The position numbers were made by a program, and so were the translations under genes. The notes below the pieces were generated by a model. It saw only the letters and a list, made by a program, of their open reading frames with translations. It searched no databases and was not told where the DNA came from. From an uncultured Candidatus Babeliaceae bacterium (GTDB lineage Bacteria > Babelota > Babeliae > Babelales > Babelaceae): 64,000 bases of DNA. The stretch covers positions 576,001-640,000 of the forward strand of contig OY969927.1 of NCBI GenBank assembly GCA_963704655.1. The letters run 5' to 3'. This document shows positions 1 to 64,000 of the stretch, piece after piece (positions within the stretch are counted from its first letter, which is position 1; each line of letters opens with the position of its first letter).

Positions 1-960
1 CGATGCTGTTTTTTGAGAAATAGTAAATGATGCCGCGCCAGCCACTACTACACGCTCAATGTTAACATAGACATTAACCACTTCCCAGAAGGAAACAACA
101 CCCAATATTCCCATAACATAGGGATATTTTACCATAAGGGTAAGTCCTTCAAGGTTCTTTTTCAGGGCATCCCACCAACTAGCTGCAGGCTGTTTCTCTT
201 CTTTTGCATGCTGCTTTTCAAACTTATACGCCGCTTCATAGCCATGCATTGTTTTAGAAGGAACAAAATAAATCATTAATGCAATCAAAACAGGAACAAC
301 AAGAAGCAACCCTGAGGTCATATAAAAAAGAATTTGATGGTTAAATGCATCAGAAAGTAATTGTTGTCCAGTTACTGGATCAATTCGTCTTAACCACCAG
401 CAGGCAAATGTCGTTGCAACAACACCACCAAATTTTGAAGCCGCCACCATAATAGGATAATTACTTTTTGCGGCACTGGGCGAAGTTATAGAGTGGCTGA
501 AGGACCAAAAAAGACCGACCACAAAGGGATTAAAGCCATCCATAAAAAAGTATAAGAGCCAACCAAAAATCCTATCTACGCTTTGCTCAGTATTAGGCAA
601 TCCGATAGTTGGATGGGTAATAAAATAACCGATAACCAAGCCACCAACCCCATAAATTACACTATAAAGTGTCATAAGCTGCGCTCGACGCATAACATCT
701 ACAAGCTTAGAAAAAAGCAAAATTGCAGGAATCAGAAGTATCATTGACCATAACTTAGCAACTGCAAGCGACTCTTTGCCGCCTACAATACTCATAAAAA
801 GAGAGTCTTTAAGCGTACGAACCACCGTATAAGTACCAATAATGCAAAAGAATGAAAGAGAAAGAAGTAAGACTTTTACACGCTCATCTTTTTTAATATA
901 CACCAACTTATTATAAAGTGCGTGTAATGAAAACTTAGAAAATATGCCCTTAAAACCCAT
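1..960 (-). CDS. NTT/TLC family ATP/ADP (nucleotide) translocase, partial (runs off window)
   Basis: Manual translation from ATG at 960: MGFKGIF...FFCIIGTYTVVRTLKDSLF...LFSKLVD...LFWSFSHS; paralogous to the adjacent NTT; not in ORF track because truncated. Confidence 0.85.
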   Translation of the reverse strand, partial: MGFKGIFSKFSLHALYNKLVYIKKDERVKVLLLSLSFFCIIGTYTVVRTLKDSLFMSIVGGKESLAVAKLWSMILLIPAILLFSKLVDVMRRAQLMTLYSVIYGVGGLVIGYFITHPTIGLPNTEQSVDRIFGWLLYFFMDGFNPFVVGLFWSFSHSITSPSAAKSNYPIMVAASKFGGVVATTFACWWLRRIDPVTGQQLLSDAFNHQILFYMTSGLLLVVPVLIALMIYFVPSKTMHGYEAAYKFEKQHAKEEKQPAASWWDALKKNLEGLTLMVKYPYVMGILGVVSFWEVVNVYVNIERVVVAGAASFTISQKTAS

Positions 961-982
961 AATATCCCTTACCCTTAGAAAG

Positions 983-1022
983 ATGGGTTTTCTTATGAAA
1001 CTTTTATCACAAGAAAACCCAT
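983..1022. terminator. Hairpin between the two NTT genes
   Basis: ATGGGTTTTCTT ... AAGAAAACCCAT 12-bp inverted repeat. Confidence 0.55.
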
Positions 1023-1058
1023 TTTATTTACAACATAGTGCTTAACACAAGATGATCA

Positions 1059-2540
1059 TTAACAAACAACGCGTTTTTCGTCGATTGCACTTTTGTATGT
1101 TTTACCAAGATAAAGCGCTACAAAGAACCACATCGCAACCAATCCATAACCAAGAACTGATGCCATTAAAATATAATGTGATTTTCCAACTACATCACCA
1201 AAGACTTTTTGTAATGGTTTGAGCGACATGTTAAATATCGATCCAACTTCTTTAGATCCGCGTGAACCGAATACTTCGATCCATGCTTGAGATTTAAAGC
1301 GAACATCATGAGTTGTTGGGATATAAAGCTGTTTCATAGCAGGACCATTAAGCGCATAGTTAATCGCTTTAGAACCAACCATAAGCCAGAACAAGAATGT
1401 TAAGCTATCAAAGGTAATAAATCCAGTAATTGCACCAGCTACAATAATAGGCATCATAACTAAAGCAACGCCTACGCCAAGTAAACGAGTGATATTACTT
1501 ACACCAAGCAATAAGCAGATCAGTGAAATAATATTAACATATGAACCATATTGACCAAGATACGCATCAAGATCACGGCCTACATAGTGAGTACTTGCAA
1601 GAACTTTGAAATTGAAATCAAAGATAGTAACAATAATCTCATAGCTAGCGATAGCTGCAAAGATGCCCATCAAATACCTATGGCTTAATAATAATTTTAA
1701 CCCTTCAAGGAATCCTGGCTCTTGCTCTTTTTCAGCAGCAGCTTCGTTTTTACCATGAAATGAAGCAAGTAATGCTTTAGGCGTAACTTTTAAGAAGTTT
1801 TTGATTAAAACACCTACTAAACCAATGCTAATTGCGCATACAAAGAAAGAAATTGCACTGGTTGTTTTTAAATATGCTGGAACAAATTGCGCAAATGACA
1901 CTAAAGATGCACCAAAAGGCTTTAAATAATTAGGAATGTTATCAATACTTTCAAACTTTTGTAAAGTCTGTGCTATTGGCGTAACAAACATTGGCCCGAT
2001 GATACCACCAAATTGGCCAATTGCGGTAACAAGATAGAACCCTTTTTTTGCAGAGTTTGAATCTGTTGTATCAGAAGCAAAAGCCCAAAACAATGCCACA
2101 ACCAATGAGCCATAGCTTTCAACAAAAATATAGATCACATAACCCAAAACTTTTGTTAAGTAATATTCAGCGCCTGTATATGAAGCAATAGTTGCTGCAT
2201 CAGCCTGAAATTTACATAATAACAGACCAAATAATAATGCACCACCGGCATAAATAGTTGAAAGAATATAGAACATCTTCTCACGAGAGTATCTGTCCAT
2301 AAGCTTTGTGTAGAACATAACTAATGGGAAAAGCAAAAACAATGAAGCTGTTTTAGCCCAAGGAATATCATGCTTGCTCACAAGATTTATAAAAACTGAA
2401 TCTTTTAAAACGCGAAGTGTCCAATAAGAGCCAATAATAAGAGCAAAAATTAGACCCATACGGAGGAATTTCTTAAACTCTTCTTTTTCAAACTCGCCAA
2501 AAATTGGTCTGAAAATATACTGTAACGCCGGAAGTATCAT
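1059..2540 (-). CDS. NTT/TLC family ATP/ADP (nucleotide) translocase
   Basis: Motifs YWTLRVLKDS, LFWAFA, KAINYAL...KQLYIP, K.Q.WIEVFGSRGSK; about 12 TM helices; likely start MILPAL at 2540 (ORF extends to 2633). Confidence 0.9.
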   Translation of the reverse strand: MILPALQYIFRPIFGEFEKEEFKKFLRMGLIFALIIGSYWTLRVLKDSVFINLVSKHDIPWAKTASLFLLFPLVMFYTKLMDRYSREKMFYILSTIYAGGALLFGLLLCKFQADAATIASYTGAEYYLTKVLGYVIYIFVESYGSLVVALFWAFASDTTDSNSAKKGFYLVTAIGQFGGIIGPMFVTPIAQTLQKFESIDNIPNYLKPFGASLVSFAQFVPAYLKTTSAISFFVCAISIGLVGVLIKNFLKVTPKALLASFHGKNEAAAEKEQEPGFLEGLKLLLSHRYLMGIFAAIASYEIIVTIFDFNFKVLASTHYVGRDLDAYLGQYGSYVNIISLICLLLGVSNITRLLGVGVALVMMPIIVAGAITGFITFDSLTFLFWLMVGSKAINYALNGPAMKQLYIPTTHDVRFKSQAWIEVFGSRGSKEVGSIFNMSLKPLQKVFGDVVGKSHYILMASVLGYGLVAMWFFVALYLGKTYKSAIDEKRVVC

Positions 2541-2741
2541 ACAAAAGTCCTTTTTGTAGGTAAAAAATAAAAAAAGTTTCATATTTATATTACTACGCGA
2601 TTTTTCTTTTGTAAAACTAAAAAACCCGCTCATTTACGTATCAATTTGCCTGTGATAGACTATCTTCATATGCACGATAGAACCCTACCGTAAACTACGC
2701 CGTACCTACGTGTTATAACCTGCGTGTGGAGAATTTAATCT

Positions 2742-5159
2742 ATGATTAACCAAGAAAATAGTGCGTCAGAACGCACCAATAACCATAAAAAACATATTTT
2801 ACCTCTTTTACCCTTAAAAAATGTGGTCATTTTGCCTAAAAGCATTATTCCTATTATTGTAGGAAGACCCTCATCAATTCAAGCGGTAGAACATGCACTT
2901 AAGAATTCAAAAGAAATTTTTATCTCCGCCCAAAAAGATCCTGCCGTAGAAAACCCTACTCAAGATGATGTCTTTGCCTATGGAACCCGTTCTATTATTC
3001 TACAGGTTGTACGTATGCCAAAAGGTGCGCTTAAAATCCTCGTAGAGGGGCTCTCGCGTGCTCGCATGGTCGATTCAGAGATGCAAGATGGCTTTTATTT
3101 GGCAGAATTTATCAATTTACCTACGCCAAACTTTGAACGCACCCTTGAAATTGAAGCGCTCTGGCGCCATTTACATGTATTATATGTACGCTATACGCAG
3201 CTTAATACCAAGATCCCTCAAGATCTCATGGGTAACGCCAAAACGGTCGAAGATATCGACAGTATTGCAGATACGTTTACGATACATATGAATTTAACCT
3301 TTGATGAACGACAAGAGTTACTTGAAATCGTTTCACTTGAAGATCGCCTGGTTCGTCTGGCTCAATTAATGAATAAAGAAATCGATATTCTGGAAACTGA
3401 AGAGCGTATTCGTGGACGCGTACAAACGCAAGTTGAAAAAAATCAACGTGAATATTACCTCAGCGAACAGCTTAAAGCTATTCAAAAAGAACTTGGGAGA
3501 GACGATCAGCATGGTGAAATACAACAACTTCGCACAAAAATAAAAGCCCTAGGGCTGCCTGAAGAACCCGCTGAAAAGGTTGAAAAGGAGCTTAAGCGCC
3601 TTGAACAAATGCCGCCAATGTCATCAGAAGCAGTCGTAAGTCGCAACTATATCGACTGGGTGATATCGCTCCCTTGGACAAAACTAAGTAAAGATACCAT
3701 CAGCTTTGAACAAGCAGAAAAGATATTAAATAAGAGCCATGCTGGCCTTAAAAAGGCTAAAGAGCGCATTATAGAGTTTTTAGCCGCTAAAAAGTTTTCT
3801 AGCTCTCTTGAACGATCGCCCATCATCTGCTTAGTCGGCCCTCCTGGTGTAGGGAAAACCTCACTTGCTGAATCTATAGCAGAAAGTCTTGGACGAGAAT
3901 TTGTACGTATCTCCCTAGGAGGCGTACGTGATGAAGCTGAAATCCGTGGTCACCGCAGAACCTATATTGGGGCGTTGCCTGGCAAAATTTTACAAGCAAT
4001 GCGTAAAGCAAAATTCCACAACCCTGTGATATTACTTGATGAGATCGATAAAATGTCGCAAGACACGCATGGTGATCCAGGCTCTGCGCTCTTAGAAGTT
4101 CTTGACCCAGAACAAAATAAATCATTTGTTGATCACTTTTTAGAACTTGAATACGATCTTTCTAAGGTGATGTTTATTACCACCGCAAACCACCTAGAGG
4201 GGATTCCGTATCCGCTTTTTGATCGCATGGAGATCATATCTCTTTCTGGTTATACCGACGATGAAAAAGTCTCTATTGCACATGATTTTCTTGTTCCAAA
4301 AAATCTCAAAGAATACGGCCTGAAAAAGACTCAGTGCAAAATAAGCGATGAAATACTCAAAATTATTATTAGTGATTACACAAAAGAGTCTGGAGTTAGA
4401 CAACTTGATCGCACCATTGCAAAAATTATGCGCAAAGTTATTCAACAGCTTTTGTTAAACTCAAAAACAAAATCAGTTACCGTCACACCTGAATTAGTTA
4501 AAGTGTGGTTGGGAAATACCAAATACAGAAGAACTGATCTTGAAGTTGGGATACCTAAAATCGGCTTAGCAACGGGGCTCGCTTGGACTGAAATGGGGGG
4601 GGATGTGCTTGAAATCGAAGCTACCGTAATGCCTGGCAAAGGAAGCATCAACCTTACCGGACAACTCGGTGATGTTATGCAAGAGTCTGCACATGCGGCA
4701 CTCAGCTATATTCGTTCACGAGCAGTTGATCTTGGCCTGCCGGCTAGCTTTAACCAGACACGTGACATCCATATCCATATACCAGAAGGCGCAACCCCTA
4801 AAGATGGCCCTTCAGCTGGTATTACTATGTGCACAGCACTGATATCTGCGCTTACAAAAAATCCCATTAATCCGCGTGTTGCTATGACCGGTGAGATCAC
4901 GTTACGTGGCCGTGTGTTAGGGGTAGGTGGGCTTAAAGAGAAAATTCTTGCTGGGCACCAGCACAAAATTTCAACGATATTGCTTCCTTATGAAAATAAA
5001 GATGATGTCGAAGAATTTATTAAAGATATACCAAGCGATTTAAAGCTCATATACGTCAAAACGATCGACGAAGTGCTTAAACTTGCACTCACGAAAAATC
5101 CATTTTCACGGCCTATGAAGCAGGCAAAGAAAAAAAGTAAAACAACACAATCTAAATAA
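2742..5159 (+). CDS. lon: Lon protease
   Basis: Walker A GPPGVGKTS, RRTYIGALPG, catalytic PKDGPSAG. Confidence 0.98.
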   Translation: MINQENSASERTNNHKKHILPLLPLKNVVILPKSIIPIIVGRPSSIQAVEHALKNSKEIFISAQKDPAVENPTQDDVFAYGTRSIILQVVRMPKGALKILVEGLSRARMVDSEMQDGFYLAEFINLPTPNFERTLEIEALWRHLHVLYVRYTQLNTKIPQDLMGNAKTVEDIDSIADTFTIHMNLTFDERQELLEIVSLEDRLVRLAQLMNKEIDILETEERIRGRVQTQVEKNQREYYLSEQLKAIQKELGRDDQHGEIQQLRTKIKALGLPEEPAEKVEKELKRLEQMPPMSSEAVVSRNYIDWVISLPWTKLSKDTISFEQAEKILNKSHAGLKKAKERIIEFLAAKKFSSSLERSPIICLVGPPGVGKTSLAESIAESLGREFVRISLGGVRDEAEIRGHRRTYIGALPGKILQAMRKAKFHNPVILLDEIDKMSQDTHGDPGSALLEVLDPEQNKSFVDHFLELEYDLSKVMFITTANHLEGIPYPLFDRMEIISLSGYTDDEKVSIAHDFLVPKNLKEYGLKKTQCKISDEILKIIISDYTKESGVRQLDRTIAKIMRKVIQQLLLNSKTKSVTVTPELVKVWLGNTKYRRTDLEVGIPKIGLATGLAWTEMGGDVLEIEATVMPGKGSINLTGQLGDVMQESAHAALSYIRSRAVDLGLPASFNQTRDIHIHIPEGATPKDGPSAGITMCTALISALTKNPINPRVAMTGEITLRGRVLGVGGLKEKILAGHQHKISTILLPYENKDDVEEFIKDIPSDLKLIYVKTIDEVLKLALTKNPFSRPMKQAKKKSKTTQSK

Positions 5160-5182
5160 ACCACCCTAGAAAGGTTAATTTA

Positions 5183-5356
5183 ATGAAATATTTATCACTT
5201 GCATTAGTCGTTACACTTTCTGCACTTACTTTTGTTGGTTGCAAAAAAAAGGCGGAACCAGCAAAACCACAACCAGTTGCTGAACAAACTGCTGAGCGTG
5301 TTTCAGGCACACATAGCGCGGTTGATATCGTTTGGGAAGAGATTGACCTTAAGTAA
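5183..5356 (+). CDS. 57-aa lipoprotein
   Basis: MKYLSLALVVTLSALTFVGC-KKKAEPAK...WEEIDLK; lipobox FVGC, upstream AAAGG RBS, downstream terminator; absent from ORF track. Confidence 0.75.
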   Translation: MKYLSLALVVTLSALTFVGCKKKAEPAKPQPVAEQTAERVSGTHSAVDIVWEEIDLK

Positions 5357-5383
5357 AAAAAGATATTTTTATTAGATAATCTC

Positions 5384-5416
5384 AAGGGAGCCTTCAAAAA
5401 GCTCCCTTTATTTTTT
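5384..5416 (+). terminator. Intrinsic terminator
   Basis: AAGGGAGC...GCTCCCTT followed by T-rich tract. Confidence 0.65.
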
Positions 5417-5451
5417 ATACTGAAAGTAGATTTTCAAAAAAAGGGTACTTA

Positions 5452-6492
5452 ATGCATATACTTTCAAAAAAAATAGCTAAACAAATATTCTTTTGTTTAA
5501 CTCTCTGTATTTCTTTTTCTTTACAAACATATGTAGAAAAACTCTTATATACGACGTTTAAAATCACAGACACGCGTATTCTTCGTATTATCAATTCACA
5601 ATGTTTTCAGCGATTATATGATATTAAACAATATGGCATAGACTCAAAAGTACTTCCCAAACGCAAAAATTCAGAGGTATATAATCGCGCACACCATTCA
5701 CTGGGAGTACTTTATCTTTTGCAGCGATACAAGGCGCCTTTTGTAGAACAAGTTGCTGGCACTTGCCATGATGCTTCACATACGGCATTCTCTCATGGAG
5801 GCGATGAAGTTTTTAGGCATAAGGATGGCAAAGATTCATATCAAGATGTTCACCATTTAAAATTTTTAAGCAAAACAGATATTCCTACAGCTTTGCAAAG
5901 CTGTGGCTTAACACTTGCCGATATCGACCATAAAAATCCTGCATTTACCTGCCTAGAGCAGCCACTTCCGGATATCTGCGCGGACCGCCTGGAATACAAT
6001 CTTGCAGGCGGTGTTTTGGAGAATCTTATAACCTCACAAGAAGCGCTAGAAATTTTAGAGCATTTAAATTTTGAAAATAGCACATGGTACTTTACCGATG
6101 CATATCACGCCAAAAAATTTGCTACAATTTCATTGTGGCACACCGAGCATGTTTGGGGCTCACAAATGAGCCATTATGTTTCTAACGAATTAGCACAAGC
6201 TATTAGAACAGCTTTTGAACTCGATATTCTCACCCATGAAGAATTTATATATGGCACCGATGAGACTGTATGGCAAAAGCTCCGCTCATGTAATAGCGCA
6301 GAAATAAATAACCATATACAAAAATTAATGCACGCACATGAACATGAAACAGAAATGAATAAACAACCAAGAAATAATAAGTTTAGGGGCATTAACCCCT
6401 GGGTTCTTGTAAATGGAGAGCTTAAACGTCTTACTGAACTCGATAAAGAATTTGAAAAAGAGTACAATCGCGTAAAAGCTGAATCGCATTAA
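5452..6492 (+). CDS. HD-domain phosphohydrolase (dNTPase-like) with N-terminal signal-like segment
   Basis: FQRL..IKQ.G, RAHHSLGV, HDASHTAFSH, ADRLEY motifs. Confidence 0.85.
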   Translation: MHILSKKIAKQIFFCLTLCISFSLQTYVEKLLYTTFKITDTRILRIINSQCFQRLYDIKQYGIDSKVLPKRKNSEVYNRAHHSLGVLYLLQRYKAPFVEQVAGTCHDASHTAFSHGGDEVFRHKDGKDSYQDVHHLKFLSKTDIPTALQSCGLTLADIDHKNPAFTCLEQPLPDICADRLEYNLAGGVLENLITSQEALEILEHLNFENSTWYFTDAYHAKKFATISLWHTEHVWGSQMSHYVSNELAQAIRTAFELDILTHEEFIYGTDETVWQKLRSCNSAEINNHIQKLMHAHEHETEMNKQPRNNKFRGINPWVLVNGELKRLTELDKEFEKEYNRVKAESH

Positions 6493-6500
6493 AAAATATC

Positions 6501-7121
6501 TTAGGATATTTTTAACTCAGTCATTTTCCAAGAGCCGTCAGCTAATGGCTCGAAATGCCAAATTACATCGTGCGGGATATCTTTAACTTCACACCCTAAT
6601 AACTTACCAATACAGCGCAAATTATTTGAATGAGCAACAATGCAGGGTCGGCCCGGTTCAGATAAAATTTCACGCAAAACGCGCTCTGTACGCTGCTTAA
6701 ATAGATCTTTATTTTCCATTGCCGCATCTATCACATCACGACTTAACTGCTTCCATTCTTTTTCAGTAATACCTTCAAGCGAACCTTTGCCCTGCTCCTG
6801 TAAATCATCAAAGCTATACTCAAACAGATTACGTGAACTATTCAAAATTTTCATAGTTTCAAATGCTCGAGATAGCGTACTGCTACAGAAATGGGTAATT
6901 GGTAATGTTTCGCATAAAGGCCGAAGTTTGCGAACCTGTTCGCGCCCAGTATCATTTAATGGGATATCTGCTTTCCCCTGCTGCTTTGACAACATATTCC
7001 ACTCTGTCATGCCATGACGAACAAAATAAAATGGCTTGCAGGATATTTTTTCAGCATCACAAGCCAAGATAGAATACGAAATAGAATAAAAGATAATACC
7101 TAATAATACATTTATACGCAT
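6501..7121 (-). CDS. Histidine phosphatase (phosphoglycerate mutase family) with signal peptide
   Basis: FVRHGMTEWN, DIPLNDTG..Q, SS.LSRA.ET, IVAH. Confidence 0.88.
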   Translation of the reverse strand: MRINVLLGIIFYSISYSILACDAEKISCKPFYFVRHGMTEWNMLSKQQGKADIPLNDTGREQVRKLRPLCETLPITHFCSSTLSRAFETMKILNSSRNLFEYSFDDLQEQGKGSLEGITEKEWKQLSRDVIDAAMENKDLFKQRTERVLREILSEPGRPCIVAHSNNLRCIGKLLGCEVKDIPHDVIWHFEPLADGSWKMTELKIS

Positions 7122-7357
7122 AAAAAGTCACCCGAACTCAATAAAAAATCTAGTTTTCCTTCCTAAAAAGTATATCACGCCCAAGAAAATATGGCAAATA
7201 GAATAAAATGAGCCAACTAAAGTGGGTATAAAAACCAAAAGCTCATCAACAACAATGAGATTATTGAATAAAAAGGCTAAACGTTTACACTATATAATTA
7301 AAGTTGGGATGATTTATACACCCCATTTATTTAGTAAACTATCGATATCAATTTTTT

Positions 7358-8356
7358 ATGAAAACAGTATTTCACCATACATTCTTAATGCTATTATTCT
7401 GCTTCTCTGTTTCTACTGAATGCATGCAGGAAAGAAATCTCTTCACCCTACTTAAGCAACGCGAAACCTTCGGACGAACTGATACTAAAAAAATAAAAAA
7501 TAGTATAGCAACGATGCAACACCCCGAGGTAGTTGATACATTACGCAAAATTGATATATGGGAAGATGTTATGCCCGCCATCCCGATAGAATATGTTCCT
7601 GACGAATCAGCTTCATTTGAAGATAATATCCTAATGGATATTATACCCCCAGCACTACATGATAAAACACATGAATTTAAAACAGCGATCGCAGAAAAAT
7701 TAACTAGCCGTTTGCATATCGCGCCTGTTGATAAATTATTTGCAATAGCATTGGTAGAAGCAGGAGCACACCCAGATATATTCTTAAAACATAATTTTTA
7801 CTTAAATGAATACAATTACACAAACGCACTTTTGACGCGGGGAGGTAATCCTAATATTTTTATCGAAGAATTTAATTATGGATATGATGTGCATGAAAAT
7901 CAACCTTTATTATTTAGTGCAGAAAAGCTTACATTAATCAAACTTATGATATTGCATGGCGCCAATATACACGCAAGAAGCTCTATATCACGCGAAACAA
8001 TATTGCATGCCGCAGCGAATAATCAAATTTTATCAGCTGAAATTTTATTATTTTATATAAGAAACAACATTAATGTTAATGCAAAAGATGCTTTTGGTTC
8101 AACGCCACTTGAGGTTTTGATACTTAATAAAGAAAGCTATGTGGGTGGATACAAAAAAAGATTGCCTGACGTGGTAAATATTTTACTTAATAATGGGGCT
8201 CATTATAAAAGAGCATTAAAACTTGTTGAAGAAAAGCTAAAAGAACCATTTCCAATACTTTATACAAACAAATGTAGAATATTATACGATATTTTGACCA
8301 AACATGATGCATATGCAGAAGAAGCATATCGATTAAGAAATATAACTCTAGATTGA
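7358..8356 (+). CDS. Secreted ankyrin-repeat protein
   Basis: HGANIHA...ETILHAAA, INVNAKDAFGSTPL, LLNNGA; N-terminal signal peptide. Confidence 0.8.
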   Translation: MKTVFHHTFLMLLFCFSVSTECMQERNLFTLLKQRETFGRTDTKKIKNSIATMQHPEVVDTLRKIDIWEDVMPAIPIEYVPDESASFEDNILMDIIPPALHDKTHEFKTAIAEKLTSRLHIAPVDKLFAIALVEAGAHPDIFLKHNFYLNEYNYTNALLTRGGNPNIFIEEFNYGYDVHENQPLLFSAEKLTLIKLMILHGANIHARSSISRETILHAAANNQILSAEILLFYIRNNINVNAKDAFGSTPLEVLILNKESYVGGYKKRLPDVVNILLNNGAHYKRALKLVEEKLKEPFPILYTNKCRILYDILTKHDAYAEEAYRLRNITLD

Positions 8357-8451
8357 AACTGAACCATGATTTGCGGGCGACTATAGCCAAAAACTCAAAT
8401 TTTGCATATACTCAATTGTTATAAAAAATAACCTTTAACCAGTGAAAAAAT

Positions 8452-9360
8452 ATGTTATTTCTCGTAATTCTTTTGTATGCACTTTTTGGCTTTACCTTCA
8501 CGCTAGGTAAAATAGTACTCTTTTATGCATCACCTTTTTTTGTTGTAGCAACACGCATGATTATCGGTGGGCTTGCATTAGGCGCCTATTTAACCTGGTA
8601 CCATAAAATTAAATGTTGGCCGGCAAGAAAAGATTTTTGGCTCTATGTACAATTTGTATTTTTTAACATCTGTATCTTTTACGGTGCCCGTTCATGGTCA
8701 CTCCAGTACCTGACAACGTCAAAAGCAGCATTATTAATGAACTTATCACCCTTTTTCACTGCTCTTTTAGCTTTCTTTTTTCTTAAAGAACGCCTTACCA
8801 TATTAAAAGCTCTCGGACTGGTTATCGGATTTTCGGGGATGTTGCCTGTGCTTATTGCACAAAGCTCCCCTGAAGAGAATATCTGGGGAAGTATTGCTTA
8901 TTTTTCAACCCCTGAACTGATTATGATTTTTGCCGTAGCCTGCTTAAGTTATAGTATGATTGTTATGCAAAAGCTCGTTAAACATCGTGGCGTAAGCCCA
9001 ATATTAGTAAATACTATTTGCATGGTCTCTGGCGGTGCAGCTATGGGGATCACTTCAATTGCAAGTGCTGAAAAAATGATATTTGGCGACCCGGTGCTTT
9101 TTTGGAGTGTTATCGGCATGCAAATTATTGTAAGTAATATTTTGTGTTCAAATTTACAAGCGTTCTTACTGCGAAGCTATTCAACAACATTTTTAGCATT
9201 TGCAAGCTTTATCTCGCCATTATGTGCATTAGGCTATGGCGCATTACTCTTAAATGAGGTTATCACGTGGCACTTTTTTGCATCATTTTTTATTGTCATT
9301 GTTGGACTTTCGATTTTTTATCTTGATGATATTAGACAAGGGAAATTAACTGCCGTATGA
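8452..9360 (+). CDS. DMT/EamA family transporter
   Basis: About 10 TM helices, SPFFTALLAFFFLKE motif, two EamA halves. Confidence 0.88.
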   Translation: MLFLVILLYALFGFTFTLGKIVLFYASPFFVVATRMIIGGLALGAYLTWYHKIKCWPARKDFWLYVQFVFFNICIFYGARSWSLQYLTTSKAALLMNLSPFFTALLAFFFLKERLTILKALGLVIGFSGMLPVLIAQSSPEENIWGSIAYFSTPELIMIFAVACLSYSMIVMQKLVKHRGVSPILVNTICMVSGGAAMGITSIASAEKMIFGDPVLFWSVIGMQIIVSNILCSNLQAFLLRSYSTTFLAFASFISPLCALGYGALLLNEVITWHFFASFFIVIVGLSIFYLDDIRQGKLTAV

Positions 9361-10622
9361 ACTTTACAGGATTACATATCGGCGTCTGGGGAACTGGTGT
9401 TGTTGGCACCAGCGCGTTACATTTTTTTAAGAAAAATGACGCTATAGTATCTGTTTATGATACTAAGCCACTTTCAGAAGATACCAAAAAGTTCTGTCTA
9501 GAAAATAACATTTCACTTTATGAGCCTGAGAAATTAGAAGATTTTTTAAAAAAATGTAACTATATTTTACCCAGTGCAGGGATTAATCTTAAGCCCTATC
9601 AGGAATATAGCAGTAAATTTTTAAGCGAAGTTGATATTTTTTTTGAACGTTACAGAAAACCGATTATTGCTATTACCGGCACGATTGGCAAAACAACTGT
9701 TACCCATGCGCTACAAAAAATGCTTGAATTTTATGGTTATCGTATTCAGGTTGGCGGTAATATTGGAGTAGGATTATTTGATCTTTTAGATAATCAAGAA
9801 TCATATGATTACGCAGTGCTTGAGCTTTCTAGCTTTCAGCTTGAAAACACCAAAAACTTTTCACCGGATATTGCGATTTGGACAAACTTGTTTGCAAACC
9901 ATCTTGATCGCCATGGCACAATGGAAGAATACTTCTTAGCAAAATTTCCTATTTTAAAAAAACAGACAAATACTCAGCATGCGCTTATACACGATTCTGT
10001 TAAAAAATATCTGCAAGAATACTCAGTTAAAAATTCTGTAAAATATTTTGATTCGCAACTTTCAAAAAATATACAAGAATTAATTATTGAACAAAAAACA
10101 CACACAGATCATTATATTATTTTATATGAACTGGCACAGATACTTAATCTTGATATAACAAAATTACGTGACTTTTTTAATTCACTCGAAACACCAGCAC
10201 ATCGCGTACAATATCTTGGTAATTTTCATGGCGTAGATTTTTATGACGATTCTAAATCAACAGTGGTTGAAGCAACGCAAGGCGCCTTAACAAGATTTAC
10301 CGATAAACCTGTGATTCTCTTTTTCGGGGGTGTCAGCAAAGGCGTATCGCGTGAACATTTTTTTCATAATCTACCCGTTAACATTAAGCATATATGCTTG
10401 TTTGGTAAAGAAGCAGCAGAGTTGCAAAAATTATGCACGAAAACTTCTACACCAAGCTCCGAACATGCAACACTTGAAGGAGCATTCGCTCACTGCATTT
10501 CGCTTATAAAACCTGGAGATGTTGTGCTCTTTTCACCCGCCGGCGCAAGCTTTGATCTTTTTACCGACTACAAACATCGCGGAAAAAGATTTCAAGAACT
10601 TGTTAGAAATTGTATACGATAA
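9357..10622 (+). CDS. murD: UDP-MurNAc-L-Ala:D-Glu ligase
   Basis: ITGTIGKTT, GGNIG, LELSSFQLE, NHLDRHG, DDSKST, SPAGASFDLF. Confidence 0.95.
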   Translation: MNFTGLHIGVWGTGVVGTSALHFFKKNDAIVSVYDTKPLSEDTKKFCLENNISLYEPEKLEDFLKKCNYILPSAGINLKPYQEYSSKFLSEVDIFFERYRKPIIAITGTIGKTTVTHALQKMLEFYGYRIQVGGNIGVGLFDLLDNQESYDYAVLELSSFQLENTKNFSPDIAIWTNLFANHLDRHGTMEEYFLAKFPILKKQTNTQHALIHDSVKKYLQEYSVKNSVKYFDSQLSKNIQELIIEQKTHTDHYIILYELAQILNLDITKLRDFFNSLETPAHRVQYLGNFHGVDFYDDSKSTVVEATQGALTRFTDKPVILFFGGVSKGVSREHFFHNLPVNIKHICLFGKEAAELQKLCTKTSTPSSEHATLEGAFAHCISLIKPGDVVLFSPAGASFDLFTDYKHRGKRFQELVRNCIR

Positions 10623-10652
10623 TTAAGCTCATTTATTATAAGAAAGACATGT

Positions 10653-10892
10653 ATGAACAACACAAAATATATAATAATCGTGCTCTGTTTAATGACAACA
10701 GGGGTTATTTTTCCCATAAGCAAAAAAATGGAAACCTTCAGAAGTAAACTTCCTAGACTTATTATTTATGAATATAAAGATAATTTATATGGGAAATTGC
10801 TTATGGTCGTTAATAAGCAAAAAACTAATAAGCGAATTTATCCAGAAGTAAGTTTTAACTCTTTTGAAGCATTATTAAACAGCTTGGAATAA
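10653..10892 (+). CDS. Small hypothetical exported protein
   Basis: 79 aa with signal-like N-terminus, fills murD-ftsW gap. Confidence 0.5.
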   Translation: MNNTKYIIIVLCLMTTGVIFPISKKMETFRSKLPRLIIYEYKDNLYGKLLMVVNKQKTNKRIYPEVSFNSFEALLNSLE

Positions 10893-10935
10893 AATCGATT
10901 GACTTCATACTATCTAGATTTTTATGATCTAAAGT

Positions 10936-12042
10936 ATGAAAAGCCATACACGTGTATTATTTATTTTTCTCTTGTGCGTAGCGCTGCTGACCTGCATCGG
11001 CTTTATCTTTATTTATTCCTCAAGTTCTGCATATGCATTAGAACGCTATCAAGACGGTCTTTTCTATGCGAAAAAACAGTTTCTTGGACTTATTTTAGGT
11101 ATAATCGGTGGCCTAATATTATCGATTATCCCCTTAAACTTTCTGAAAAATGCGGCGCCCTATCTGTTTCTGTGTGCACTGTGCGCAACAGCTGCAACAT
11201 TGTTGCCCTATGTCGGCGTATCGATCCATGGCTCACACCGGTGGCTTTCTCTTGCAGGGTTTTCTTTTCAGCCGAGTGAATTTTTAAAAATATTTTTTAT
11301 CTTGTATTGTGCGTACTTTTTAGAAAAGAAACAGTTTTCATTACATGCCATTAAACATTACATGCAACTACTTATTGTCATAAGTATCACAGCGGGGATA
11401 CTGTTATTGCAGCCAGATTTTGGACAGATGGTGACGTTGAGCTTAACAGCAGTTTTATTATTTTTCTTAGCCCAAGTACCGATCATATATTTAGCTATTA
11501 CCGGCATTCCTGTTTTACCAATTCTGGGACTACTTGTTTATCTTAAACCCTATCGTTTCCATAGAATTTTAATTTATCAAAACCCATGGAAAGATCCACA
11601 GGGTGCAGGTTTTCAAATTATACAATCTCTGATTGCTATCGGCTCTGGCGGCTGGACCGGCGTTGGAATTGCACAATCAAAACAGAAATTCTTTTATTTA
11701 CCGATGCACCATACAGATTTTATTTTTTCAATTATTGCCGAAGAGACAGGATTTTTAGGTGTTACATTTTTGATTAGTATTTATTGTATCTTTTTATTTA
11801 CCGGCTTTAAACTTGCATCGTATATGAAGGAACAGTTTTCATTTTTATGCATAGCAGGTATCGTTACCCTGATTACATTACAAACTATTATTAATATCGG
11901 CGTTGCATGCGCATTGCTGCCTACCAAAGGAATCGGGCTGCCCTTTATTAGCTATGGTGCATCATCACTACTTGCACATTTATGCATGATCGGCGTTATT
12001 TGCAATTGCGTAAAAAGCAACCGTTCCCTTCGTATTCATTAA
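10936..12042 (+). CDS. ftsW: SEDS peptidoglycan polymerase FtsW
   Basis: G..RW, FQPSEF.K, QPDFG, GFQIIQSLIAIGSGG, HTDFIF.IIAEE, LPFISYG. Confidence 0.92.
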   Translation: MKSHTRVLFIFLLCVALLTCIGFIFIYSSSSAYALERYQDGLFYAKKQFLGLILGIIGGLILSIIPLNFLKNAAPYLFLCALCATAATLLPYVGVSIHGSHRWLSLAGFSFQPSEFLKIFFILYCAYFLEKKQFSLHAIKHYMQLLIVISITAGILLLQPDFGQMVTLSLTAVLLFFLAQVPIIYLAITGIPVLPILGLLVYLKPYRFHRILIYQNPWKDPQGAGFQIIQSLIAIGSGGWTGVGIAQSKQKFFYLPMHHTDFIFSIIAEETGFLGVTFLISIYCIFLFTGFKLASYMKEQFSFLCIAGIVTLITLQTIINIGVACALLPTKGIGLPFISYGASSLLAHLCMIGVICNCVKSNRSLRIH

Positions 12043-13175
12043 TCAACTTCACTAAATGGTTCATATTGCGCAGAAGGCTCAACTGCTTTAGCGGAAATTA
12101 ATGGTTTTCTATGCTCAACGGGAGAATATCTTCTTAGTGGGCGCGTTAATCTTAATGTTTCAGTAGGCTTAGGGTTTTCTGCCTGCCGGCTTGCACGCTC
12201 AAAAAAGAAAAGATACGACTGAAACCTCTGCCGAAATGCGCCTTGGGGCTCGCCTTGAAGAATGTTGCCTAAGCGCCCTTCATTAATTGGCTCAATATGC
12301 GAATCATTACACAAGTACCACTGATTACCATAACGGCTTACTGCAATATAATGGCCCCCCTTTAAAGAAGATCCAGAATGCAAAACAGCCCCAATTAATG
12401 AATACCAATACTTAGTAGACGAGTCATCTTTTTTAGACAGATAAAATTGATGGGTTAATGACCATATGGGAATCATATGCTTTTCAAGCATCTCATTAAC
12501 TCGAGGTGCTGTTACCACTAAAATCTCTGAAGCCTGGTTAAAATTATTCTCTTCGCTCATAATGAACGAGCCCATTTTTCCAGCAGGGTTTGTGCCTTCA
12601 ACCGTAGCTTTTTTTGATACAGAGAAAAAACTTTTTATTAACGTTTCTATTGCCGTTCCTTGTTCACGTTTTTCTACAGGCACATAATCAAAAGGTATAT
12701 TTAAATGAAATAATCCATACTCTCTATTATCTACTTCAACCCTATCAAAAACTTTTTTATAGGTATACCCTATTTTAAATAAATTTGTTAATGCTGGCTT
12801 TGGATAAAGATGGTCAATAAATTTTATAAAAAATTCTTCTGCATCCTGTTGTCGGCCAACTTCATTAAATATATTTGTATTTACAAGATTCACTAATTCT
12901 GCTGGAGCAATAGAACTTTCAGAAGTAGAACTATACTGCTTAATCAAACTCTGCAATGCTTGCGTAAAATTTTTATCAATCGAATTATCCCCTTCACCTG
13001 GCTCATAAGAAAGAACTGTATCGCGAAAAGATTTAGTCGCAAACAAACATTGCAACGTAGAGTTCAAATAACAGGTATTTCCAAGATTATTAAAACCCTT
13101 AGGCATATTGAGCAGTTCAGATGAATAACTTACCTGAACTGTGCATAATAACATAAAAAATATAATTTTTTTCAT
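12039..13175 (-). CDS. Secreted ubiquitin-specific protease (peptidase C19/USP) deubiquitinase
   Basis: Cys box GFNNLGNTCYLNSTLQCL, QQDAEEF, His box YSLIGAVLHSG...GGHY, WYLCNDS; signal peptide. Confidence 0.9.
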   Translation of the reverse strand: MKKIIFFMLLCTVQVSYSSELLNMPKGFNNLGNTCYLNSTLQCLFATKSFRDTVLSYEPGEGDNSIDKNFTQALQSLIKQYSSTSESSIAPAELVNLVNTNIFNEVGRQQDAEEFFIKFIDHLYPKPALTNLFKIGYTYKKVFDRVEVDNREYGLFHLNIPFDYVPVEKREQGTAIETLIKSFFSVSKKATVEGTNPAGKMGSFIMSEENNFNQASEILVVTAPRVNEMLEKHMIPIWSLTHQFYLSKKDDSSTKYWYSLIGAVLHSGSSLKGGHYIAVSRYGNQWYLCNDSHIEPINEGRLGNILQGEPQGAFRQRFQSYLFFFERASRQAENPKPTETLRLTRPLRRYSPVEHRKPLISAKAVEPSAQYEPFSEVD

Positions 13176-13261
13176 AGCGCCCCCGAATAAAATTTTATTT
13201 ACTATTTATAATTATAACCTGAATAATATTTTTTTAGCTAGAAATAATAAAAAGTGCTCAA

Positions 13262-13293
13262 ATATAAAGGCCCCAAATTTGGGGCCTTTATAT
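13262..13293. terminator. Perfect 32-bp palindrome, probable terminator
   Basis: ATATAAAGGCCCCAAATTTGGGGCCTTTATAT downstream of the 13348 gene. Confidence 0.6.
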
Positions 13294-13347
13294 CTTAAAG
13301 AATCTTATAAATTAAGCTTCTACTGAAGAATCGGTATCTTGCGGAGC

Positions 13348-13761
13348 CTACGGCATAGGACAAACTTCTTGTGGTGCAGCAGCAGCTTCTATTTTTTCTG
13401 CTACTTCAGCAGCATTAACTTGTGCATTTAAAGCTGCCTGAATTTCAAGTTTTCTTGCAAGAGATGCTGATATAATTTTTTCAAAAAAAGATATAAAACT
13501 TCCGCAGACCTTACTGTTTGCTGCCAGATCTTCACATCTTTTCAATGTCCCCTTACGAAGATCTAAGAAAGCTTGTACTTTTTCATCGAGCTCTAAAGGA
13601 TTAGTAATTTGGGCTATCTCTTTTGCTTGCACTTCAGCTTGAGCTCTTATCATTATTTCAACAGCTTCTTCAGGCGTAGCTATATAGATTGTTAATCTTT
13701 CCTGCTCAGAGTAAGCAATGTTCTTAGAAAGTAACAATAAACCTAATAATAATTTTTTCAT
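13348..13761 (-). CDS. Secreted hypothetical protein (paralogue of 13828)
   Basis: MKKLLLGLL signal; C..VCGSFISF motif shared with neighbour. Confidence 0.7.
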   Translation of the reverse strand: MKKLLLGLLLLSKNIAYSEQERLTIYIATPEEAVEIMIRAQAEVQAKEIAQITNPLELDEKVQAFLDLRKGTLKRCEDLAANSKVCGSFISFFEKIISASLARKLEIQAALNAQVNAAEVAEKIEAAAAPQEVCPMP

Positions 13762-13827
13762 AAAAACTTTCTACAATTAAAATGCGTTGTATATAAAAAG
13801 GGGGCACATCTTAGGGCCCTAAAAAAT

Positions 13828-14364
13828 CTATATTAATGTTTCTACTTGAGCAGCTTTTTCAGCAGCAGTCTTTGCAGCTTCAATGGCATCAGCAATAACA
13901 GTTGTATCTACTACAGCTTCTGCTTTTGCTTCTAAATCAACAAAATCAGTTTCTGAAGTGGTCTCAACCGCAGCTACTACTGATTCAGTAACTACAGGCT
14001 CATGTGTTTGAGCTAATGCTGCGCCAAGTTCATTTTTACGTTCTTCTGAAACGGTAATCAATCCTTGTACAAATGCAATAAATTCATCACAAACTGCAGG
14101 AACCCCACTTTGTGTACGACAATTGGCTGAAGCATCCTGCTCTATTAATTTCAACAGAGCAAGTCTTTTTTCATTCACATGTGCGTCACTACTTTTAATC
14201 GCAGATACATATTGTCCATGCAGCGCTTCTAGAGCGTTTTGCACTCCATTTTTCATCGATAAACCCATCAAAACACCAGCGGGGTTAAAAAGTCCAGGAT
14301 TAATCTCAATGTTGCAAAAAACTGAATTTGTAACAAACAATAAACCTAACAATATTTTTTTCAT
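13828..14364 (-). CDS. Secreted hypothetical protein (paralogue of 13348)
   Basis: MKKILLGLL signal; C..VCDEFIAF; Ala/Glu-rich tail. Confidence 0.7.
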   Translation of the reverse strand: MKKILLGLLFVTNSVFCNIEINPGLFNPAGVLMGLSMKNGVQNALEALHGQYVSAIKSSDAHVNEKRLALLKLIEQDASANCRTQSGVPAVCDEFIAFVQGLITVSEERKNELGAALAQTHEPVVTESVVAAVETTSETDFVDLEAKAEAVVDTTVIADAIEAAKTAAEKAAQVETLI

Positions 14365-14402
14365 AAGAAGCCTTTCTTAAAAGTTAATATATATTTGCAA
14401 AG

Positions 14403-15929
14403 TTATTCAAAATGCATAAGAAAATCGATAAACAGACGTACACCAAAACCGGTTGCCCCAGGACGATAATAACTCATATCAGGAACATTAAACGAAGTAC
14501 CTGCAATATCCAAATGTACCCATGGCGTTTCACCCACAAAATTTTGTAAGAAAAATCCTGCAGTAATTGCACCAGCTTTATATGTTTCATTACCAATGTT
14601 ACACATATCAGCTATATGCGAACGAACAGCACGTTTATAATCTTCATGAAAAGGAAGACGCCATAGGCGGTCGCCTGAACGCTGAGATGCTATTGTAAGT
14701 TTATCTACTATCTCATCATGATTACTCATCATACCCGCAAAGAAAGGTCCTAAAGCCGCGGCACATGAACCAGTAAGCGTTGCGACGTTAATAATCATGT
14801 CTGGCTTATAATGTTTAACGGCATAAGAAAGCGCATCTGCAAGAATTAAACGGCCTTCTGCATCAGTATTTTTAACTTCAGCGGTCATGCCATTATAAAA
14901 CGTTACGATATCACCCGGTTTAACAGCGGTCCCTGAAGGCATATTTTCTGCAATTGGGGTAATGCCGATAACATTAACACGTGGTTTTAAATGTGAAATT
15001 GCTTCCATAGTTGATATAACTGCAGCTGCACCGGCCATGTCATCTTTCATTTCATCCATGCGTGATGCTGGCTTAATACTAATGCCACCTGAGTCAAAAG
15101 TGATGCCCTTACCAGTAAGAACTATAGTTGGAGCATCTTTATGTTCTGTATGGTACTCGATTGCAACAAAACGGCATTCCTGCACAGAGCCTGCTGCAAC
15201 TGCAGCAAGACCGCCCATGCCCATTTTCTTTACTGTCGGCTCATCATAAACGGTTATTTTTAAATTATGAACCTGCGCAATGCGAACTGCATGCTCAGCA
15301 AGAATTTTAGGAGTCAAAACATCTGCTGGCAAATCACACCATTGACGGGCCTGATTTACTGCATGACCGATTCGTTGACCAAATTCTAAGCCAACTGACA
15401 TTTGATCATGTAAAATCTCAGAAGCACAAAGTATTATTTCTATATCGCGCGTTGATTTATTTGCTGGATCAGTAATAAACTGGTCAAAATGATACGCTGC
15501 CATCATGAAAACAGAGACCAACTCTTTAGTTAATTCAAATTCATTGATTCCAAACCAGTGATGATCTGGCATTAAAACTGCTACTCGTGCAGCTTTTACG
15601 CTTTCAGCAGCTCGAATAACTAAACCCGTAGCACGACGTGCGTATTCTAAACGATCAGTAGCAGATTTTTTTTCTGAACCTAATCCAACCAACAGTAGTG
15701 ATACCGGTTTATTGCTACGAATGGCGGCCAAAAGCAGCTGGCTACCTGCAGCCCCAGTAAAATTACGGTTTTTAATGACTTCATGCAAAGGCGCATACAG
15801 CGTTGAAAAATCTTTAAGTAAATTTTCAAGAAGGGTACTCTCTGAAAGAGCATTTTGGGGACAAAAGCCAACATACAAGTCAGCATCATGCCCTACTATA
15901 TGTTGATTTGCCAGTTTAAAGTTAAGCAT
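14403..15929 (-). CDS. pepA: Leucyl aminopeptidase (M17)
   Basis: GKGITFDSGG, MKDDMAG, NTDAEGRL, HLDIAG. Confidence 0.95.
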   Translation of the reverse strand: MLNFKLANQHIVGHDADLYVGFCPQNALSESTLLENLLKDFSTLYAPLHEVIKNRNFTGAAGSQLLLAAIRSNKPVSLLLVGLGSEKKSATDRLEYARRATGLVIRAAESVKAARVAVLMPDHHWFGINEFELTKELVSVFMMAAYHFDQFITDPANKSTRDIEIILCASEILHDQMSVGLEFGQRIGHAVNQARQWCDLPADVLTPKILAEHAVRIAQVHNLKITVYDEPTVKKMGMGGLAAVAAGSVQECRFVAIEYHTEHKDAPTIVLTGKGITFDSGGISIKPASRMDEMKDDMAGAAAVISTMEAISHLKPRVNVIGITPIAENMPSGTAVKPGDIVTFYNGMTAEVKNTDAEGRLILADALSYAVKHYKPDMIINVATLTGSCAAALGPFFAGMMSNHDEIVDKLTIASQRSGDRLWRLPFHEDYKRAVRSHIADMCNIGNETYKAGAITAGFFLQNFVGETPWVHLDIAGTSFNVPDMSYYRPGATGFGVRLFIDFLMHFE

Positions 15930-16014
15930 ACAAGTTCTTTCTTTAGTTAGAATTATTGCATCAACTAGTATACCAAAACTTAACCAAAAAGAACGTGCTT
16001 AAAATTAATTCCCA

Positions 16015-16070
16015 ACACTTCGACTTCGCTCAGTGTGAGCGGCCGCTCGTGGTGAGCGAAGTCGAACCAT
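16015..16070. repeat. REP-like family A inverted doublet
   Basis: ACACT-TCGA-CTTCG-CTC-AGTGT-GAGCGG followed by a reverse-orientation copy CCGCTC-GTGGT-GAG-CGAAG-TCGA-ACCAT. Confidence 0.8.
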
Positions 16071-16086
16071 GCGGCCTGACAAATAA

Positions 16087-16737
16087 TTAATTAGGTAATC
16101 TTCTAAAACCCATACCGAAACTATAACCGCTGACGGCCATGCCATACCCAAGAGGCGGCTCACCACCCATAACACCATAATACCCTGCGGCATACCACGA
16201 TGGCCTACTAAGCGGGTCTTGATGTGGAGCATTGCACGGGCAATAACGTTCTTTTTTTTGACAACATTGACCATTTTTACAACTACTAAGTGTCTCGCCG
16301 CCTGAATTTTTAATATAAGAAATAAGTTGCTGTTCTGATGGCGATCCTGTTAAATAATCGTAACTTACCACCATGCCATCGATAAAGACAATAAACGTAT
16401 CTGGGCTTTTCAGTGACAAAAAATCTTTAATATTTTTAATGCGATAACGTGATGAATCGATGGTCATAAAATGCACATCTGCTGCGCGAAACTCAGGATA
16501 ACAACTGACATTAAAGAATCTTTTTTTATTACTATGGTAAACAGGCCTGCGCTCAGGGCACTGCTCTGCTTGAGCATGCCGACAGCCGTCATAAATATAT
16601 GCTACGGTAATTTTATGATCAGCGGCTCTATCAAAAAAACGGCCTTGCGTCCGTATCTGTTCTGCATGTAACGCACCATAGACAATCAATAACGCGCATA
16701 CTAATACTATCAAAAAAATATGTAATCTGTATTTCAC
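16087..16737 (-). CDS. Secreted hypothetical protein, possible thioredoxin-like fold with Gly/Tyr-rich tail
   Basis: Signal peptide; VAYIYDGC...FMTID...PDTFIVFIDG pattern; GTG start overlaps upstream stop. Confidence 0.6.
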   Translation of the reverse strand: MKYRLHIFLIVLVCALLIVYGALHAEQIRTQGRFFDRAADHKITVAYIYDGCRHAQAEQCPERRPVYHSNKKRFFNVSCYPEFRAADVHFMTIDSSRYRIKNIKDFLSLKSPDTFIVFIDGMVVSYDYLTGSPSEQQLISYIKNSGGETLSSCKNGQCCQKKERYCPCNAPHQDPLSRPSWYAAGYYGVMGGEPPLGYGMAVSGYSFGMGFRRLPN

Positions 16738-17831
16738 AAAACCTCCTTATGGACAAAGGGATCATCCATATCTTCAACAATTTTTGCAGTAACTTTATTT
16801 TTTAACACATCATCTAAGAAATTCTTTATAAATGAACGAACCTTATGAGTATATTTTTCTGGGTTATAGAAAAACGAATCAAAATGATTGCGCCCACTAG
16901 TAAGCCATAAGCGTTTATAGCCAGGCTTATTAACATAAATAGAACGAACGGCTTCAACAGGCGCTTTATCATCATTTTTGCAAGTAATGAAAAAAGTAGG
17001 AACGGTAACTTTTTTTATCTCTTGAACGGTATTAGACGGCAATATGCAGGTAGCAATATCATGGGTCCCGACATGAGCAACCGTTTTGAGCGCAAGTTTT
17101 ACCATAGCTTGTATTGAAGGGTTGTAGGCATATTTCTTTAATAACCCACGCCCTGGAAGACCATACTGATAACCACCTATTGAAAAAGTAAGCTGCTCAA
17201 TAAGCCTATGAATAACCATTTCTGTTGAATCAAAAGGGCAATCAAGAATAAGAGCAGAGAACATATCCGGGTGTTGAGCTTGCGCTAAAATCGCAGTTAC
17301 CGCACCCATAGAAAATCCATACGCTATAAGAGGCAACCTTGCCAACTCGAGGTTATTTTTAACAAATGCTACAGCACCTTCAAGATCGAGTACTTCATTA
17401 ACACCAAAAGAACTACATTGATCTTCGATATTTTCACCATGAGCTCTAAAATCAAAAACCATAACATTATAATCATAGAATATGCTTCGTAAAAAACTGA
17501 CATCATTTTTATTACACATAAAACCATGACAAATGACTATCGTCGCCCGTGCACCTGGGCGCGTAACCAGAATCCCCTTACGTAAAATCATTTTTTCAGA
17601 ACCACGCGCTTCAGGAACGGTAAAAACAATCTGTTCAACTTTACCGTTATTATGATACTTTTTGAGCTTTGACTGTTTTTTTATGTCATAATCTTCTTTG
17701 TCTTTGCAATCTGGTGATGCTATAGAACGAGTATAAATATTTTTTATATCAAGATAAAAACGCATACCAACGCCAATAAAGATAACTGTTGCACATGTTA
17801 AAAATATCATGAGTAATATTTTTTTATTCAT
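16734..17831 (-). CDS. Alpha/beta hydrolase, N-terminally anchored
   Basis: ICHGF, FDFRAHG, nucleophile GFSMG, D..AP, NH. Confidence 0.88.
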   Translation of the reverse strand: MNKKILLMIFLTCATVIFIGVGMRFYLDIKNIYTRSIASPDCKDKEDYDIKKQSKLKKYHNNGKVEQIVFTVPEARGSEKMILRKGILVTRPGARATIVICHGFMCNKNDVSFLRSIFYDYNVMVFDFRAHGENIEDQCSSFGVNEVLDLEGAVAFVKNNLELARLPLIAYGFSMGAVTAILAQAQHPDMFSALILDCPFDSTEMVIHRLIEQLTFSIGGYQYGLPGRGLLKKYAYNPSIQAMVKLALKTVAHVGTHDIATCILPSNTVQEIKKVTVPTFFITCKNDDKAPVEAVRSIYVNKPGYKRLWLTSGRNHFDSFFYNPEKYTHKVRSFIKNFLDDVLKNKVTAKIVEDMDDPFVHKEVL

Positions 17832-18487
17832 AGTCTGCCTTTTCTTTGTGGGTAAGAAAAATTAAACGATTCATAGAATTTAAGCTGTTTATCATAGACC
17901 CGTAATAGCTCATTAACCTTTGTTTGGGGTTGATTATACATATTACCCGGCATAGGCGCCCAAAACCTACTTGCTTTAGTAATAGCGCCCATAATATTAC
18001 TTTTTAAAATCTCATCCATGGCACCAGAGACCACTAATAAAAATACAGCGGCAAGATCTTGATTAACAGGACTGAAATCCCGCAACTCTATACGACTTTT
18101 GACCCAATCCCACGTTTTTTGTAAAAACATATATCTACCTGCGGCCGTAGCGCAAATAATACGATCACCTACCGGATTACAACATCGCACTCTTGGGTGG
18201 TCCTTAAAAGAAGCTAATTTTCCATTATTACAAAAACTTATACGGTATTGATCGGTAGAAATTCTTACTTCAGGATGGTACGAAGTTCCTTCACCATGGG
18301 CCAAAAGATCAAGAAATGCCTTAACTCGAATATCTTTTGATAATATAATAAGGCTGGTTTTATCTGTTGCGATAACAGGCGCCACAGGCTTTATGGGCGA
18401 ATAATTTAATGGCTTTGCCCTCTGAGCCTGCACAAAGCCCGACATAACAATTACAAGTACTGAATATTTTAAAATTAACTTTTCCAT
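17828..18487 (-). CDS. Lambda-type lysozyme/muramidase with signal peptide
   Basis: AFLDLLAHGEGT, TAAGRYMFL..TW, DFSP.NQD, WAPMPG..Y.Q. Confidence 0.85.
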   Translation of the reverse strand: MEKLILKYSVLVIVMSGFVQAQRAKPLNYSPIKPVAPVIATDKTSLIILSKDIRVKAFLDLLAHGEGTSYHPEVRISTDQYRISFCNNGKLASFKDHPRVRCCNPVGDRIICATAAGRYMFLQKTWDWVKSRIELRDFSPVNQDLAAVFLLVVSGAMDEILKSNIMGAITKASRFWAPMPGNMYNQPQTKVNELLRVYDKQLKFYESFNFSYPQRKGRL

Positions 18488-18770
18488 ATGCTACCTTACC
18501 CTTTTTACAGGTAAGCCTTTACATTACTTAGGTTTCTACTAGTAGCATACAATATTTTTAATTCATTTTGTAATAATTATTTAAATTTAGTTAATCAAGC
18601 AAGCAAATAAAGAGATATTTAAGGATATTAAAAATAGCATTGCCTCATAAATCTGCCCACTGTTATATTTATTATGTAAAAAAACCTTTTATTAAGACGC
18701 TTTATGAGAAATTTTTTCTTTTTTGCCCCATTTTTTCTTAATCTTGTTATAGCCTTGCAAGGCAACAACA

Positions 18771-19079
18771 ATGAATCCCCAAGTATTAGTAAATAATAGC
18801 TACCAATCATTAAATTTTATTATTTATGGGCTGATGAGAAAACGAATTATAAATCTTAAGCCAGGAGAAAGCTACAATGTTCCAAAAAACAGCCTCATAT
18901 TCCTGAACAAATTTGCCAAAATACAAGTCGATCGCCCGAAAGCAGATTTATCCCTTACCATAAAATTTCCTAGCTTATCCGAGGCTACAAATCCATTTCA
19001 TTATGTAATAAGAAATAGAACCACACTGGGAATTGCAGGTTTTAATGAATTTGGATTATATATTTGGGAATTTGCATAA
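18771..19079 (+). CDS. Hypothetical protein (possibly 5'-frameshifted)
   Basis: 102-aa ORF; an out-of-frame signal-like ORF starts at 18704. Confidence 0.45.
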   Translation: MNPQVLVNNSYQSLNFIIYGLMRKRIINLKPGESYNVPKNSLIFLNKFAKIQVDRPKADLSLTIKFPSLSEATNPFHYVIRNRTTLGIAGFNEFGLYIWEFA

Positions 19080-19180
19080 CAGCAAGATTCAGATTAATAA
19101 GCTCAAAAGTTGCCATTTTAAAAGGCAAGCTTATTATACTATAACGAAATAACGTCTTTAATATCAGGAAATTTATCGGA

Positions 19181-19298
19181 TCCGACCTTCGTTTATCCAT
19201 GCCTTCCTACTACGCTAAAGCTTCGTAGGACAGGTCCGGCCCTGTACTTCGTAGCTACGTAAGTAGCGAAGTAGTATTGACAAACTTCGGTGGACAGG
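19181..19298. repeat. Nested cluster of three REP-like family B hairpins
   Basis: Outer TCCGACC-TTC-GTTT...AAAC-TTC-GGTGGA-CAGG encloses TCCTAC-TAC-GCTAAAGC-TTC-GTAGGA-CAGG and a reverse-strand copy. Confidence 0.75.
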
Positions 19299-19304
19299 CG
19301 GTCG

Positions 19305-19535
19305 CTATTGAACTGCAACAACGTCTTTGATAGTAGGGAATTTCTCTGAAAGTCGATCTAGGATACCCATTTTTAGGGTCATAAAAGAATAAGGGCATGA
19401 TACACATGCCCCTAAAAACTTAATTGTCACAACGCCATTAACAAAACTAACAAACTCAATATCGCCGCCATCTTTTTTTATAAGTGGCCGAATATCTTGT
19501 TCGATTACTGCTTTAATGTCGTTGTCCATAGTCAT
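19305..19535 (-). CDS. NifU C-terminal domain (Nfu-type Fe-S carrier)
   Basis: IRP.I..DGGDIE...GACVSCPYS..TLK.GI. Confidence 0.9.
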   Translation of the reverse strand: MTMDNDIKAVIEQDIRPLIKKDGGDIEFVSFVNGVVTIKFLGACVSCPYSFMTLKMGILDRLSEKFPTIKDVVAVQ

Positions 19536-19562
19536 AAAATACCTAACTCTTGCCAGTCCCCA

Positions 19563-19602
19563 ACCCTTCGACTACGCTCAGGGCGAGCGGCCGGTGGTGG
19601 AG
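19563..19602. repeat. REP-like family A copy plus remnant of inverted partner
   Basis: ACCCT-TCGA-CTACG-CTC-AGGGC-GAGCGG-CCGGTGGTGGAG. Confidence 0.75.
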
Positions 19603-19610
19603 TAAGATTA

Positions 19611-19970
19611 TTACTCTACCCACTCAAGACGGGCAATTTCAGCAGTATCACTGATACGACGCGCTAAAGGAATAATGCGTGTATAGCCACCAGGACGTTG
19701 TTTAAAACGTGGAGCAATATCAGAGAAAAGCTTAGTTAACGCTTCATCTTTGTAAGGGAGTAATGCATGCGCACGACGACGAGCATTAAAGTTATTACCT
19801 TCGCGAGCAAGGGTAACAAGTTTTTCAGCAAAGCGTCTTACTTCTTTAATGCGTGCAACCGTAGAAACTAAATGCCCTTTTTCGATAAGGATAATAGCCT
19901 GGTTACGCATCATAGAGCGTTTATGAGCCGGATTTAAATTTAATTTTTTTCTACCATTTTGATGATTCAT
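19611..19970 (-). CDS. rplQ: 50S ribosomal protein L17
   Basis: RPGGYTRI motif; after rpoA. Confidence 0.97.
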   Translation of the reverse strand: MNHQNGRKKLNLNPAHKRSMMRNQAIILIEKGHLVSTVARIKEVRRFAEKLVTLAREGNNFNARRRAHALLPYKDEALTKLFSDIAPRFKQRPGGYTRIIPLARRISDTAEIARLEWVE

Positions 19971-19972
19971 AG

Positions 19973-21013
19973 CTATTCCTTATCAATCAACTTTCTTAAT
20001 TCAGCCTCTTTGACATTCATGCCAAAGGAAAGACCAAACGATTTCATGCCTTCTTTGACTTCGTCATAAGATTTGCGGCCGAAATTCTTAATTTTTAATA
20101 CGTCATCTTCTGTCAAATTAACCAAATCGATAATTCGCTTGATGCCTGCGTTAATAAGACAATTATGAGCACGTACTGAAAATTCAAGTGCATTAATTGG
20201 CTTTAACAAAAGTTCTACTGAAACACCTTTATAACGAACATCTTGAGCTTCAGGTTTTAACTCTTGTTTACCTTCAACAACCGGGCGAGAAATTTCATTA
20301 AAGGGAATTTCAGGAGCGGCTAAGAAATGCTCAAGTTGTGAACGAACAACAGAAACAGCATAACGAACTACTTCAAGTGGTGATTCTGTACCATCCGTAG
20401 CGATTTGAAGTAACAGTTTATCGTAATCAATAGAGGTACCTACACGAGTTTTTTCAACATCGTAACTTACCTTACGCACCGGAGAGAACATCGCATCGAT
20501 ATAGATTCGATTATCTTCTTGAAGCGCTTTACCTGCAGGCCATTTGGCTGCTTGGTAACCACGGCCAGATTCAACAAAAAACTGGATATCAAGCACGCCG
20601 CCTTGAGCAACATGCGCAATAATATGTTCTTTATTAATAAGTTCTAAATGATCATCAGCTTGAATCTCTGCAACAGTAGCCACACCTTCACCAGAAACAA
20701 CAAGTTTCATAGAACCAGGCTGACCTGTTTTATTTTTTATAACAATTTCTTTGCAGTTTAATACAATCTGAACCACATCTTCAACTACACCAGAAACTGA
20801 AGAGAATTCGTTGTTTACGCCTTTAATAATTACCGACGTAACAGCAGATCCTTCTACAGCACCAAGCAATGTACGTCTAATAGCATTACCCATGGTTGTA
20901 CCAAAACCTGGCTCAAGTGGTTCTACCACAAGCTCACCAAACGTTGCTGACAACGTCTGTTTATTCCACGCAAGCTGCGGAATAGTAAGTGATTGATATT
21001 CTTTTTTTTGCAT
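19973..21013 (-). CDS. rpoA: RNA polymerase alpha subunit
   Basis: PLEPGFGTTMGNAIRRTLL, alphaCTD SVRAHNCL...KNFGRKS. Confidence 0.98.
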   Translation of the reverse strand: MQKKEYQSLTIPQLAWNKQTLSATFGELVVEPLEPGFGTTMGNAIRRTLLGAVEGSAVTSVIIKGVNNEFSSVSGVVEDVVQIVLNCKEIVIKNKTGQPGSMKLVVSGEGVATVAEIQADDHLELINKEHIIAHVAQGGVLDIQFFVESGRGYQAAKWPAGKALQEDNRIYIDAMFSPVRKVSYDVEKTRVGTSIDYDKLLLQIATDGTESPLEVVRYAVSVVRSQLEHFLAAPEIPFNEISRPVVEGKQELKPEAQDVRYKGVSVELLLKPINALEFSVRAHNCLINAGIKRIIDLVNLTEDDVLKIKNFGRKSYDEVKEGMKSFGLSFGMNVKEAELRKLIDKE

Positions 21014-21042
21014 GTATACCCCTCTATATCTTTACTAACCTA

Positions 21043-21612
21043 TTACTTGGAGTACAACTCAACAATGAGATACTCTTCGATTGGAACTTGAATATCTGTA
21101 CGAACAGGCATGCGTAATACATTTCCTGAACGCGCCTTTTTATCCAACTCTAACCAATCTGGCACTTTAACCCCTGAAGCAAGTCGTTTTTCAACAACTG
21201 TCTCCATAAAAACTGGATGCTTTTCAATAGCAGGAGAAAGAGAAACCACATCATTAATTTGTATAAAATATGACGGAGAGTAAACTTTTTTACCATTTAC
21301 TAAAATATGTCCATGAACAACAACTTGACGCGCTTGAGCACGTGTTGCTGCAAATTTAAGACGAAATACCACGTTATCAAGACGTCTTTCAAGCAAGCTT
21401 AAAAGTAACTGACCTGGAGCTTCTTTACTGGAGGAAGCAATCGCGTAGAACTTTTTAAATTGGCGTTCACGCATTCCGTACATTTCTTTAACTTTTTGTT
21501 TTTCTTCAAGCTGTTTGCCATACTCAGTAGTTTTCTTGCCTCTTTTAGGGGCAGCTTCTGGAGAAGTTTTAGTTCCTCTTTCTGGCCTTACTTGTGGTGA
21601 TCTTTTTTCCAT
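21043..21612 (-). CDS. rpsD: 30S ribosomal protein S4
   Basis: EYG.QL.EKQK, LERRLDNVVFR, IVELYSK. Confidence 0.97.
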   Translation of the reverse strand: MEKRSPQVRPERGTKTSPEAAPKRGKKTTEYGKQLEEKQKVKEMYGMRERQFKKFYAIASSSKEAPGQLLLSLLERRLDNVVFRLKFAATRAQARQVVVHGHILVNGKKVYSPSYFIQINDVVSLSPAIEKHPVFMETVVEKRLASGVKVPDWLELDKKARSGNVLRMPVRTDIQVPIEEYLIVELYSK

Positions 21613-21645
21613 ATACTGGTTTATACTTTCATTTCTAAATGATAA

Positions 21646-22029
21646 CTATACACGTCGTTTTTTTGGACGACGACATCCGTTGTGTGGAAGCGGAGTAACA
21701 TCGCGTAATACCGAAATATTAAATCCAGAAGACTGGAGCGCTCGTACTACCGAATCTCTTCCCGCGCCTGGCCCTTGAAGATTTACTTCAAGTTGTCTAA
21801 TGCCAAGGCCACTCATTTCTTTTGCAAGTGTTGATCCAATTTGTGAAGCTACAAAAGGAGTACCCTTACGAGCACCTTTATAACCCAACTTACCTGAACT
21901 GGAGCGCAACAATACATCGCCATCAACGGTAGTAACCGTGACAAGCGTATTATTAAATGAAGACTTTACATGCACAACAGCAGAATCTACTTGTCTTTTA
22001 TTTTTTTTAGTTTTTTTCTTGTAACTCAT
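21646..22029 (-). CDS. rpsK: 30S ribosomal protein S11
   Basis: DVTPLPHNGCR. Confidence 0.98.
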   Translation of the reverse strand: MSYKKKTKKNKRQVDSAVVHVKSSFNNTLVTVTTVDGDVLLRSSSGKLGYKGARKGTPFVASQIGSTLAKEMSGLGIRQLEVNLQGPGAGRDSVVRALQSSGFNISVLRDVTPLPHNGCRRPKKRRV

Positions 22030-22054
22030 GTGATACCTAAGAGACTTTGATTAC

Positions 22055-22444
22055 TTATTTTTTAGTAACTTTACGTTTAAGAGCGACAATTGAACCTGCT
22101 TTACGAGGACCCTTACGAGTACGCGCATTAGTTTTAGTTCTTTGGCCGCGAACTGGTAAAGACCTTTTGTGACGAAGCCCACGATATGAACCAATATCTT
22201 GAAGTCTTTTAATATCTGCTTTGATTTCTTTACGCAAATCACCTTCGATCATATACTCACTAGTCACTTCTTTTTGAAGCGTAGCAACTTGCTGATCGGT
22301 TAAGTCTTTAACGCGAGTATCAAAGTTAATATGTAATTTATTTAAAATATCACGTGAACGTTTTAAACCAATACCAAACAAGTAGGTAAGTCCATATTCA
22401 ATTCTTTTTTCTCGCGGTAGGTTAACACCTTCGATTCTAGCCAT
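22055..22444 (-). CDS. rpsM: 30S ribosomal protein S13
   Basis: [17 protein letters not shown]. Confidence 0.98.
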
Positions 22445-22453
22445 AATATCCTT

Positions 22454-22570
22454 CTAACCTTGACGTTGCTTGTGTCTAGGATTTTTTTTACAAATAACGC
22501 GAACTACGCCATCACGCTTAATAGTTCTGCAATCACGACAAATTGCGGTTACTGATGTCCGTACTTTCAT
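22454..22570 (-). CDS. rpmJ: 50S ribosomal protein L36 (zinc-ribbon form)
   Basis: Manual translation [38 protein letters not shown]. Confidence 0.97.
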
Positions 22571-22606
22571 TGAAATACCTTTATATAAATCTGCAATAAT
22601 TACTTA

Positions 22607-22843
22607 TTATGCCTTATATCTTAAAACAATTCTACCCCGTGTAAGATCATAGGGGGATAATTCCATCGAAACCCTATCTCCAGGGAGCATACGTATACCA
22701 TTCATGCGCATCCGTCCAGAAGCGTGCCCTAGTACCATATGACCGCCTTCAACTTCCACGCGGAACATATCGTTAGGCAACGTATCACGAACGATGCCAT
22801 CTATAGTTATAATATCATCTTTTTGCTTTTTTTTCATCATCAA
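22607..22843 (-). CDS. infA: Translation initiation factor IF-1
   Basis: [22 protein letters not shown]. Confidence 0.97.
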
Positions 22844-22851
22844 TTTTACTC

Positions 22852-23613
22852 TTATAATCTAGTAGTAATTTCAGGTCCATGGTCTGTCACGATAACCGTA
22901 TCTTCAACATGCGCTGCCAATGAGCCATCTGCGGTTCTAGCAGTCCATTTATCATCATCCATTTTTACAGCATAATTACCTAAAGTAATCATGGGTTCTA
23001 GGGCAAAAGCCATGCCTACTTCAATAAGCGGCCCTTTGCCTGGAGCCCCAAAATTAACAATTTCTGGATCTTCATGCATTTTTTTACCGATTCCATGTCC
23101 GGCAAAATCACGAACAACTCCAAATCCTTGAGCCTCTACAGTACTTTGTATGGCAAAAGAGATATCAGAGATGCGATTACCAACACGAATTTTATCAATT
23201 CCAGCATCTAATGAATCATATGCTGTTTTTACCAGGCATGCAGCTTCAGAAGTTAAAGCTATTCCACCCACTATATAAGTACGAGCCATATCAGCACAAT
23301 ACCCATTATACGATGCGCAAACATCAACTTTTACAAGATCACCCTGCTTAAGTAGCTGCTGCGAACTTGGAATACCGTGTACGATAACATCATTAACAGA
23401 AATACAGGCAGCAGCAGGAAATGGTGGATATCCGTACCCTTTGCATTGAGAATATAAACCACAAGCCAGTAACCGTTTTTCAACAAAACTATCCAGCGCT
23501 TGGGTAGAAATCCCTTCTTTTAATTGTTCAGGGATCTCCTGAAAAACCTGCGCAAGCCTTTTTCCAGCTTCACGCATAATAGAAAATGCATGGTTATTTT
23601 TTCGAACTATCAT
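22852..23613 (-). CDS. map: Methionine aminopeptidase type I
   Basis: CISVND...HGIP, GHGIG...HEDP, ALEPM, AHVEDT. Confidence 0.96.
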
Positions 23614-24293
23614 GCCACTTTTCCCGTAGATTCAATAAATGCCTTAAAAACATTATCCAATGGCAACTCGACATTAAGATCAATAACTTTACGTGAGGAA
23701 TTTCGATAATAATCAAGAAGATCATCTGCAAATCGATGGTATGTTTTTAAACGCTCAAAAACAACATCACTTTTATCATCAATTCTTTGCACAACAGGAG
23801 ATCCACATTCTTGACAAACAAGATCTGTATGAACCTGATGAGGCAAAATCGAATAAACAACCTGACATGAGTCACTTTGGCAAACAAAGCGTGTTTTTAA
23901 ACGATTAATAACATGATCATCATGAATATTCATTGAAACAACTGTAACTGACGAATTATTAAAATTATCCTGAGCAAATAAATAATCCAATGCGCGTGCC
24001 TGAGCTACCGTGCGTGGAAAGCCATCAAGAATAATCCCAGAGGATAACTCGGTAGCTTCTTGAATCCAAGAAGCTACCATATCTATCATAAGTTCATCAT
24101 CAATCAATTTTCCTGACTTAATTGCATGATCAATCTTCAGGCCGATATCAGTCATGCGGGCAATATGCTGCCTGCATAAGTTACCGGTTGATAAATGCGC
24201 CCAACCAAGGTTTTTCTTACATAAGTGAGAAAGTGAACCTTTACCAGAACCTGGAGGGCCTACAAAAATGTATATATCTTTAACAGATTTCAC
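23610..24293 (-). CDS. adk: Adenylate kinase
   Basis: GPPGSGKG, LDGFPRT, Cys-containing lid. Confidence 0.96.
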   Translation of the reverse strand: MKSVKDIYIFVGPPGSGKGSLSHLCKKNLGWAHLSTGNLCRQHIARMTDIGLKIDHAIKSGKLIDDELMIDMVASWIQEATELSSGIILDGFPRTVAQARALDYLFAQDNFNNSSVTVVSMNIHDDHVINRLKTRFVCQSDSCQVVYSILPHQVHTDLVCQECGSPVVQRIDDKSDVVFERLKTYHRFADDLLDYYRNSSRKVIDLNVELPLDNVFKAFIESTGKVA

Positions 24294-25612
24294 CGAGCTG
24301 CCCTAGATTTAATACGACTACCTGACGTTAAAAAGCCTGCATAGTTGCTTTCAAGAAGATAAGCCTCTAATTGTGAACTTAATTCTAATCCAACACCAAC
24401 CACAATCAATAACGATGTACCACCAAGAACAAAGGGCATATACACTAATGCTTGAAGAATGTTTGGCAATAACGCTAAACATGCCAAGTAAATAGCACCT
24501 ACAAGACCTAAACGAGTTAAAATCTTGTCAAGTTCATCAGCCGTTTGTTTACCAGGACGAATCCCAGGAATAAATCCACCATTTTTTTTCAAATTTTGCG
24601 ATAGTTCGTTTGGGTCGAAAATAATCGACGTGTAAACAAAGGTAAACACAATAATAAGAATAAAGGTCAAAATATTGTACATAACGCCGCCACGAGAGAG
24701 ATCCATTGCCAATGAACTTAGTGCTTCCCAATGAAAATAATTTGCTAAAAAGCTAAAAATCGCAGAAGGAATACTTAAGATCGTTGATGCAAAAATCGCA
24801 GGCATAACACCAACGTTATTAATCTTAAAGGGTATATAGGTGCTTTGCCCGCCATATACTCGTTGACCAACAACACGACGTGCATAGTGAACCGGAATTT
24901 TTCTCTCGCCCTTTTCTAAATACACAATTGCAGCAGCAACTGCTATGAAAAAGGCCAAAATACCAAGCGCCACAAGTAATGACATGTTTCCTTCTTTGAC
25001 CTGAAGAACGGTTCTCAAAACATCTTGAGGAAATGCAGACACAATACCCGCAAAGATAAGCATCGAACTTCCATTACCAAGACCATACAGAGAAATCTGT
25101 TCGCCGAGCCACATAACAAACATGGCACCAGTGGTAAGACACAGTACAAAAAAGAGTTTAAATCCAAGACCTGGCGTTAATACAAGATTATATGTCGTAA
25201 GATAGGTTAAAAGACCTGAACTATAGACAATGCCAAGAATAAGGGTTAAGTAACGGGTATACTGATTAATAATTCTTCGACCATATTCGCCTTCTTTTGA
25301 AAGCACTTCAAGTTGCGGTATCGCCATAGAGGCAAACTGCATAACTAATGAAGCAACGATATAAGGACTAATACCTAAAGCAAAGAGCGCGCACTGTTGC
25401 AAGGCGCCTCCAGAAAAGGTATTCAGATAACTTAAAAATCCACCAACAAAATTGGATGATTTCATAGTTTCAGCAAGAAGATCAATATTGATCCCTGAAA
25501 CTGGAATAAAAACACCAACTCGATAAATTATGAGTACCGTTAGAGTAAAAAACAACTTACGGCTTAACTCAGGAATTTTAAAAATATTCCAAAAATTATT
25601 AAACAGAACCAC
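24290..25612 (-). CDS. secY: Preprotein translocase SecY
   Basis: FALGISPYI, GNGSSMLIF, FIPGIRPG, GGTSLLIVV. Confidence 0.98.
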   Translation of the reverse strand: MVLFNNFWNIFKIPELSRKLFFTLTVLIIYRVGVFIPVSGINIDLLAETMKSSNFVGGFLSYLNTFSGGALQQCALFALGISPYIVASLVMQFASMAIPQLEVLSKEGEYGRRIINQYTRYLTLILGIVYSSGLLTYLTTYNLVLTPGLGFKLFFVLCLTTGAMFVMWLGEQISLYGLGNGSSMLIFAGIVSAFPQDVLRTVLQVKEGNMSLLVALGILAFFIAVAAAIVYLEKGERKIPVHYARRVVGQRVYGGQSTYIPFKINNVGVMPAIFASTILSIPSAIFSFLANYFHWEALSSLAMDLSRGGVMYNILTFILIIVFTFVYTSIIFDPNELSQNLKKNGGFIPGIRPGKQTADELDKILTRLGLVGAIYLACLALLPNILQALVYMPFVLGGTSLLIVVGVGLELSSQLEAYLLESNYAGFLTSGSRIKSRAAR

Positions 25613-25616
25613 AGTA

Positions 25617-26057
25617 TTACTTCTCCTTATTTATGTGCACGAGGCCACCGGCCTGTACGATCTGTCCTTGCGCTGATTTACTAATAAAATCGGTGTGGAG
25701 CGTTAACTTTTTATCAACAGTTCCTGATGATAAAACTTTAACAAAAGAACCTTTTCGACCTCTAATAAGACCGACTTCAATCAAAGATTCTCTATTAACT
25801 ACCGCACCATTTTCAAAAATTTCATGAATGTCTGCTAATTGTACAATTTCAATTTCTTTTTGAAACATCGTATTGTTAAATCCGCGTTTAGGAAGACGAC
25901 GAGTTAAAGGCATTTGACCACCTTCAAACAAGATCCCTAAATTAGCGCCAGAACGTCCTTTTTGGCCTTTATTACCGCGACCAGATGTTCCGCCGCGACT
26001 TCCACCGCGGCCAATACGTTTTCTATCTTTTCCAGCTGAAGGTAAATTATGCAACAT
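25617..26057 (-). CDS. rplO: 50S ribosomal protein L15
   Basis: GRG.KGQK.R, FEGGQMPL.RRLPKRGF. Confidence 0.97.
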   Translation of the reverse strand: MLHNLPSAGKDRKRIGRGGSRGGTSGRGNKGQKGRSGANLGILFEGGQMPLTRRLPKRGFNNTMFQKEIEIVQLADIHEIFENGAVVNRESLIEVGLIRGRKGSFVKVLSSGTVDKKLTLHTDFISKSAQGQIVQAGGLVHINKEK

Positions 26058-26556
26058 GAGCTGTTTCCCCTTTGGTGATTGCTTTTACAGTTTTACCACG
26101 AAGTCTAGCAATATGAGCTGCGCTACGACATTTAGCAAGAGCATTTAAAGTCGCTTTAACAACGTTTTGCGGAGAGCGGGAAGGTCCAAGTGTTTTTGCA
26201 AGAACATCTTTAATACCTAATGCCAACATAACCGCACGAACAGATTTACCAGCAATAAGACCTGTTCCTTTATACGCAGAGCGTAAAAGAACATTGGTCG
26301 CACCATGATGTCCTTGAACATCGTAAGGCAATGTATTTTCACGAACGGAAATACCGATCAAGTTTTTACGTGCAAGCGCAGTAGCTTTAGAAATAGCAGC
26401 TGAAACTTCACGTCCTTTACCTTGACCACAACCAACGGCACCTTGTTGATTTCCTGAAACAACAAACGCTGAAAAAGAGAATCTTTTTCCGCCTTTAGTT
26501 ACTTTTGTAACACGTCGAACACTAACAACAGTATCGACAAATTGAATTTCTGACAT
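26047..26556 (-). CDS. rpsE: 30S ribosomal protein S5
   Basis: RVTKVTKGGKRFSFSA; likely start MSEIQ. Confidence 0.97.
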   Translation of the reverse strand: MSEIQFVDTVVSVRRVTKVTKGGKRFSFSAFVVSGNQQGAVGCGQGKGREVSAAISKATALARKNLIGISVRENTLPYDVQGHHGATNVLLRSAYKGTGLIAGKSVRAVMLALGIKDVLAKTLGPSRSPQNVVKATLNALAKCRSAAHIARLRGKTVKAITKGETAHVA

Positions 26557-26573
26557 ATGTAAATCCTTAATCA

Positions 26574-26924
26574 TTATACTTTAAGCCCGCCAGCACGTAG
26601 ACCTTCTGCTAACGATTTAACACGACCATGATACAAGAAAGGCCCGCGGTCAAAGGTCACTTGATTAACACCTTGGCTTAAAGCTTTTTTTGCTAACTCA
26701 AGACCAACAGTATGAGCAACATCTTTTTTGCTGCCTGCAACTTTTTTAAGGTCCATAGATGATGCACTTGCCAACGTTTTTTGTTGAGCGTCATCAATTA
26801 CTTGCGCATAAATATGATTAAGGCTTCTAAAAACCGATACGCGCGGTGTTGAAGAAGACAATCGAGAACGAACACGCAATGTACGGCGTCGAACTTGATT
26901 TTTTAATTTTCTTAAAATAGACAC
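26574..26924 (-). CDS. rplR: 50S ribosomal protein L18
   Basis: PRVSVFRS..HIYAQ, FDRG.FLYHGRV. Confidence 0.97.
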   Translation of the reverse strand: MSILRKLKNQVRRRTLRVRSRLSSSTPRVSVFRSLNHIYAQVIDDAQQKTLASASSMDLKKVAGSKKDVAHTVGLELAKKALSQGVNQVTFDRGPFLYHGRVKSLAEGLRAGGLKV

Positions 26925-26945
26925 GTTATAACTCCAAAATTCTCA

Positions 26946-27485
26946 TTATGCTGATTTAGCTTTACCAGCTTTACGTCTTATAACTTCGCCTACATATTGA
27001 ATCCCAGTACCCTTATAAGGCTCTGGTGGACGCAATGCGCGAATTTTGCTACATACAAGCCCCAAAAGTTCTTTATCAGAAGAACGGCAGGTAAGTAACT
27101 GACCCACTTTATCAATTTCGACAGTGACCGCAGCTGGAAGATCAAAATCGATCTTATGGCTATAGCCAAGAGAAAATTGTAATTTTGCACCTTGTGCCAC
27201 GGCTTTATAACCGAGGCCAACAATACGAATTTGTTTATCAAACCCTGCATGCGCGCCAATAATTTGATTAGCAAGCAATGCACGATGTAGACCCCATATA
27301 CGATTAGTATCTGAAGTTTTACGTGTAGCTTTTAACACCAGCTGAGAATCAATAATTTCAGCTTTTAAAAGATCTGGCAAAGTATATGAACCCGCCATTT
27401 TTTTACCCTTAAACGAAATATCATTACCCTGTATATCAACAGTAAGTCCTGATATGTCTATAGGTTTTCTACCAATTTTTGACAT
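26946..27485 (-). CDS. rplF: 50S ribosomal protein L6
   Basis: MSKIGRKPI, RPPEPYKG. Confidence 0.97.
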   Translation of the reverse strand: MSKIGRKPIDISGLTVDIQGNDISFKGKKMAGSYTLPDLLKAEIIDSQLVLKATRKTSDTNRIWGLHRALLANQIIGAHAGFDKQIRIVGLGYKAVAQGAKLQFSLGYSHKIDFDLPAAVTVEIDKVGQLLTCRSSDKELLGLVCSKIRALRPPEPYKGTGIQYVGEVIRRKAGKAKSA

Positions 27486-27495
27486 AGTCCACCCC

Positions 27496-27888
27496 TTACC
27501 AAACGGTACAAATTACTTCACCACCAACACGAAGCTCACGAGCTTTCTTGTTGGTTATAACGCCACGTGGTGTCGTTAAAACAGCAATCCCAAGCCCACC
27601 AATAACTGGTTCTAGTGAGGAAACGCCTTTATAAACGCGTCTACTAGGCTTGCTTACTCGAGTAATTTCGTGAATTGTTGACTCACCATCAACATATTTA
27701 AGCACAACCTTAAGACTTTTGTGGGCACCATCGCCTTCGACTCCGAAGTCGCAAATAAAACCCTCGTCTTTTAAGATTGAGGCTATTTGATACTTGAGAT
27801 TCGAATAGGGTGCCTTAACATCAGGCAATGACGCCATGATGCCATTACGAATAATGGTTAAAAAATTACCAATTGTATCAATCGACAT
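27496..27888 (-). CDS. rpsH: 30S ribosomal protein S8
   Basis: LT.IRNG, SKPSRRVY, GGEVIC.VW. Confidence 0.97.
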   Translation of the reverse strand: MSIDTIGNFLTIIRNGIMASLPDVKAPYSNLKYQIASILKDEGFICDFGVEGDGAHKSLKVVLKYVDGESTIHEITRVSKPSRRVYKGVSSLEPVIGGLGIAVLTTPRGVITNKKARELRVGGEVICTVW

Positions 27889-27938
27889 CGACTATCCTTA
27901 TAACAGTTTACCAACTGCTGGATTCCATTTAGTATGGA

Positions 27939-28244
27939 CTACCAGCTTGCTTTTTTTACACCTGGCAATACGCCATTTGATGCAAATTCTCTAAAACATA
28001 AACGTGAAAGCTTGAAAAAACCCATATAACCACGAGGTCTTCCTGAAAGCTCACAACGATTTCTCACGCGAGTTGCACTTGAACTACGTGGCAAACGAGC
28101 CAACACTTTCTGCGCTTTCAATTTTTCATCGTAGGTTGTTTTAGGGCTTTGAACAATCGCTACAAGTTTTTTACGCTGTTCAGCGTAACGTGTAACGAGT
28201 TCTTTCTTTTTGTTGTTATTTACAACTAATGCTTTTCTTGCCAT
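27939..28244 (-). CDS. rpsN: 30S ribosomal protein S14 (101-aa zinc-independent form)
   Basis: [14 protein letters not shown]...SRLCFRE, KASW. Confidence 0.96.
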
Positions 28245-28262
28245 ATCTTTACGTTACCTTAC

Positions 28263-28802
28263 TTATTTCTTTTTAAACGGCATGCCAAATTGCTTTAGAA
28301 GCGCAAAGCCTTGCTCGTCATTAATTGCAGAAGTATGAATAGTAATATTCATTCCGTGTGTTTTATCAGCACCATTGTCTTCTGCTTCAGGGAAGATAAT
28401 CCACTCTTTAACGCCGAGGTTATAGTTACCACGACCATCAAGTTTTTTAGTTACACCCTGAAAATCACGTACACGTGGAAGAGCAATGTTAATAAGTTCA
28501 TCAAGGAACTCATACATCTTCTTATTACGCAATGTAACACACACACCAAGCTTCATACCCTCACGGATTTTAAAACCAGCGATAGATTTCTTACATATCG
28601 TTTCAATAGGCGCTTGCTTAGTAATGATAGAAAGCTTTTTCTTAACTTTTTGCAACTCTTTACTATCAGTTACCGCTTCTTTTACACCCACATTGACTAC
28701 AATCTTATTAATTCGTGGAACTTCCATGATATTTTTAAGATTAAGCTCTTTTTGTAATGCTGGGCGTATATTTTTGTTATATTCTTCTTTTAATCTTATC
28801 AT
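28263..28802 (-). CDS. rplE: 50S ribosomal protein L5
   Basis: KSIAGFKIREG, LPRVRDFQG, DGRGNY. Confidence 0.97.
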   Translation of the reverse strand: MIRLKEEYNKNIRPALQKELNLKNIMEVPRINKIVVNVGVKEAVTDSKELQKVKKKLSIITKQAPIETICKKSIAGFKIREGMKLGVCVTLRNKKMYEFLDELINIALPRVRDFQGVTKKLDGRGNYNLGVKEWIIFPEAEDNGADKTHGMNITIHTSAINDEQGFALLKQFGMPFKKK

Positions 28803-28813
28803 AATTTGCCCGC

Positions 28814-29125
28814 TTATAAGACTTCGTGCGTACCTGTTGAAATACGCTCTTTATGTCCATTTTCTAATTGTTTAATTTGAACACGTGTAGGTTTTCCTGT
28901 TGAAGGAACAACCGGCATAACATTAGAAATATGTACATACCCTTCTTCTTTTTTAATAGAAGAAGTTTCACCTTGGCGCTTAGCTTTAACATGACGAGTA
29001 ACAACAGCAATACCACGAACCTTTACACGGTCGTGTTTAAGATCAAGTTCAATAACTTGGCCTGTTTTGCCTTTGTCTTTACCTGTTGTAACTATCACCG
29101 TGTCATTTTGTTTAATACGAAACAT
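28814..29125 (-). CDS. rplX: 50S ribosomal protein L24
   Basis: GKDKGKTG, HISNV. Confidence 0.96.
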   Translation of the reverse strand: MFRIKQNDTVIVTTGKDKGKTGQVIELDLKHDRVKVRGIAVVTRHVKAKRQGETSSIKKEEGYVHISNVMPVVPSTGKPTRVQIKQLENGHKERISTGTHEVL

Positions 29126-29133
29126 GCTGATCC

Positions 29134-29523
29134 TTATACAACTTCAGGTGCTAATGACAATATTTTTGAAAACTTCTCTTTGCCCTTAAAACGCAATTCA
29201 CGTGCGATAGGACCAAAGATACGCGTACCTACAGGTGTTGCATCATCAACAGATTTAATAATTACCGCTGCATTTTCACCAAATGCAATATAACTACCAT
29301 CTGCACGACGCTGTTCTTTTTTTGTACGAACAATCACCGCAGTCACTTTGTCTTTCTTTTTTACCGTTGCACCAGGAGTTGCTTCCTTTACTGCACAAAT
29401 AACAATATCCCCAAGACCTGCATCTCTTAAGCCCGTGCTTCCAACAAGATGGAATACTTGCATTAATTTTGCACCGGAATTGTCAGCAACTTCTAAAAAA
29501 GTCTCTTTTTGAATAGTAGACAT
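29134..29523 (-). CDS. rplN: 50S ribosomal protein L14
   Basis: [21 protein letters not shown]. Confidence 0.97.
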
Positions 29524-29533
29524 AACAATTTCC

Positions 29534-29788
29534 TTACTTGCTCACAATATCAGCTAAGTACATATACTTAGTTTTAGAAACAGGACGGCCTTCGTAGATA
29601 TCAACGTTATCGCCTAGGCGTGCACGCTGCTCTTCATCATGAACTTTATATTTTTTAATCGAACGCATTACTTTTGCAAGGCGTGGGTGCATGAAAGTTC
29701 TTTCAACTTCAACCACGATAGTTTTGTTCATCTTTGCAGATACAACCTTGCCACGTAATGTCGATTTTTTTTCTTTATTTTCTGCCAT
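29534..29788 (-). CDS. rpsQ: 30S ribosomal protein S17
   Basis: [21 protein letters not shown]. Confidence 0.96.
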
Positions 29789-29792
29789 AGTC

Positions 29793-30002
29793 TTACGCTT
29801 GTGTTCTCTTATTTAAATATGTTAATCCACGAGCAATTGCACTTTTGAGCATTCTTTGATCAGAAGCAAAAGATTTTACGTGCCCTGTTGTTGATTTAAG
29901 ACGAAGCTGAAAAAGCTCATGTCGTAAACCATCTACAGCGACAAGTAGTTGCTCAGCGTTCATATTTTTCATTTCTTGCGATAACGCTTTATTGTTTTTC
30001 AT
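29793..30002 (-). CDS. rpmC: 50S ribosomal protein L29
   Basis: ELFQLR...IAR..T; position between rplP and rpsQ. Confidence 0.9.
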   Translation of the reverse strand: MKNNKALSQEMKNMNAEQLLVAVDGLRHELFQLRLKSTTGHVKSFASDQRMLKSAIARGLTYLNKRTQA

Positions 30003-30448
30003 GCGCCACCTCATTTGTTTCTATTACCGGTTGTATAACAGCTTCACGTTTAACAATTTTAGTCTTCATAGGAAGCTTATATTGTGCTTGTTTTAAGACT
30101 TCTTTAGCTTCAATTTCACTTAAGCCAGAGACTTCACAAACAATACGATCACGCTTTACAACACTTACCCAAAACTCAACGTTACCCTTACCTTTACCCA
30201 TACGAGTTTCAGCAGGTTTTTTGGAAACAGGTTTATCAGGAAAGACACGAAGAAACATTTTGCCGACTTTTTTCAACTTACGTGAAATAGTCACACGCAT
30301 TGCTTCGATTTGAGCTGCGCGTAAGCCATACTGGTTCAAGAGCCTGAAGCCCATAATCACCAAACATAACATCACGAGCACCCTTAGATCTTCCCTTACG
30401 AGTTCCTCGTTGAACTTTTCTATATTTTATTTTTTTTGGCATTAACAT
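29989..30448 (-). CDS. rplP: 50S ribosomal protein L16, one apparent frameshift near 30319
   Basis: [11 protein letters not shown]...[10 protein letters not shown] in one frame, AAQIEA.R...[13 protein letters not shown] in another. Confidence 0.93.
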
Positions 30449-30461
30449 AAGATATCCTTAG

Positions 30462-30477
30462 ATTCTGAGCTTGTCGT
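30462..30477 (-). repeat. Remnant of REP-like family A
   Basis: Reverse strand CGACAAGCTCAGAAT matches TCGACAAGCTCAGGAT; in the rpsC-rplP spacer. Confidence 0.5.
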
Positions 30478-31110
30478 TTAAACTACGGGGTACTCACCTT
30501 TACAGATCCAAACTTTAACACCAATGATACCGTAGGTAGTTAATGCTCGAGCAGTACCATAATCGATATCTGCACGTAAGGTATGTAATGGGGTTGATCC
30601 GATACGAATCCACTCATCACGTGCAATTTCTGCACCACCAAGACGTCCTGCAACGCGAATTTTAACACCCTTAGCACCACTTCTTAATGCTGAAGAAGCT
30701 GCTTTTTTCATAACCTTTTTAAAACTTGCACGCTTTTCAAGATCTTGAGCGATCTTTTTAGCTACAACATGCGCATCAAGTTCAGGAACTTTAATTTCTT
30801 GAACAGATACTTCAATATTGTCTCGTTTTAAAAGATTAGCGAGCCCTCTACGCAAGTTATCGATTTCTTGCCCTTTTTTCCCGATTACAACACCAGGACG
30901 AGCAGCATGAATCACAACCTTGAAGCTGCTACCTGTTTTTTCTATTTCTGTTTTAGAAATATCTGCATCAGGAAGCATTCTTTCTAGATACTTACGAACC
31001 GCCAAATCTTCAAAGAAGAATTTTGCATATGAATCACGTGCAAACCAACGTGAATCCCAATCGCGATATACGCCAATTCTAAACCCTATTGGGTTAACCT
31101 TTTGTCCCAC
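30478..31110 (-). CDS. rpsC: 30S ribosomal protein S3
   Basis: GQKVNPIGFR, GRLGGAEIAR, PLHTLRADIDY. Confidence 0.98.
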   Translation of the reverse strand: MGQKVNPIGFRIGVYRDWDSRWFARDSYAKFFFEDLAVRKYLERMLPDADISKTEIEKTGSSFKVVIHAARPGVVIGKKGQEIDNLRRGLANLLKRDNIEVSVQEIKVPELDAHVVAKKIAQDLEKRASFKKVMKKAASSALRSGAKGVKIRVAGRLGGAEIARDEWIRIGSTPLHTLRADIDYGTARALTTYGIIGVKVWICKGEYPVV

Positions 31111-31111
31111 A

Positions 31112-31450
31112 CTAAGCCTCTTTAGATTCTAAAACAATCTTCATATGACATAACCGCTTGCGTTGAGGATTTGCTCGACCTTGAGCGCCAGGTTTAAAAT
31201 AGCGATGTATCGGTCCTTGGTCCACGCAAATCTCTTTGATAAAGAGATTTTCCGGTTCAATATTTTTAAGATTCTTTGCATTCGCAAGAACTGAATCAAG
31301 CACTTTCTTCACAACTTCTGAACGTTGTGAACGATAAGTACGCAACCAATTAATAGCGTAACGAGCATTTTTGCCACGTACGACATCAACCAGAGGGCGC
31401 AACTTATACGGCGAATATGAAAGATAACGTGCTTTTGCTGTAAATTCCAT
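31112..31450 (-). CDS. rplV: 50S ribosomal protein L22
   Basis: SPYKLR...VRGK, A.GRA. Confidence 0.96.
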   Translation of the reverse strand: MEFTAKARYLSYSPYKLRPLVDVVRGKNARYAINWLRTYRSQRSEVVKKVLDSVLANAKNLKNIEPENLFIKEICVDQGPIHRYFKPGAQGRANPQRKRLCHMKIVLESKEA

Positions 31451-31491
31451 TATTTATACCTTATTATGTTGTATTTATCAGTGTATATAAA

Positions 31492-31779
31492 TTACTTCTT
31501 TTCAGCAACCGCAGCTTTACGCTGACCACTATGCATTCTGAATGTTCTGGTCGGCACAAATTCACCTAATTTGTGGCCAACCATATTTTCCGTAACATAC
31601 ACTGCAACATGTTTTTTACCGTCATGCACAGCAAAAGTAATCCCAACAAAATCGGGAAGTACTGTGCTCGAACGACACCATGTTTTAATCGCCTCTCTTT
31701 TGCCACTTTGTTTAAGACGACTTACTTTTTCAAGTAAACTACTTGCAACAAATGGACCTTTTCTTGAGGATCTTGTCAT
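31492..31779 (-). CDS. rpsS: 30S ribosomal protein S19
   Basis: [16 protein letters not shown]. Confidence 0.97.
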
Positions 31780-31801
31780 AAAAATTACCTTTTAAATCCT
31801 G

Positions 31802-32620
31802 TTATGGTCTTCTACGTTTCAAAATAAGCGGATTTTTACGCTTTCTTGTACGTGTACCTTTAGCACCTTTACCGGTCGGACTTACTGGATGTGATCCAGA
31901 TTTAGAACGACCTTCACCACCACCGTGTGGGTGATCAACCGGGTTCATAGCCATACCGCGAACGGTAGGACGAATCCCCATACGACGAGTTCTACCAGCT
32001 TTACCAATCGAAATATTTTTTTGATCAGCATTGCCAAGAACACCGATGGTTGCCCAACAATCGAGATGAATCATACGAATTTCACCAGATGGCATTTTTA
32101 CGGTTGCATAATCATCCGCTTTAGCCATAAGTTGACATGATGTTCCAGCGCTTCGAGCAAGTTTTCCACCTGTACCAGGAGTCATTTCAATATTGTGAAC
32201 CATAAAACCAACAGGGATAGAACGCAATGGTAAAGCATTTCCTACTTTAGCCTCAACTTCTTTTCCTGATATAACCGTTGAACCAACCGTTACATTTTGT
32301 GGTAAAAGCATGTAGCTTTTTGAGCCATTAGCATAGACCACAAGTCCGATTCTTACGTTACGATTTGGATCATATTCAATAGTAGTAACTTTACCAGGAA
32401 TATCATATTGATCTCTTTTGAAATCAATTAAACGATATTTCTGAAGAGCACCACCACCACGATGTCTAACCGTGATTCTTCCATAAGCATTACGACCACC
32501 GTGCTTACGCAATCCTATAACCAGAGATTTTTCTGGTGTAGATGTCGTAATATCACTTGAGTCTAAATACGTTTGGAAACGTAATGAAGCATTTCTAGGT
32601 TTACGTGTAACAATAGCCAT
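31802..32620 (-). CDS. rplB: 50S ribosomal protein L2
   Basis: IEYDPNR, AMNPVDHPHGGGEG. Confidence 0.98.
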   Translation of the reverse strand: MAIVTRKPRNASLRFQTYLDSSDITTSTPEKSLVIGLRKHGGRNAYGRITVRHRGGGALQKYRLIDFKRDQYDIPGKVTTIEYDPNRNVRIGLVVYANGSKSYMLLPQNVTVGSTVISGKEVEAKVGNALPLRSIPVGFMVHNIEMTPGTGGKLARSAGTSCQLMAKADDYATVKMPSGEIRMIHLDCWATIGVLGNADQKNISIGKAGRTRRMGIRPTVRGMAMNPVDHPHGGGEGRSKSGSHPVSPTGKGAKGTRTRKRKNPLILKRRRP

Positions 32621-32955
32621 TATTCACCACCCTTTGCTGATTCAGTCGAACCGGCATCAGAAGATGTCCAATTCATAATATCAATTGACTGGCCTTCTTT
32701 AAGAGTTACATACGCTTTTTTTCGTGTCTTGCCTTGAAAAATATGGCGTCCGGAACGTTTGAATTTTCCTTTAGACACAACAATACGAATCTTATCAGCC
32801 GTTACGTTAAACAATTCTCTAAGTGCCTGCGCAATCAATGGCTTATTAGCCTGTGGGTGTACTTCAAGAACCAACTGGTTAAATTGTTGGTTAAGACGGT
32901 ACACTTTGTTAGATATGCGTGGGCCCTTAATGATGTTATAGATACTTAAGTCCAT
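32620..32955 (-). CDS. rplW: 50S ribosomal protein L23
   Basis: ANK..I, KKAYVTL..GQSI. Confidence 0.95.
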
Positions 32956-33569
32956 AAGCCGACCATTTCTTTAAATAAATCGCTATCTTTTGCTAAAAAC
33001 ATCCAATTATCGCCATTCGCTAATGTAAACGCATTTGGCTGATCAAAAAAGATCATTGAAACATTTGGAATATTAGCAAATGATGCTTGTGTTATAAAAT
33101 CATACGTTGAAACAAAAAACACCACTTTTTTATCCGCAAGTCCTGCCTGTTTTAAAGCAGAGTATGCTAAAGCTGTTTTCGGTCTTTCATCAGCAGACCA
33201 ATTCAACGAAATTACATTTTGAGCTTCAAGCTTAGACCACAATAAATCAGTAAAAACTTCTCTTTTGTGATTTTTTGTAACTTTAAGCGTTCTTACACGT
33301 TCCTGTGGACCAAAAGTTACACCACCTTTACGCCAAAGTGGTGAACGAGGACTTCCAGCACGTGCACGACCCGTTCCTTTTTGTTTCCAAGGTTTTTTAT
33401 TGGAAAAAGCAACTTCTGATCGATCTTTACATCCAACGGTACCTTGACGCCAATTTTGCATCAATGCACGAATATATTGTGCAAGGGCTTTAGTATTGGT
33501 TGTAGTCTCTGTACGCGCAGAAAGTTCTAAATCTGCCGGTGTAAGTACTGTTTTAATTACCTGCGTCAT
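32946..33569 (-). CDS. rplD: 50S ribosomal protein L4
   Basis: [19 protein letters not shown]. Confidence 0.97.
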
Positions 33570-34202
33570 TAATTACCCCCACGTTTTTTTAGATAAACGA
33601 GTGACCCGGATTTTCCTGGAATTGAGCCCTTAACAAGAACAATACGTGCTTGTGGTTCAATTTGCACAACTTCAAGATTTTTAATCATGCAGCGGTCTAC
33701 GCCCATATGTCCTGGCATACGTTTATTTTTCATAACACGACCCTGGCTTCTCATAAAACCGAGAGATCCACCTTTACGGCCAAGCTTGCTACCATGAGTA
33801 GCAACACCACCCGTAAAACCATGTCGTTTCACGCCGCCTTGAAAGCCACGTCCAATGGAGACACCAACAACATCAACATTATCACCTTTAGTAATAAATT
33901 CGTTGAATGTTAAAAGCGCTACCAACCTGAAGATCTTGTGTAAGATCTTCAACTAAACGTACTTCTCTGCGCACGCTAAAATATTTTTGTGGTTCTTCCA
34001 TCCATGAGGATGAGAACTCACTCGCTTCAAATCGCTTTTTCACGCATCCAAGCTGCACAGCGCTGTACCCATCTTTTTGCGTGGTTTTGACTTGCGTCAC
34101 AACCCAACGTGCAAGATCAATAACAGTTACTGGCACCACTTTATGATCATCGGAAAAAACCTGGGTCATTCCAATTTTTTTACCCCAGAAACCATTCATC
34201 AT
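33569..34202 (-). CDS. rplC: 50S ribosomal protein L3, apparent frameshift in homopolymer near 33913
   Basis: [10 protein letters not shown]...DGYSAVQ in one frame, [13 protein letters not shown]...MPGHMG in another. Confidence 0.93.
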
Positions 34203-34219
34203 TACATGACCTTTCATAC

Positions 34220-34526
34220 TTATTTAATTTCAACATCAACACCAGATGAAATATTCAATTTCATCAAAGCATCCATCGTTTGATCTGATGGAGAAACAAT
34301 ATCTAAAATTCGTACTATGCGTCGTAATTTCAAATTGCTCACGCGATTTTTTATCAATATGAGGAGAGCGCAAAACAGTAAAAAATTTCCATTGATTTGG
34401 AAGAGGAACAGGCCCCACAACATGTGACCCTGTTCTTTTAACCGTCAAAACAATTTGTCTAACTGCTTTATCAAGCAAATGATGATCGTAAGATTTTAAT
34501 GTTAAACGAATTTTTTGTTTTTTCAT
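34220..34526 (-). CDS. rpsJ: 30S ribosomal protein S10, apparent frameshift near 34315
   Basis: [11 protein letters not shown]...[14 protein letters not shown] then RILDI...GVDVEIK in a second frame. Confidence 0.93.
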
Positions 34527-34545
34527 CAATTATCTATCCATTCGA

Positions 34546-35749
<1,204 letters not shown>

Positions 35750-35798
35750 AGTTATCTCCTGACAACCTATATAATTAAATACACTATTCTATAACTTC

Positions 35799-37884
35799 TT
35801 ATATCTTATTCGCACTAAAATTTGTTCTTGAGCATGTTTTAGGAACTTCACGATAGCATTCAAATTCCATGGAATAACTTGCACGACCTTTAGTCATAGA
35901 ACGCAATGTCGTTGCATAACCAAACATCTCTGCCAAAGGAACTTCTGCCATGATAACTTGAGATCCCCCTTTGCTCTCCATTCCCAAAATTCTGCCACGA
36001 CGAGAGTTTAAGATCTCCCATAACATCACCCATATATTCTTCAGGCGTTTCTACTTCAACCTTCATTATAGGTTCAAGAAACATGGATGCAGCTTTCGTC
36101 ATACCATCTTTAAATGCCATAGATGCAGCAATTTTAAATGCAATTTCAGAAGAGTCAACATCATGATATGAACCATCATAAACTGTTACTTTAAAATCAA
36201 CAACAGGATATCCACCTAAAACACCAGAATTTATGGCTTCTCAAAACCTTTTTCAACCCAGGAATAAATTCACTTGGAATCGTTCCACCAACAATTTCAT
36301 TTTCAAATTCAAAACCTTTGCCTCGTTCAAGAGGTTCAAATTTAAACCACACATGACCATATTGACCACGTACCACCAGATTGACTAATGAACTTACCTT
36401 CAGCCTCAACAGGCTTTTGAATCGTTTCTTTATAAGCAACTTGAAGCTTACCTTGAGTCAACTTCAACCTTATGTTCACGCTTCAAACGATCAACAATAA
36501 TTTCTAGATGCAATTCACCCATACCAGTAATAACCGTTTGACCTGTTTCTTCATTATAAGAAAATCTGAAACGATGGATCTTCTTGCATCAATTTACGCA
36601 AGCGCAAGACCCATTTTTTCATAATCAGCTTTATTTTTTGGCTCAACAGATGTAGAAATAACTGGATCTGGAATATCAATATTTTCAAGCAAAATTGGAT
36701 GACTCTTCATCACACAATGTATCACCAGTTATAGCATCTTTAACACCAACAATAGCAGCAATATCACCAGCACGAAGCTCATTTAATTTCTTCTCGTTTA
36801 TTTGCATGCATTTTAACCAAACGACTTACTCGTTCTTTATTACCCTTGGTAGCATTATACACATATGAACCAGATTTAACGTTCCTGAATAAACACGAAC
36901 GAAAGTTAAAACACCCAACAAAAGGATCTGTCATAATTTTAAATGCTAGACGCACAAAATGGCTGCATCAGGATGATGTTTCACGCATTTCAACTAGCAT
37001 CAGTATTTGGATCAATACCTTTAACTGGCGGAACATCTAAAGGAGAAGGTAAATAATCAACAACACCATCAAGCAACAAGCTGAACACCTTTATTTTTAA
37101 ATGCAGTACCACAGAAAGCTGGAACAACTTTACGTTCAATAACACCTTTACGCAAAGCCGCTTTAATTTCTTCAATCGTAATAGGCTTCTTCATTAAAAA
37201 TTTTTCAGCAAGTGCATCATCAAAATCAGCATGCCTTTTCAACAATTTTTGCACATTGCTCTTCGACTTGTTCTTTATATTCTTCAGGAACTTCATGCCA
37301 ATTCAACATTATTTCCCATATTCACCACTCAAATGTGGCCATTTTTCTAGTTAAAACATCAATAATACCAGTAAAATTTTCAGATCCCAACTGGAATTTG
37401 CATAGCAACAGCATTAGCTGCAACTTTATATTAATATCTTTAACAACACGCAAAATAATCAGCCACCAATACGATCCAACTTATTAACAAAAATAATACG
37501 CGGAACCTTATAACGATTTGCTTGGCGCCAAACTGTTTCAGATTGAGGCTGAACACCACCAACACCACAAAAAACAGCAACAACACCATCAAGAACACGC
37601 AATGATCGTCCAACTTCAATGGTAAAATCTACGTGCCAGGAGTATCAATAATATTAATATGATAATTTTTCCAACAACATGTAGTTGCAGCAGAAGTAAT
37701 AGTAATACCACGCTCTCTTTCTTGCTCCATCCAGTCCATGGTCGCTTCACCTTCATGAACTTCACCAATCTTATGAGAAATACCGGTATAAAAAAGAATA
37801 CGCTCAGTAACGGTTGTTTTACCGGCATCGATATGTGCTGCAATACCTATATTTCTATATCTATCTAATGGATACTCATTACAT
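35799..37884 (-). CDS. fusA: Elongation factor G, multiple apparent frameshifts
   Basis: [59 protein letters not shown] in alternating frames; end approximate. Confidence 0.95.
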
Positions 37885-37895
37885 ACTTCCCTTAC

Positions 37896-38380
37896 TTACC
37901 AAGCATAATGTGAAAATGCGCGGTTAGCTTCTGCCATTCTATGCACATCAAGTTTTTTCTTAACGGCATTGCCACGACCTTCATACGCTTCAATAAGTTC
38001 ATGAGCCAAGCGCTCACCCATAGTTTTATCAGAACGACTTGCTGCAGCTGCAATAAGCCAACGCATAAGCCAATGCTCTACCACGATAAGGACTCACTTC
38101 GGTAGGAATTTGATAAACACTACCACCAACACGTCGTGGACGAACTTCAATAGCAGGAATAATTTGTTCAAGAGCACTATGCAAACATATTGAGTGCTTT
38201 ATCTTGATCGCCTGAACTTTTTTTACTAAGAATATCAAATGCATCATAGACAATAGTACGAGCGGCATTTTTCTTACCACGCTCCATAACAATGTTAATA
38301 AATTTTTGAACATCTTCTGAACCATAACGAACGTCTGGCTCAATAGTCTCTTATAAAATTTACGATTTACGCCTTGCCAT
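37896..38380 (-). CDS. rpsG: 30S ribosomal protein S7, multiple apparent frameshifts
   Basis: [33 protein letters not shown]. Confidence 0.93.
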
Positions 38381-38391
38381 ATTGTATTACC

Positions 38392-38769
<378 letters not shown>

Positions 38770-38998
38770 AGTTCTATATATCCATACGTTTTAACGGTGT
38801 AATTAATAATTTTTCTACTGTAAATTAAGGTAGACGCTTCCTTTAATTGTAGCTTTTTTACTAATTTTTTCAAGTGGTCAATTTTAACAAGCTTATTTAT
38901 TACTTCCCGGACTAACCACGGCAGGGTGTAAAAGTACCATTTTTATGATAGGCTTAATGGCATAAAATATCTTTTTTGTATCTCAATCAGGAGTATTC

Positions 38999-40135
38999 AT
39001 GCAACTTTCTGCACTTATTATGTATCTTCCTTTTATCTTAGCTGGCGCCTTAGGTTTTGGATTTCTTGTTGGCTTTCATGAGCTAGGCCATTTTCTCTTT
39101 TGTAAGCTCTTTGGTGTAAAGACCCCTTCATTTTCTATTGGCTTTGGTCCACAACTTCTTAAAAAGAAGATTGGTGATACCATATTTACCCTTTCCGCTC
39201 TCCCTTTTGGCGGGTATGTTGAAATCGCGGGCTCGGAAGAACCTGGTCAAGGCGAACAAAAAGAAAGCAAAAGTACCGCTCCAGATTCTTTTGCCATTAA
39301 ACCTTATTACCAAAAAATGCTCATTATAGCTGGTGGCATCGTATTTAACTTAATCTTTGCCTATATAGCCGTTACGCTCGCGTTTATTCTTGGGGCGCCA
39401 AAAACACCACTTTTATTCCCCAATAGCGCAACATCCGACATCGAGACACTTGTAGAAGATTCAGCTGCTGCCCATGCAGGACTTGTTGTGGGCGACACTA
39501 TTGAAGGGATCAAAGCTGGAGATGAACTTTATGAGCTTACCAAGCTTCCTTTACCCGTCTTTATGCAAAAGCTCATGCAAACACTCAGCGCACAGCGTGG
39601 CAAAGAGGTTACCTTACGTATTACCCATCACGAAAGTTCCGAAGTTTCTACAACTCGTGACGTTACGGTAACATTAGGCGATAAAGGCCTTGGTGTTTCA
39701 TTCGAATTTCTCCCGGTCAAAGCAAGCAGCTTTATGCAAGCGCTTCAAATGGGTATTAAGCAAACTAATTTCTGGATCTTTTCAACCATAGATGCATTAA
39801 CCAAGCTTTTTAGAGAAAAATCGGTTAAAGGTATCGGCGGGCCGGTTATGGTTATTAGCCACATGGTCAAAGGCGCAGAAAAGGGTTTTGTAGTCTTTCT
39901 GCTCTTTTTAGCATTTATCTCCGTTAACCTTGCCGTTATGAATCTTATCCCATTACCGGTCTTTGATGGTGGTCAAGCACTTTTTTACACTATCGAAGCA
40001 ATAATGGGCAGACCGCTCCATGAAAACATCAGAAATGGCATTGCCTATGCAACGTGGGTGCTCTTATTAGCGCTGATCGTTTGGATTACCATCCAAGACA
40101 TTTTAGTTCTTGCCAAACCCTATTTTGGTTTATAA
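38999..40135 (+). CDS. rseP: Intramembrane metalloprotease RseP (M50)
   Basis: HELGH, FSIGFGP, PDZ-like segment, NLIPLPVFDGG. Confidence 0.92.
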   Translation: MQLSALIMYLPFILAGALGFGFLVGFHELGHFLFCKLFGVKTPSFSIGFGPQLLKKKIGDTIFTLSALPFGGYVEIAGSEEPGQGEQKESKSTAPDSFAIKPYYQKMLIIAGGIVFNLIFAYIAVTLAFILGAPKTPLLFPNSATSDIETLVEDSAAAHAGLVVGDTIEGIKAGDELYELTKLPLPVFMQKLMQTLSAQRGKEVTLRITHHESSEVSTTRDVTVTLGDKGLGVSFEFLPVKASSFMQALQMGIKQTNFWIFSTIDALTKLFREKSVKGIGGPVMVISHMVKGAEKGFVVFLLFLAFISVNLAVMNLIPLPVFDGGQALFYTIEAIMGRPLHENIRNGIAYATWVLLLALIVWITIQDILVLAKPYFGL

Positions 40136-40158
40136 AATCTTTAAAAAATCTCTTATTT

Positions 40159-40182
40159 GGGGGCTTTTCTTGCCCCCTTTTT
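40159..40182 (+). terminator. Intrinsic terminator after rseP
   Basis: GGGGGC...GCCCCC-TTTTT. Confidence 0.65.
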
Positions 40183-40258
40183 CTTAAAACTCTTTATTTC
40201 ACACAACCTGATTAAGTATACTTAAAGTAATAAGTTATAATTTAAAAGAGAGTATACT

Positions 40259-41377
40259 ATGATATCAGCAAAAAACATTGCCCTTATTGTTGGGCTATTT
40301 ATAGCTTCAGCGCACCTATACTGCACAGAGAACACAAGAACACCTGAAGAAATACATGGCTATTATCTGAATCTGATCAATGAGGCTCAAGATCAAAACG
40401 ATTTGGGTGAAATTGATAACGCAAGAACACTTTATAACGAAATTATTACTACTCAAGAAGATATCCCCACTCAATTACGAAATTCAGCACGCCTTAAATT
40501 AGCCCAAATGCTGTTATACGGCTCCCCAAAAAGGCCTAATGAGGAAGAAACTGTGTATATTTTGGGACTTTTAAATGATATTGTTGAAAGCCCTCTTAAT
40601 CAAGTGGATATAAATGACTGGGCGCAAGCACATCTTATACTAGCAGACCTTTTATTGGCACACATTGATACATTGAAATTACAATCACCTGAGCATTATC
40701 ATGCAAACCTCGATTCTGCAATGGGGGATTATGTTTCTGTACTCGAACAACGACATAACTTAAAGCCGTGGATTGTTTATACTGCTGCAGTAAGATGCAT
40801 AGAGCTTGTTTATAACCATCCAATATTAACACAAAATATGCGTTCTAAGTTAAACTTTATGCTCGCTTACCGGTATATGGTCGATGCATATAACAATTTG
40901 TCAGATGAAGAAAAAGGAGATAGCACTATCCCTGGTATATTTGAGCTTAATACCATTCGAATTCATTATATACAACAACTTATAAAAGACGCTGACTATA
41001 CTCAGGCCCGTAAAGTATTAAACACTATTATTACAGCTCAAGATCCGAGCGTAGACCAAGCGACTAAAAACAAGGCTCGATTGCTTCTTGCTGAAACATT
41101 CACCATACAATCTAAATATACTCAAGCCCGTCAAATTTTAAACTATATTATTACTACTCAAAATCCAGAGGTAGATCAACCAACTAAAAATCGCGCACGC
41201 GTGATCCTGGCTGACATGAATCTACATGGCGAAGGATTGCCTAACAACGCGCCTGATATACCTGCAGCTAAAGAACTTTATAAAACAGTGGTAGAACAAG
41301 CTGAGATTAATATTATGGAAAATGACAAAAATAAAGCAGAACTTGCATTAAAGTTTATAAATAGGAAGAAGATATGA
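40259..41377 (+). CDS. Secreted TPR/Sel1-like helical protein, paralogue 1
   Basis: Signal peptide; C-terminal ARVILADMNLHGEGLPNNAPDIPAAKELY; internal 40-aa repeat. Confidence 0.75.
   Translation: MISAKNIALIVGLFIASAHLYCTENTRTPEEIHGYYLNLINEAQDQNDLGEIDNARTLYNEIITTQEDIPTQLRNSARLKLAQMLLYGSPKRPNEEETVYILGLLNDIVESPLNQVDINDWAQAHLILADLLLAHIDTLKLQSPEHYHANLDSAMGDYVSVLEQRHNLKPWIVYTAAVRCIELVYNHPILTQNMRSKLNFMLAYRYMVDAYNNLSDEEKGDSTIPGIFELNTIRIHYIQQLIKDADYTQARKVLNTIITAQDPSVDQATKNKARLLLAETFTIQSKYTQARQILNYIITTQNPEVDQPTKNRARVILADMNLHGEGLPNNAPDIPAAKELYKTVVEQAEINIMENDKNKAELALKFINRKKI
40997..41236 (+). repeat. Intragenic tandem duplication, 120-nt period
   Basis: YTQARKVLNTIITAQDPSVDQATKNKAR vs YTQARQILNYIITTQNPEVDQPTKNRAR. 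Confidence 0.8.
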
Positions 41378-42393
41378 AATTACTAAAACGCTTACTATCA
41401 TTAATGCTTCTCTTACTTGCTTATGCACCATCTGTTTCTTCCGCAGAAAGAACCATAACGCCACAAGAGCTTTTAGAACATTATAAGACTATGCTTGATG
41501 AAGCAATATGGCTAGATGGTGACAACAAAATCGATAAGGCCCGAGAACTCTATGAACGGATTATTTATAGCCCTTATCCATTGCCAATTTCTTTGCGTAC
41601 AAAAGCGGCTTATAATATGGCAGAGATGTTATACAATCAAAATAAAGTGCTAAAAACACCCTATAACAATATTATATATATTAGTGAACTGTTATCTTTT
41701 GTTACGAATGAACCTATTGAGACAATCGATTCAAACATCTGGGCTGATTCCCATCTTCTATTGGGCCAAATTGCTCTAGAAGGAGTGCTCACACCCGACC
41801 ATCAACCAGATGTTGCTTTTGCACGACAACACTTTTTTAAAATTTTTACCTTTAGAGCCAATCTAGACCCTTTGACTGTCTTTAAAGCTGCAATAACTTT
41901 GGCAGAGTATGTTTATGAAAATCCATCATTATTGGACCTTTATAGAATAAATATGTTGCTCGCTTACCGGTATATGATCGAAGCGTATGGTGCAACGCCT
42001 GACCACTATAAAAATGAAATCGATATGCCCGGTATCAACAAATATCCTATTGCTCGATTTCATTATGCACAGCAGCTTTTACAAGTGACTGGCATTTTTA
42101 ATAAAAGGGATAATTATATGCAAGCTCGCGAAATATTAAGCGATATCATAACCGTTCAAGACCCATATATAGATCAAAAAACTATAAACCGCGCACGGGT
42201 AATGCTTGCTGGCATGAATCTGCGTGGCGAAGGGTTACCTAATAATACGCCTGATATACCTGCGGCCAAAGAACTGTATAAAACCGTGCTCTCTCAGCCG
42301 AAAAATACTGTTATAAAAGAAGATATAACTAAAGCAAAAGTTGCACTGGATCTTATCAATCTGAATAGAAAACGAAAAAGAACAGAAGAATAA
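41374..42393 (+). CDS. Secreted TPR/Sel1-like helical protein, paralogue 2
   Basis: Signal peptide; WADSHLLL, AGMNLRGEGLPNNTPDIPAAKELY; ends NRKRKRTEE. Confidence 0.75.
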   Translation: MKLLKRLLSLMLLLLAYAPSVSSAERTITPQELLEHYKTMLDEAIWLDGDNKIDKARELYERIIYSPYPLPISLRTKAAYNMAEMLYNQNKVLKTPYNNIIYISELLSFVTNEPIETIDSNIWADSHLLLGQIALEGVLTPDHQPDVAFARQHFFKIFTFRANLDPLTVFKAAITLAEYVYENPSLLDLYRINMLLAYRYMIEAYGATPDHYKNEIDMPGINKYPIARFHYAQQLLQVTGIFNKRDNYMQAREILSDIITVQDPYIDQKTINRARVMLAGMNLRGEGLPNNTPDIPAAKELYKTVLSQPKNTVIKEDITKAKVALDLINLNRKRKRTEE

Positions 42394-42406
42394 AAAGGAA
42401 TAACTC

Positions 42407-43453
42407 ATGAAATTTCAAAAAAAATTACTATCGTTAATGCTTCTCTTACTTGCTTATGCACCAAATATATCATCAACAGAAAGAACCCAAACAGAACAAG
42501 AACTTTCAGACTATTATCATAATCTGCTTGAAGAAGCGATACTATTAGAAGAAAATGGAGGTATCGAGCAAGCAGAAGAAATATATAATGAAATCATTAC
42601 GAGTAACCAAGTACCAGAATTTTTACTCATTGAAGCATTAACCCACAAAGCAAAAATGCTCTATAATGCTTATGAGGGAAGCACTAATTATACGGAAAAA
42701 TTACCAAGCATTATTGAGCTTTTAAAAAATGTTGTTAACCACCCTGCAAAAGAAGAATATATACAATTTTGGGCAGAGGCGCATCTTTTATTAGCACAAA
42801 TATATCTTGATCTATTTGCAGAAAATAATGACCTTGCAAATATAAAATCAGCAATTAAACATTACGGTAGTATTTTAACAAGTCCCTTCACGATTGACCC
42901 AAAAATTACCTTTAAAGCAGCCCTTCATTACACTGAACTTGTCAATATATACTCTGATGATTTAGGTCTAAAAATTAATACTAGAATACCTTCAGAAATT
43001 ATGCTGGAAACATACTACAATATGATTCCACAAGAAGAAAGAAATAACGACATACCTTCCCAACTAGACCTTTTGCGTGTTCTGCTTCAAACAAAGCTTC
43101 GTACTGACCTTGCCATGGCCCAGCAACTTATTGTTTTACCACAGGTGAATAGCCCAATATCAAACGCTGTTCAAGCTCGTAAGCTATTAAATAACATTCT
43201 TATTGCTCCTTATAATGATTCATCAATCTTAAAAATCAAAAATCGAGCACGTCTTATTCTTGCCGGTATGAACTTACGCGGGCAAGGGCTGCCTAATAAT
43301 GCGCCTAATGTACCCGCTGCCACTGAGCTCTATCAGCTAGTCGCATCTCAACCAGAAGATTCAGTTATGAAAGGCGATAAAAATAAAGCAGCAGTTGCGC
43401 TGAATCTCATGAACCGCAATCAAAAACGCAAAAGAACAGAGATTGAAGAGTAA
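42407..43453 (+). CDS. Secreted TPR/Sel1-like helical protein, paralogue 3
   Basis: Signal nearly identical to paralogue 2; WAEAHLLL, AGMNLRGQGLPNNAP; ends QKRKRTEIEE. Confidence 0.75.
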   Translation: MKFQKKLLSLMLLLLAYAPNISSTERTQTEQELSDYYHNLLEEAILLEENGGIEQAEEIYNEIITSNQVPEFLLIEALTHKAKMLYNAYEGSTNYTEKLPSIIELLKNVVNHPAKEEYIQFWAEAHLLLAQIYLDLFAENNDLANIKSAIKHYGSILTSPFTIDPKITFKAALHYTELVNIYSDDLGLKINTRIPSEIMLETYYNMIPQEERNNDIPSQLDLLRVLLQTKLRTDLAMAQQLIVLPQVNSPISNAVQARKLLNNILIAPYNDSSILKIKNRARLILAGMNLRGQGLPNNAPNVPAATELYQLVASQPEDSVMKGDKNKAAVALNLMNRNQKRKRTEIEE

Positions 43454-43500
43454 TTCAGGCTCTGTTTTCCAATAAAGAAATACATAATTCAAAGATATAA

Positions 43501-43533
43501 AAAAAAGCCCCGATTATCTTCGGGGCTTTTTTT
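43501..43533. terminator. Bidirectional terminator, AAAAGCCCCGA family
   Basis: AAAAAAGCCCCGA-TTATCT-TCGGGGCTTTTTT. Confidence 0.85.
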
Positions 43534-43664
43534 ATAATAAGTGCTCAAAAGAATAATAATTAAAAAACTATATTTTCTTCAATATTTATGGCACTTTTGT
43601 TATAGTTAAATGACCGTTTACCAGTCGCACATAAAATATACACAACCAAAACAAAGGATGATTC

Positions 43665-44165
43665 ATGAAAAAACTTATTATGTTCACAAGCCTTTTATCG
43701 GTAAGTTCATTAATGATAGCAAAATCGACAGTGCCAACACCGCTAAAACCAGCGATAGTAGGTAAAGTTTACAGCACTTGCCAGCTCAAGCAATTGGAAA
43801 ATGCTGATAAACTCTGCGAACAAGGGAAGTTACTCGCCGCAGCGAAAGCGTTAGAAAATTTAAGCGTCGAAAAAAAGCATAAAAATAAGAAATTAAGAGA
43901 AATAGCGTCTGTGAAGTTATATTTGCTACGTAATGATGTTCGATATGTAGAACAAAAAGATTTAGAAAACAAAAAAATTGCTTCTCAGAGCAAGCAACTC
44001 TTGGGAAAATTAAATAAAGCACATGAGCTCGAACTTCAAGGCAAATATTCTAAAGCCGCTACACTTTATAAAGAACTCTCGCATGCGCCAAAACTTCACA
44101 TGGCAATACGAAACTCGGCAAGTCAGTTCCTAAATGAAATGCGCCAATCCGGACAAATTAAGTAA
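43665..44165 (+). CDS. Small secreted TPR-like protein (paralogue of 45855)
   Basis: MKKLI signal; ADKL...G.LLAAA, QGKYSKAATLYKEL. Confidence 0.7.
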   Translation: MKKLIMFTSLLSVSSLMIAKSTVPTPLKPAIVGKVYSTCQLKQLENADKLCEQGKLLAAAKALENLSVEKKHKNKKLREIASVKLYLLRNDVRYVEQKDLENKKIASQSKQLLGKLNKAHELELQGKYSKAATLYKELSHAPKLHMAIRNSASQFLNEMRQSGQIK

Positions 44166-44176
44166 TTTGAAACAAG

Positions 44177-44205
44177 AAAAGCCCCGAGAAATTCGGGGCT
44201 TTTTT
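44177..44205. terminator. Terminator, AAAAGCCCCGA family
   Basis: AAAAGCCCCGAGAAATTCGGGGCTTTTTT. Confidence 0.85.
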
Positions 44206-44252
44206 ATTATAATAACTACGCCAATACACCTATGAATAAATAAAAAAAGCTA

Positions 44253-44282
44253 TTGCCTCTTTAATATATTTTCACTTATACT
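44253..44282 (+). promoter_or_regulatory. Sigma70-like promoter of repeated leader
   Basis: TTGCCT-N18-TATACT; same layout at 46393, 46967 and 47518. Confidence 0.65.
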
Positions 44283-44321
44283 TAAAGTGCTAGGTATAAC
44301 AAATAAATATTAGGTGAATTT

Positions 44322-44702
44322 ATGAAAAACAAATTAATTATTTTAATGGGCCTTTTGAGCCTCAGTGTTCTCAATGCATCACAAGAACCCATTACCGTGG
44401 CATCGATCGCAGCTGCAAATAGACAATTTTTTTTGGGGAATCAACTCAGAAAAGCCGAAAACAGCACAACAAAAAAAGATGCACAAAAAATTGAAAAAAA
44501 AGAAAAACAACAAATAAAAGAAGCAAATCGCTTGACAGAGAGATTAGAGTCGGCAGATGAAAAACGCAAGAAGCATAAATATCCAGAAGCTGCCGCAATA
44601 TACCTAGAACTTAGTAGTAATTCTCAAGCCGCTTTCCATGTCATAACAGGCTTGGCCGCCCTGCACCTAAAAGAGATGCGTGATGCGGAACAAATTAAAT
44701 AA
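44322..44702 (+). CDS. Small secreted protein (MKNKL leader, TPR-like C-terminus)
   Basis: MKNKLIILMGLLSLSVLNA; KYPEAAAIYLEL...EMRDAEQIK resembles the end of the 43665 protein. Confidence 0.7.
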   Translation: MKNKLIILMGLLSLSVLNASQEPITVASIAAANRQFFLGNQLRKAENSTTKKDAQKIEKKEKQQIKEANRLTERLESADEKRKKHKYPEAAAIYLELSSNSQAAFHVITGLAALHLKEMRDAEQIK

Positions 44703-44734
44703 AAAAAGCCCCGAGAAATTCGGGGATTTTTTTT
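44701..44734. terminator. Bidirectional terminator, AAAAGCCCCGA family
   Basis: AAAAAAAGCCCCGAGAAATTCGGGGATTTTTTTT between convergent genes. Confidence 0.8.
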
Positions 44735-44751
44735 GCATTGTAAAAACCTGA

Positions 44752-45693
44752 TTATTTCTTCACGCTATTTTTCCAAAAGAAATTACTTGGCTTCTGGTTA
44801 TTTGGCCCCTCAAAATCAACAGGGTACAATATCCCTTTGTTTACGTGGTAATTTGGAGCGCTATTGTCCCATAAATTAGCATAATTTTTTACGATCTCAA
44901 ACTGACGTTTCATTTCAGGATCTTTCATGATCTCAGTATCATAAATGCTCCCTACAGCCCCAGCTATTGCACCACCAATGTTTTCTTCCACAATAACATA
45001 GTTGCCATCGCTTACTTCAGTCGGTCTGCCTGGAATATGAACTACATACATTTTTGGTAATCTAATGCGATCGAGGTTATATTTTTCAATTGCCTCTTTT
45101 ACCATTAACCAATAGGGCATACGGCTAATTGTTTGATACGTTTTCGGACCATAATCTTTAATAAATGCATCTAACTTCGCTTGCGGAAAATAGCGATCCT
45201 GATTGTCTGCGCCCATTTCATGTAATATATTTCCTCGCCTATTCCAATAACCAGCCGATTTTATCAACAAATCATCACCTAAACGTATCGTAAAATTTTG
45301 TATCATTGGATTTATACCCTGTGGCACTGCAGCCACTTGAATCCCCGCACGAGCTAAAGCTTGTCGCATTGCTTCAAAAAATAAGAGGTCCTGCGGCATA
45401 ATTTGATTAAAATTTATAGCATATGGAGCATGATTAGAAAAAGGTATTTTAGTATAATAGCTCTCACCAGAAAAGATGTATGCAAAATCAGGTTTCTGAG
45501 CAAAGAAATTCTGTACTTTTTGCTCGATATCTTGAGGAACCTTCGGGGCCAATTCTAAGATGTTCTCAGGCGTCATTGCCTGCCCATTATAGGTATAACT
45601 ACAATGAATATCGTTTGATTCTGCCGCGGCAAGATAACCAGGCAGCATTGCCGCCACTATTACAAGCAGCTGACTTATAGGTAAAATCTTCAT
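44752..45693 (-). CDS. Secreted protein with protein-kinase-like motifs
   Basis: Signal peptide; LLIK, RLPKMY, YVIVEENIGG, D-x4-N (DNSAPN), VDFE. Confidence 0.6.
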   Translation of the reverse strand: MKILPISQLLVIVAAMLPGYLAAAESNDIHCSYTYNGQAMTPENILELAPKVPQDIEQKVQNFFAQKPDFAYIFSGESYYTKIPFSNHAPYAINFNQIMPQDLLFFEAMRQALARAGIQVAAVPQGINPMIQNFTIRLGDDLLIKSAGYWNRRGNILHEMGADNQDRYFPQAKLDAFIKDYGPKTYQTISRMPYWLMVKEAIEKYNLDRIRLPKMYVVHIPGRPTEVSDGNYVIVEENIGGAIAGAVGSIYDTEIMKDPEMKRQFEIVKNYANLWDNSAPNYHVNKGILYPVDFEGPNNQKPSNFFWKNSVKK

Positions 45694-45854
45694 ACACTAT
45701 CTCCATTACTATTAATTATTTAACTTATTATTTTAATTATAATTGACAAATAGAAAATAAGGCAACAGAGTGGATTAAAAATGCAAATTTTGTGATAATT
45801 TTGCTATAATTTAAGGGATCAGAGGCGCATTAACCAAATCAAAACAGGAGATTC

Positions 45855-46349
45855 ATGAAAAAACTTATTCTTATTATGAGCTTATTATCTTTTTGCTCAT
45901 TACTTATAGCCAGAGCACCGGTTACTTTATTACCAAAGCCAACTATAATAGCTAAAAGTTGGAATGATTTATGGCGCAAAGAATTATACAAAGCTGATAA
46001 ATTACGCAAAAATGGAGATTTACTTGCCGCAGCTGAAGCTTATAAAGCATTAAGCGCAAATAGACAGCATAGAGATGAAGAGATAAGTTCTCAAGCGTTA
46101 AAGCGATTAAATCAATTACTTAACAATCCTGATTATTGGGAACAAAAAGAGTTAAAAGACAAAAAACATGCTGAAGAAGGCAAGCGGCTCATGGAAAAAT
46201 TTCAGAGCGCAGATACACTCAGGCAACAAGGCAAATATGCAAAAGCAGCCGCACTGTATGAAGAATTACAAAATGCGCCGTATCCTCACTACTGGGCACA
46301 AAGCTGGGCCTCTCGTCTTTTAGAAGAGATGCGTAAGTCCAAACTATAA
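45855..46349 (+). CDS. Small secreted TPR-like protein (paralogue of 43665)
   Basis: ADKLRKNGDLLAAA, QGKYAKAAALYEEL. Confidence 0.7.
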   Translation: MKKLILIMSLLSFCSLLIARAPVTLLPKPTIIAKSWNDLWRKELYKADKLRKNGDLLAAAEAYKALSANRQHRDEEISSQALKRLNQLLNNPDYWEQKELKDKKHAEEGKRLMEKFQSADTLRQQGKYAKAAALYEELQNAPYPHYWAQSWASRLLEEMRKSKL

Positions 46350-46392
46350 TATCCCCACCGACGGCACATCACAAAATAAACACACAAAACTA

Positions 46393-46422
46393 TTGCTTTT
46401 CAAGCATTATTATAACTATACT
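46393..46422 (+). promoter_or_regulatory. Sigma70-like promoter of repeated leader
   Basis: TTGCTT-N18-TATACT. Confidence 0.6.
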
Positions 46423-46470
46423 TAATGATATAGGTATAATAATAACCAAATAACTGTATTAGGAGAATTA

Positions 46471-46746
46471 ATGAAAAACAAATTAATGATTTTAGCTGGC
46501 CTTTTTAGCTTAAGCGCTCTCAATGCAATGGAACCAGTTGCCCATGAAAGAAAAGCGATGCTAGAAGCAGTTACTTTAGCTAATTTAGAAGACATCATCC
46601 AACAAGCCCAAGCGCTTAAAGAACTTGTAAAGCGTACTGATGAACTTCCTAGGTCAATTGCAGATGAAATAGATGCAGCCAGAAGTATGTTGGAGCGTCA
46701 AGTTGACTTGTTGCAATCAACGGCTAACCGGTATCCAAAGAATTAA
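46471..46746 (+). CDS. Small secreted helical protein (paralogue of 47596)
   Basis: MKNKLMILAGL leader; LVK.TD.LP...ANRYPKN. Confidence 0.72.
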   Translation: MKNKLMILAGLFSLSALNAMEPVAHERKAMLEAVTLANLEDIIQQAQALKELVKRTDELPRSIADEIDAARSMLERQVDLLQSTANRYPKN

Positions 46747-46749
46747 GTA

Positions 46750-46793
46750 AAAAGCCCCGACCCTTCGACAAGCTCAGGATGATCGGGGCTTTT
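46750..46793. terminator. AAAAGCCCCGA-family terminator with REP family A element in its loop
   Basis: AAAAGCCCCGA-[CCCTTCGACAAGCTCAGGATGA]-TCGGGGCTTTT. Confidence 0.8.
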
Positions 46794-46827
46794 CTTTGAA
46801 CTTATTTATTAGATGGATCCTAAAACC

Positions 46828-46920
46828 GCTAACCCTTCGACCCGTCTTCGCCAAGGCTACGCCGGGCAAGCAAGCCTTTAGTGCTGAGCCTGACGAAGCA
46901 TCAGGATGATCGGGGCTTTT
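46828..46920. repeat. Triple-nested REP-like element
   Basis: GCTAACCCTTCGA-[family B, 46841-46870]-CAAGC-[reverse family A, 46876-46900]-TCAGGATGA. Confidence 0.8.
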
Positions 46921-46966
46921 TACTATAATATCCGCACCAACACACCTATAAATATAAAAAAAGCTA

Positions 46967-46996
46967 TTGCCTCTTTAATATATTTTAACTTATACT
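46967..46996 (+). promoter_or_regulatory. Sigma70-like promoter of repeated leader
   Basis: TTGCCT-N18-TATACT, near identical to 44253. Confidence 0.65.
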
Positions 46997-47035
46997 TAAA
47001 GCGCTAAGTATAACAAATAAATAGTAGGTGAATTT

Positions 47036-47431
47036 ATGAAAAATAAATTAATGATTTTAATGGGTATTTTGGGCCTCAGTATCCTTAATGCAATTGAGCA
47101 CCTTGGAACTGTATATGAACCCATGTCAGCAGAGCATAAAGATTTTTTGAAACGGCAAGATTATCGTGAAATATTAAACCCTCATAGTGACACTTATGAA
47201 ATGAGCTTATCTCAGCTTTTAAGAAATGCGGATATGCTATCTGGTCGAAGCACCATGCGAGAAGGCGGAAGAGTCGTGCGTCCTACTTTAACAGCCGAAG
47301 ATCAACAAATTGCTCGAAACATATACGACTTTGTACTTTCTTCGCCTCAAGATACTATAACTTTCCCTACCATACATTGGGCAACAGAAGGGCTTGAGCA
47401 TTTAAATTCACGTACACGTACTTTGAATTAG
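47036..47431 (+). CDS. Small secreted protein (MKNKL leader, distinct payload)
   Basis: MKNKLMILMGILGLSILNA then a largely different mature region. Confidence 0.7.
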   Translation: MKNKLMILMGILGLSILNAIEHLGTVYEPMSAEHKDFLKRQDYREILNPHSDTYEMSLSQLLRNADMLSGRSTMREGGRVVRPTLTAEDQQIARNIYDFVLSSPQDTITFPTIHWATEGLEHLNSRTRTLN

Positions 47432-47517
47432 AAGATTGAGCAACTTAAAGAATTAACCAAATTTACTATAATATCCGCGCTAGCAGCGCACAGATAAAAT
47501 AAACAATACAAAAATCA

Positions 47518-47547
47518 TTGATTTATGATCATTATTTTAACTATACT
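47518..47547 (+). promoter_or_regulatory. Sigma70-like promoter of repeated leader
   Basis: TTGATT-N18-TATACT. Confidence 0.6.
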
Positions 47548-47595
47548 TAAAGATATAGATGCAATAATAACCAAATAACTGTATTAGGATAACTT

Positions 47596-47883
47596 ATGAA
47601 AAACAAATTAATGATTTTAGCTGGCCTTTTGAGCCTCAGTGTTCTTACTGCAATGGAACCATTACCCGAGCATGAGGCCAAAGTCGATTATGAAAATAGG
47701 GTATTACAAAAAATAGCCGAAATGGAAGACAATGCTCGAACACTTAGAGATCTTGTAAAGATTACTGATCGGCTTCCTAATGAAGTTGAAAATACATTGT
47801 ATACATTAGGGCAAATCAATGAAAAACTTGGATACCACATAAATAGGGTAAAAGAGTCTGCTAACCGATATCCAAAGAACTAA
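47596..47883 (+). CDS. Small secreted helical protein (paralogue of 46471)
   Basis: MKNKLMILAGL leader; ends ANRYPKN. Confidence 0.72.
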   Translation: MKNKLMILAGLLSLSVLTAMEPLPEHEAKVDYENRVLQKIAEMEDNARTLRDLVKITDRLPNEVENTLYTLGQINEKLGYHINRVKESANRYPKN

Positions 47884-47912
47884 AAAAAAGCCCCGAGAAA
47901 TACGGGGCTTTT
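47882..47912. terminator. Bidirectional terminator, AAAAGCCCCGA family
   Basis: AAAAAAAAGCCCCGAGAAATACGGGGCTTTT. Confidence 0.8.
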
Positions 47913-47928
47913 CTTTGATATTTGTTAA

Positions 47929-47972
47929 ATCCCTCGATACTTTCCCCTCCGGGGAACACTCGGGATGAGCGG
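47929..47972. repeat. REP-like family A variant with extended loop
   Basis: ATCCC-TCGA-[TACTTTCCCCTCCGGGGAACA]-CTC-GGGAT-GAGCGG next to the rplM stop. Confidence 0.7.
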
Positions 47973-47973
47973 G

Positions 47974-48405
47974 TTAGGCCGCTTTTGTAACTTGTGCTTG
48001 ATGTGGATGTTCCGCACCAGCATAAACTTTTAATTTTTTGATAACTGCATCAGCAAGTTTAGTTTTAGGAAGCATGCCTTTAACAGCCTTCATAATAATT
48101 TCTTCTGGTTTGCGCGCCATCATCTGTTCAGCAGTAAGGGATTTAAGACCGCCCATATAGCCGGTATACCACTCATAGGTTTTACCTTTTAATTTGTTAC
48201 CGGTAAATACCACTTTATTAGCGTTAACTACAATAACATAGTCGCCTGAATCAGCATGCGGTGTATATTGCGCAGTGTCTTTGCCACGTAAAATATCAGC
48301 AATCTCAGTCGCAAGACGGCCTACAATTTTACCTTTAGCATCAATAACACGCCATTTAGGGGTATGTTTTTCACTACGAAGAAAAAACGTTTTATTCATA
48401 TCCAT
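47974..48405 (-). CDS. rplM: 50S ribosomal protein L13
   Basis: W.VIDA...GRLA...LRGK, YTPH.D.GDYVIV, KGMLPK, HPHQAQ; likely start MDMNKT. Confidence 0.97.
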   Translation of the reverse strand: MDMNKTFFLRSEKHTPKWRVIDAKGKIVGRLATEIADILRGKDTAQYTPHADSGDYVIVVNANKVVFTGNKLKGKTYEWYTGYMGGLKSLTAEQMMARKPEEIIMKAVKGMLPKTKLADAVIKKLKVYAGAEHPHQAQVTKAA

Positions 48406-48563
48406 ATTAAGTACCTTAGAAAATAGTGCGCTCAGCGCATTATAGTGTGTTAAAAACACACCGCTTATGTTATACTGCTTAAAAACTTACGTGGGTATTA
48501 CTCACTGTATTAAAAAATAGCCATTCAGTCAACTACAAATAGAACTTTCCCTAAAGGGTTTTT

Positions 48564-50168
48564 ATGTCATATTCTTGGTTAACCGTGCTCCCACCCATAA
48601 TAGTAATTGTGGTAACTATCATAACCCGCAGTGTCATTATATCCCTTGCAAGCGGGGTTTTAACAGCAGCTGCCATAGCAACAAACTTTAACCCCATTGC
48701 AGCAATAAGCTTAGCTGTTCAAAGAATTATAGAAGAAACCCATATCGCCGGAATTTTTACCGGCACCCAGCTTGACCATGTCTATACCTTTAGCTTTTTA
48801 GTATTGCTGGGCGTACTTATTCAGCTCATGAACCACTCAGGCGGCATTCGCGCCTATACCAATTTTTTATTACGGTTTATAAAAAGCCCCCGGGCCGCAC
48901 AGCAAACGTCGCTAGCCCTTTCAAGCACCCTTTTTATCGACGATTATGTCAATAACCTCACCGTTGGTGCTATCATGCGCCCGGTGACCGACCACTTTAA
49001 GATAGCTCGGGCAAAACTTGCCTTCTTGCTGGATTCTATGAGCGGCCCCCTGTGTATGCTTATCCCAGCAAGCAGCTGGGTTGCCTTTATTTTGGCGCAA
49101 ATGCAAGCGTCAGGGATATCGCCCCAAGGAACTGTCGGATCGTTGATTAATGACGATCCTTTATTTGTCTATTTTGCCTGTATCCCCTTTTTACTGTACC
49201 CGATTCTTATCGTTTCAGTTGCATGGCTCACAGTATATTTTGGATTTTCTTATGGTGCCATGGCCGATTTTGAAAAGATGGCCCAACAGACGGGAAATCT
49301 TTATGGCGGAAAAACGCCTCTTCATGCTACCCAAATTACAGAACAATTTAATGGAACCTTATTTGATTTTATATTACCCATTACCACGTTTATTGGCTGC
49401 TTTATTATAGCGGTGCTCTATTCTGGCAAAAGTAAGCTACTTGGTGGAAATGCAAGCTTTATGCAAACACTTCAGCAAGCTGATCCATTTTGGTCACTTT
49501 TTATTGCAAGTGTGATTGCCGTTTGCTTAACTATTGCCCTTTTTATCTATCACAACCCTGCCCAAATACGTTATGTTAATACGGCATTTTTTAATGGCTT
49601 TATGTTCATGAAAAATTCGTTACTTGTTTTATTACTTGCCTGGACGCTGAGCACGTTACTTAAAAGTGATCTTCAAACAGGAACCTATTTGGCATCTCTG
49701 TTGCCAGCCGATCTTTCTGTCTCATACCTACCGGTTATCATCTTTATCTTATGCACGGTAATTGCAGCGTCTACCGGATCGGTATGGGGAACCATTGCGC
49801 TGATGCTGCCAATTACGATTCCACTTTATTACGATATCGCATTTACATCGCCGACGTTTTTAAATAATCTTTACCCACTGCTTGGTGCACTCTTTTCTGG
49901 CTCTGTTGCAGGCAGCCACTTTTCACCGATTAGTGACGCTATGATTATGACGTCATTTTCTGCAGGCTGTTATCATCTGGACCATGTTCGAACGCAGATA
50001 AGCTATGCATCAAATGCATTAATTGGTTCTTTGGCTGGCTTTCTTATTATCAGCATATTACCAACATCGCTCTCTTATGGCCTAACACTTGGTATAAGTC
50101 TATTCACCGCATTTTTTGTAACGATAAGTTTACTCATTATTCGTGCTACATTTACCAAAAAACAATAA
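48564..50168 (+). CDS. NhaC/ion-transporter superfamily membrane protein
   Basis: FIDDY.N.L.VG, KLAFLLDS, TGS.WGT, H.SPISD, DHVRTQ. Confidence 0.85.
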   Translation: MSYSWLTVLPPIIVIVVTIITRSVIISLASGVLTAAAIATNFNPIAAISLAVQRIIEETHIAGIFTGTQLDHVYTFSFLVLLGVLIQLMNHSGGIRAYTNFLLRFIKSPRAAQQTSLALSSTLFIDDYVNNLTVGAIMRPVTDHFKIARAKLAFLLDSMSGPLCMLIPASSWVAFILAQMQASGISPQGTVGSLINDDPLFVYFACIPFLLYPILIVSVAWLTVYFGFSYGAMADFEKMAQQTGNLYGGKTPLHATQITEQFNGTLFDFILPITTFIGCFIIAVLYSGKSKLLGGNASFMQTLQQADPFWSLFIASVIAVCLTIALFIYHNPAQIRYVNTAFFNGFMFMKNSLLVLLLAWTLSTLLKSDLQTGTYLASLLPADLSVSYLPVIIFILCTVIAASTGSVWGTIALMLPITIPLYYDIAFTSPTFLNNLYPLLGALFSGSVAGSHFSPISDAMIMTSFSAGCYHLDHVRTQISYASNALIGSLAGFLIISILPTSLSYGLTLGISLFTAFFVTISLLIIRATFTKKQ

Positions 50169-50238
50169 CCATTGCTTTTAATTATCTTTTTTTATTACGC
50201 TGATAACTATGAAAATAGTTTATTAACGGGGTACAAAG

Positions 50239-50664
50239 ATGATAAAAAAACTAACATTTTTATTATTGTGCATGAATACACAAATCTTTACGTGTGAAAA
50301 AGCAGAGAAAGAAAGAGCTTTAACACTTCAAATTAAAAATCTATTAAGTGCCGGTGAAATGCCTAAAGAACCATTTAAACATTGGTGCAAGTTACACTTG
50401 AATACATTTAAAGAATCTAAGCATGAGCCCTTACAAACAATAGGTTTGACCTTAGAGCAAATACTTGCTGGCAGTATACCTAACCCACTGAGAGTCTTGG
50501 ACGAATTTAAAGAAGCAGCTAAAGTACATCATGATAATGTAGATATAAACACTGAAAAATTACCTTACATGCTCACTGAAGGGACAAAGTGGTATTTTAA
50601 AGATAGTTGGTTTTTTTCTTTATTCACAAGATCAAAAGGAAATGGGGATACGCATGAAAAATAA
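50239..50664 (+). CDS. Secreted hypothetical protein (paralogue of 50654)
   Basis: Signal peptide; IKNLL..G.MP...F..W...H...GTKWYF. Confidence 0.68.
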   Translation: MIKKLTFLLLCMNTQIFTCEKAEKERALTLQIKNLLSAGEMPKEPFKHWCKLHLNTFKESKHEPLQTIGLTLEQILAGSIPNPLRVLDEFKEAAKVHHDNVDINTEKLPYMLTEGTKWYFKDSWFFSLFTRSKGNGDTHEK

Positions 50665-51118
50665 ACTTTTATTATTTTATAGCTTACCAATACTATTTAT
50701 TTCTAATGACCTTAACTGTCCAATCAAATCGAAAAATAGCGTAAGCACTGCAAGCAAAAATACGCAAGCCACGTTACCAAAAAATGCACAAACTAATTCG
50801 CAAGAAGCTGTTATTATCGACGAGATAAAATCGCTTTTAGCCCATGGCAAAGTACCGAGTTTAAGCTTTAATGAATGGGTCGATACGCACACACCCATTT
50901 TATTAAAATCAGATAAGGATGCCGTCAAAAAACTAGGCGAAACCTTACAAGCAATACGCAAAGGGGACACTGCAAAAATAAGCGCCTTTAAAGTTCTTCC
51001 AAATTTTGAAAAAGCCGTACAAGAGTACGACTCAAAATTCCGCATCAGCATGCTTTCAAAGCCGATAATTATCGCAAAAGGGACCTACTGGTATTTCTCT
51101 GCGCCTAAGAAAAAATAG
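50654..51118 (+). CDS. Secreted hypothetical protein (paralogue of 50239)
   Basis: IKSLL..G.VP...F..W...H...GTYWYF; start MKNKLL. Confidence 0.68.
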   Translation: MKNKLLLFYSLPILFISNDLNCPIKSKNSVSTASKNTQATLPKNAQTNSQEAVIIDEIKSLLAHGKVPSLSFNEWVDTHTPILLKSDKDAVKKLGETLQAIRKGDTAKISAFKVLPNFEKAVQEYDSKFRISMLSKPIIIAKGTYWYFSAPKKK

Positions 51119-51206
51119 TAATAATTATAAAAAAATCTCGACTTACTAAGAGTTGATGTTCTACTTTAAGTATAAATCTTCTAGAACTTTTACGTTAAGG
51201 GCCTTT

Positions 51207-51581
51207 ATGGAACTCAAATATCTTGTTGCCATTGCAGTATTTTTTTTACTAAATAACAATTTACAGGGGATGAACATCCTCCAAACAGCCGGTGCATACG
51301 CTAAAACCCCAGCGGCCATAGCAGGCGCGGTTGGCATAGTCTATGCAACCCCAATAGCTACAAAACTCACTCTTGCTGGACTCCATAAACTGTTTACAAA
51401 AACAAATATGGCTATTCAAACTCAATGTGAAAAGATGGAGATGGGGGATGCCGCAGCGTTTATACAAAACTACCAAAACGTAATAGATGGTATGAATAAT
51501 GATTATTTCACCGTTGGCGCATCGGCTCTTGCTACATATCTTGCTCTTCTTGGCTATATTATTGCAGTATGTCCTCGATAA
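51207..51581 (+). CDS. Hypothetical exported/membrane protein
   Basis: Signal peptide plus two hydrophobic segments; AAGGG RBS before 51207. Confidence 0.6.
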   Translation: MELKYLVAIAVFFLLNNNLQGMNILQTAGAYAKTPAAIAGAVGIVYATPIATKLTLAGLHKLFTKTNMAIQTQCEKMEMGDAAAFIQNYQNVIDGMNNDYFTVGASALATYLALLGYIIAVCPR

Positions 51582-51590
51582 TAAAAAAAT

Positions 51591-51614
51591 AAGGGGCTTT
51601 TTCAAGCCCCTTTT
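51591..51614. terminator. Bidirectional terminator
   Basis: AAGGGGCTT...AAGCCCCTTTT between convergent genes. Confidence 0.75.
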
Positions 51615-51647
51615 GTTTCTTATTTATAATGCGCATTGGCGCACTAT

Positions 51648-52115
51648 TTATTCGTACTCTTGATTACTCTCACTGTCCTGATCATCAATAAATGCTTGTT
51701 GTAATGCTTGCTGCGCTTGCGCGTCAGCTTGTCTTTTTAGCCTGCTAACCACTGCAAGTAAGACAATTTCAGCACCTAACGCTACTATAGTCACAGGAAG
51801 AACCAGCTGGCGCATCGTTTCAATATATTGGAAATACCCGGTACGCATAACGCGATTAAAACTAGAGATACCTGACTCACTCACATCCAAGTAGTTTTTA
51901 TATACATTAAGTAGATCCGTAAATAATTTATTAGATTCAGGATTGTTCCAGGTTTGGTAAATCTGATAAATGCCATAGCCAGCTAAACTGACACCGACTA
52001 CCTGCGCTGCTGTTTCTATTTTTTCAACATGCGTTTCAACAGGTTCCTGCTCAACTTCAGCTGCAAAAACTGGTAAAAATACAAGGGAAAAAAATAATAC
52101 TAATTTTTTCATCAT
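51648..52115 (-). CDS. Hypothetical exported/membrane protein
   Basis: MKKLVLFF signal plus two hydrophobic segments, acidic tail. Confidence 0.62.
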   Translation of the reverse strand: MMKKLVLFFSLVFLPVFAAEVEQEPVETHVEKIETAAQVVGVSLAGYGIYQIYQTWNNPESNKLFTDLLNVYKNYLDVSESGISSFNRVMRTGYFQYIETMRQLVLPVTIVALGAEIVLLAVVSRLKRQADAQAQQALQQAFIDDQDSESNQEYE

Positions 52116-52132
52116 AAACTTTCGTGTTTTAT

Positions 52133-53449
52133 TTAATCTTCTTCTTCATAATCTTCGTCTTCATCTTCCATAGTAGCTCGTGCCATCTCTTGAATCGATT
52201 CAGCATCACGCGGCAGCTCAGCGCTTAAGCACTCAGCGCCATCAGCGACAATCCAGTAATCATCTTCAATACGGATTCCGATATTCTCTTCTGGAATATA
52301 AATACCCGGCTCAATAGTAATAACATTACCCTCTTCAAGTGGTAAAGTATAATCACCAACATCATGCACATCAAGCCCTAAATAGTGGCCAATGCCATGC
52401 TTAAAGTATTTTGCAAAACCTTTTTTCTCTAAATGGGCGACTGCCATATGGTGCAGTGACTGATCAGGTTTATCAGGATTTTTGAGCCACACACCTGGAC
52501 GTGCTTTAGTTGCAATATATTCATGCGTTGCAAGAACCGCTTCATACACTTCACGTTGACGTTTAGTAAATGTCCCCGATGCTGGGTAGGTACGTGTAAT
52601 ATCTGCGCAATAGTAATCATATTCAGCACCTATATCAACAACCACAAGATCATTTGGTTGAATAGCAGCGTTACCATTATGATAGTGCAAAATCGTGGTA
52701 TTTTTACCCGTTGCTACAATAGAAGGAAATGCAACAGAACCCTGAGATTCTGCAAAGATATATTCAATACCAGCTTTTATAACAGACTCTTTTACACCAG
52801 CCTGAATAACGCGCGCTGCTGCTTCTTGAGCAACCATAGTAAGTTCTACAGCTTTAAAAAGTGCTTCAATTTCGAACTTATTTTTTCGTGAGCGCTGTAA
52901 TGCGATCGCATTACTAATATCATGTAGATAATTTTTAAATTCAGGCAATAATGTCTGCATATGCATCACAAAAACAGGATATAAAAGCTGACGCGTATGA
53001 TGCGCATATGGCATACAAATCTTGCCGCCATCAGAAGTAATATTTTTTATATATGCAATAAGATCTTGGTACTGCTCTGCACCTGCGAGTAAGCTTGGCT
53101 CATAACCACGTTGCGGCTTGCCTAAATACTGCACATCGCTCATAGAAAGTTGTTGTGCACATTCACGTGTTGCTACAACTGTTTCAACTAACCAGTCTGA
53201 ACGTGGTGTTGCGTATGATGGGATAAAAAGACGTGATTTGCCCGAAAGTTCGATAATTAAAACTAAACCCGGTTCAGTTAAACCGGTATAGTAATAAAAT
53301 GAGCTATCTTGTCTAAAAGTGTGCTTGCCGTCTTCAAATCCTGCAAGCAACATGATAGCACCAGATTTCATGGTTGGGTTTTGCTTTTTAACAAGATCGA
53401 CTAATTCTTTTCGTCGACGGTCATAAAATGCATATGATGATTGTTTCAA
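52133..53449 (-). CDS. pepP: Xaa-Pro aminopeptidase (M24B)
   Basis: FRQDSSFYYYTG, LHY, DIGAE...ADITRT, HGIGHYLGLDVHD, IEPGIY, IRIEDD. Confidence 0.93.
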   Translation of the reverse strand: MKQSSYAFYDRRRKELVDLVKKQNPTMKSGAIMLLAGFEDGKHTFRQDSSFYYYTGLTEPGLVLIIELSGKSRLFIPSYATPRSDWLVETVVATRECAQQLSMSDVQYLGKPQRGYEPSLLAGAEQYQDLIAYIKNITSDGGKICMPYAHHTRQLLYPVFVMHMQTLLPEFKNYLHDISNAIALQRSRKNKFEIEALFKAVELTMVAQEAAARVIQAGVKESVIKAGIEYIFAESQGSVAFPSIVATGKNTTILHYHNGNAAIQPNDLVVVDIGAEYDYYCADITRTYPASGTFTKRQREVYEAVLATHEYIATKARPGVWLKNPDKPDQSLHHMAVAHLEKKGFAKYFKHGIGHYLGLDVHDVGDYTLPLEEGNVITIEPGIYIPEENIGIRIEDDYWIVADGAECLSAELPRDAESIQEMARATMEDEDEDYEEED

Positions 53450-54057
53450 AAGAGACGCCTTTCTGCTAAAGCTTTAAATACGGTGACACGGTCAACAGAT
53501 TCTAATGATGAACCAACCGGTACACCTCGTGATAAACAGGTAATTTTAAACGTACGTTCTGGGTACGCCTGATTAATTTTTCGTGCAATATATGATGATG
53601 TTGCCTCGCCTTCTGGCGTTTGATTTAATGCAAATATCAGCTCTGTACACGAAGATGATAAACGATTTACCAGCTGCGGGACTGAAAGATCTTCAGGCGC
53701 AATGCCATCAAGGGGAGAAATCGCGCCACCCAGCACATGATACACACCGGTAAATCCGCCCGTTTTTTCAATTGCATACAAATCATACCACGTTTCAACT
53801 ACACAAATGATACCCTTGTCACGCGCAGGCGATGAACAGTAGGTACAACTACCCTGCTTTTCTTGCCATGCACAACAAACGTCACACTTTTTAAGACCGG
53901 CATGAGCCTCTTGCAAAGTCGCGTTAAATTGCGCAAGCCGCTGCGCATCCATCTGTAAAAAATGGTGCGCAACACGATACAAGTTTTTTGAAGCAAGATA
54001 GGGAACCTGCTGCAACTGTTTTAAAAGCTTTGTGAGTGTTGGTAACTGATCATTCAT
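53446..54057 (-). CDS. recR: Recombination protein RecR
   Basis: C4 zinc finger, ICVVE, YHVLGG.ISPLDG, EGEAT. Confidence 0.96.
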   Translation of the reverse strand: MNDQLPTLTKLLKQLQQVPYLASKNLYRVAHHFLQMDAQRLAQFNATLQEAHAGLKKCDVCCAWQEKQGSCTYCSSPARDKGIICVVETWYDLYAIEKTGGFTGVYHVLGGAISPLDGIAPEDLSVPQLVNRLSSSCTELIFALNQTPEGEATSSYIARKINQAYPERTFKITCLSRGVPVGSSLESVDRVTVFKALAERRLF

Positions 54058-54080
54058 AATAACTTCATACCCTTAAGTGT

Positions 54081-54141
54081 GTCACCCTGAGCGTGTCTCA
54101 GGGTCTTATTCGCTAACCCTTCGACAAGCTCAGGATGAGCG
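54081..54141. repeat. REP-like family A doublet
   Basis: Reverse copy GTCACCCTGAGCGTGTCTCAGGGT then ACCCTTCGACAAGCTCAGGATGAGCG. Confidence 0.78.
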
Positions 54142-54171
54142 ATTTTTTTAGTCCGGGATGACACGATTTTT

Positions 54172-55740
54172 TTACGCAAACAATTTTTTTGTTTCAGTAA
54201 CTGCAAGTCTGGTTACAATATTAGTTAAAATAAAGAGCACCAAGCCGGCAGAAAAGGTTGTCATAAGCCCACCAATCAATAATGCCATACCAAAGGTAAT
54301 CGCATTTTGGCGTATATCAACTTTACTTCCCGATAATTTTGTAAAGAGCGGGAACACAATGCCAACAAAGACACACAGGGGCAAAATATAATACGGGTCC
54401 TTTGCCGAAAGATCGGTGATCCAGCCATAAAATGGCGCATTATAGAGCTCTACCGATGATGAAAGAACTTTATTTAATCCGATAAAGAAGAACGTTTGCA
54501 GCACAAATGACAAACAGCCCAAGGCATCAAAATTGCCATGTTTTTGGATAAGCTCAGATTTTTCCTGCGCTAAGCGTTCTTTGTCATGCTTATATTTTTG
54601 TTCAATGTATTGCATCTTTTTACTAAAATCAGTTGCTTTTTGAATAGATTTCTCACCACGTGACGTGAACGGCAAAAGAAGAAGATTCATCAAAACAGTA
54701 AGAATAATAATGGCAAGCCCAAAATTATGAACAAAGTCATATAAAAATTTAAGGGCAAACAACAATGGCCGCGCTATAAGAGTAAACCAGCCATAATCAA
54801 GAAGCTCAGTTAAGCGGACATCGCTCTTTTCAAGTGTTTCATACTCTTTCGGGCCACAGTACCATGACAAGGTAAACGTTGTAGGCACAGAGACTTCAGG
54901 TCCTTCAACAATACACTCTAAAAGAGCATGTGTTGAATGTTCTTGTTTTGTTGCAGCAAAATATGATCGCTGCGCAAAAGTAGGGCTAGTTTTAACAAGC
55001 GCATTTACAAAATAGCGGTCTGCAAGGCCTGACAATGTTGGCTGAGCAAATGCTTTATCGGTGATCTCTGATGTTTTAAGACGCTGCAATGAGTCTTTTT
55101 GATTATTTACTAACGCAAGATCATAATAATCTGTCGTTTCTAGACCTGCAAGCTGCGGTGCTGGAAAGATAATGCGCGGGGCAACAGGAGTATATGGATT
55201 AATCGTTAGGGTCATATCGATCACATAACTTGAATCATAGACTTTATACTGCTTTATAACTTTACCAAGCGCGCTTTCTGATTCATAGGTGATAGTGTGT
55301 ACGCCGTCTGTGTAGTCTTGTGCTGTTAATTCGTAGTCCAATGGGGTATCTTTATCAAACGCAACCAAGAACGAACGTTGTGTGCCATTAAGAGTCGGTG
55401 TTATAATCTCAAGAGACTTTTCAACATGGCCGCTTACCTTTTTACACACCACGTGATGTATGGTTGCACCCTGCGATGAGAACGCTATATCGCTATAAGG
55501 CGTTGATATAGATGTAATTTTTGGTTGATTTTTTGAAAAAAGAGCGATATCCTCATCTAAAAAATTAACTTCCGTTGCAAGAGGCTTATTCATTTGCTCT
55601 GGGAGAGTTACATGAAAAGCTTGTCCAGATTTAATCTCTTGAGTATCTTTAATAAAGAAACGATCAATAATAAAATAATTGATCAACATTGTAGTAATGA
55701 CTGCAAATGAAAGAGAAATAAACAATTGTTTTGTATCCAT
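54172..55740 (-). CDS. yidC: Membrane protein insertase YidC
   Basis: GPKEY, DYGWF, NFGLAIIILT, GWITDLSA.DPYYILP. Confidence 0.95.
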   Translation of the reverse strand: MDTKQLFISLSFAVITTMLINYFIIDRFFIKDTQEIKSGQAFHVTLPEQMNKPLATEVNFLDEDIALFSKNQPKITSISTPYSDIAFSSQGATIHHVVCKKVSGHVEKSLEIITPTLNGTQRSFLVAFDKDTPLDYELTAQDYTDGVHTITYESESALGKVIKQYKVYDSSYVIDMTLTINPYTPVAPRIIFPAPQLAGLETTDYYDLALVNNQKDSLQRLKTSEITDKAFAQPTLSGLADRYFVNALVKTSPTFAQRSYFAATKQEHSTHALLECIVEGPEVSVPTTFTLSWYCGPKEYETLEKSDVRLTELLDYGWFTLIARPLLFALKFLYDFVHNFGLAIIILTVLMNLLLLPFTSRGEKSIQKATDFSKKMQYIEQKYKHDKERLAQEKSELIQKHGNFDALGCLSFVLQTFFFIGLNKVLSSSVELYNAPFYGWITDLSAKDPYYILPLCVFVGIVFPLFTKLSGSKVDIRQNAITFGMALLIGGLMTTFSAGLVLFILTNIVTRLAVTETKKLFA

Positions 55741-55862
55741 GAGGTTTTACCGGTAAAAATGATATACGTTATTTATAAATATGATACCATGAAGAACCAC
55801 ATTCTGCTAGCACGTAACGCGCATGAGGCGCATAAGAAGAACACGCTAAAAAGGAGCACTTT

Positions 55863-56291
55863 ATGAAAATTTCAAAGCAAAAATTTCGCATAGGCGAGCT
55901 TGCGACAAAACTCGAAGTAGAACGTTTTGTTATCCGCTTTTGGGAAAAAGAGTTTAGTATAAAAGGCTTTAGATCTGAAGGCGGACAGCGCTTTTATGAT
56001 GATAAAGATCTTAAGAAGTTCGAACTCATTAAAGATCTTTTATACGGCAAAGGCTTTACAATATCCGGCGCTAAAAAATATCTTAAAGAGCATAAAAATA
56101 ATGCTCAAAAGCTTCTTAACGAGGCCCATATTATTGCTTCAAGCATAACAACTATGGATCAAGAGCAAACTTCTGAAAAGCCAGTTGATGGCCGTCGCAA
56201 AAAGCACCAGCAAGTTGAACTCCCAGAAGATATCGCATCACAAATAGTTCAATTACAGAAAAAATTGCTTAAGTTACGCGAACTTCTTTAA
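55863..56291 (+). CDS. MerR family transcriptional regulator
   Basis: FRIGELA...VIRFWEKEF...GQRFY...LLY..GFTI.GA. Confidence 0.9.
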   Translation: MKISKQKFRIGELATKLEVERFVIRFWEKEFSIKGFRSEGGQRFYDDKDLKKFELIKDLLYGKGFTISGAKKYLKEHKNNAQKLLNEAHIIASSITTMDQEQTSEKPVDGRRKKHQQVELPEDIASQIVQLQKKLLKLRELL

Positions 56292-56302
56292 TAGCATCTA
56301 TC

Positions 56303-56336
56303 GCCTATCTGCATTGCTTGAACACGGCAGATAGGC
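56303..56336. repeat. Intergenic hairpin
   Basis: GCCTATCTGC...GCAGATAGGC 10-bp inverted repeat, no U-tract. Confidence 0.5.
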
Positions 56337-56358
56337 TCACCCGTAAAAATGTTTAACC

Positions 56359-57768
56359 ATGTATAAGAAAAAAAATCATATTCATTTTATCGGCATTGGC
56401 GGCATCGGCATGAGTGGAATAGCCACGATTTTAAAAAATCAAGGCTATCATATCTCTGGTTGTGACAACGACCTTGAACAAAAAAGTGTTCATGACTTAA
56501 CACTCCTGGGATGCTCCATTTATGCAGGCAACAATAGTACAGCCTGTAACGACCCATCAATCGATATTCTGGTCTACTCTTCTGCCATTAAAGCTGACAA
56601 CCCAGAAATTCTTGCAGCTCAAAAACGTGGAATTCCTACGATATCACGCGCATTAATGCTTGCAGAGCTCATGCGCACCAAATATAGCGTTGCTATTGCC
56701 GGTGCCCATGGAAAGACGACCACGACCTCTATGATTTCACATATTCTTATCGAGGCACAAACTGATCCAACAGTGATTATTGGTGGCCACCTTAAAAATA
56801 TCTCCAGTAACGCGCGTTTTGGTAAAGGTGATTTTTTAGTCGCCGAAGCTGATGAAAGCGATAAATCACTCTTGCGCCTTTACCCCACTATCGCCGTAGT
56901 TACCAATATCGACTTGGAACATATTGACGTCTATAAAGATATTGAAGATATCAAAAATACGTTTAAAAAATTTCTTGAAAATATTCCATTCTATGGAAAA
57001 GCGATACTCTGCGATGATGACCAGAATATTGATGCGATACTGCCGTTAACTACCACTAAAACTATACGTTATGGTTTTAAGCCAACTTCAGACATCTATG
57101 GACAGGATATTACGCTACAAAAAACATTTTCTACCTGCACGGTATGGAAACGTGGCTCATCGCAACCGCTTGGCGCACTCTATTTAACCATGCCAGGCCG
57201 GCATAACTTGTTAAATGCACTTGCTGCGATAACCGTATGCCTTGAGCTAGATATTCCATTTCAAACGATCCTGAGCGCACTTGCAAACTTTAAGGGCATC
57301 GACAGACGCTTTACTCTTAAAGGGACGCATAATGGCGCACTAGTTTTTGATGATTATGGGCATCACCCAACAGAGATTGCACAAACACTTAAAGTTGCCC
57401 GCAAACGAACAGATGGTAAACTTGTTGTTGCTTTCCAGCCACACCGGTATACTCGCACGGCTGGTTTATGGAACGACTTTATTGAACTGTTTTCACAAAA
57501 GGACACGATTGATCACTTGATTATTACGGATATTTATCCTGCAAGTGAGGCGCCTATTGCCGATATCACCAGTGAGCGATTTGTAGCTGAACTTAAGGCA
57601 AAAAACCCTACGCTTTCAATCACCTACTGCCCTTTAGATGACACGTTTACAACTATTAAACAAAATCTTATTGATAAATTAGCGCAAGGCGATTTACTTC
57701 TTTTACAGGGGGCCGGTAAAATTAATAAACTGGTTAATTACTTAGAGATACAAAAAGAAGATAATTAA
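56359..57768 (+). CDS. murC: UDP-MurNAc:L-alanine ligase
   Basis: HFIGIGGIGMSG, GAHGKTTT, EADESD, DDYGHHPTE, FQPHRYTR. Confidence 0.97.
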   Translation: MYKKKNHIHFIGIGGIGMSGIATILKNQGYHISGCDNDLEQKSVHDLTLLGCSIYAGNNSTACNDPSIDILVYSSAIKADNPEILAAQKRGIPTISRALMLAELMRTKYSVAIAGAHGKTTTTSMISHILIEAQTDPTVIIGGHLKNISSNARFGKGDFLVAEADESDKSLLRLYPTIAVVTNIDLEHIDVYKDIEDIKNTFKKFLENIPFYGKAILCDDDQNIDAILPLTTTKTIRYGFKPTSDIYGQDITLQKTFSTCTVWKRGSSQPLGALYLTMPGRHNLLNALAAITVCLELDIPFQTILSALANFKGIDRRFTLKGTHNGALVFDDYGHHPTEIAQTLKVARKRTDGKLVVAFQPHRYTRTAGLWNDFIELFSQKDTIDHLIITDIYPASEAPIADITSERFVAELKAKNPTLSITYCPLDDTFTTIKQNLIDKLAQGDLLLLQGAGKINKLVNYLEIQKEDN

Positions 57769-57787
57769 GTTCTTAAAAAGGGCACGT

Positions 57788-58078
57788 GTGAAAAAAATTC
57801 TGCTGAGCTTACTACTTTGCTCAATTTCACTTAATGCAGGCAAATTTGATGAATGGATACAAGAATTAGGCCGAAATGAATTTTTAGAACATTATCTTAA
57901 AACAAGAGCTGAGCTGCTCAGCACAATAACTGATTTGCAGAAAGCACTTAACATATTAGGTGACTCAGAGCATAAGAAATTCTTAGAAGATCTTCTGCAA
58001 CGGGAAAGAATTACCCTTAAACGGGCAGAAAGAAAAATTCATTATTACACACCTAAACAACCTGCTGCGAAATACTAA
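57788..58078 (+). CDS. Small secreted hypothetical protein
   Basis: GTG start with AAAGGG RBS; signal ending SLNA; helical. Confidence 0.6.
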   Translation: MKKILLSLLLCSISLNAGKFDEWIQELGRNEFLEHYLKTRAELLSTITDLQKALNILGDSEHKKFLEDLLQRERITLKRAERKIHYYTPKQPAAKY

Positions 58079-58151
58079 TTATTGAGTTTCCCCCGTAATT
58101 TTGGCCATACTAACAAGTAGGGATAGAACTTTTTTATAAAAGGGGATTAGT

Positions 58152-58529
58152 ATGAATAGATTCAAAAATGTACTTATGGACGTTTTGCTTATTGTCTCAT
58201 GCGCAACTCTGCACGCAGGTAACGGTAGTGCAGGCTGGGGAGCATTTGGTGGTACACTAGGTGGTAGCATGTTGGGAACAATGGCCGGAAACGCCATTGC
58301 AAATAGACCAGCACGAACAGAAGTTGTGCAAGTGCCCGTGCAACAAGCGCCCGCGCCACGCGATGATTATGACGATTCTGCAGCTGTACGTAAACTTAAA
58401 AGAGAGAATAAAGAACTTGCTGCCGAAGTCGAAGAACTTTCTGATGAAGTTATAGCGCTCAAAAAAGAGATTAAAAAACTTAAAGCAGAAAAAAGTGGTA
58501 AAACTTCCCGCGCTGCAGCAGCTGCATAA
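58152..58529 (+). CDS. Secreted glycine-zipper/coiled-coil protein
   Basis: Signal, GWGAFGGTLGGSMLGTMAG, heptad-rich C-terminus. Confidence 0.7.
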   Translation: MNRFKNVLMDVLLIVSCATLHAGNGSAGWGAFGGTLGGSMLGTMAGNAIANRPARTEVVQVPVQQAPAPRDDYDDSAAVRKLKRENKELAAEVEELSDEVIALKKEIKKLKAEKSGKTSRAAAAA

Positions 58530-58551
58530 GTAAACCAAATTATTAAATTAT

Positions 58552-58585
58552 AAAAAAAAGCCCCGATTTTCTCGAGGGCTTTTTT
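58552..58585. terminator. Bidirectional terminator, AAAAGCCCCGA family
   Basis: AAAAAAAAGCCCCGATTTTCTCGAGGGCTTTTTT. Confidence 0.75.
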
Positions 58586-58655
58586 AACTTACTATAAGAT
58601 TTTATTCCAGAGCCATGACAAATAATTTAATTTTTAGCTTAAACACACTTGATTC

Positions 58656-59096
58656 TTATTTTTCAATTTCGCCATCCTCATCTATGATAATAGAGCGATT
58701 TGCTGATAAATAGCTCAAAACATTTACCTTTTTAAGGTTAGCAAGCTCAAGCCTTTCTTGTATTTTATCGCGCGGGTAGTCATAGAAAGTAAGAGTGAAT
58801 TTTTCAAAATCATTCATGAGATACGTCATATGAATAAGATACAACTTCTTAGCAGTTTGAATTGCCGGAAGTCTTACCTGATTTTCTGCAACGCTCTCTT
58901 CAAATAATTTAGCATACGTAAGCTCATACTTACAATCATGCTCAATCTCAATAGGTTTTCTTTCCTTTTTATTAAAGGGTAAAAACAGTTGTATATTTTT
59001 GTCACTCAAATTTAATATTTTAATTGTTTGATTCGGAGCATAAAGAATAGATACAAAAATACAACTTAAGACTATTACTAACTTCTTCATATTCAT
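58656..59096 (-). CDS. Secreted hypothetical protein
   Basis: MNMKKLVIVL...ILYA signal. Confidence 0.6.
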   Translation of the reverse strand: MNMKKLVIVLSCIFVSILYAPNQTIKILNLSDKNIQLFLPFNKKERKPIEIEHDCKYELTYAKLFEESVAENQVRLPAIQTAKKLYLIHMTYLMNDFEKFTLTFYDYPRDKIQERLELANLKKVNVLSYLSANRSIIIDEDGEIEK

Positions 59097-59106
59097 TTTT
59101 TTTTCC

Positions 59107-59135
59107 AAAAAAAAGCCCTCTGTTTAAGAGGGCTT
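59107..59135 (-). terminator. Terminator of the ffh-rplS operon
   Basis: AAGCCCTC...GAGGGCTT with A-tract (U-tract on minus strand). Confidence 0.7.
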
Positions 59136-59143
59136 AAATATCT

Positions 59144-59557
59144 TTATGAACGAGTGCCAAAGAAAATGACCACTCGGTTATCGGGACGAATCGAAACGGT
59201 ACAAAACTTTTGAGGCTTCTCAAAAACGAGTAATACTTCAGATTCAACGCTAAAAAGATGTAACTCTTTCCAGCCTAAGCGCTCCATCTCAAATTGATAG
59301 AACTTAACCAGGTCACCCAGTTCAAAGGTACTTATAAAAGTAAGCCCTGTAGAATCTGCCGTAGAACCACTCAAAGTATGAGGGGCCACCTGTACAGGCA
59401 AGGGTATATCGGTAAGATGCGCTTCGCTTTTTAGAACGGGCTGCTCGTCATAGTAATGATGCGAAACATTGTTACTTAATTTCTTGTAACACGCAGGCAA
59501 AATTAGTATACAACAAAGAACAAACCAATTACTTAGCTGCCGCTGTTTTTTGAGCAT
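59144..59557 (-). CDS. Putative lipoprotein
   Basis: MLKKQRQLSNWFVLCCILILPAC lipobox; DIPLP...FYQFEMERLGW; start overlaps the end of rplS. Confidence 0.6.
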   Translation of the reverse strand: MLKKQRQLSNWFVLCCILILPACYKKLSNNVSHHYYDEQPVLKSEAHLTDIPLPVQVAPHTLSGSTADSTGLTFISTFELGDLVKFYQFEMERLGWKELHLFSVESEVLLVFEKPQKFCTVSIRPDNRVVIFFGTRS

Positions 59558-59942
59558 GTGCTGCATTTTTTTGCTCTTTAGTAAGAACTTTTTCTTTAAC
59601 GCGTGCAGCTTTACCAATACGTGTTCTCATATAATATAATTTTGAACGACGCACATCACCTTGATGGACATACTTAATAGAGTCAATCGCAGGTGAGTAG
59701 AATGGTAAGATACGTTCGATAGAGATACCGTTAGCACCGATTCTACGAATGGTAAAGGTTGAAGAAGCGCCGCTTTTATGCATTGCAATAACGTCACCTT
59801 CAAACATTTGAAGACGCTCTTTATCGCCCTCTTTAATCTTTAACGCAACTTCGATACAGTCGCCAACTTGAAACTTTGGAAAGCCACGGTCATATTGGCC
59901 AAGCTCTTTAATTGTTTCTTTGGTATATTTTGGTGATTTCAT
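59529..59942 (-). CDS. rplS: 50S ribosomal protein L19
   Basis: EGDKERLQ.FEG, GDVRRSKLYY.R. Confidence 0.97.
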   Translation of the reverse strand: MKSPKYTKETIKELGQYDRGFPKFQVGDCIEVALKIKEGDKERLQMFEGDVIAMHKSGASSTFTIRRIGANGISIERILPFYSPAIDSIKYVHQGDVRRSKLYYMRTRIGKAARVKEKVLTKEQKNAAHAQKTAAAK

Positions 59943-59991
59943 AATAATCCTTAATTATAACTTTTTACCTTCTTACTATACTAAAAAAAAT

Positions 59992-61314
59992 TCATACTGT
60001 CTTCTTATTTTTCCCCAACCACCGATCCAGTATCACTGCAGCTGCCGAACGTACCGACAGATGGTTAAATGAAGAGAAACCCTCAAGTGGAACCAAGCGA
60101 TAATCGCATCGTTCCATCAATTCAGGAGTTAATCCCCTACCAGTGCCAAGCACAATCAAGACGGGCCGATCACAAGACCAGACCTTTTCTTGATCAAAAA
60201 AGGTAATCGATCCCGGATGAGTATCTGTTTTTGCCCCCGTAGCGACCAAAACAGGCGCTTTACCCTCACGCTGAGTGATCTGCGCGATAACATTTTCAAG
60301 GTTACTTTCTAATATAACATGGTTAAGTGCTTCATGACGATAGTTATTATAAGAAATTCCCGGACCCTCTTGCCAAAAGCCTAAAAGCGTCTTTACAATC
60401 GCCTGTTGATCAACAAGGGGGGTAACAATAAAATAATTTTTTAAACCGTATGTTATTGCAGAACGAGCAATATCATGAATATCAAGGGAGGTAACCGAAG
60501 TAGTACCAACTTTTGTGTTCACTTTATCTTCTGACACTAAAACTTCACTATGCATGAGTACCACATAATGATGCGGCAGATTTTTTTCCACCAGTCGTTC
60601 TTGCTCACTGGTAAACTCTGGATAACTTCGTACCCAATCAAAATGCTGCAACACCGATTCACGCGCAACCTCTTGCTGGCGCCAATCGGCAATAGCTTTA
60701 TGGTTCCCACTGCGCAGCAACTCAGGGACCTGGTGCCCTTTCCACTCAACAGGGGCAGTGTACTCTGGATAATCGACAAATGGCCCTGAAAAGGAATCCA
60801 ACTCAACCGACTCAGACTTACCAACTATAGCAGGAACAAAACGAAGCAGCCCTTCAAGAAAAACCATTGCCGGCACATCGCCACCCATCAAAACAAAGTC
60901 ACCGATTGAGACTATCTCATCGGCATATTCTGTTTCAATGCGCGCGTCCATGCCCTCATAACGCGCAGGCAGAAGCATCAAATGATCTTTTTCTTGAGCA
61001 TGCATGCGATCATAAATAGCGCGTAATGATTTTTGATTGAGTTTTTTTCCTCGAGGAGAAAAAAAGACCTTATACGCGCAACCATGCTGGGCTTCTATAT
61101 CAGTAACGGCGCGTTCGATAATCTCAGGCTTGATAACCATACCAGCACCATGGCCGAATGTAGGACCATCAATGCGCTGTTTAGGCTCTGCATAAGAAAA
61201 AAGATTATAGACATTCGTGTCAATGATGCGCTTTTCTCGAGCACGTTCCACCAAGCTTGTTGAAAAAAAAGGCTTATAGAGTTCAGGGAAAAGCGTAACA
61301 ACAGAGATTTTCAT
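59992..61314 (-). CDS. trmD: tRNA (m1G37) methyltransferase TrmD fused to a Tm1570-like SPOUT methyltransferase
   Basis: N-terminal TLFPE, RYEG.D.R, SIGDFVL.GG, YPEYT, SGNH; C-terminal TTSVTSLDIHDIARS..TYG, GTG.GL, FNHLSVRSAAAVILDR. Confidence 0.92.
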   Translation of the reverse strand: MKISVVTLFPELYKPFFSTSLVERAREKRIIDTNVYNLFSYAEPKQRIDGPTFGHGAGMVIKPEIIERAVTDIEAQHGCAYKVFFSPRGKKLNQKSLRAIYDRMHAQEKDHLMLLPARYEGMDARIETEYADEIVSIGDFVLMGGDVPAMVFLEGLLRFVPAIVGKSESVELDSFSGPFVDYPEYTAPVEWKGHQVPELLRSGNHKAIADWRQQEVARESVLQHFDWVRSYPEFTSEQERLVEKNLPHHYVVLMHSEVLVSEDKVNTKVGTTSVTSLDIHDIARSAITYGLKNYFIVTPLVDQQAIVKTLLGFWQEGPGISYNNYRHEALNHVILESNLENVIAQITQREGKAPVLVATGAKTDTHPGSITFFDQEKVWSCDRPVLIVLGTGRGLTPELMERCDYRLVPLEGFSSFNHLSVRSAAAVILDRWLGKNKKTV

Positions 61315-61316
61315 AG

Positions 61317-61556
61317 TTAAGCGGCAACGTCGACGACGATCTCTTTAATCTGACCAGGCGCAAGAAGGTTCGAAGCTGTGCGAAGCGCTCTAAAAACGCG
61401 ACCTTCACTGCCGATAACGCGTGCGATATCGCTTCCTGCAACTTTAATTTGAATTACAACAGCAGGGCTATTATCAACTGGCATCTCCTGCACTGAAACA
61501 GCAGATGGGTTGTCGACAAGCCCTTTAACAACAGACTCAATAAATAAGCGAATCAT
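61317..61556 (-). CDS. khpA: KH-domain RNA-binding protein
   Basis: LVDNP..V, D..RVIG.EGR...ALR; between rpsP and trmD. Confidence 0.88.
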   Translation of the reverse strand: MIRLFIESVVKGLVDNPSAVSVQEMPVDNSPAVVIQIKVAGSDIARVIGSEGRVFRALRTASNLLAPGQIKEIVVDVAA

Positions 61557-61571
61557 GATAACTCTTTACCG

Positions 61572-61844
61572 TTAAGCTGCAGCTACCGGTGCTTTTACTA
61601 CTTCAGCTTGTTTTTTAAACGCTTTGTGTAATTTCTTTACTGCATCTGTTTCTTGTGCGCCAAGACCGATCCAATGCTGAATACGAGCTTCATGAAACTG
61701 AACAAACTCTTTTGAACGAGGATTGTAAGTTCCTAAGATTTCAAGTGATGCGCCATCACGTTTTTTACGTTCATCAATTGCGACGATACGATAAAACGGA
61801 GCATTCTTTTTCCCGATACGGGAAAGTCTAATTTTAACTGCCAT
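61572..61844 (-). CDS. rpsP: 30S ribosomal protein S16
   Basis: MAVKIRL.R.GKK..PFYRIV. Confidence 0.97.
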   Translation of the reverse strand: MAVKIRLSRIGKKNAPFYRIVAIDERKKRDGASLEILGTYNPRSKEFVQFHEARIQHWIGLGAQETDAVKKLHKAFKKQAEVVKAPVAAA

Positions 61845-61872
61845 GTAAACCTTTCAACATAATTACATCCCC

Positions 61873-63192
61873 TTAAAAATGGGGTCTTCTCTTTAAGATT
61901 TTAACAAATTGCTGACTTTGTTCAAATCTTTCTAACAATAACCTAATATCTTGCGACGTTGTACCCGAACCTTCAGCAATCCGTTTAGCACGGGATTCAT
62001 TAACAATACGCGCATTAAGACGCTCTTTCAGTGTCATAGAACTGATGATCGCCTTAAATTTCTTCATTTCCCGCTCGCCTTTTTCAATGTGCGATGGATC
62101 GATCTTCATTCCAGGAATTCCCGGGATATACTTCATAAGTGATGACAAACTCCCTAAGGAACTCATCATATCAAGCTGTTTCGCAAAATCTTGTAATGTA
62201 AGCTTACCAGTATTAAATGCCTTTTGAAGATCTTCCTGGTCTGAGACCTTGATCTTCTCGTGCGCTTTTTCAATAAGAGTATGCATATCCCCTAACCCAA
62301 TAATACGATTAGCGATTCGCTCAGGGTTAAAGTACTCTATATCATCAACTTTTTCACCGGTACCCATAAAGATCACCGGCTTTTTAACCATATAATAGCA
62401 GGCAAATGCCGCGCCGCCACGGGTATCGCCATCCATTTTACTCAAGATAACACCAGTTGCATTAATAATCGCCTCAAATGATTGGGCAACACGTAACGAC
62501 TCCTGACCGATCATGCCGTCAAGCACTAAAAAGGTATAGGTAGGCTTAACACGTTTAATAATGCCAGAAAGTTCTGCTAATAACTCTTGGTCAACATGCA
62601 AACGCCCTGCCGTATCGATAAAACAGTGCTCATAATGGTTTTTCTGGGCATACTGCACCGCTTCAGCAGCTGCAGCTATCGGGTCGGTCGCTTGGGCGGC
62701 ATAATAATCTACACCAATGGCTTTTGCCAAAATTTCAAGTTGTTCACGAGCTGCCGGACGGTAGTAATCTACAGAACAAACCAGTATTCTTCTTTTTTTA
62801 TTTCGTTTTGCAGCATCTTTTTGAATAAGATGAGCCAATTTTGCAAGCGTTGTTGTTTTACCAGAACCCTGGAGCCCTGCCATAACAATGACACTTGGAA
62901 TCTGAAAAGAGAAGGCTGTTGCACTCTGCTTGCCACCTAAAAGTTCAACTATACGGTCGTGCACGGCTTTCATCACCAGCTCGGCGGGCTTTAATGAAGA
63001 AAAAAGCTTTTTACCGGCCAAGTCTGTCTGAACCTTCTGAACAAAATGAGTTACCACGTCATAGGGCACATCAGCTTCAAGCAAGGTGTTTTTTACCATC
63101 TCCATAGCCTGGTCCACTGTTTGCTGTGAAACGTTAGACGAAGAAAAACGTGAGAATAAAGCAGAGAATTTTTCGGTTAATGATCCAAACAT
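61873..63192 (-). CDS. ffh: Signal recognition particle protein Ffh
   Basis: LLEADV, GLQGSGKTT, DTAGRL, K.DGD.RGG, Met-rich M domain. Confidence 0.97.
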   Translation of the reverse strand: MFGSLTEKFSALFSRFSSSNVSQQTVDQAMEMVKNTLLEADVPYDVVTHFVQKVQTDLAGKKLFSSLKPAELVMKAVHDRIVELLGGKQSATAFSFQIPSVIVMAGLQGSGKTTTLAKLAHLIQKDAAKRNKKRRILVCSVDYYRPAAREQLEILAKAIGVDYYAAQATDPIAAAAEAVQYAQKNHYEHCFIDTAGRLHVDQELLAELSGIIKRVKPTYTFLVLDGMIGQESLRVAQSFEAIINATGVILSKMDGDTRGGAAFACYYMVKKPVIFMGTGEKVDDIEYFNPERIANRIIGLGDMHTLIEKAHEKIKVSDQEDLQKAFNTGKLTLQDFAKQLDMMSSLGSLSSLMKYIPGIPGMKIDPSHIEKGEREMKKFKAIISSMTLKERLNARIVNESRAKRIAEGSGTTSQDIRLLLERFEQSQQFVKILKRRPHF

Positions 63193-63303
63193 CGGGGTAC
63201 CTCAACGACATTAAACTTCTAATAAAGTTGTAAAACTCGTATATGAACGCTAAACTTATAATATATATTTATAGTATTATACCCTAAAAATGAGTAAACG
63301 GTA

Positions 63304-64000
63304 ATGACTAAACCGGCATCAATTATTCCAATTGAACAACCAAAAACCTTATTAATCGGCATCCATTCGCCTTTTAACCCAATTCGAGACATCGAATCAT
63401 ATTATCAAGAATTTAAAAATCTTGCAGAGTCTAATGGTGTAAGCACTGAATATTTTATCACTATTAAGTTGCGCAGCATCGACTCCGCTAACTTTTTAAC
63501 GCTTGGCAAACTGGAAGATGTCCTTGCATTAGTTAAAAAAGAAGGTATCGAAGAAGTTATCTTTTCAGACGCGCTTTCTCCGCAACAAGAGCGTAACTTA
63601 AGCCGCATCTTGCAGTGCCACGTATTTGACCGAACGGATCTTATTCTAGAAATTTTTGAAAAAGGCGCACAATCGGCTGAAGGTAAAACTCAAGTCGGCC
63701 TTGCTATGCTCCAACACCAAAAGTCTCGTTTAACCGGCCGCGGCCTTTATATGTCACAACAAGGTGGCCGTATCGGTACCCGTGGCCCTGGTGAAACGCA
63801 AAAAGAAAAAGAGACTCAGCATATTGAGCATCTTATGCTTAAAATGCGTCGCGATTTAGAAAAACTTCAAAAAGTTAGAGAAACCCAACGTAAGCAAAGA
63901 ATCGGAAGCGAATTACCGCTTATGTGTTTAATTGGTTACACCAACGCGGGCAAATCAACTATTCTTAACGCGCTTACCAAAAGCTCGGTGCTTGCTGAAG
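63304..64000 (+). CDS. hflX: GTPase HflX, partial (runs off window)
   Basis: Manual translation: LSPQQERNL, DRTDLILEIF, GTRGPGET, GYTNAGKST. Confidence 0.93.
   Translation, partial: MTKPASIIPIEQPKTLLIGIHSPFNPIRDIESYYQEFKNLAESNGVSTEYFITIKLRSIDSANFLTLGKLEDVLALVKKEGIEEVIFSDALSPQQERNLSRILQCHVFDRTDLILEIFEKGAQSAEGKTQVGLAMLQHQKSRLTGRGLYMSQQGGRIGTRGPGETQKEKETQHIEHLMLKMRRDLEKLQKVRETQRKQRIGSELPLMCLIGYTNAGKSTILNALTKSSVLAE

Follow-up and report, generated by a model that had tools for sequence, protein, structure and literature searches.

A predicted Sec-exported, full-fold USP deubiquitinase of a Babeliaceae bacterium, apparently from a fast-diverging Dependentiae family

The gene for a ubiquitin-specific protease (USP, peptidase C19) was found on the minus strand of the window, i.e., the whole stretch of 64,000 nucleotides analysed, which originates from a Dependentiae/Babeliaceae genome of 1.3 Mb and 38% GC. 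The encoded protein is a true USP/C19 enzyme with a sequence indicative of catalytic competence. It is probably a fast-evolving deubiquitinase with a complete fold, exported via Sec/T2SS and directed at host ubiquitin. The best explanation of its ancestry was membership in a lineage-specific, fast-diverging and often gained or lost family of Dependentiae signal-peptide USPs. The gene and its product comprised the following features.

12039..13175, minus strand: USP (peptidase C19) gene, 378 aa plus stop, based on the ORF listing, PF00443 and an AF2 model
13180..13184, minus strand: GGGGG run, Shine-Dalgarno-like, 4 nt upstream of the USP ATG
13119..13175, minus strand: predicted Sec signal peptide, residues 1-19, based on sequence, a crude rule and homologue N-termini
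13050..13097, minus strand: Cys box GFNNLGNTCYLNSTLQ, residues 27-42, with oxyanion Asn30 and catalytic Cys35 (13071-13073)
12831..12851, minus strand: QQD box QQDAEEF, residues 109-115, D111 invariant and E114 at least 90% conserved
12348..12380, minus strand: His box HSGSSLKGGHY, residues 266-276, with catalytic His275 (12351-12353) and gatekeeper Tyr276
12303..12320, minus strand: WYLCND, residues 286-291, with the third catalytic residue Asp291 (12303-12305)
12042..12173, minus strand: C-terminal tail rich in Pro/Arg/Lys, residues 335-378, non-conserved and disordered, with a pLDDT of 44-56 in the final blocks

Family membership was assessed by the HMM match to the UCH/C19 profile that the preliminary description had proposed as a check. 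The Pfam profile PF00443 (UCH) was matched with an E value of 3.5e-36 and 125.5 bits, above the curated cut-off of 23.9 bits, and its positions 2-242 of 254 were covered by USP residues 27-304. In a phmmer search against PDB sequences, 97 USP chains were obtained at E <= 0.01, with Ubp6/USP14 as the best match (2.2e-16). N30 and C35 were located within GFNNLGNTCY of the Cys box, where N30, C35, N38 and Q42 were invariant in alignment A2. Across the 77 relatives in alignment A1, the residues N30, C35, D111, E114, H275, Y276 and D291 were invariant or conserved to at least 90%. By analogy, E114 likely corresponds to the conserved acidic position in contact with ubiquitin Arg72; the role of this Glu in USPs follows the available text of PMC10719079, and the concept of the aromatic gatekeeper that of PMC10643670. 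The preliminary description had reported complete USP motifs. All four boxes were indeed located, but H.G....GHY was not present literally: H.G and GHY of the His box were separated by five residues, not four.

The AF2 model had a pLDDT of 88.9 and a pTM of 0.83, with confident prediction over residues 20-334. In the VIA-align comparison, USP46 reached Z 30.5 with an rmsd of 2.7 A over 283/311 residues (model range 22-329), and USP12, USP2, USP14, USP35 and USP21 all ranged at Z 28-30, several of them being ubiquitin complexes. Altogether, 467 of 989 aligned chains showed Z >= 8. In the model, the position of the Fingers was taken up by four long strands (residues 135-155 and 188-214) without a Cys4 zinc ribbon; the only Cys residues of the protein were 11, 35, 43 and 289. 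Because the model superposed on the whole catalytic domain of USP46/USP12/USP2, the predicted fold is complete (Fingers-Palm-Thumb), unlike fingerless TssM. The C-terminal tails did not align among homologues.

TssM of Burkholderia pseudomallei/mallei is described in the available text of PMC10719079 as a USP-type effector secreted via T2SS. It resembles the window USP as a bacterial USP-family DUB for which export of the Sec/T2SS type, presumed in the window USP, takes the place of T3SS, T4SS or T6SS; according to the same text, it is without Fingers and has a 'Littlefinger' loop and an N-terminal Ig-like domain. The window USP differed in its modelled Fingers and in having nothing but a predicted signal peptide of 19 residues ahead of the Cys box. 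Assignment to a TssM-like fingerless class was ruled out for the model by its alignment over nearly the whole of the Fingers-containing USP46, USP12 and USP2. Among the 50 structural matches listed there was no TssM chain, which carries no weight as evidence.

Simkania negevensis encodes SnUSP1 and SnUSP2, active linkage-promiscuous DUBs as reported in the available text of PMC10643670. SnUSP1-3 are characterised there as 'more conventional' USPs; like the window USP, they belong to an intracellular bacterium associated with protists and keep the canonical residues of active site and gatekeeper. They are, however, large, include hydrophobic regions and are presumed to be delivered by a T3SS. 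By comparison, the window USP was compact (378 aa), carried a classical Sec signal by prediction and belonged to another phylum. Eukaryotic USP cores (USP46/USP12, USP2, USP14/Ubp6, USP21, USP35) shared the fold and all catalytic motifs at 19-24% identity; unlike these, the window USP had no UBL, DUSP or WD40-partner context and no Cys4 zinc ribbon, and instead possessed a bacterial signal peptide.

These comparisons bear on the substrate. E114 and the aromatic gatekeeper Y276 were kept as in ubiquitin-directed USPs, the full Fingers region was modelled, unlike in TssM, and most of the top structural matches were ubiquitin-specific USPs. It is therefore rather unlikely that the protein is a secreted USP-fold hydrolase for another host Gly-Gly modifier (NEDD8-like, Ubl) or for ubiquitin ester-linked to targets other than proteins, for instance glycolipid of the bacterial surface, although ISG15-specific USP18 also ranked high in the structural comparison (Z 28.5). 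Substrates of this kind are on record for bacterial relatives in the available texts: SnUSP2 reacts with an ISG15 probe too, SnUSP3 barely cleaves chains (PMC10643670) and TssM favours ester-linked ubiquitin on LPS (PMC13720258).

The preliminary description had placed a protein of 378 aa at 12039..13175, which was borne out by the ORF listing; the frame is opened by an ATG. The database gene call P0001 begins at Met8 and yields 371 aa. Met1 was preferred over Met8 because the GGGGG run lies 4 nt upstream and because the N-termini of 14/14 close homologues line up from a start of the form M-[KNRE]-[KR]-hydrophobic.

Sec signal peptides consist of a positive n-region, an h-region of 7-15 residues and small residues at -3/-1. 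The USP N-terminus comprised the n-region MKK, the h-region IIFFMLLCTV and the c-region QVSYS, in which -3 and -1 are both occupied by small residues, and cleavage would be expected after residue 19. The signal peptide was judged by eye and with a crude rule of our own, not with SignalP. This rule cannot tell signal peptides from membrane anchors; the h-region of 10-12 residues is short for an anchor. No lipobox was present in the N-terminus, and residues 2-18 formed a helix in the AF2 model. Thus, the Sec signal peptide of the preliminary description stands as a prediction, based on visual inspection, the crude rule and the 14 aligned homologues. Under the crude rule, signal-like N-termini were found in 39/48 complete Dependentiae USP ORFs, in which the Cys box typically began about 30 residues after Met1. 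Since the same rule was positive for 425/962 (44%) of the ORFs of at least 150 aa in this genome, a signal-like N-terminus is weak evidence here. For Chromulinavorax, the available text of PMC6561590 likewise gives 44% signal-like proteins by Phobius. T2SS parts in the genome were GspC, two GspD with N0 domains, a PilM-like gene, two GspE-type ATPases and two GspF-type proteins. T2SS substrates carry no sequence signature.

The gene occupied a slot between ftsW and pepA, with the following neighbouring features.

10936..12042, plus strand: ftsW, convergent neighbour of the USP gene, PF01098 E 1.2e-95
13260..13295, minus strand: strong hairpin of -24.8 kcal/mol in the gap that separates the USP gene from its upstream neighbour, from sequence folding
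13348..14364, minus strand: two paralogous small signal-peptide proteins of 137 and 178 aa, from the ORF listing
14403..15929, minus strand: pepA, M17 leucyl aminopeptidase, conserved far border of the slot, PF00883 E 3.4e-120

An overlap with the end of ftsW had been noted previously. The convergent arrangement was confirmed, and the TAA stop of ftsW and the USP stop share the palindrome TTAA (12039-12042), but zero sense codons overlap. The 137- and 178-aa proteins showed 28% mutual identity (E 8e-7), were without a match in the Pfam search and were missing from the same slot of one congener. Transcription of the upstream gene probably terminates at the hairpin at 13260-13295, which would make the USP gene a transcription unit of its own. 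The consensus terminator scan did not list this hairpin, as the T-tail fell short of the scan criterion. A promoter scan yielded 7 promoter-like sites where 9.2 were expected, and the minus-strand region immediately upstream of the USP gene contained none of them. Among public sequencing runs, no RNA run was found; seven DNA runs showed sampled-word shares of 0.06-0.11.

In a congeneric genome, a USP with 36% identity (33% by tblastn) was encoded in the same ftsW/pepA slot, whereas ftsW was 80% and pepA 81-87% identical between congeners. This slot counterpart was the only one at the DNA level and was saturated for dN/dS. In other congeners the slot was empty (G002) or held other genes (G004 and G005), and the empty slot shows that the USP gene is dispensable within the genus. 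A Candidatus Dependentiae MAG (L054) had ftsW and pepA with 80% and 81% identity to those of the window. Effector-like, fast evolution is the best reading of the divergence of the USP counterpart and the turnover of the slot, as judged from these sequences. A decaying or inactive relic, i.e., a pseudoenzyme, would also fit the very fast divergence and the variable presence of the gene within the genus, and the 54% identical relative P0002 ends early, after the Fingers region. Such a relic is hardly conceivable for the window USP, in which the 378-codon frame was intact, the catalytic and gatekeeper residues were all kept and the fold was confidently predicted.

PF00443 was detected in 90/261 Dependentiae genomes, with up to nine matches per genome and single ORFs with at least four USP domains, and in 271/401 sampled genomes of the Chlamydiota phylum, to which a Parachlamydiaceae MAG belongs. 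It was present in 0/14 free-living control genomes. These counts, according to which USP enzymes appear to be common in both phyla, do not agree with the unusual setting assumed in the preliminary description. Secreted C19 hydrolases were already annotated in Babela, a member of the Dependentiae, in 2015 (PMC4378268). As given in the available text of that paper, they share phylum, protease family, predicted signal peptide and the T2SS as presumed export route with the window USP, and a role in exploiting host ubiquitin was proposed; they differ in being annotated only, and the likeness is one of description, without alignment of the sequences by name. The window USP fits the Dependentiae signal-peptide USP family by phylum, compact size and a signal-like N-terminus before the Cys box. 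Our literature search found no phylum-wide survey of Dependentiae/Babelota USPs, and Domman et al. 2014 (PMC4209131) reported no chlamydial USPs, related terms occurring only in one reference.

The closest relatives were compact signal-peptide proteins of Dependentiae or without taxon, with 54% and 36% identity. On genome contigs, MAGs of Dependentiae or Babeliaceae supplied the best named relatives, at 33% identity and E 1e-42. Outside the genus, the best matches in the same family of genomes were partial alignments of no more than about 26-40% identity. Towards the second check of the preliminary description, a phylogeny with protist and giant-virus USPs, FastTree trees of 198 and 269 rows were calculated, with just three named eukaryote rows and many long branches. 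The window USP fell in a starred set of 24 rows composed only of Dependentiae rows and rows without name; no viral, chlamydial or named eukaryote row was part of this set in either tree, so that none of the giant-virus USPs grouped with it. A nested clade of 20 rows contained the window USP, the paralog of its own genome and same-genus copies, and consisted only of compact Dependentiae USPs in which the Cys box directly followed a signal-like N-terminus. The Dependentiae rows did not form one clade, as at least 16 changes were forced by starred branches. The trees cannot name a donor because of the long branches and the three named eukaryote rows.

Giant-virus contigs in IMG/VR held 241 stretches encoding USP relatives, the best of which covered most of the domain at 22-33% identity by tblastn, with E values of 1e-17 at best. 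Foldseek matches in BFVD reached E values of about 1e-20 and TMt up to 0.86 at 15-20% identity. These viral USPs (e.g., of Hyperionvirus, Pithovirus and Megaviridae) resemble the window USP as compact USP domains from parasites of protists. Their number, the overwhelmingly eukaryotic occurrence of the USP family and the variable ftsW/pepA slot would suit a recent horizontal acquisition from the protist host or a giant virus, which the preliminary description had considered possible. With Dependentiae or taxon-less nearest relatives, low identities to viral contigs, a positional counterpart in a congener, the paralog in the nested clade and a GC content of 35.7% in the gene against 38.0% in the genome, a recent acquisition is very improbable. 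On these comparisons, the window USP is not a recent one-off import, while an ancient eukaryotic origin of the USP family is plausible.

Apart from the second USP paralog, profile searches of the genome for ubiquitin (PF00240), OTU, C48, F-box-like and U-box gave no match. Four of these five profiles were silent in the control genomes too and are weak as evidence of absence; with this caveat, the F-box-like and U-box results count against the effector reading. No E1/E2-like or Ubl genes neighboured the USP gene, the flanking genes being ftsW, the two small secreted proteins and pepA. A host substrate is the simplest reading of the missing PF00240 match. A Sec signal takes a protein to the periplasm only. 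Release past the outer membrane is thus a further assumption, and about 44% of the ORFs of the genome have such N-termini, which would accommodate an envelope-resident (periplasmic or membrane-anchored) protease for bacterial proteins that never meets host ubiquitin. This is nevertheless improbable, since the genome yielded no ubiquitin-family gene, the cleft features were those of USPs binding the ubiquitin tail, the gene varied or was lacking among congeners, as would not be expected of a processing enzyme with a housekeeping role, and PF00443 occurred in none of the free-living controls yet in many obligate intracellular lineages.

A host-directed deubiquitinase effector, as proposed in the preliminary description, remains the most economical reading because an apparently competent USP and a predicted export signal coincide in a bacterium of obligate intracellular type, the genome of which also holds T2SS genes. 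The USP would be synthesised with a cleavable Sec signal peptide, reach the periplasm and be released via the T2SS machinery or in outer-membrane vesicles. It may then cut after the Gly-Gly of ubiquitin by isopeptidase or C-terminal hydrolase activity, with ubiquitin conjugates of the protist host, or those associated with the bacterium within it, as putative targets. Ubiquitin-dependent defence or degradation in the host would thereby be blunted. We infer signal-peptide cleavage, secretion route, ubiquitin substrate and action in the host. The T2SS does not traverse the host vacuolar membrane. Access of the USP to host cytosolic ubiquitin is not assured, because the T2SS stops at this membrane and Babela is described as vacuole-dwelling. 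Chromulinavorax, in turn, occupies the host cytoplasm and releases vesicles, according to the available text of PMC6561590.

The advance from the window USP gene alone is modest because such genes were noted in Dependentiae in 2015. There is an even chance that USPs are the main DUB class of two protist-associated intracellular phyla and form, in Dependentiae, a Sec/T2SS arsenal with fast turnover in an arms race. The turnover of Dependentiae USPs in variable slots between housekeeping genes looks like such a race with ubiquitin-based immunity of protists. The apparent commonness of such enzymes in the genomes surveyed bears on the age of ubiquitin-based cell-autonomous defence in protists and on the means by which bacteria that lack injection systems gain access to ubiquitin of the host. 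A compact, soluble-looking USP with full fold and Sec signal from a protist parasite would also be an easy target for biochemistry and structure determination.

The preliminary statement that characterised bacterial DUBs mostly belong to the CE clan or OTU agrees with the available texts of PMC10719079 and PMC13720258. In the latter, a review, four bacterial USP-type DUBs are named as characterised, TssM and SnUSP1-3. All four come from organisms infecting, or studied in, animal cells.

The 378-aa protein encoded by the ORF 12039-13175 (-) is a USP. PF00443 (Pfam) matched residues 27-304 with an E-value of 3.5e-36 and 125.5 bits against a cut-off of 23.9 bits, so that the complete USP and the UCH/C19 profile match expected in the preliminary description were both borne out. 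A phmmer search of PDB sequences retrieved 97 distinct USP chains at E <= 0.01, the best being Ubp6/USP14 with 2.2e-16. All four USP motifs described earlier were present, at residues 27-42, 109-115, 266-276 and 286-291, with the His box one residue longer than had been written. Across 77 aligned relatives, N38, Q42 and D111 were invariant, and N30, C35, E114, Y258, G268, G274, H275, Y276, W286 and D291 were conserved in at least 90%. Based on the located motifs and this conservation, the protein retains the triad C35/H275/D291 with the oxyanion Asn30, as well as the aromatic gatekeeper Y276 and the acidic residue conserved in the QQD box.

An AlphaFold2 model built on the 77-sequence alignment reached a mean pLDDT of 88.9 and a pTM of 0.83, with disorder only in the C-terminal tail (approximately 335-378). 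Foldseek against the PDB returned USP46, USP12, USP18, USP35 and USP14 with E-values around 1e-21 and target TM values reaching 0.80. In VIA-align, USP46 superposed with Z 30.5 and an rmsd of 2.7 Å (283/311 residues, model range 22-329), followed by USP12, USP2, USP14, USP35, USP21 and USP18 with Z 28-30. Because of these superpositions, the whole three-subdomain USP fold including the Fingers is predicted. This differs from TssM, which was described as fingerless (PMC10719079). The mature protein holds cysteines only at 35, 43 and 289, so the predicted Fingers would lack a Cys4 zinc ribbon.

The USP gene was located between ftsW and pepA, with the following features.

10936-12042, +, ftsW (PF01098, E 1.2e-95), convergent with the USP gene
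12039-13175, -, USP gene, ORF from ATG, 378 residues
4 nt before the USP ATG, GGGGG run
13260-13295, hairpin of -24.8 kcal/mol between the 137-aa gene and the USP gene
13348-13761, -, small signal-peptide protein of 137 aa upstream of the USP gene, no Pfam match
13828-14364, -, small signal-peptide protein of 178 aa upstream of the USP gene, no Pfam match
Beyond the two small genes, upstream of the USP gene, -, pepA (PF00883, E 3.4e-120)

The convergent arrangement with ftsW proposed previously was found, and the proposed overlap was reduced to the two stop codons. Only the palindrome TTAA at 12039-12042 is common to both genes and gives both TAA stops, so no sense codons overlap. Consensus scans flagged neither a promoter for the USP gene nor the hairpin at 13260-13295. 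The 137-aa and 178-aa proteins were paralogs (28% identity, E 8e-7) outside any Pfam family, with a common Cys-containing helical motif and Ala/Glu-rich tails. A 79-aa ORF without Pfam match, 10653-10892 (+), lay between murD and ftsW and had a signal-like or transmembrane N-terminus; the murD-ftsW gap of the congeneric genome G004 was about 1 kb. Downstream of pepA, within 16087-17831 (-), a 216-aa protein without Pfam match and a 365-aa alpha/beta hydrolase (PF12146/PF12697) each had a hydrophobic segment at the N-terminus; both are additional candidates for export.

The Sec signal peptide proposed earlier is a plausible candidate. The N-terminus, MKK-IIFFMLLCTV-QVSYS, is organised into n, h and c regions like a Sec signal; positions -3 and -1 carry small residues, and a lipobox is absent. 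The public gene call places the start at Met8. Met1 is favoured, since the G-run precedes it and the N-termini of 14 close relatives align as M-[KNRE]-[KR]-hydrophobic. Signal-like N-termini were scored with a crude rule devised for this analysis. It was positive for 39 of 48 complete Dependentiae USP ORFs (52 different ones before four truncated at contig ends were removed) and for 425 of 962 (44%) non-overlapping ORFs of at least 150 aa in the window's genome. Because of this difference, the predicted signal is regarded as a trait of the Dependentiae USP family, enriched over background. For export in this genome, a signal-like N-terminus alone is weak evidence. In Chromulinavorax, signal peptides were reported on 44% of CDS (PMC6561590).

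The genome comprised a single contig of 1,298,077 bp with 96% completeness and 38.0% GC. GspC, two GspD secretins with N0 domains and a PilM-like protein were encoded in one cluster, and two GspE-type ATPases and two GspF-type proteins were also present. This inventory is in line with the report of two gspD copies in all TM6 genomes (PMC4776705) and with the account of Babela, in which the T2SS was the sole secretion system seen (PMC4378268). Searches of the window's genome for ubiquitin, OTU, C48, F-box-like and U-box domains gave no match, and four of the five were also silent in the controls.

Taken together, the window protein is probably a secreted deubiquitinase, and the host-directed effector role proposed before is likely. 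The window USP would be exported by Sec with cleavage of the signal, released via the T2SS or in vesicles, and would then cleave ubiquitin from host or bacterium-associated conjugates. A T2SS cannot cross a vacuole. Babela was described in a vacuole (PMC4378268), which counts against the T2SS route. Chromulinavorax was reported in the host cytoplasm, with outer-membrane vesicles shed in the food vacuole (PMC6561590). TssM is reported as a USP secreted by the T2SS, a sufficient route given that Burkholderia lies free in the cytosol (PMC10719079). SnUSP1 and SnUSP2 were described as active, linkage-promiscuous deubiquitinases (PMC10643670).

An exhaustive search with the window USP yielded 8081 relatives at E <= 0.001, 12 of them at E <= 1e-30. 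The closest, a metagenomic protein of 260 aa with 54% identity, ended prematurely. It stops after the Fingers region and continues with an unrelated short tail, which points to a frameshift, to decay of this copy or to an error in assembly. The next closest were compact signal-peptide proteins with 30-36% identity. The best match within the genus showed 36% identity and occupied the same slot, flanked by pepA with 87% (for the part in the locus; 81% at full length) and ftsW with 80% identity. Among the best titled relatives, the Candidatus Dependentiae MAG locus L054 had ftsW and pepA 80% and 81% identical to those of the window; L034 gave the same figures, may be the same genome and was counted once with it. 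Within the genus, the window was compared with loci L089, L090, L091 and L092, and the ftsW-pepA interval is a variable slot.

Window, 12043-14402: USP and two small putatively secreted proteins
G001: USP alone
G002: empty, approximately 100 bp
G003: contig ends there
G004: 466-aa protein with a Peptidase_S74 (fibre chaperone) domain after ftsW
G005: two small proteins with signal peptides, USP absent

In FastTree trees built from 198 and 269 USP domains, the window USP fell into a supported set of 24 sequences, comprising itself, seven Dependentiae sequences (five by genome handle, two titled) and 16 without taxon label. None of 71 sequences from giant-virus contigs, five chlamydial and three named eukaryote sequences fell into this set, so the suggested phylogeny with giant-virus USPs revealed no viral or named eukaryote partner. 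A nested clade of 20 held the genome's own paralog and same-genus copies, and all its listed proteins had a signal-like N-terminus directly before the Cys box. On viral contigs, 241 USP-encoding stretches were confirmed; the best matches shared 22-33% identity across most of the domain (E >= 1e-17), and fold matches in BFVD showed 15-20% identity. The GC content of the gene was 35.7%, compared with 38.0% for the genome. A recent import, raised earlier as possible horizontal acquisition, is unlikely given the 24-sequence set, the weak viral matches and the GC content. Together with the slot variation, these data argue for a lineage-specific family member shaped by duplication, fast divergence and gain or loss. 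The trees were quick, with long branches and three named eukaryotes, and allow no firm statement on where the family ultimately came from.

PF00443 was detected in 90 of 261 genomes of the window's phylum (63 of 189 with at least 90% completeness and at most 5% contamination) and in 11 of 21 families; single genomes held up to nine matches, the 14 control genomes none. Frequencies were 29/40 in the window's own family, 28/35 in another and 0/16 and 0/14 in two others. In the phylum of the Parachlamydiaceae MAG G261, 271 of 401 sampled genomes matched; genomes of about 1.0-1.3 Mb stood first among the non-matching ones listed. Environmental chlamydiae thus appear to carry USP domains far more often than would be expected from the three Simkania enzymes characterised. 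The best titled relatives in genome_contigs were MAGs titled Candidatus Dependentiae, Babeliaceae and Babeliales, which together with the ftsW and pepA of L054 partly supports placing the window's genome in Dependentiae/Babeliaceae. Other titled relatives came from MAGs of Amoebophilaceae/Cytophagales, Rickettsiales, Verrucomicrobiota, Poribacteria and Elusimicrobia. Based on these counts and titles, USP domains are common in genomes of host-associated bacteria, and few are characterised. Compared with the literature, the window USP as such belongs to an already known kind of gene. Among the publications searched, none surveyed Dependentiae USPs across the phylum or studied them biochemically, and USPs are unmentioned in the text of Domman et al. 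2014 (PMC4209131) on chlamydial ubiquitin-related families. The wide distribution of the family and its fast turnover in a slot flanked by housekeeping genes may be new.

A second USP of 327 aa with a signal-like N-terminus was encoded in the window's genome at G000:C1:1056304-1057005 (PF00443, E 8.9e-29). It adjoined genes for a nucleotidyltransferase (PF18765/PF01909) and NTase_sub_bind (PF08780) at 476-1153 of locus L002 (G000:C1, ~1055.3-1056.0 kb), a pair with the layout of MNT/HEPN-type toxin-antitoxin systems. Another Dependentiae genome, G143, held nine USP matches in total, at least four of them separate matches in one 3751-aa open frame (G143:C17:15571-23664, part in L031), a tandem multi-USP giant protein.

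Follow-up and report, generated by a model that had tools for sequence, protein, structure and literature searches.

How do four genes in one small cluster come to share a promoter and an export leader and then encode proteins that differ sharply from one another? The question is raised by a stretch of 64,000 bp (the window; positions 576,001 to 640,000 of contig OY969927.1) from an uncultured Candidatus Babeliaceae bacterium, a host-dependent diderm whose reduced genome is a single contig of 1.3 Mb. Four genes with start codons at 44322 (u1), 46471 (u2), 47036 (u3) and 47596 (u4) each stand behind a block of 170-190 bp. The original prediction placed these genes correctly and also described their blocks well: a boundary box, a promoter-like TTG-N18-TATACT motif, a TAGG motif 7 nt before the ATG and a leader peptide of the form MKNKL..L(N/T)A are present in 4/4 copies. 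The array forms the distal part of the island between rseP and rplM (620-624 kb in the genome), with the following features in window coordinates.

43500..43533, plus strand: intrinsic terminator AAAGCCCCGA...TCGGGGCTTT, which follows the third TPR-like gene and is the first copy of the locus hairpin
43665..44165, plus strand: gene A1, 166 aa, assigned to family A; it has a leader of its own, MKKLIMFTSLLSVSSLMIA
44174..44207, plus strand: A1 terminator hairpin, in the T-run of which the u1 block begins
44206..44321, plus strand: u1 leader, non-coding, type I, with box ATTATAATAAC, TTGCCT-N18-TATACT and TTAGGTGA
44322..44702, plus strand: u1, 126 aa, putative signal peptide MKNKLIILMGLLSLSVLNA (44322-44378) and short payload assigned to family A
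44701..44734, plus strand: u1 terminator hairpin
44752..45693, minus strand: predicted exported protein of 313 aa, in no family, which breaks up the array and has three tandem paralogues in congener G004
45855..46349, plus strand: gene A2, 164 aa, assigned to family A, leader MKKLILIMSLLSFCSLLIA, with a stop codon that overlaps the u2 boundary box
46343..46470, plus strand: u2 leader, non-coding, type II, 46-nt spacing
46471..46746, plus strand: u2, 91 aa, putative signal peptide MKNKLMILAGLFSLSALNA and payload assigned to family B
46750..46793, plus strand: stem of the u2 terminator, the loop of which contains one copy of a dispersed GC-rich repeat
46822..46920, plus strand: second hairpin, which contains a longer, composite form of the GC-rich repeat and has a right arm identical to 46774-46793; directly after it the u3 block begins
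46922..47035, plus strand: u3 leader, non-coding, type I, 37-nt spacing
47036..47431, plus strand: u3, 131 aa, putative signal peptide MKNKLMILMGILGLSILNA and payload assigned to family C, without terminator
47465..47595, plus strand: u4 leader, non-coding, type II
47596..47883, plus strand: u4, 95 aa, putative signal peptide MKNKLMILAGLLSLSVLTA and payload assigned to family B
47882..47915, plus strand: terminator hairpin adjoining rplM; congener G003 has the same hairpin at this site

Copies of the leader block were found at these four places only when the 1.3 Mb genome was searched with each block (blastn, word size 7), and the genome-wide search for copies on other genes that the original prediction had proposed thus came back empty. 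The u1 and u3 blocks were 88.3% identical over 171 nt (E 2e-57), the u2 and u4 blocks 81.4% identical over 188 nt (E 8e-44), and cross pairs 72-79% identical over 121-154 nt. A repeat search gave 139 nt at 91% for the first pair (44240-44378 and 46954-47092) and 151 nt at 85% for the second (46386-46536 and 47511-47661). The blocks at 44206 and 46922, said to be near identical, are therefore alike at 88-91% and no higher. The boundary box A[CT]TATAATA[TA]C[CT][GCA]C had four matches genome-wide, all at this locus, and in the form ACTATAATATCC it recurs where three of the units begin, at spacings of 579 and 543 nt. A candidate perfect palindrome, TACTTAAAGTA, was rejected, as it is palindromic only about an unpaired central base.

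A consensus scan rated 3/4 blocks as promoter-like, the TTGCTT of u2 falling below its threshold for the -35 element. A related pattern, TTG-N21-23-ATACTTAA, also precedes eight other genes, six of which were predicted to encode signal peptides against a background of 50% (p 0.14, with a predictor that is too lax). The 19-aa leader, read by eye as MKNK followed by LIILMGLLSLSVL and NA, would be a putative Sec-type type I signal peptide with no lipobox, and no cysteine occurs in the four leaders or the first mature residues; a crude rule for such peptides flagged 50% of all ORFs and was non-discriminating. Genes for SecY, Omp85, secretins and one signal peptidase I are present. In a bacterium that has Omp85, a leader of the Sec type would indicate passage into the periplasm and no further, so the term 'secreted effectors' in the original prediction goes beyond the data; exit from the periplasm and action on a host would be further, conjectural steps.

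The predicted divergence past the cleavage site was borne out by block alignment and by a sliding identity profile, which drops sharply where the signal-peptide coding part ends. Over that part (57 nt) ungapped identity was 74-89% in 6/6 pairs, and over the next 150 nt it was 24-33%, again in 6/6 pairs. Upstream, the leaders fall into two types. In u1 and u3 (type I), 37 nt separate the -10 motif from the ATG, compared with 42-47 nt in u2, u4 and two relatives, L048 and G004A. The 34 nt before the ATG are 91% identical between u1 and u3, whereas cross-type pairs share 50-56% in spacer and UTR, and the 5' UTR of u1 and u3 is 9 nt shorter, a common derived state. The u4 leader appears to be a mosaic on about five informative sites: its codons 9-10 agree with u2 and L048, and its codons 12, 14 and 16 agree with u1 and u3 against u2, L048 and G004A.

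The mature parts, compared against 11,646 six-frame ORFs, group by sequence into three families: A (u1 and the genes at 43665 and 45855), B (u2 and u4) and C (u3). The u1 mature part matched A2 (E 5.6e-7) and A1 (E 1.3e-3), and A1 and A2 matched each other (E 9e-27); by these matches u1 is not an orphan but a short paralogue of its neighbours. The u2 and u4 mature parts matched each other (E 2e-6; proteins 43% identical), and that of u3 matched only itself. Mutual similarity between A, B and C had an hhalign probability below 1% in all three comparisons, with family profiles of only 2-5 sequences each, for which absence of similarity is weak evidence; the real score was reached by 4/40 (A vs B), 5/40 (A vs C) and 20/40 (B vs C) column-shuffle controls. 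Against the neighbouring TPR-like genes, family A gave a profile score of 29.3 over 121 columns that 0/60 shuffles reached, and TPR models matched it below threshold only (TPR_16, E 0.0022 for A2 and 0.011 for u1). Family A thus appears to be a remote relative of these genes, and part of the diversity would therefore be ordinary divergence. The corresponding comparison for family C was borderline (23.0 vs a shuffle maximum of 19.0, and at a different place with a pooled profile). Structure prediction gave a compact helix bundle with a beta hairpin for family C (pLDDT 80, pTM 0.74) and a single long helix for family B (pLDDT 78, pTM 0.38). Foldseek returned no match to the family C model at E up to 0.001, and a wide VIA fold search gave generic helical repeats at best (Z 7.4, in a range rated uninformative).

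The units were also said to end in one and the same hairpin. This holds for u1, u2 and u4, where the AAAGCCCCGA hairpin closes the unit (in u2 with an insert of the GC-rich repeat), and fails for u3, which has none. The hairpin is a feature specific to the locus: of 12 genome-wide matches to AAGCCCCGA, both strands counted, 9 lie within 43505-47888. Stems of 10-14 bp with six G-C pairs and T-runs occur at 43500, 44177 and 47886, and the stem at 44709 has 7 bp with five G-C pairs. A scan for intrinsic terminators, defined by a G+C-rich stem-loop and a T-run, found 9 sites vs 3.9 expected. Rfam gave 22 matches, each of them below threshold and on a terminator hairpin, with none reaching the gathering score; no inverted repeats other than these G+C-rich hairpins were found in the locus.

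The island is hypervariable within the genus. It measures 7.8 kb here, and in the congeners G004, G001 and G003 it measures 7.7, 2.6 and about 0.5 kb; the genes differ in each congener examined. Locus content thus varies strongly within the genus, and a comparison of array content between strains had been proposed in the original prediction. Between G000 and G004, DNA identity of flanking orthologues is 81% for rseP, 76% for the transporter and 91% for rplM, so that u1/u3 leader identity (88-91%) exceeds two of the three (76-81%), its lower value of 88% not being above rplM. As predicted, no integrase came into view: the 40 window ORFs scanned included no integrase, transposase or phage gene, and neither attC-like nor other recombination sites were found in the window. 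The only two genes of the Phage_integrase family (tyrosine recombinases) genome-wide lie at 389 kb and 530 kb, at least 90 kb from the array. The genome encodes recA.

Leader and payload occur in the same pairs in relatives. In G004, a family A gene of 159 aa has leader MKNKLIALVGFLSLSALNA and a related promoter, and metagenome contig L048 carries family A with an MKNKL leader. In comparisons at the protein level, P0007 is a u2 orthologue (76% identical; 18/19 leader residues the same, mature part about 72%), and P0003 is a family C protein with MKNKLIILASLLSFSALNA that is 45% identical to u3 (leader 12/19 residues, mature part about 42%). For u1 and G004A the values are 14/19 residues and about 30%. 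The pairs are therefore old and stable. The u3 leader is closer to that of u1 (15/19 residues) than to that of its orthologue P0003 (12/19). Two other loci may depart from the common pairing. A family C homologue in G002 has leader MKKTFLTFLIFAFLNLTA and an unrelated upstream region, which fits either divergence or replacement. In L048, the gene after the A2-like gene has a u2-type leader (82% over 102 nt) and a payload resembling family A, not B, in a weak match (E 0.0011, probability 20%).

Searches for further copies yielded little. Among 41 genomes of the family, the u3 block had only chance-level matches of 23-55 nt outside G000. The exact leader-start pattern had 10 matches in genome contigs, all in unrelated taxa with unrelated proteins, and 28 loci in metagenome contigs, of which L048 was the sole relative. 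The u3 protein matched only itself in a word-indexed database, a protein search restricted to the leader region gave two candidates, and u4 had no usable match in the Atlas. Short contigs from three sequencing runs that match the window exactly, and that may come from the source sample, bridge the junctions A1/u1, A2/u2, u2 leader/payload and u3/u4 and show the order found in the window, at a depth of 2-4. No RNA run was listed for the sequence. Separately, in one 232-nt contig from a relative at roughly 90% identity, a u4-like promoter stands before a u2-like gene, a hint from a single contig at 85% likeness.

We consider it probable that the locus is a fast-evolving cluster of exported proteins whose leader undergoes concerted evolution by homologous recombination between copies. 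The island would hold lineage-specific genes for small, Sec-exported and mostly helical proteins, which would multiply through tandem duplication and then diverge rapidly. Four of these genes would keep one 5' module, made up of a sigma-70-like promoter, a Shine-Dalgarno site and a 19-aa type I signal peptide, as a long-time companion of each payload family, and copies of the module would be homogenised inside the genome by gene conversion or unequal crossing-over. Tracts of conversion would extend only where copies are alike, and would therefore start past the upstream terminator or stop codon and end at the predicted cleavage site, which would give the sharp identity step. The shared short UTR and the 88-91% identity of u1 and u3 point to gene conversion of the 5' module, and strong selection on promoter and signal peptide could explain part of the similarity. 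As it stands, the mechanism that we infer is ordinary homologous recombination.

Selection could in principle have done all of this without recombination, if one ancestor was duplicated and its mature parts drifted while promoter and signal peptide were constrained. In every pair of orthologues or paralogues the signal peptide is indeed more conserved than the mature part, but selection accounts neither for the 91% u1/u3 identity in spacer and UTR with the 9-nt length change, nor for a u3 leader nearer to u1 than to P0003, and we regard this explanation as improbable. Alternatively, payload genes that arose independently may have acquired the promoter and signal peptide as a module through recombination. 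The locus would then be a small workshop in which new exported proteins are made, an idea put forward for Borrelia erp genes. The absence of robust similarity among the A, B and C payloads, the differing models of C and B, the L048 gene with its u2-type leader and the G002 gene with another leader all favour such capture. However, family A is remotely related to the TPR-like genes and family C borderline so, the dissimilarity comes from small profiles, the L048 match is weak, and each pair here is also found in a relative, with no capture event caught; capture thus seems possible but unlikely.

The shuffling proposed in the original prediction survives in part, as one module before three families, with marks of recombination and variable content. 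An active, dedicated cassette system, moving or re-pairing units site-specifically at a high rate, is highly improbable. The boundary box at three unit starts, a terminator for each unit (seen in u1, u2 and u4) and island content that varies between congeners would suit it; against it stand stable pairs in relatives, only four copies, terminators as the sole inverted repeats, a promoter of its own for each unit (unlike integron cassettes), the constant order in the junction-bridging contigs from three runs, and no attC-like site or recombinase in the window, the two Phage_integrase-family genes lying far off.

Under concerted evolution of the leader, the cluster is a clean small case of exported-protein diversification in a reduced, host-dependent bacterium, with a constant module and turnover of protein bodies. 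It is unlikely that the leader is a portable 'express-and-export' module that recombination sets before unrelated or newly born frames in the island. If it were, new periplasmic or host-directed proteins could be tried without fresh regulation or targeting, and an erp-like mechanism would operate in an unrelated, uncultured, host-dependent phylum with a non-lipoprotein leader; a truly portable leader would offer a simple route to new exported proteins and a practical marker for them in related uncultured genomes.

The architecture has precedents in other bacteria, and the four-unit cluster may be compared with the erp (ospE/ospF/elp) genes of Borrelia burgdorferi, in which the 'upstream homology box' is likewise reported to combine a conserved promoter/operator and leader peptide with diverse mature parts and recombining copies. 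The likeness is one of architecture, not of compared sequences. In erp, the leader is a lipoprotein signal and the site of the genes is allelic, on cp32 prophage plasmids, whereas u1-u4 have putative type I leaders without cysteine and form one chromosomal four-copy array between rseP and rplM. In the vlp, vsp and vsa loci of Mycoplasma, genes in tandem have 5' regions and signal peptides that are very much alike, followed by mature parts that diverge; these genes encode lipoproteins with repeat-driven size variation and switch phase via promoter slippage or site-specific inversion, and none of these (lipoprotein signal, size variation or phase switching) was seen in the u1-u4 array. Integron gene-cassette arrays are likewise rows of short single-gene units in a variable locus, but intI and attC are lacking here, every unit comes with a promoter of its own, and terminators are present.

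In phytoplasmas, PMC8026896 describes the SVM signal (PF12113) of effectors such as SAP11 and SAP54 as a conserved N-terminal motif on unrelated secreted proteins, a similar case of one signal across unrelated proteins in a reduced, host-dependent bacterium. PF12113 had no match in u1-u4 (Pfam scan, E up to 0.1), and the phytoplasma genes lie in potential mobile units of a wall-less bacterium, whereas this bacterium is diderm and no mobile-element genes were seen. Concerted evolution in bacterial multigene families, exemplified by antigen loci of M. tuberculosis (preprint, PMC13061034), likewise keeps stretches of paralogues alike while the rest diverges; in those cases the converted stretch is the antigenic protein body, whereas here it would be the module for regulation and export.

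The original prediction placed four small genes behind a repeated block of 170–190 bp, and this was upheld at the scale of the whole genome (one contig of 1,298,077 bases, 38% G+C; the window is G000:C1:576001-640000), as blastn with each block returned the four array sites and no others. The genes are as follows.

44322-44702, + strand: u1, 126 aa, behind a 170-190 bp block
46471-46746, + strand: u2, 91 aa, behind a 170-190 bp block
47036-47431, + strand: u3, 131 aa, behind a 170-190 bp block
47596-47883, + strand: u4, 95 aa, behind a 170-190 bp block

The order of elements is identical in all four blocks, which open with a boundary box, A(C/T)TATAATA, and contain a promoter-like part (TTG(C/A)(C/T)T, 18 nt and TATACT, then TAA(A/T)G), a TAGG 7 nt upstream of the ATG, and a final 57 nt encoding MKNKL(I/M)IL(M/A)G(L/I)(L/F)(S/G)LS(V/A/I)L(N/T)A. 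Five ORFs in the genome start with MKNK[LIMV][LIMV]: u1 to u4 and an unrelated one at 50654. The u1 and u3 blocks (44206-44378 and 46922-47092), predicted to be near identical, are alike, but at 88–91% (88.3% over 171 nt, E 2e-57, by blastn); the u2 and u4 blocks share 81.4% over 188 nt (E 8e-44), and cross pairs 72–79%. Two block types were apparent in the 34 nt upstream of the ATG (91% identity for u1/u3, 88% for u2/u4, 50–56% for cross pairs), and the TATACTTA motif stands 37 nt from the ATG in the u1/u3 type and 46 nt from it in the u2/u4 type. The sharp divergence anticipated right past the cleavage site was also evident: in all six pairs, ungapped identity falls from 74–89% in the 57 signal-peptide nucleotides to 24–33% in the following 150 nt, and a sliding identity profile shows the same drop.

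We compared the mature parts (payloads) with 11,646 six-frame genome ORFs using phmmer. That of u1 matched two neighbouring genes, A2 (45855, E 5.6e-7) and A1 (43665, E 1.3e-3), with which it forms family A; those of u2 and u4 matched each other (family B, E 2e-6), and that of u3 (family C) matched only itself. The u1 protein is a short family A member, missing about 40 middle residues, while A1 and A2 have a distinct leader, MKKLI(M/L)..., about half of whose positions align with the MKNKL leader. In profile comparisons of the A, B and C mature parts with each other, probabilities were below 1%. Family A matched the N-terminal part of the TPR-like neighbours (40259-43453, plus relatives) with a score of 29.3 over 121 columns, reached by none of 60 column shuffles. 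For family C the match was borderline (23.0, shuffle maximum 19.0) and shifted to another region with a pooled profile (18.9 vs. 18.5 for shuffles), and family B was at background, where shuffles reached its score 16 times in 60 and 8 times in 40. AlphaFold modelled family C as compact helices with one beta hairpin (three sequences, pLDDT 80.2, pTM 0.74), for which no solved structure stood out, and family B as one long helix at residues 24-91 (two sequences, pLDDT 77.6, pTM 0.38). None of these proteins scored above the Pfam cut-off, and u1 and A2 gave weak TPR hits. The honest reading is that there appear to be three payload families at the present detection limit, with A apparently tied to its TPR-like neighbours.

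The array lies in an island between rseP (38999-40135) and rplM (47974-48459) whose gene content is different in each congener examined, between flanks that stay syntenic. Locus content differs strongly among the congeners, as listed here.

Content of the rseP–rplM island in the source genome (G000) and four congeners
G000, 7.8 kb: three TPR-like genes, A1, u1, a 313-aa gene, A2, u2, u3, u4
G004, 7.7 kb: a 201-aa gene, a family A gene with the MKNKL leader, the 313-aa gene in three paralogous forms, a family A gene that is split, a TPR-like gene
G001, 2.6 kb: three other genes
G003, about 0.5 kb: a single gene, cysteine-rich, of 76 aa
G002, divided between two contigs: at one end family C, at the other a family A-like gene starting MIKNKLILL

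The gap itself (40135-47974; also L031, L074, L075 and L076) is hypervariable, ranging from about 0.5 kb and one gene to 7.8 kb and ten genes. The 313-aa gene (44752-45693, - strand) encodes an exported protein for which neither Pfam nor NCBIfam gave a match, and has relatives in the same island of G004 (three in tandem), G001 and G002 (one each). TPR-like proteins (41374-43453) and a 108-aa G001 relative end in basic tails (RKRKRTEE, QKRKRTEIEE, EKRKRED, RKKRRTE; loci outside the window, L025:58-393 and L016:582-908), which resemble nuclear localisation signals and would suit proteins directed at a host.

Among 41 related genomes (G000 included), the leader was not found outside the genus. 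A search with u4 gave matches in three of the 41, again including G000: that in G004 covered the signal peptide only and that in G028, a further genome of the family, was weak. With block DNA, the only hits among the 40 other genomes of the family were short and weak ones, in 8 of them. In G004, a 159-aa family A gene (G004A) has MKNKLIALVGFLSLSALNA, a related promoter (ATTGCTTTC...TATGCT) and a terminator of the same kind. The database protein P0007 has 76% identity with u2 and agrees with it at 18 of 19 leader residues, and P0003, which starts with MKNKLIILASLLSFSALNA, shares 45% protein identity with u3; an exhaustive profile search of 1.84 billion representatives returned only three family C proteins.

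The payloads of u1 and u3 belong to different families, each with leader-bearing relatives in other genomes, and the two genes have a derived spacing of 37 nt in common, against 42–47 nt in u2, u4, G004A and the metagenome contig L048 (1,845 bp). Their 5' modules are 88–91% identical, non-coding parts included; DNA identity between G000 and G004 orthologues is 81% for rseP, 76% for a transporter gene and 91% for rplM. Given an identity of 88–91%, against 76–91% for orthologous DNA and 45% for the u3 and P0003 proteins, the likeness of u1 and u3 is probably far younger than the payload families. The u3 leader shares 15 of 19 residues with u1 and 12 of 19 with P0003, and the u4 leader is a mosaic, resembling u2 and L048 at codons 9-10, and u1 and u3 (against u2, L048 and G004A) at codons 12, 14 and 16. 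We read these leader similarities as traces left by gene conversion among dispersed copies; the genome encodes recA. The end of homology would set the end of a conversion tract, which would account for similarity beginning past a terminator or stop codon and halting at the cleavage site. Capture of the leader onto unrelated frames appears unlikely. The same leader–payload pairs recur within the genus and in metagenomes, with two exceptions: the G002 family C gene carries MKKTFLTFLIFAFLNLTA, and the DNA upstream of it is unrelated; on L048, an A2-like gene is followed by one whose leader is of the u2 type (82% over 102 nt) and whose payload is like the C-terminal portion of family A (E 0.0011, probability 20%) rather than family B. 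In sequencing run X4, a 232-nt contig from a relative about 90% identical joins a u4-like promoter (47516-47567) to a u2-like gene (46448-46621); this single contig, of depth 3.3 and with a 3-nt insertion fitting P0007, is no more than a hint.

Most units were predicted to end in the same hairpin, which held for u1, u2 and u4 and failed for u3, which is without a terminator hairpin. The hairpin (AAAGCCCCGA...TCGGGGCTTT) also lies 3' of the third TPR-like gene and A1. As 9 of the 12 genome occurrences of AAGCCCCGA (both strands counted) fall within 43505-47888, the hairpin was part of what was duplicated at the array; the same hairpin adjoins rplM in G003, and is therefore older than the array. 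The loop of the u2 hairpin contains a copy of a dispersed GC-rich repeat (core CCCTTCGACANGCTCAGGATGA; 48 genome copies of the 20-nt core with up to 3 mismatches; no Rfam match), and a longer composite copy lies downstream of that hairpin at 46822-46920. Window copies occur at 46750-46920 and 54116-54138, every copy sits in a stem loop whose arms vary between copies, and the 107-nt composite has a second copy elsewhere in the genome.

No integrase had been seen, and none was found, nor any transposase, when 40 window ORFs were scanned with NCBIfam and Pfam; the genome's two tyrosine recombinase genes lie at least 90 kb from the array. The scans found housekeeping genes, with named genes including an NTP/NDP exchange transporter, Lon, MurC/D, FtsW, RpoA, SecY, RseP, L13, YidC, RecR, TrmD and Ffh. 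No inverted repeats other than terminators were found, and no Rfam family reached threshold. Four of the junctions between units show an unchanged order in exact-match contigs from three runs, which are shallow and possibly include the source sample. Elsewhere in the window, two adjacent paralogous genes (50239-51118; 141 and 158 aa, 23-nt overlap, no family match) are both kept in G004 (60% and 32% identity), and the 440-aa TrmD ORF (59995-61314, - strand) has about 200 C-terminal residues unexplained by TrmD models, which span residues 1-239.

By eye, the leader resembles a type I Sec signal lacking a lipobox, and the genome encodes SecY, one signal peptidase I, two Omp85 proteins and two secretins; the predicted destination of the exported proteins is at most the periplasm. 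The NTP/NDP exchange transporter (1062-2633, - strand; 81 bits vs. a model cut-off of 387 bits), in a 1.3 Mb genome, points to nucleotide dependence on a host cell. Genome reduction, together with this transporter, leads us to infer that the exported proteins might pass through a secretin and act on a host. The promoter pattern TTG-N21-23-ATACTTAA has 18 genome hits (window 40218, 44253, 46393, 46967 and 47518; genome 479561, 541815, 779364, 1145626, 1212294, 1296802 and others), of which 12 stand no more than 120 nt from an ORF. Eight of these 12 are outside the array, mostly with hydrophobic N-termini; enrichment of exported proteins behind the pattern was not significant by a crude rule. 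A near-palindrome, TACTT-A-AAGTA, overlaps the -10 and may be an operator or regulon mark (about six copies on both strands, counted by eye; about 1.4 expected, 0.71 per strand).

In its working the array resembles the Borrelia erp family (the nearest precedent), the phytoplasma SVM signal (a second) and the Mycoplasma vlp/vsp loci (a third), yet it belongs to none of them. The erp genes are described in PMC10016077 as having a single promoter, leader and sorting sequence before many unrelated mature parts, with frequent recombination; the array likewise has one promoter and leader ahead of divergent mature parts. The SVM signal is described on SAP11 and SAP54 in PMC8026896. The array lacks a lipobox and a PF12113 match and is not associated with a plasmid or prophage; it is tidy and real, but unsurprising.
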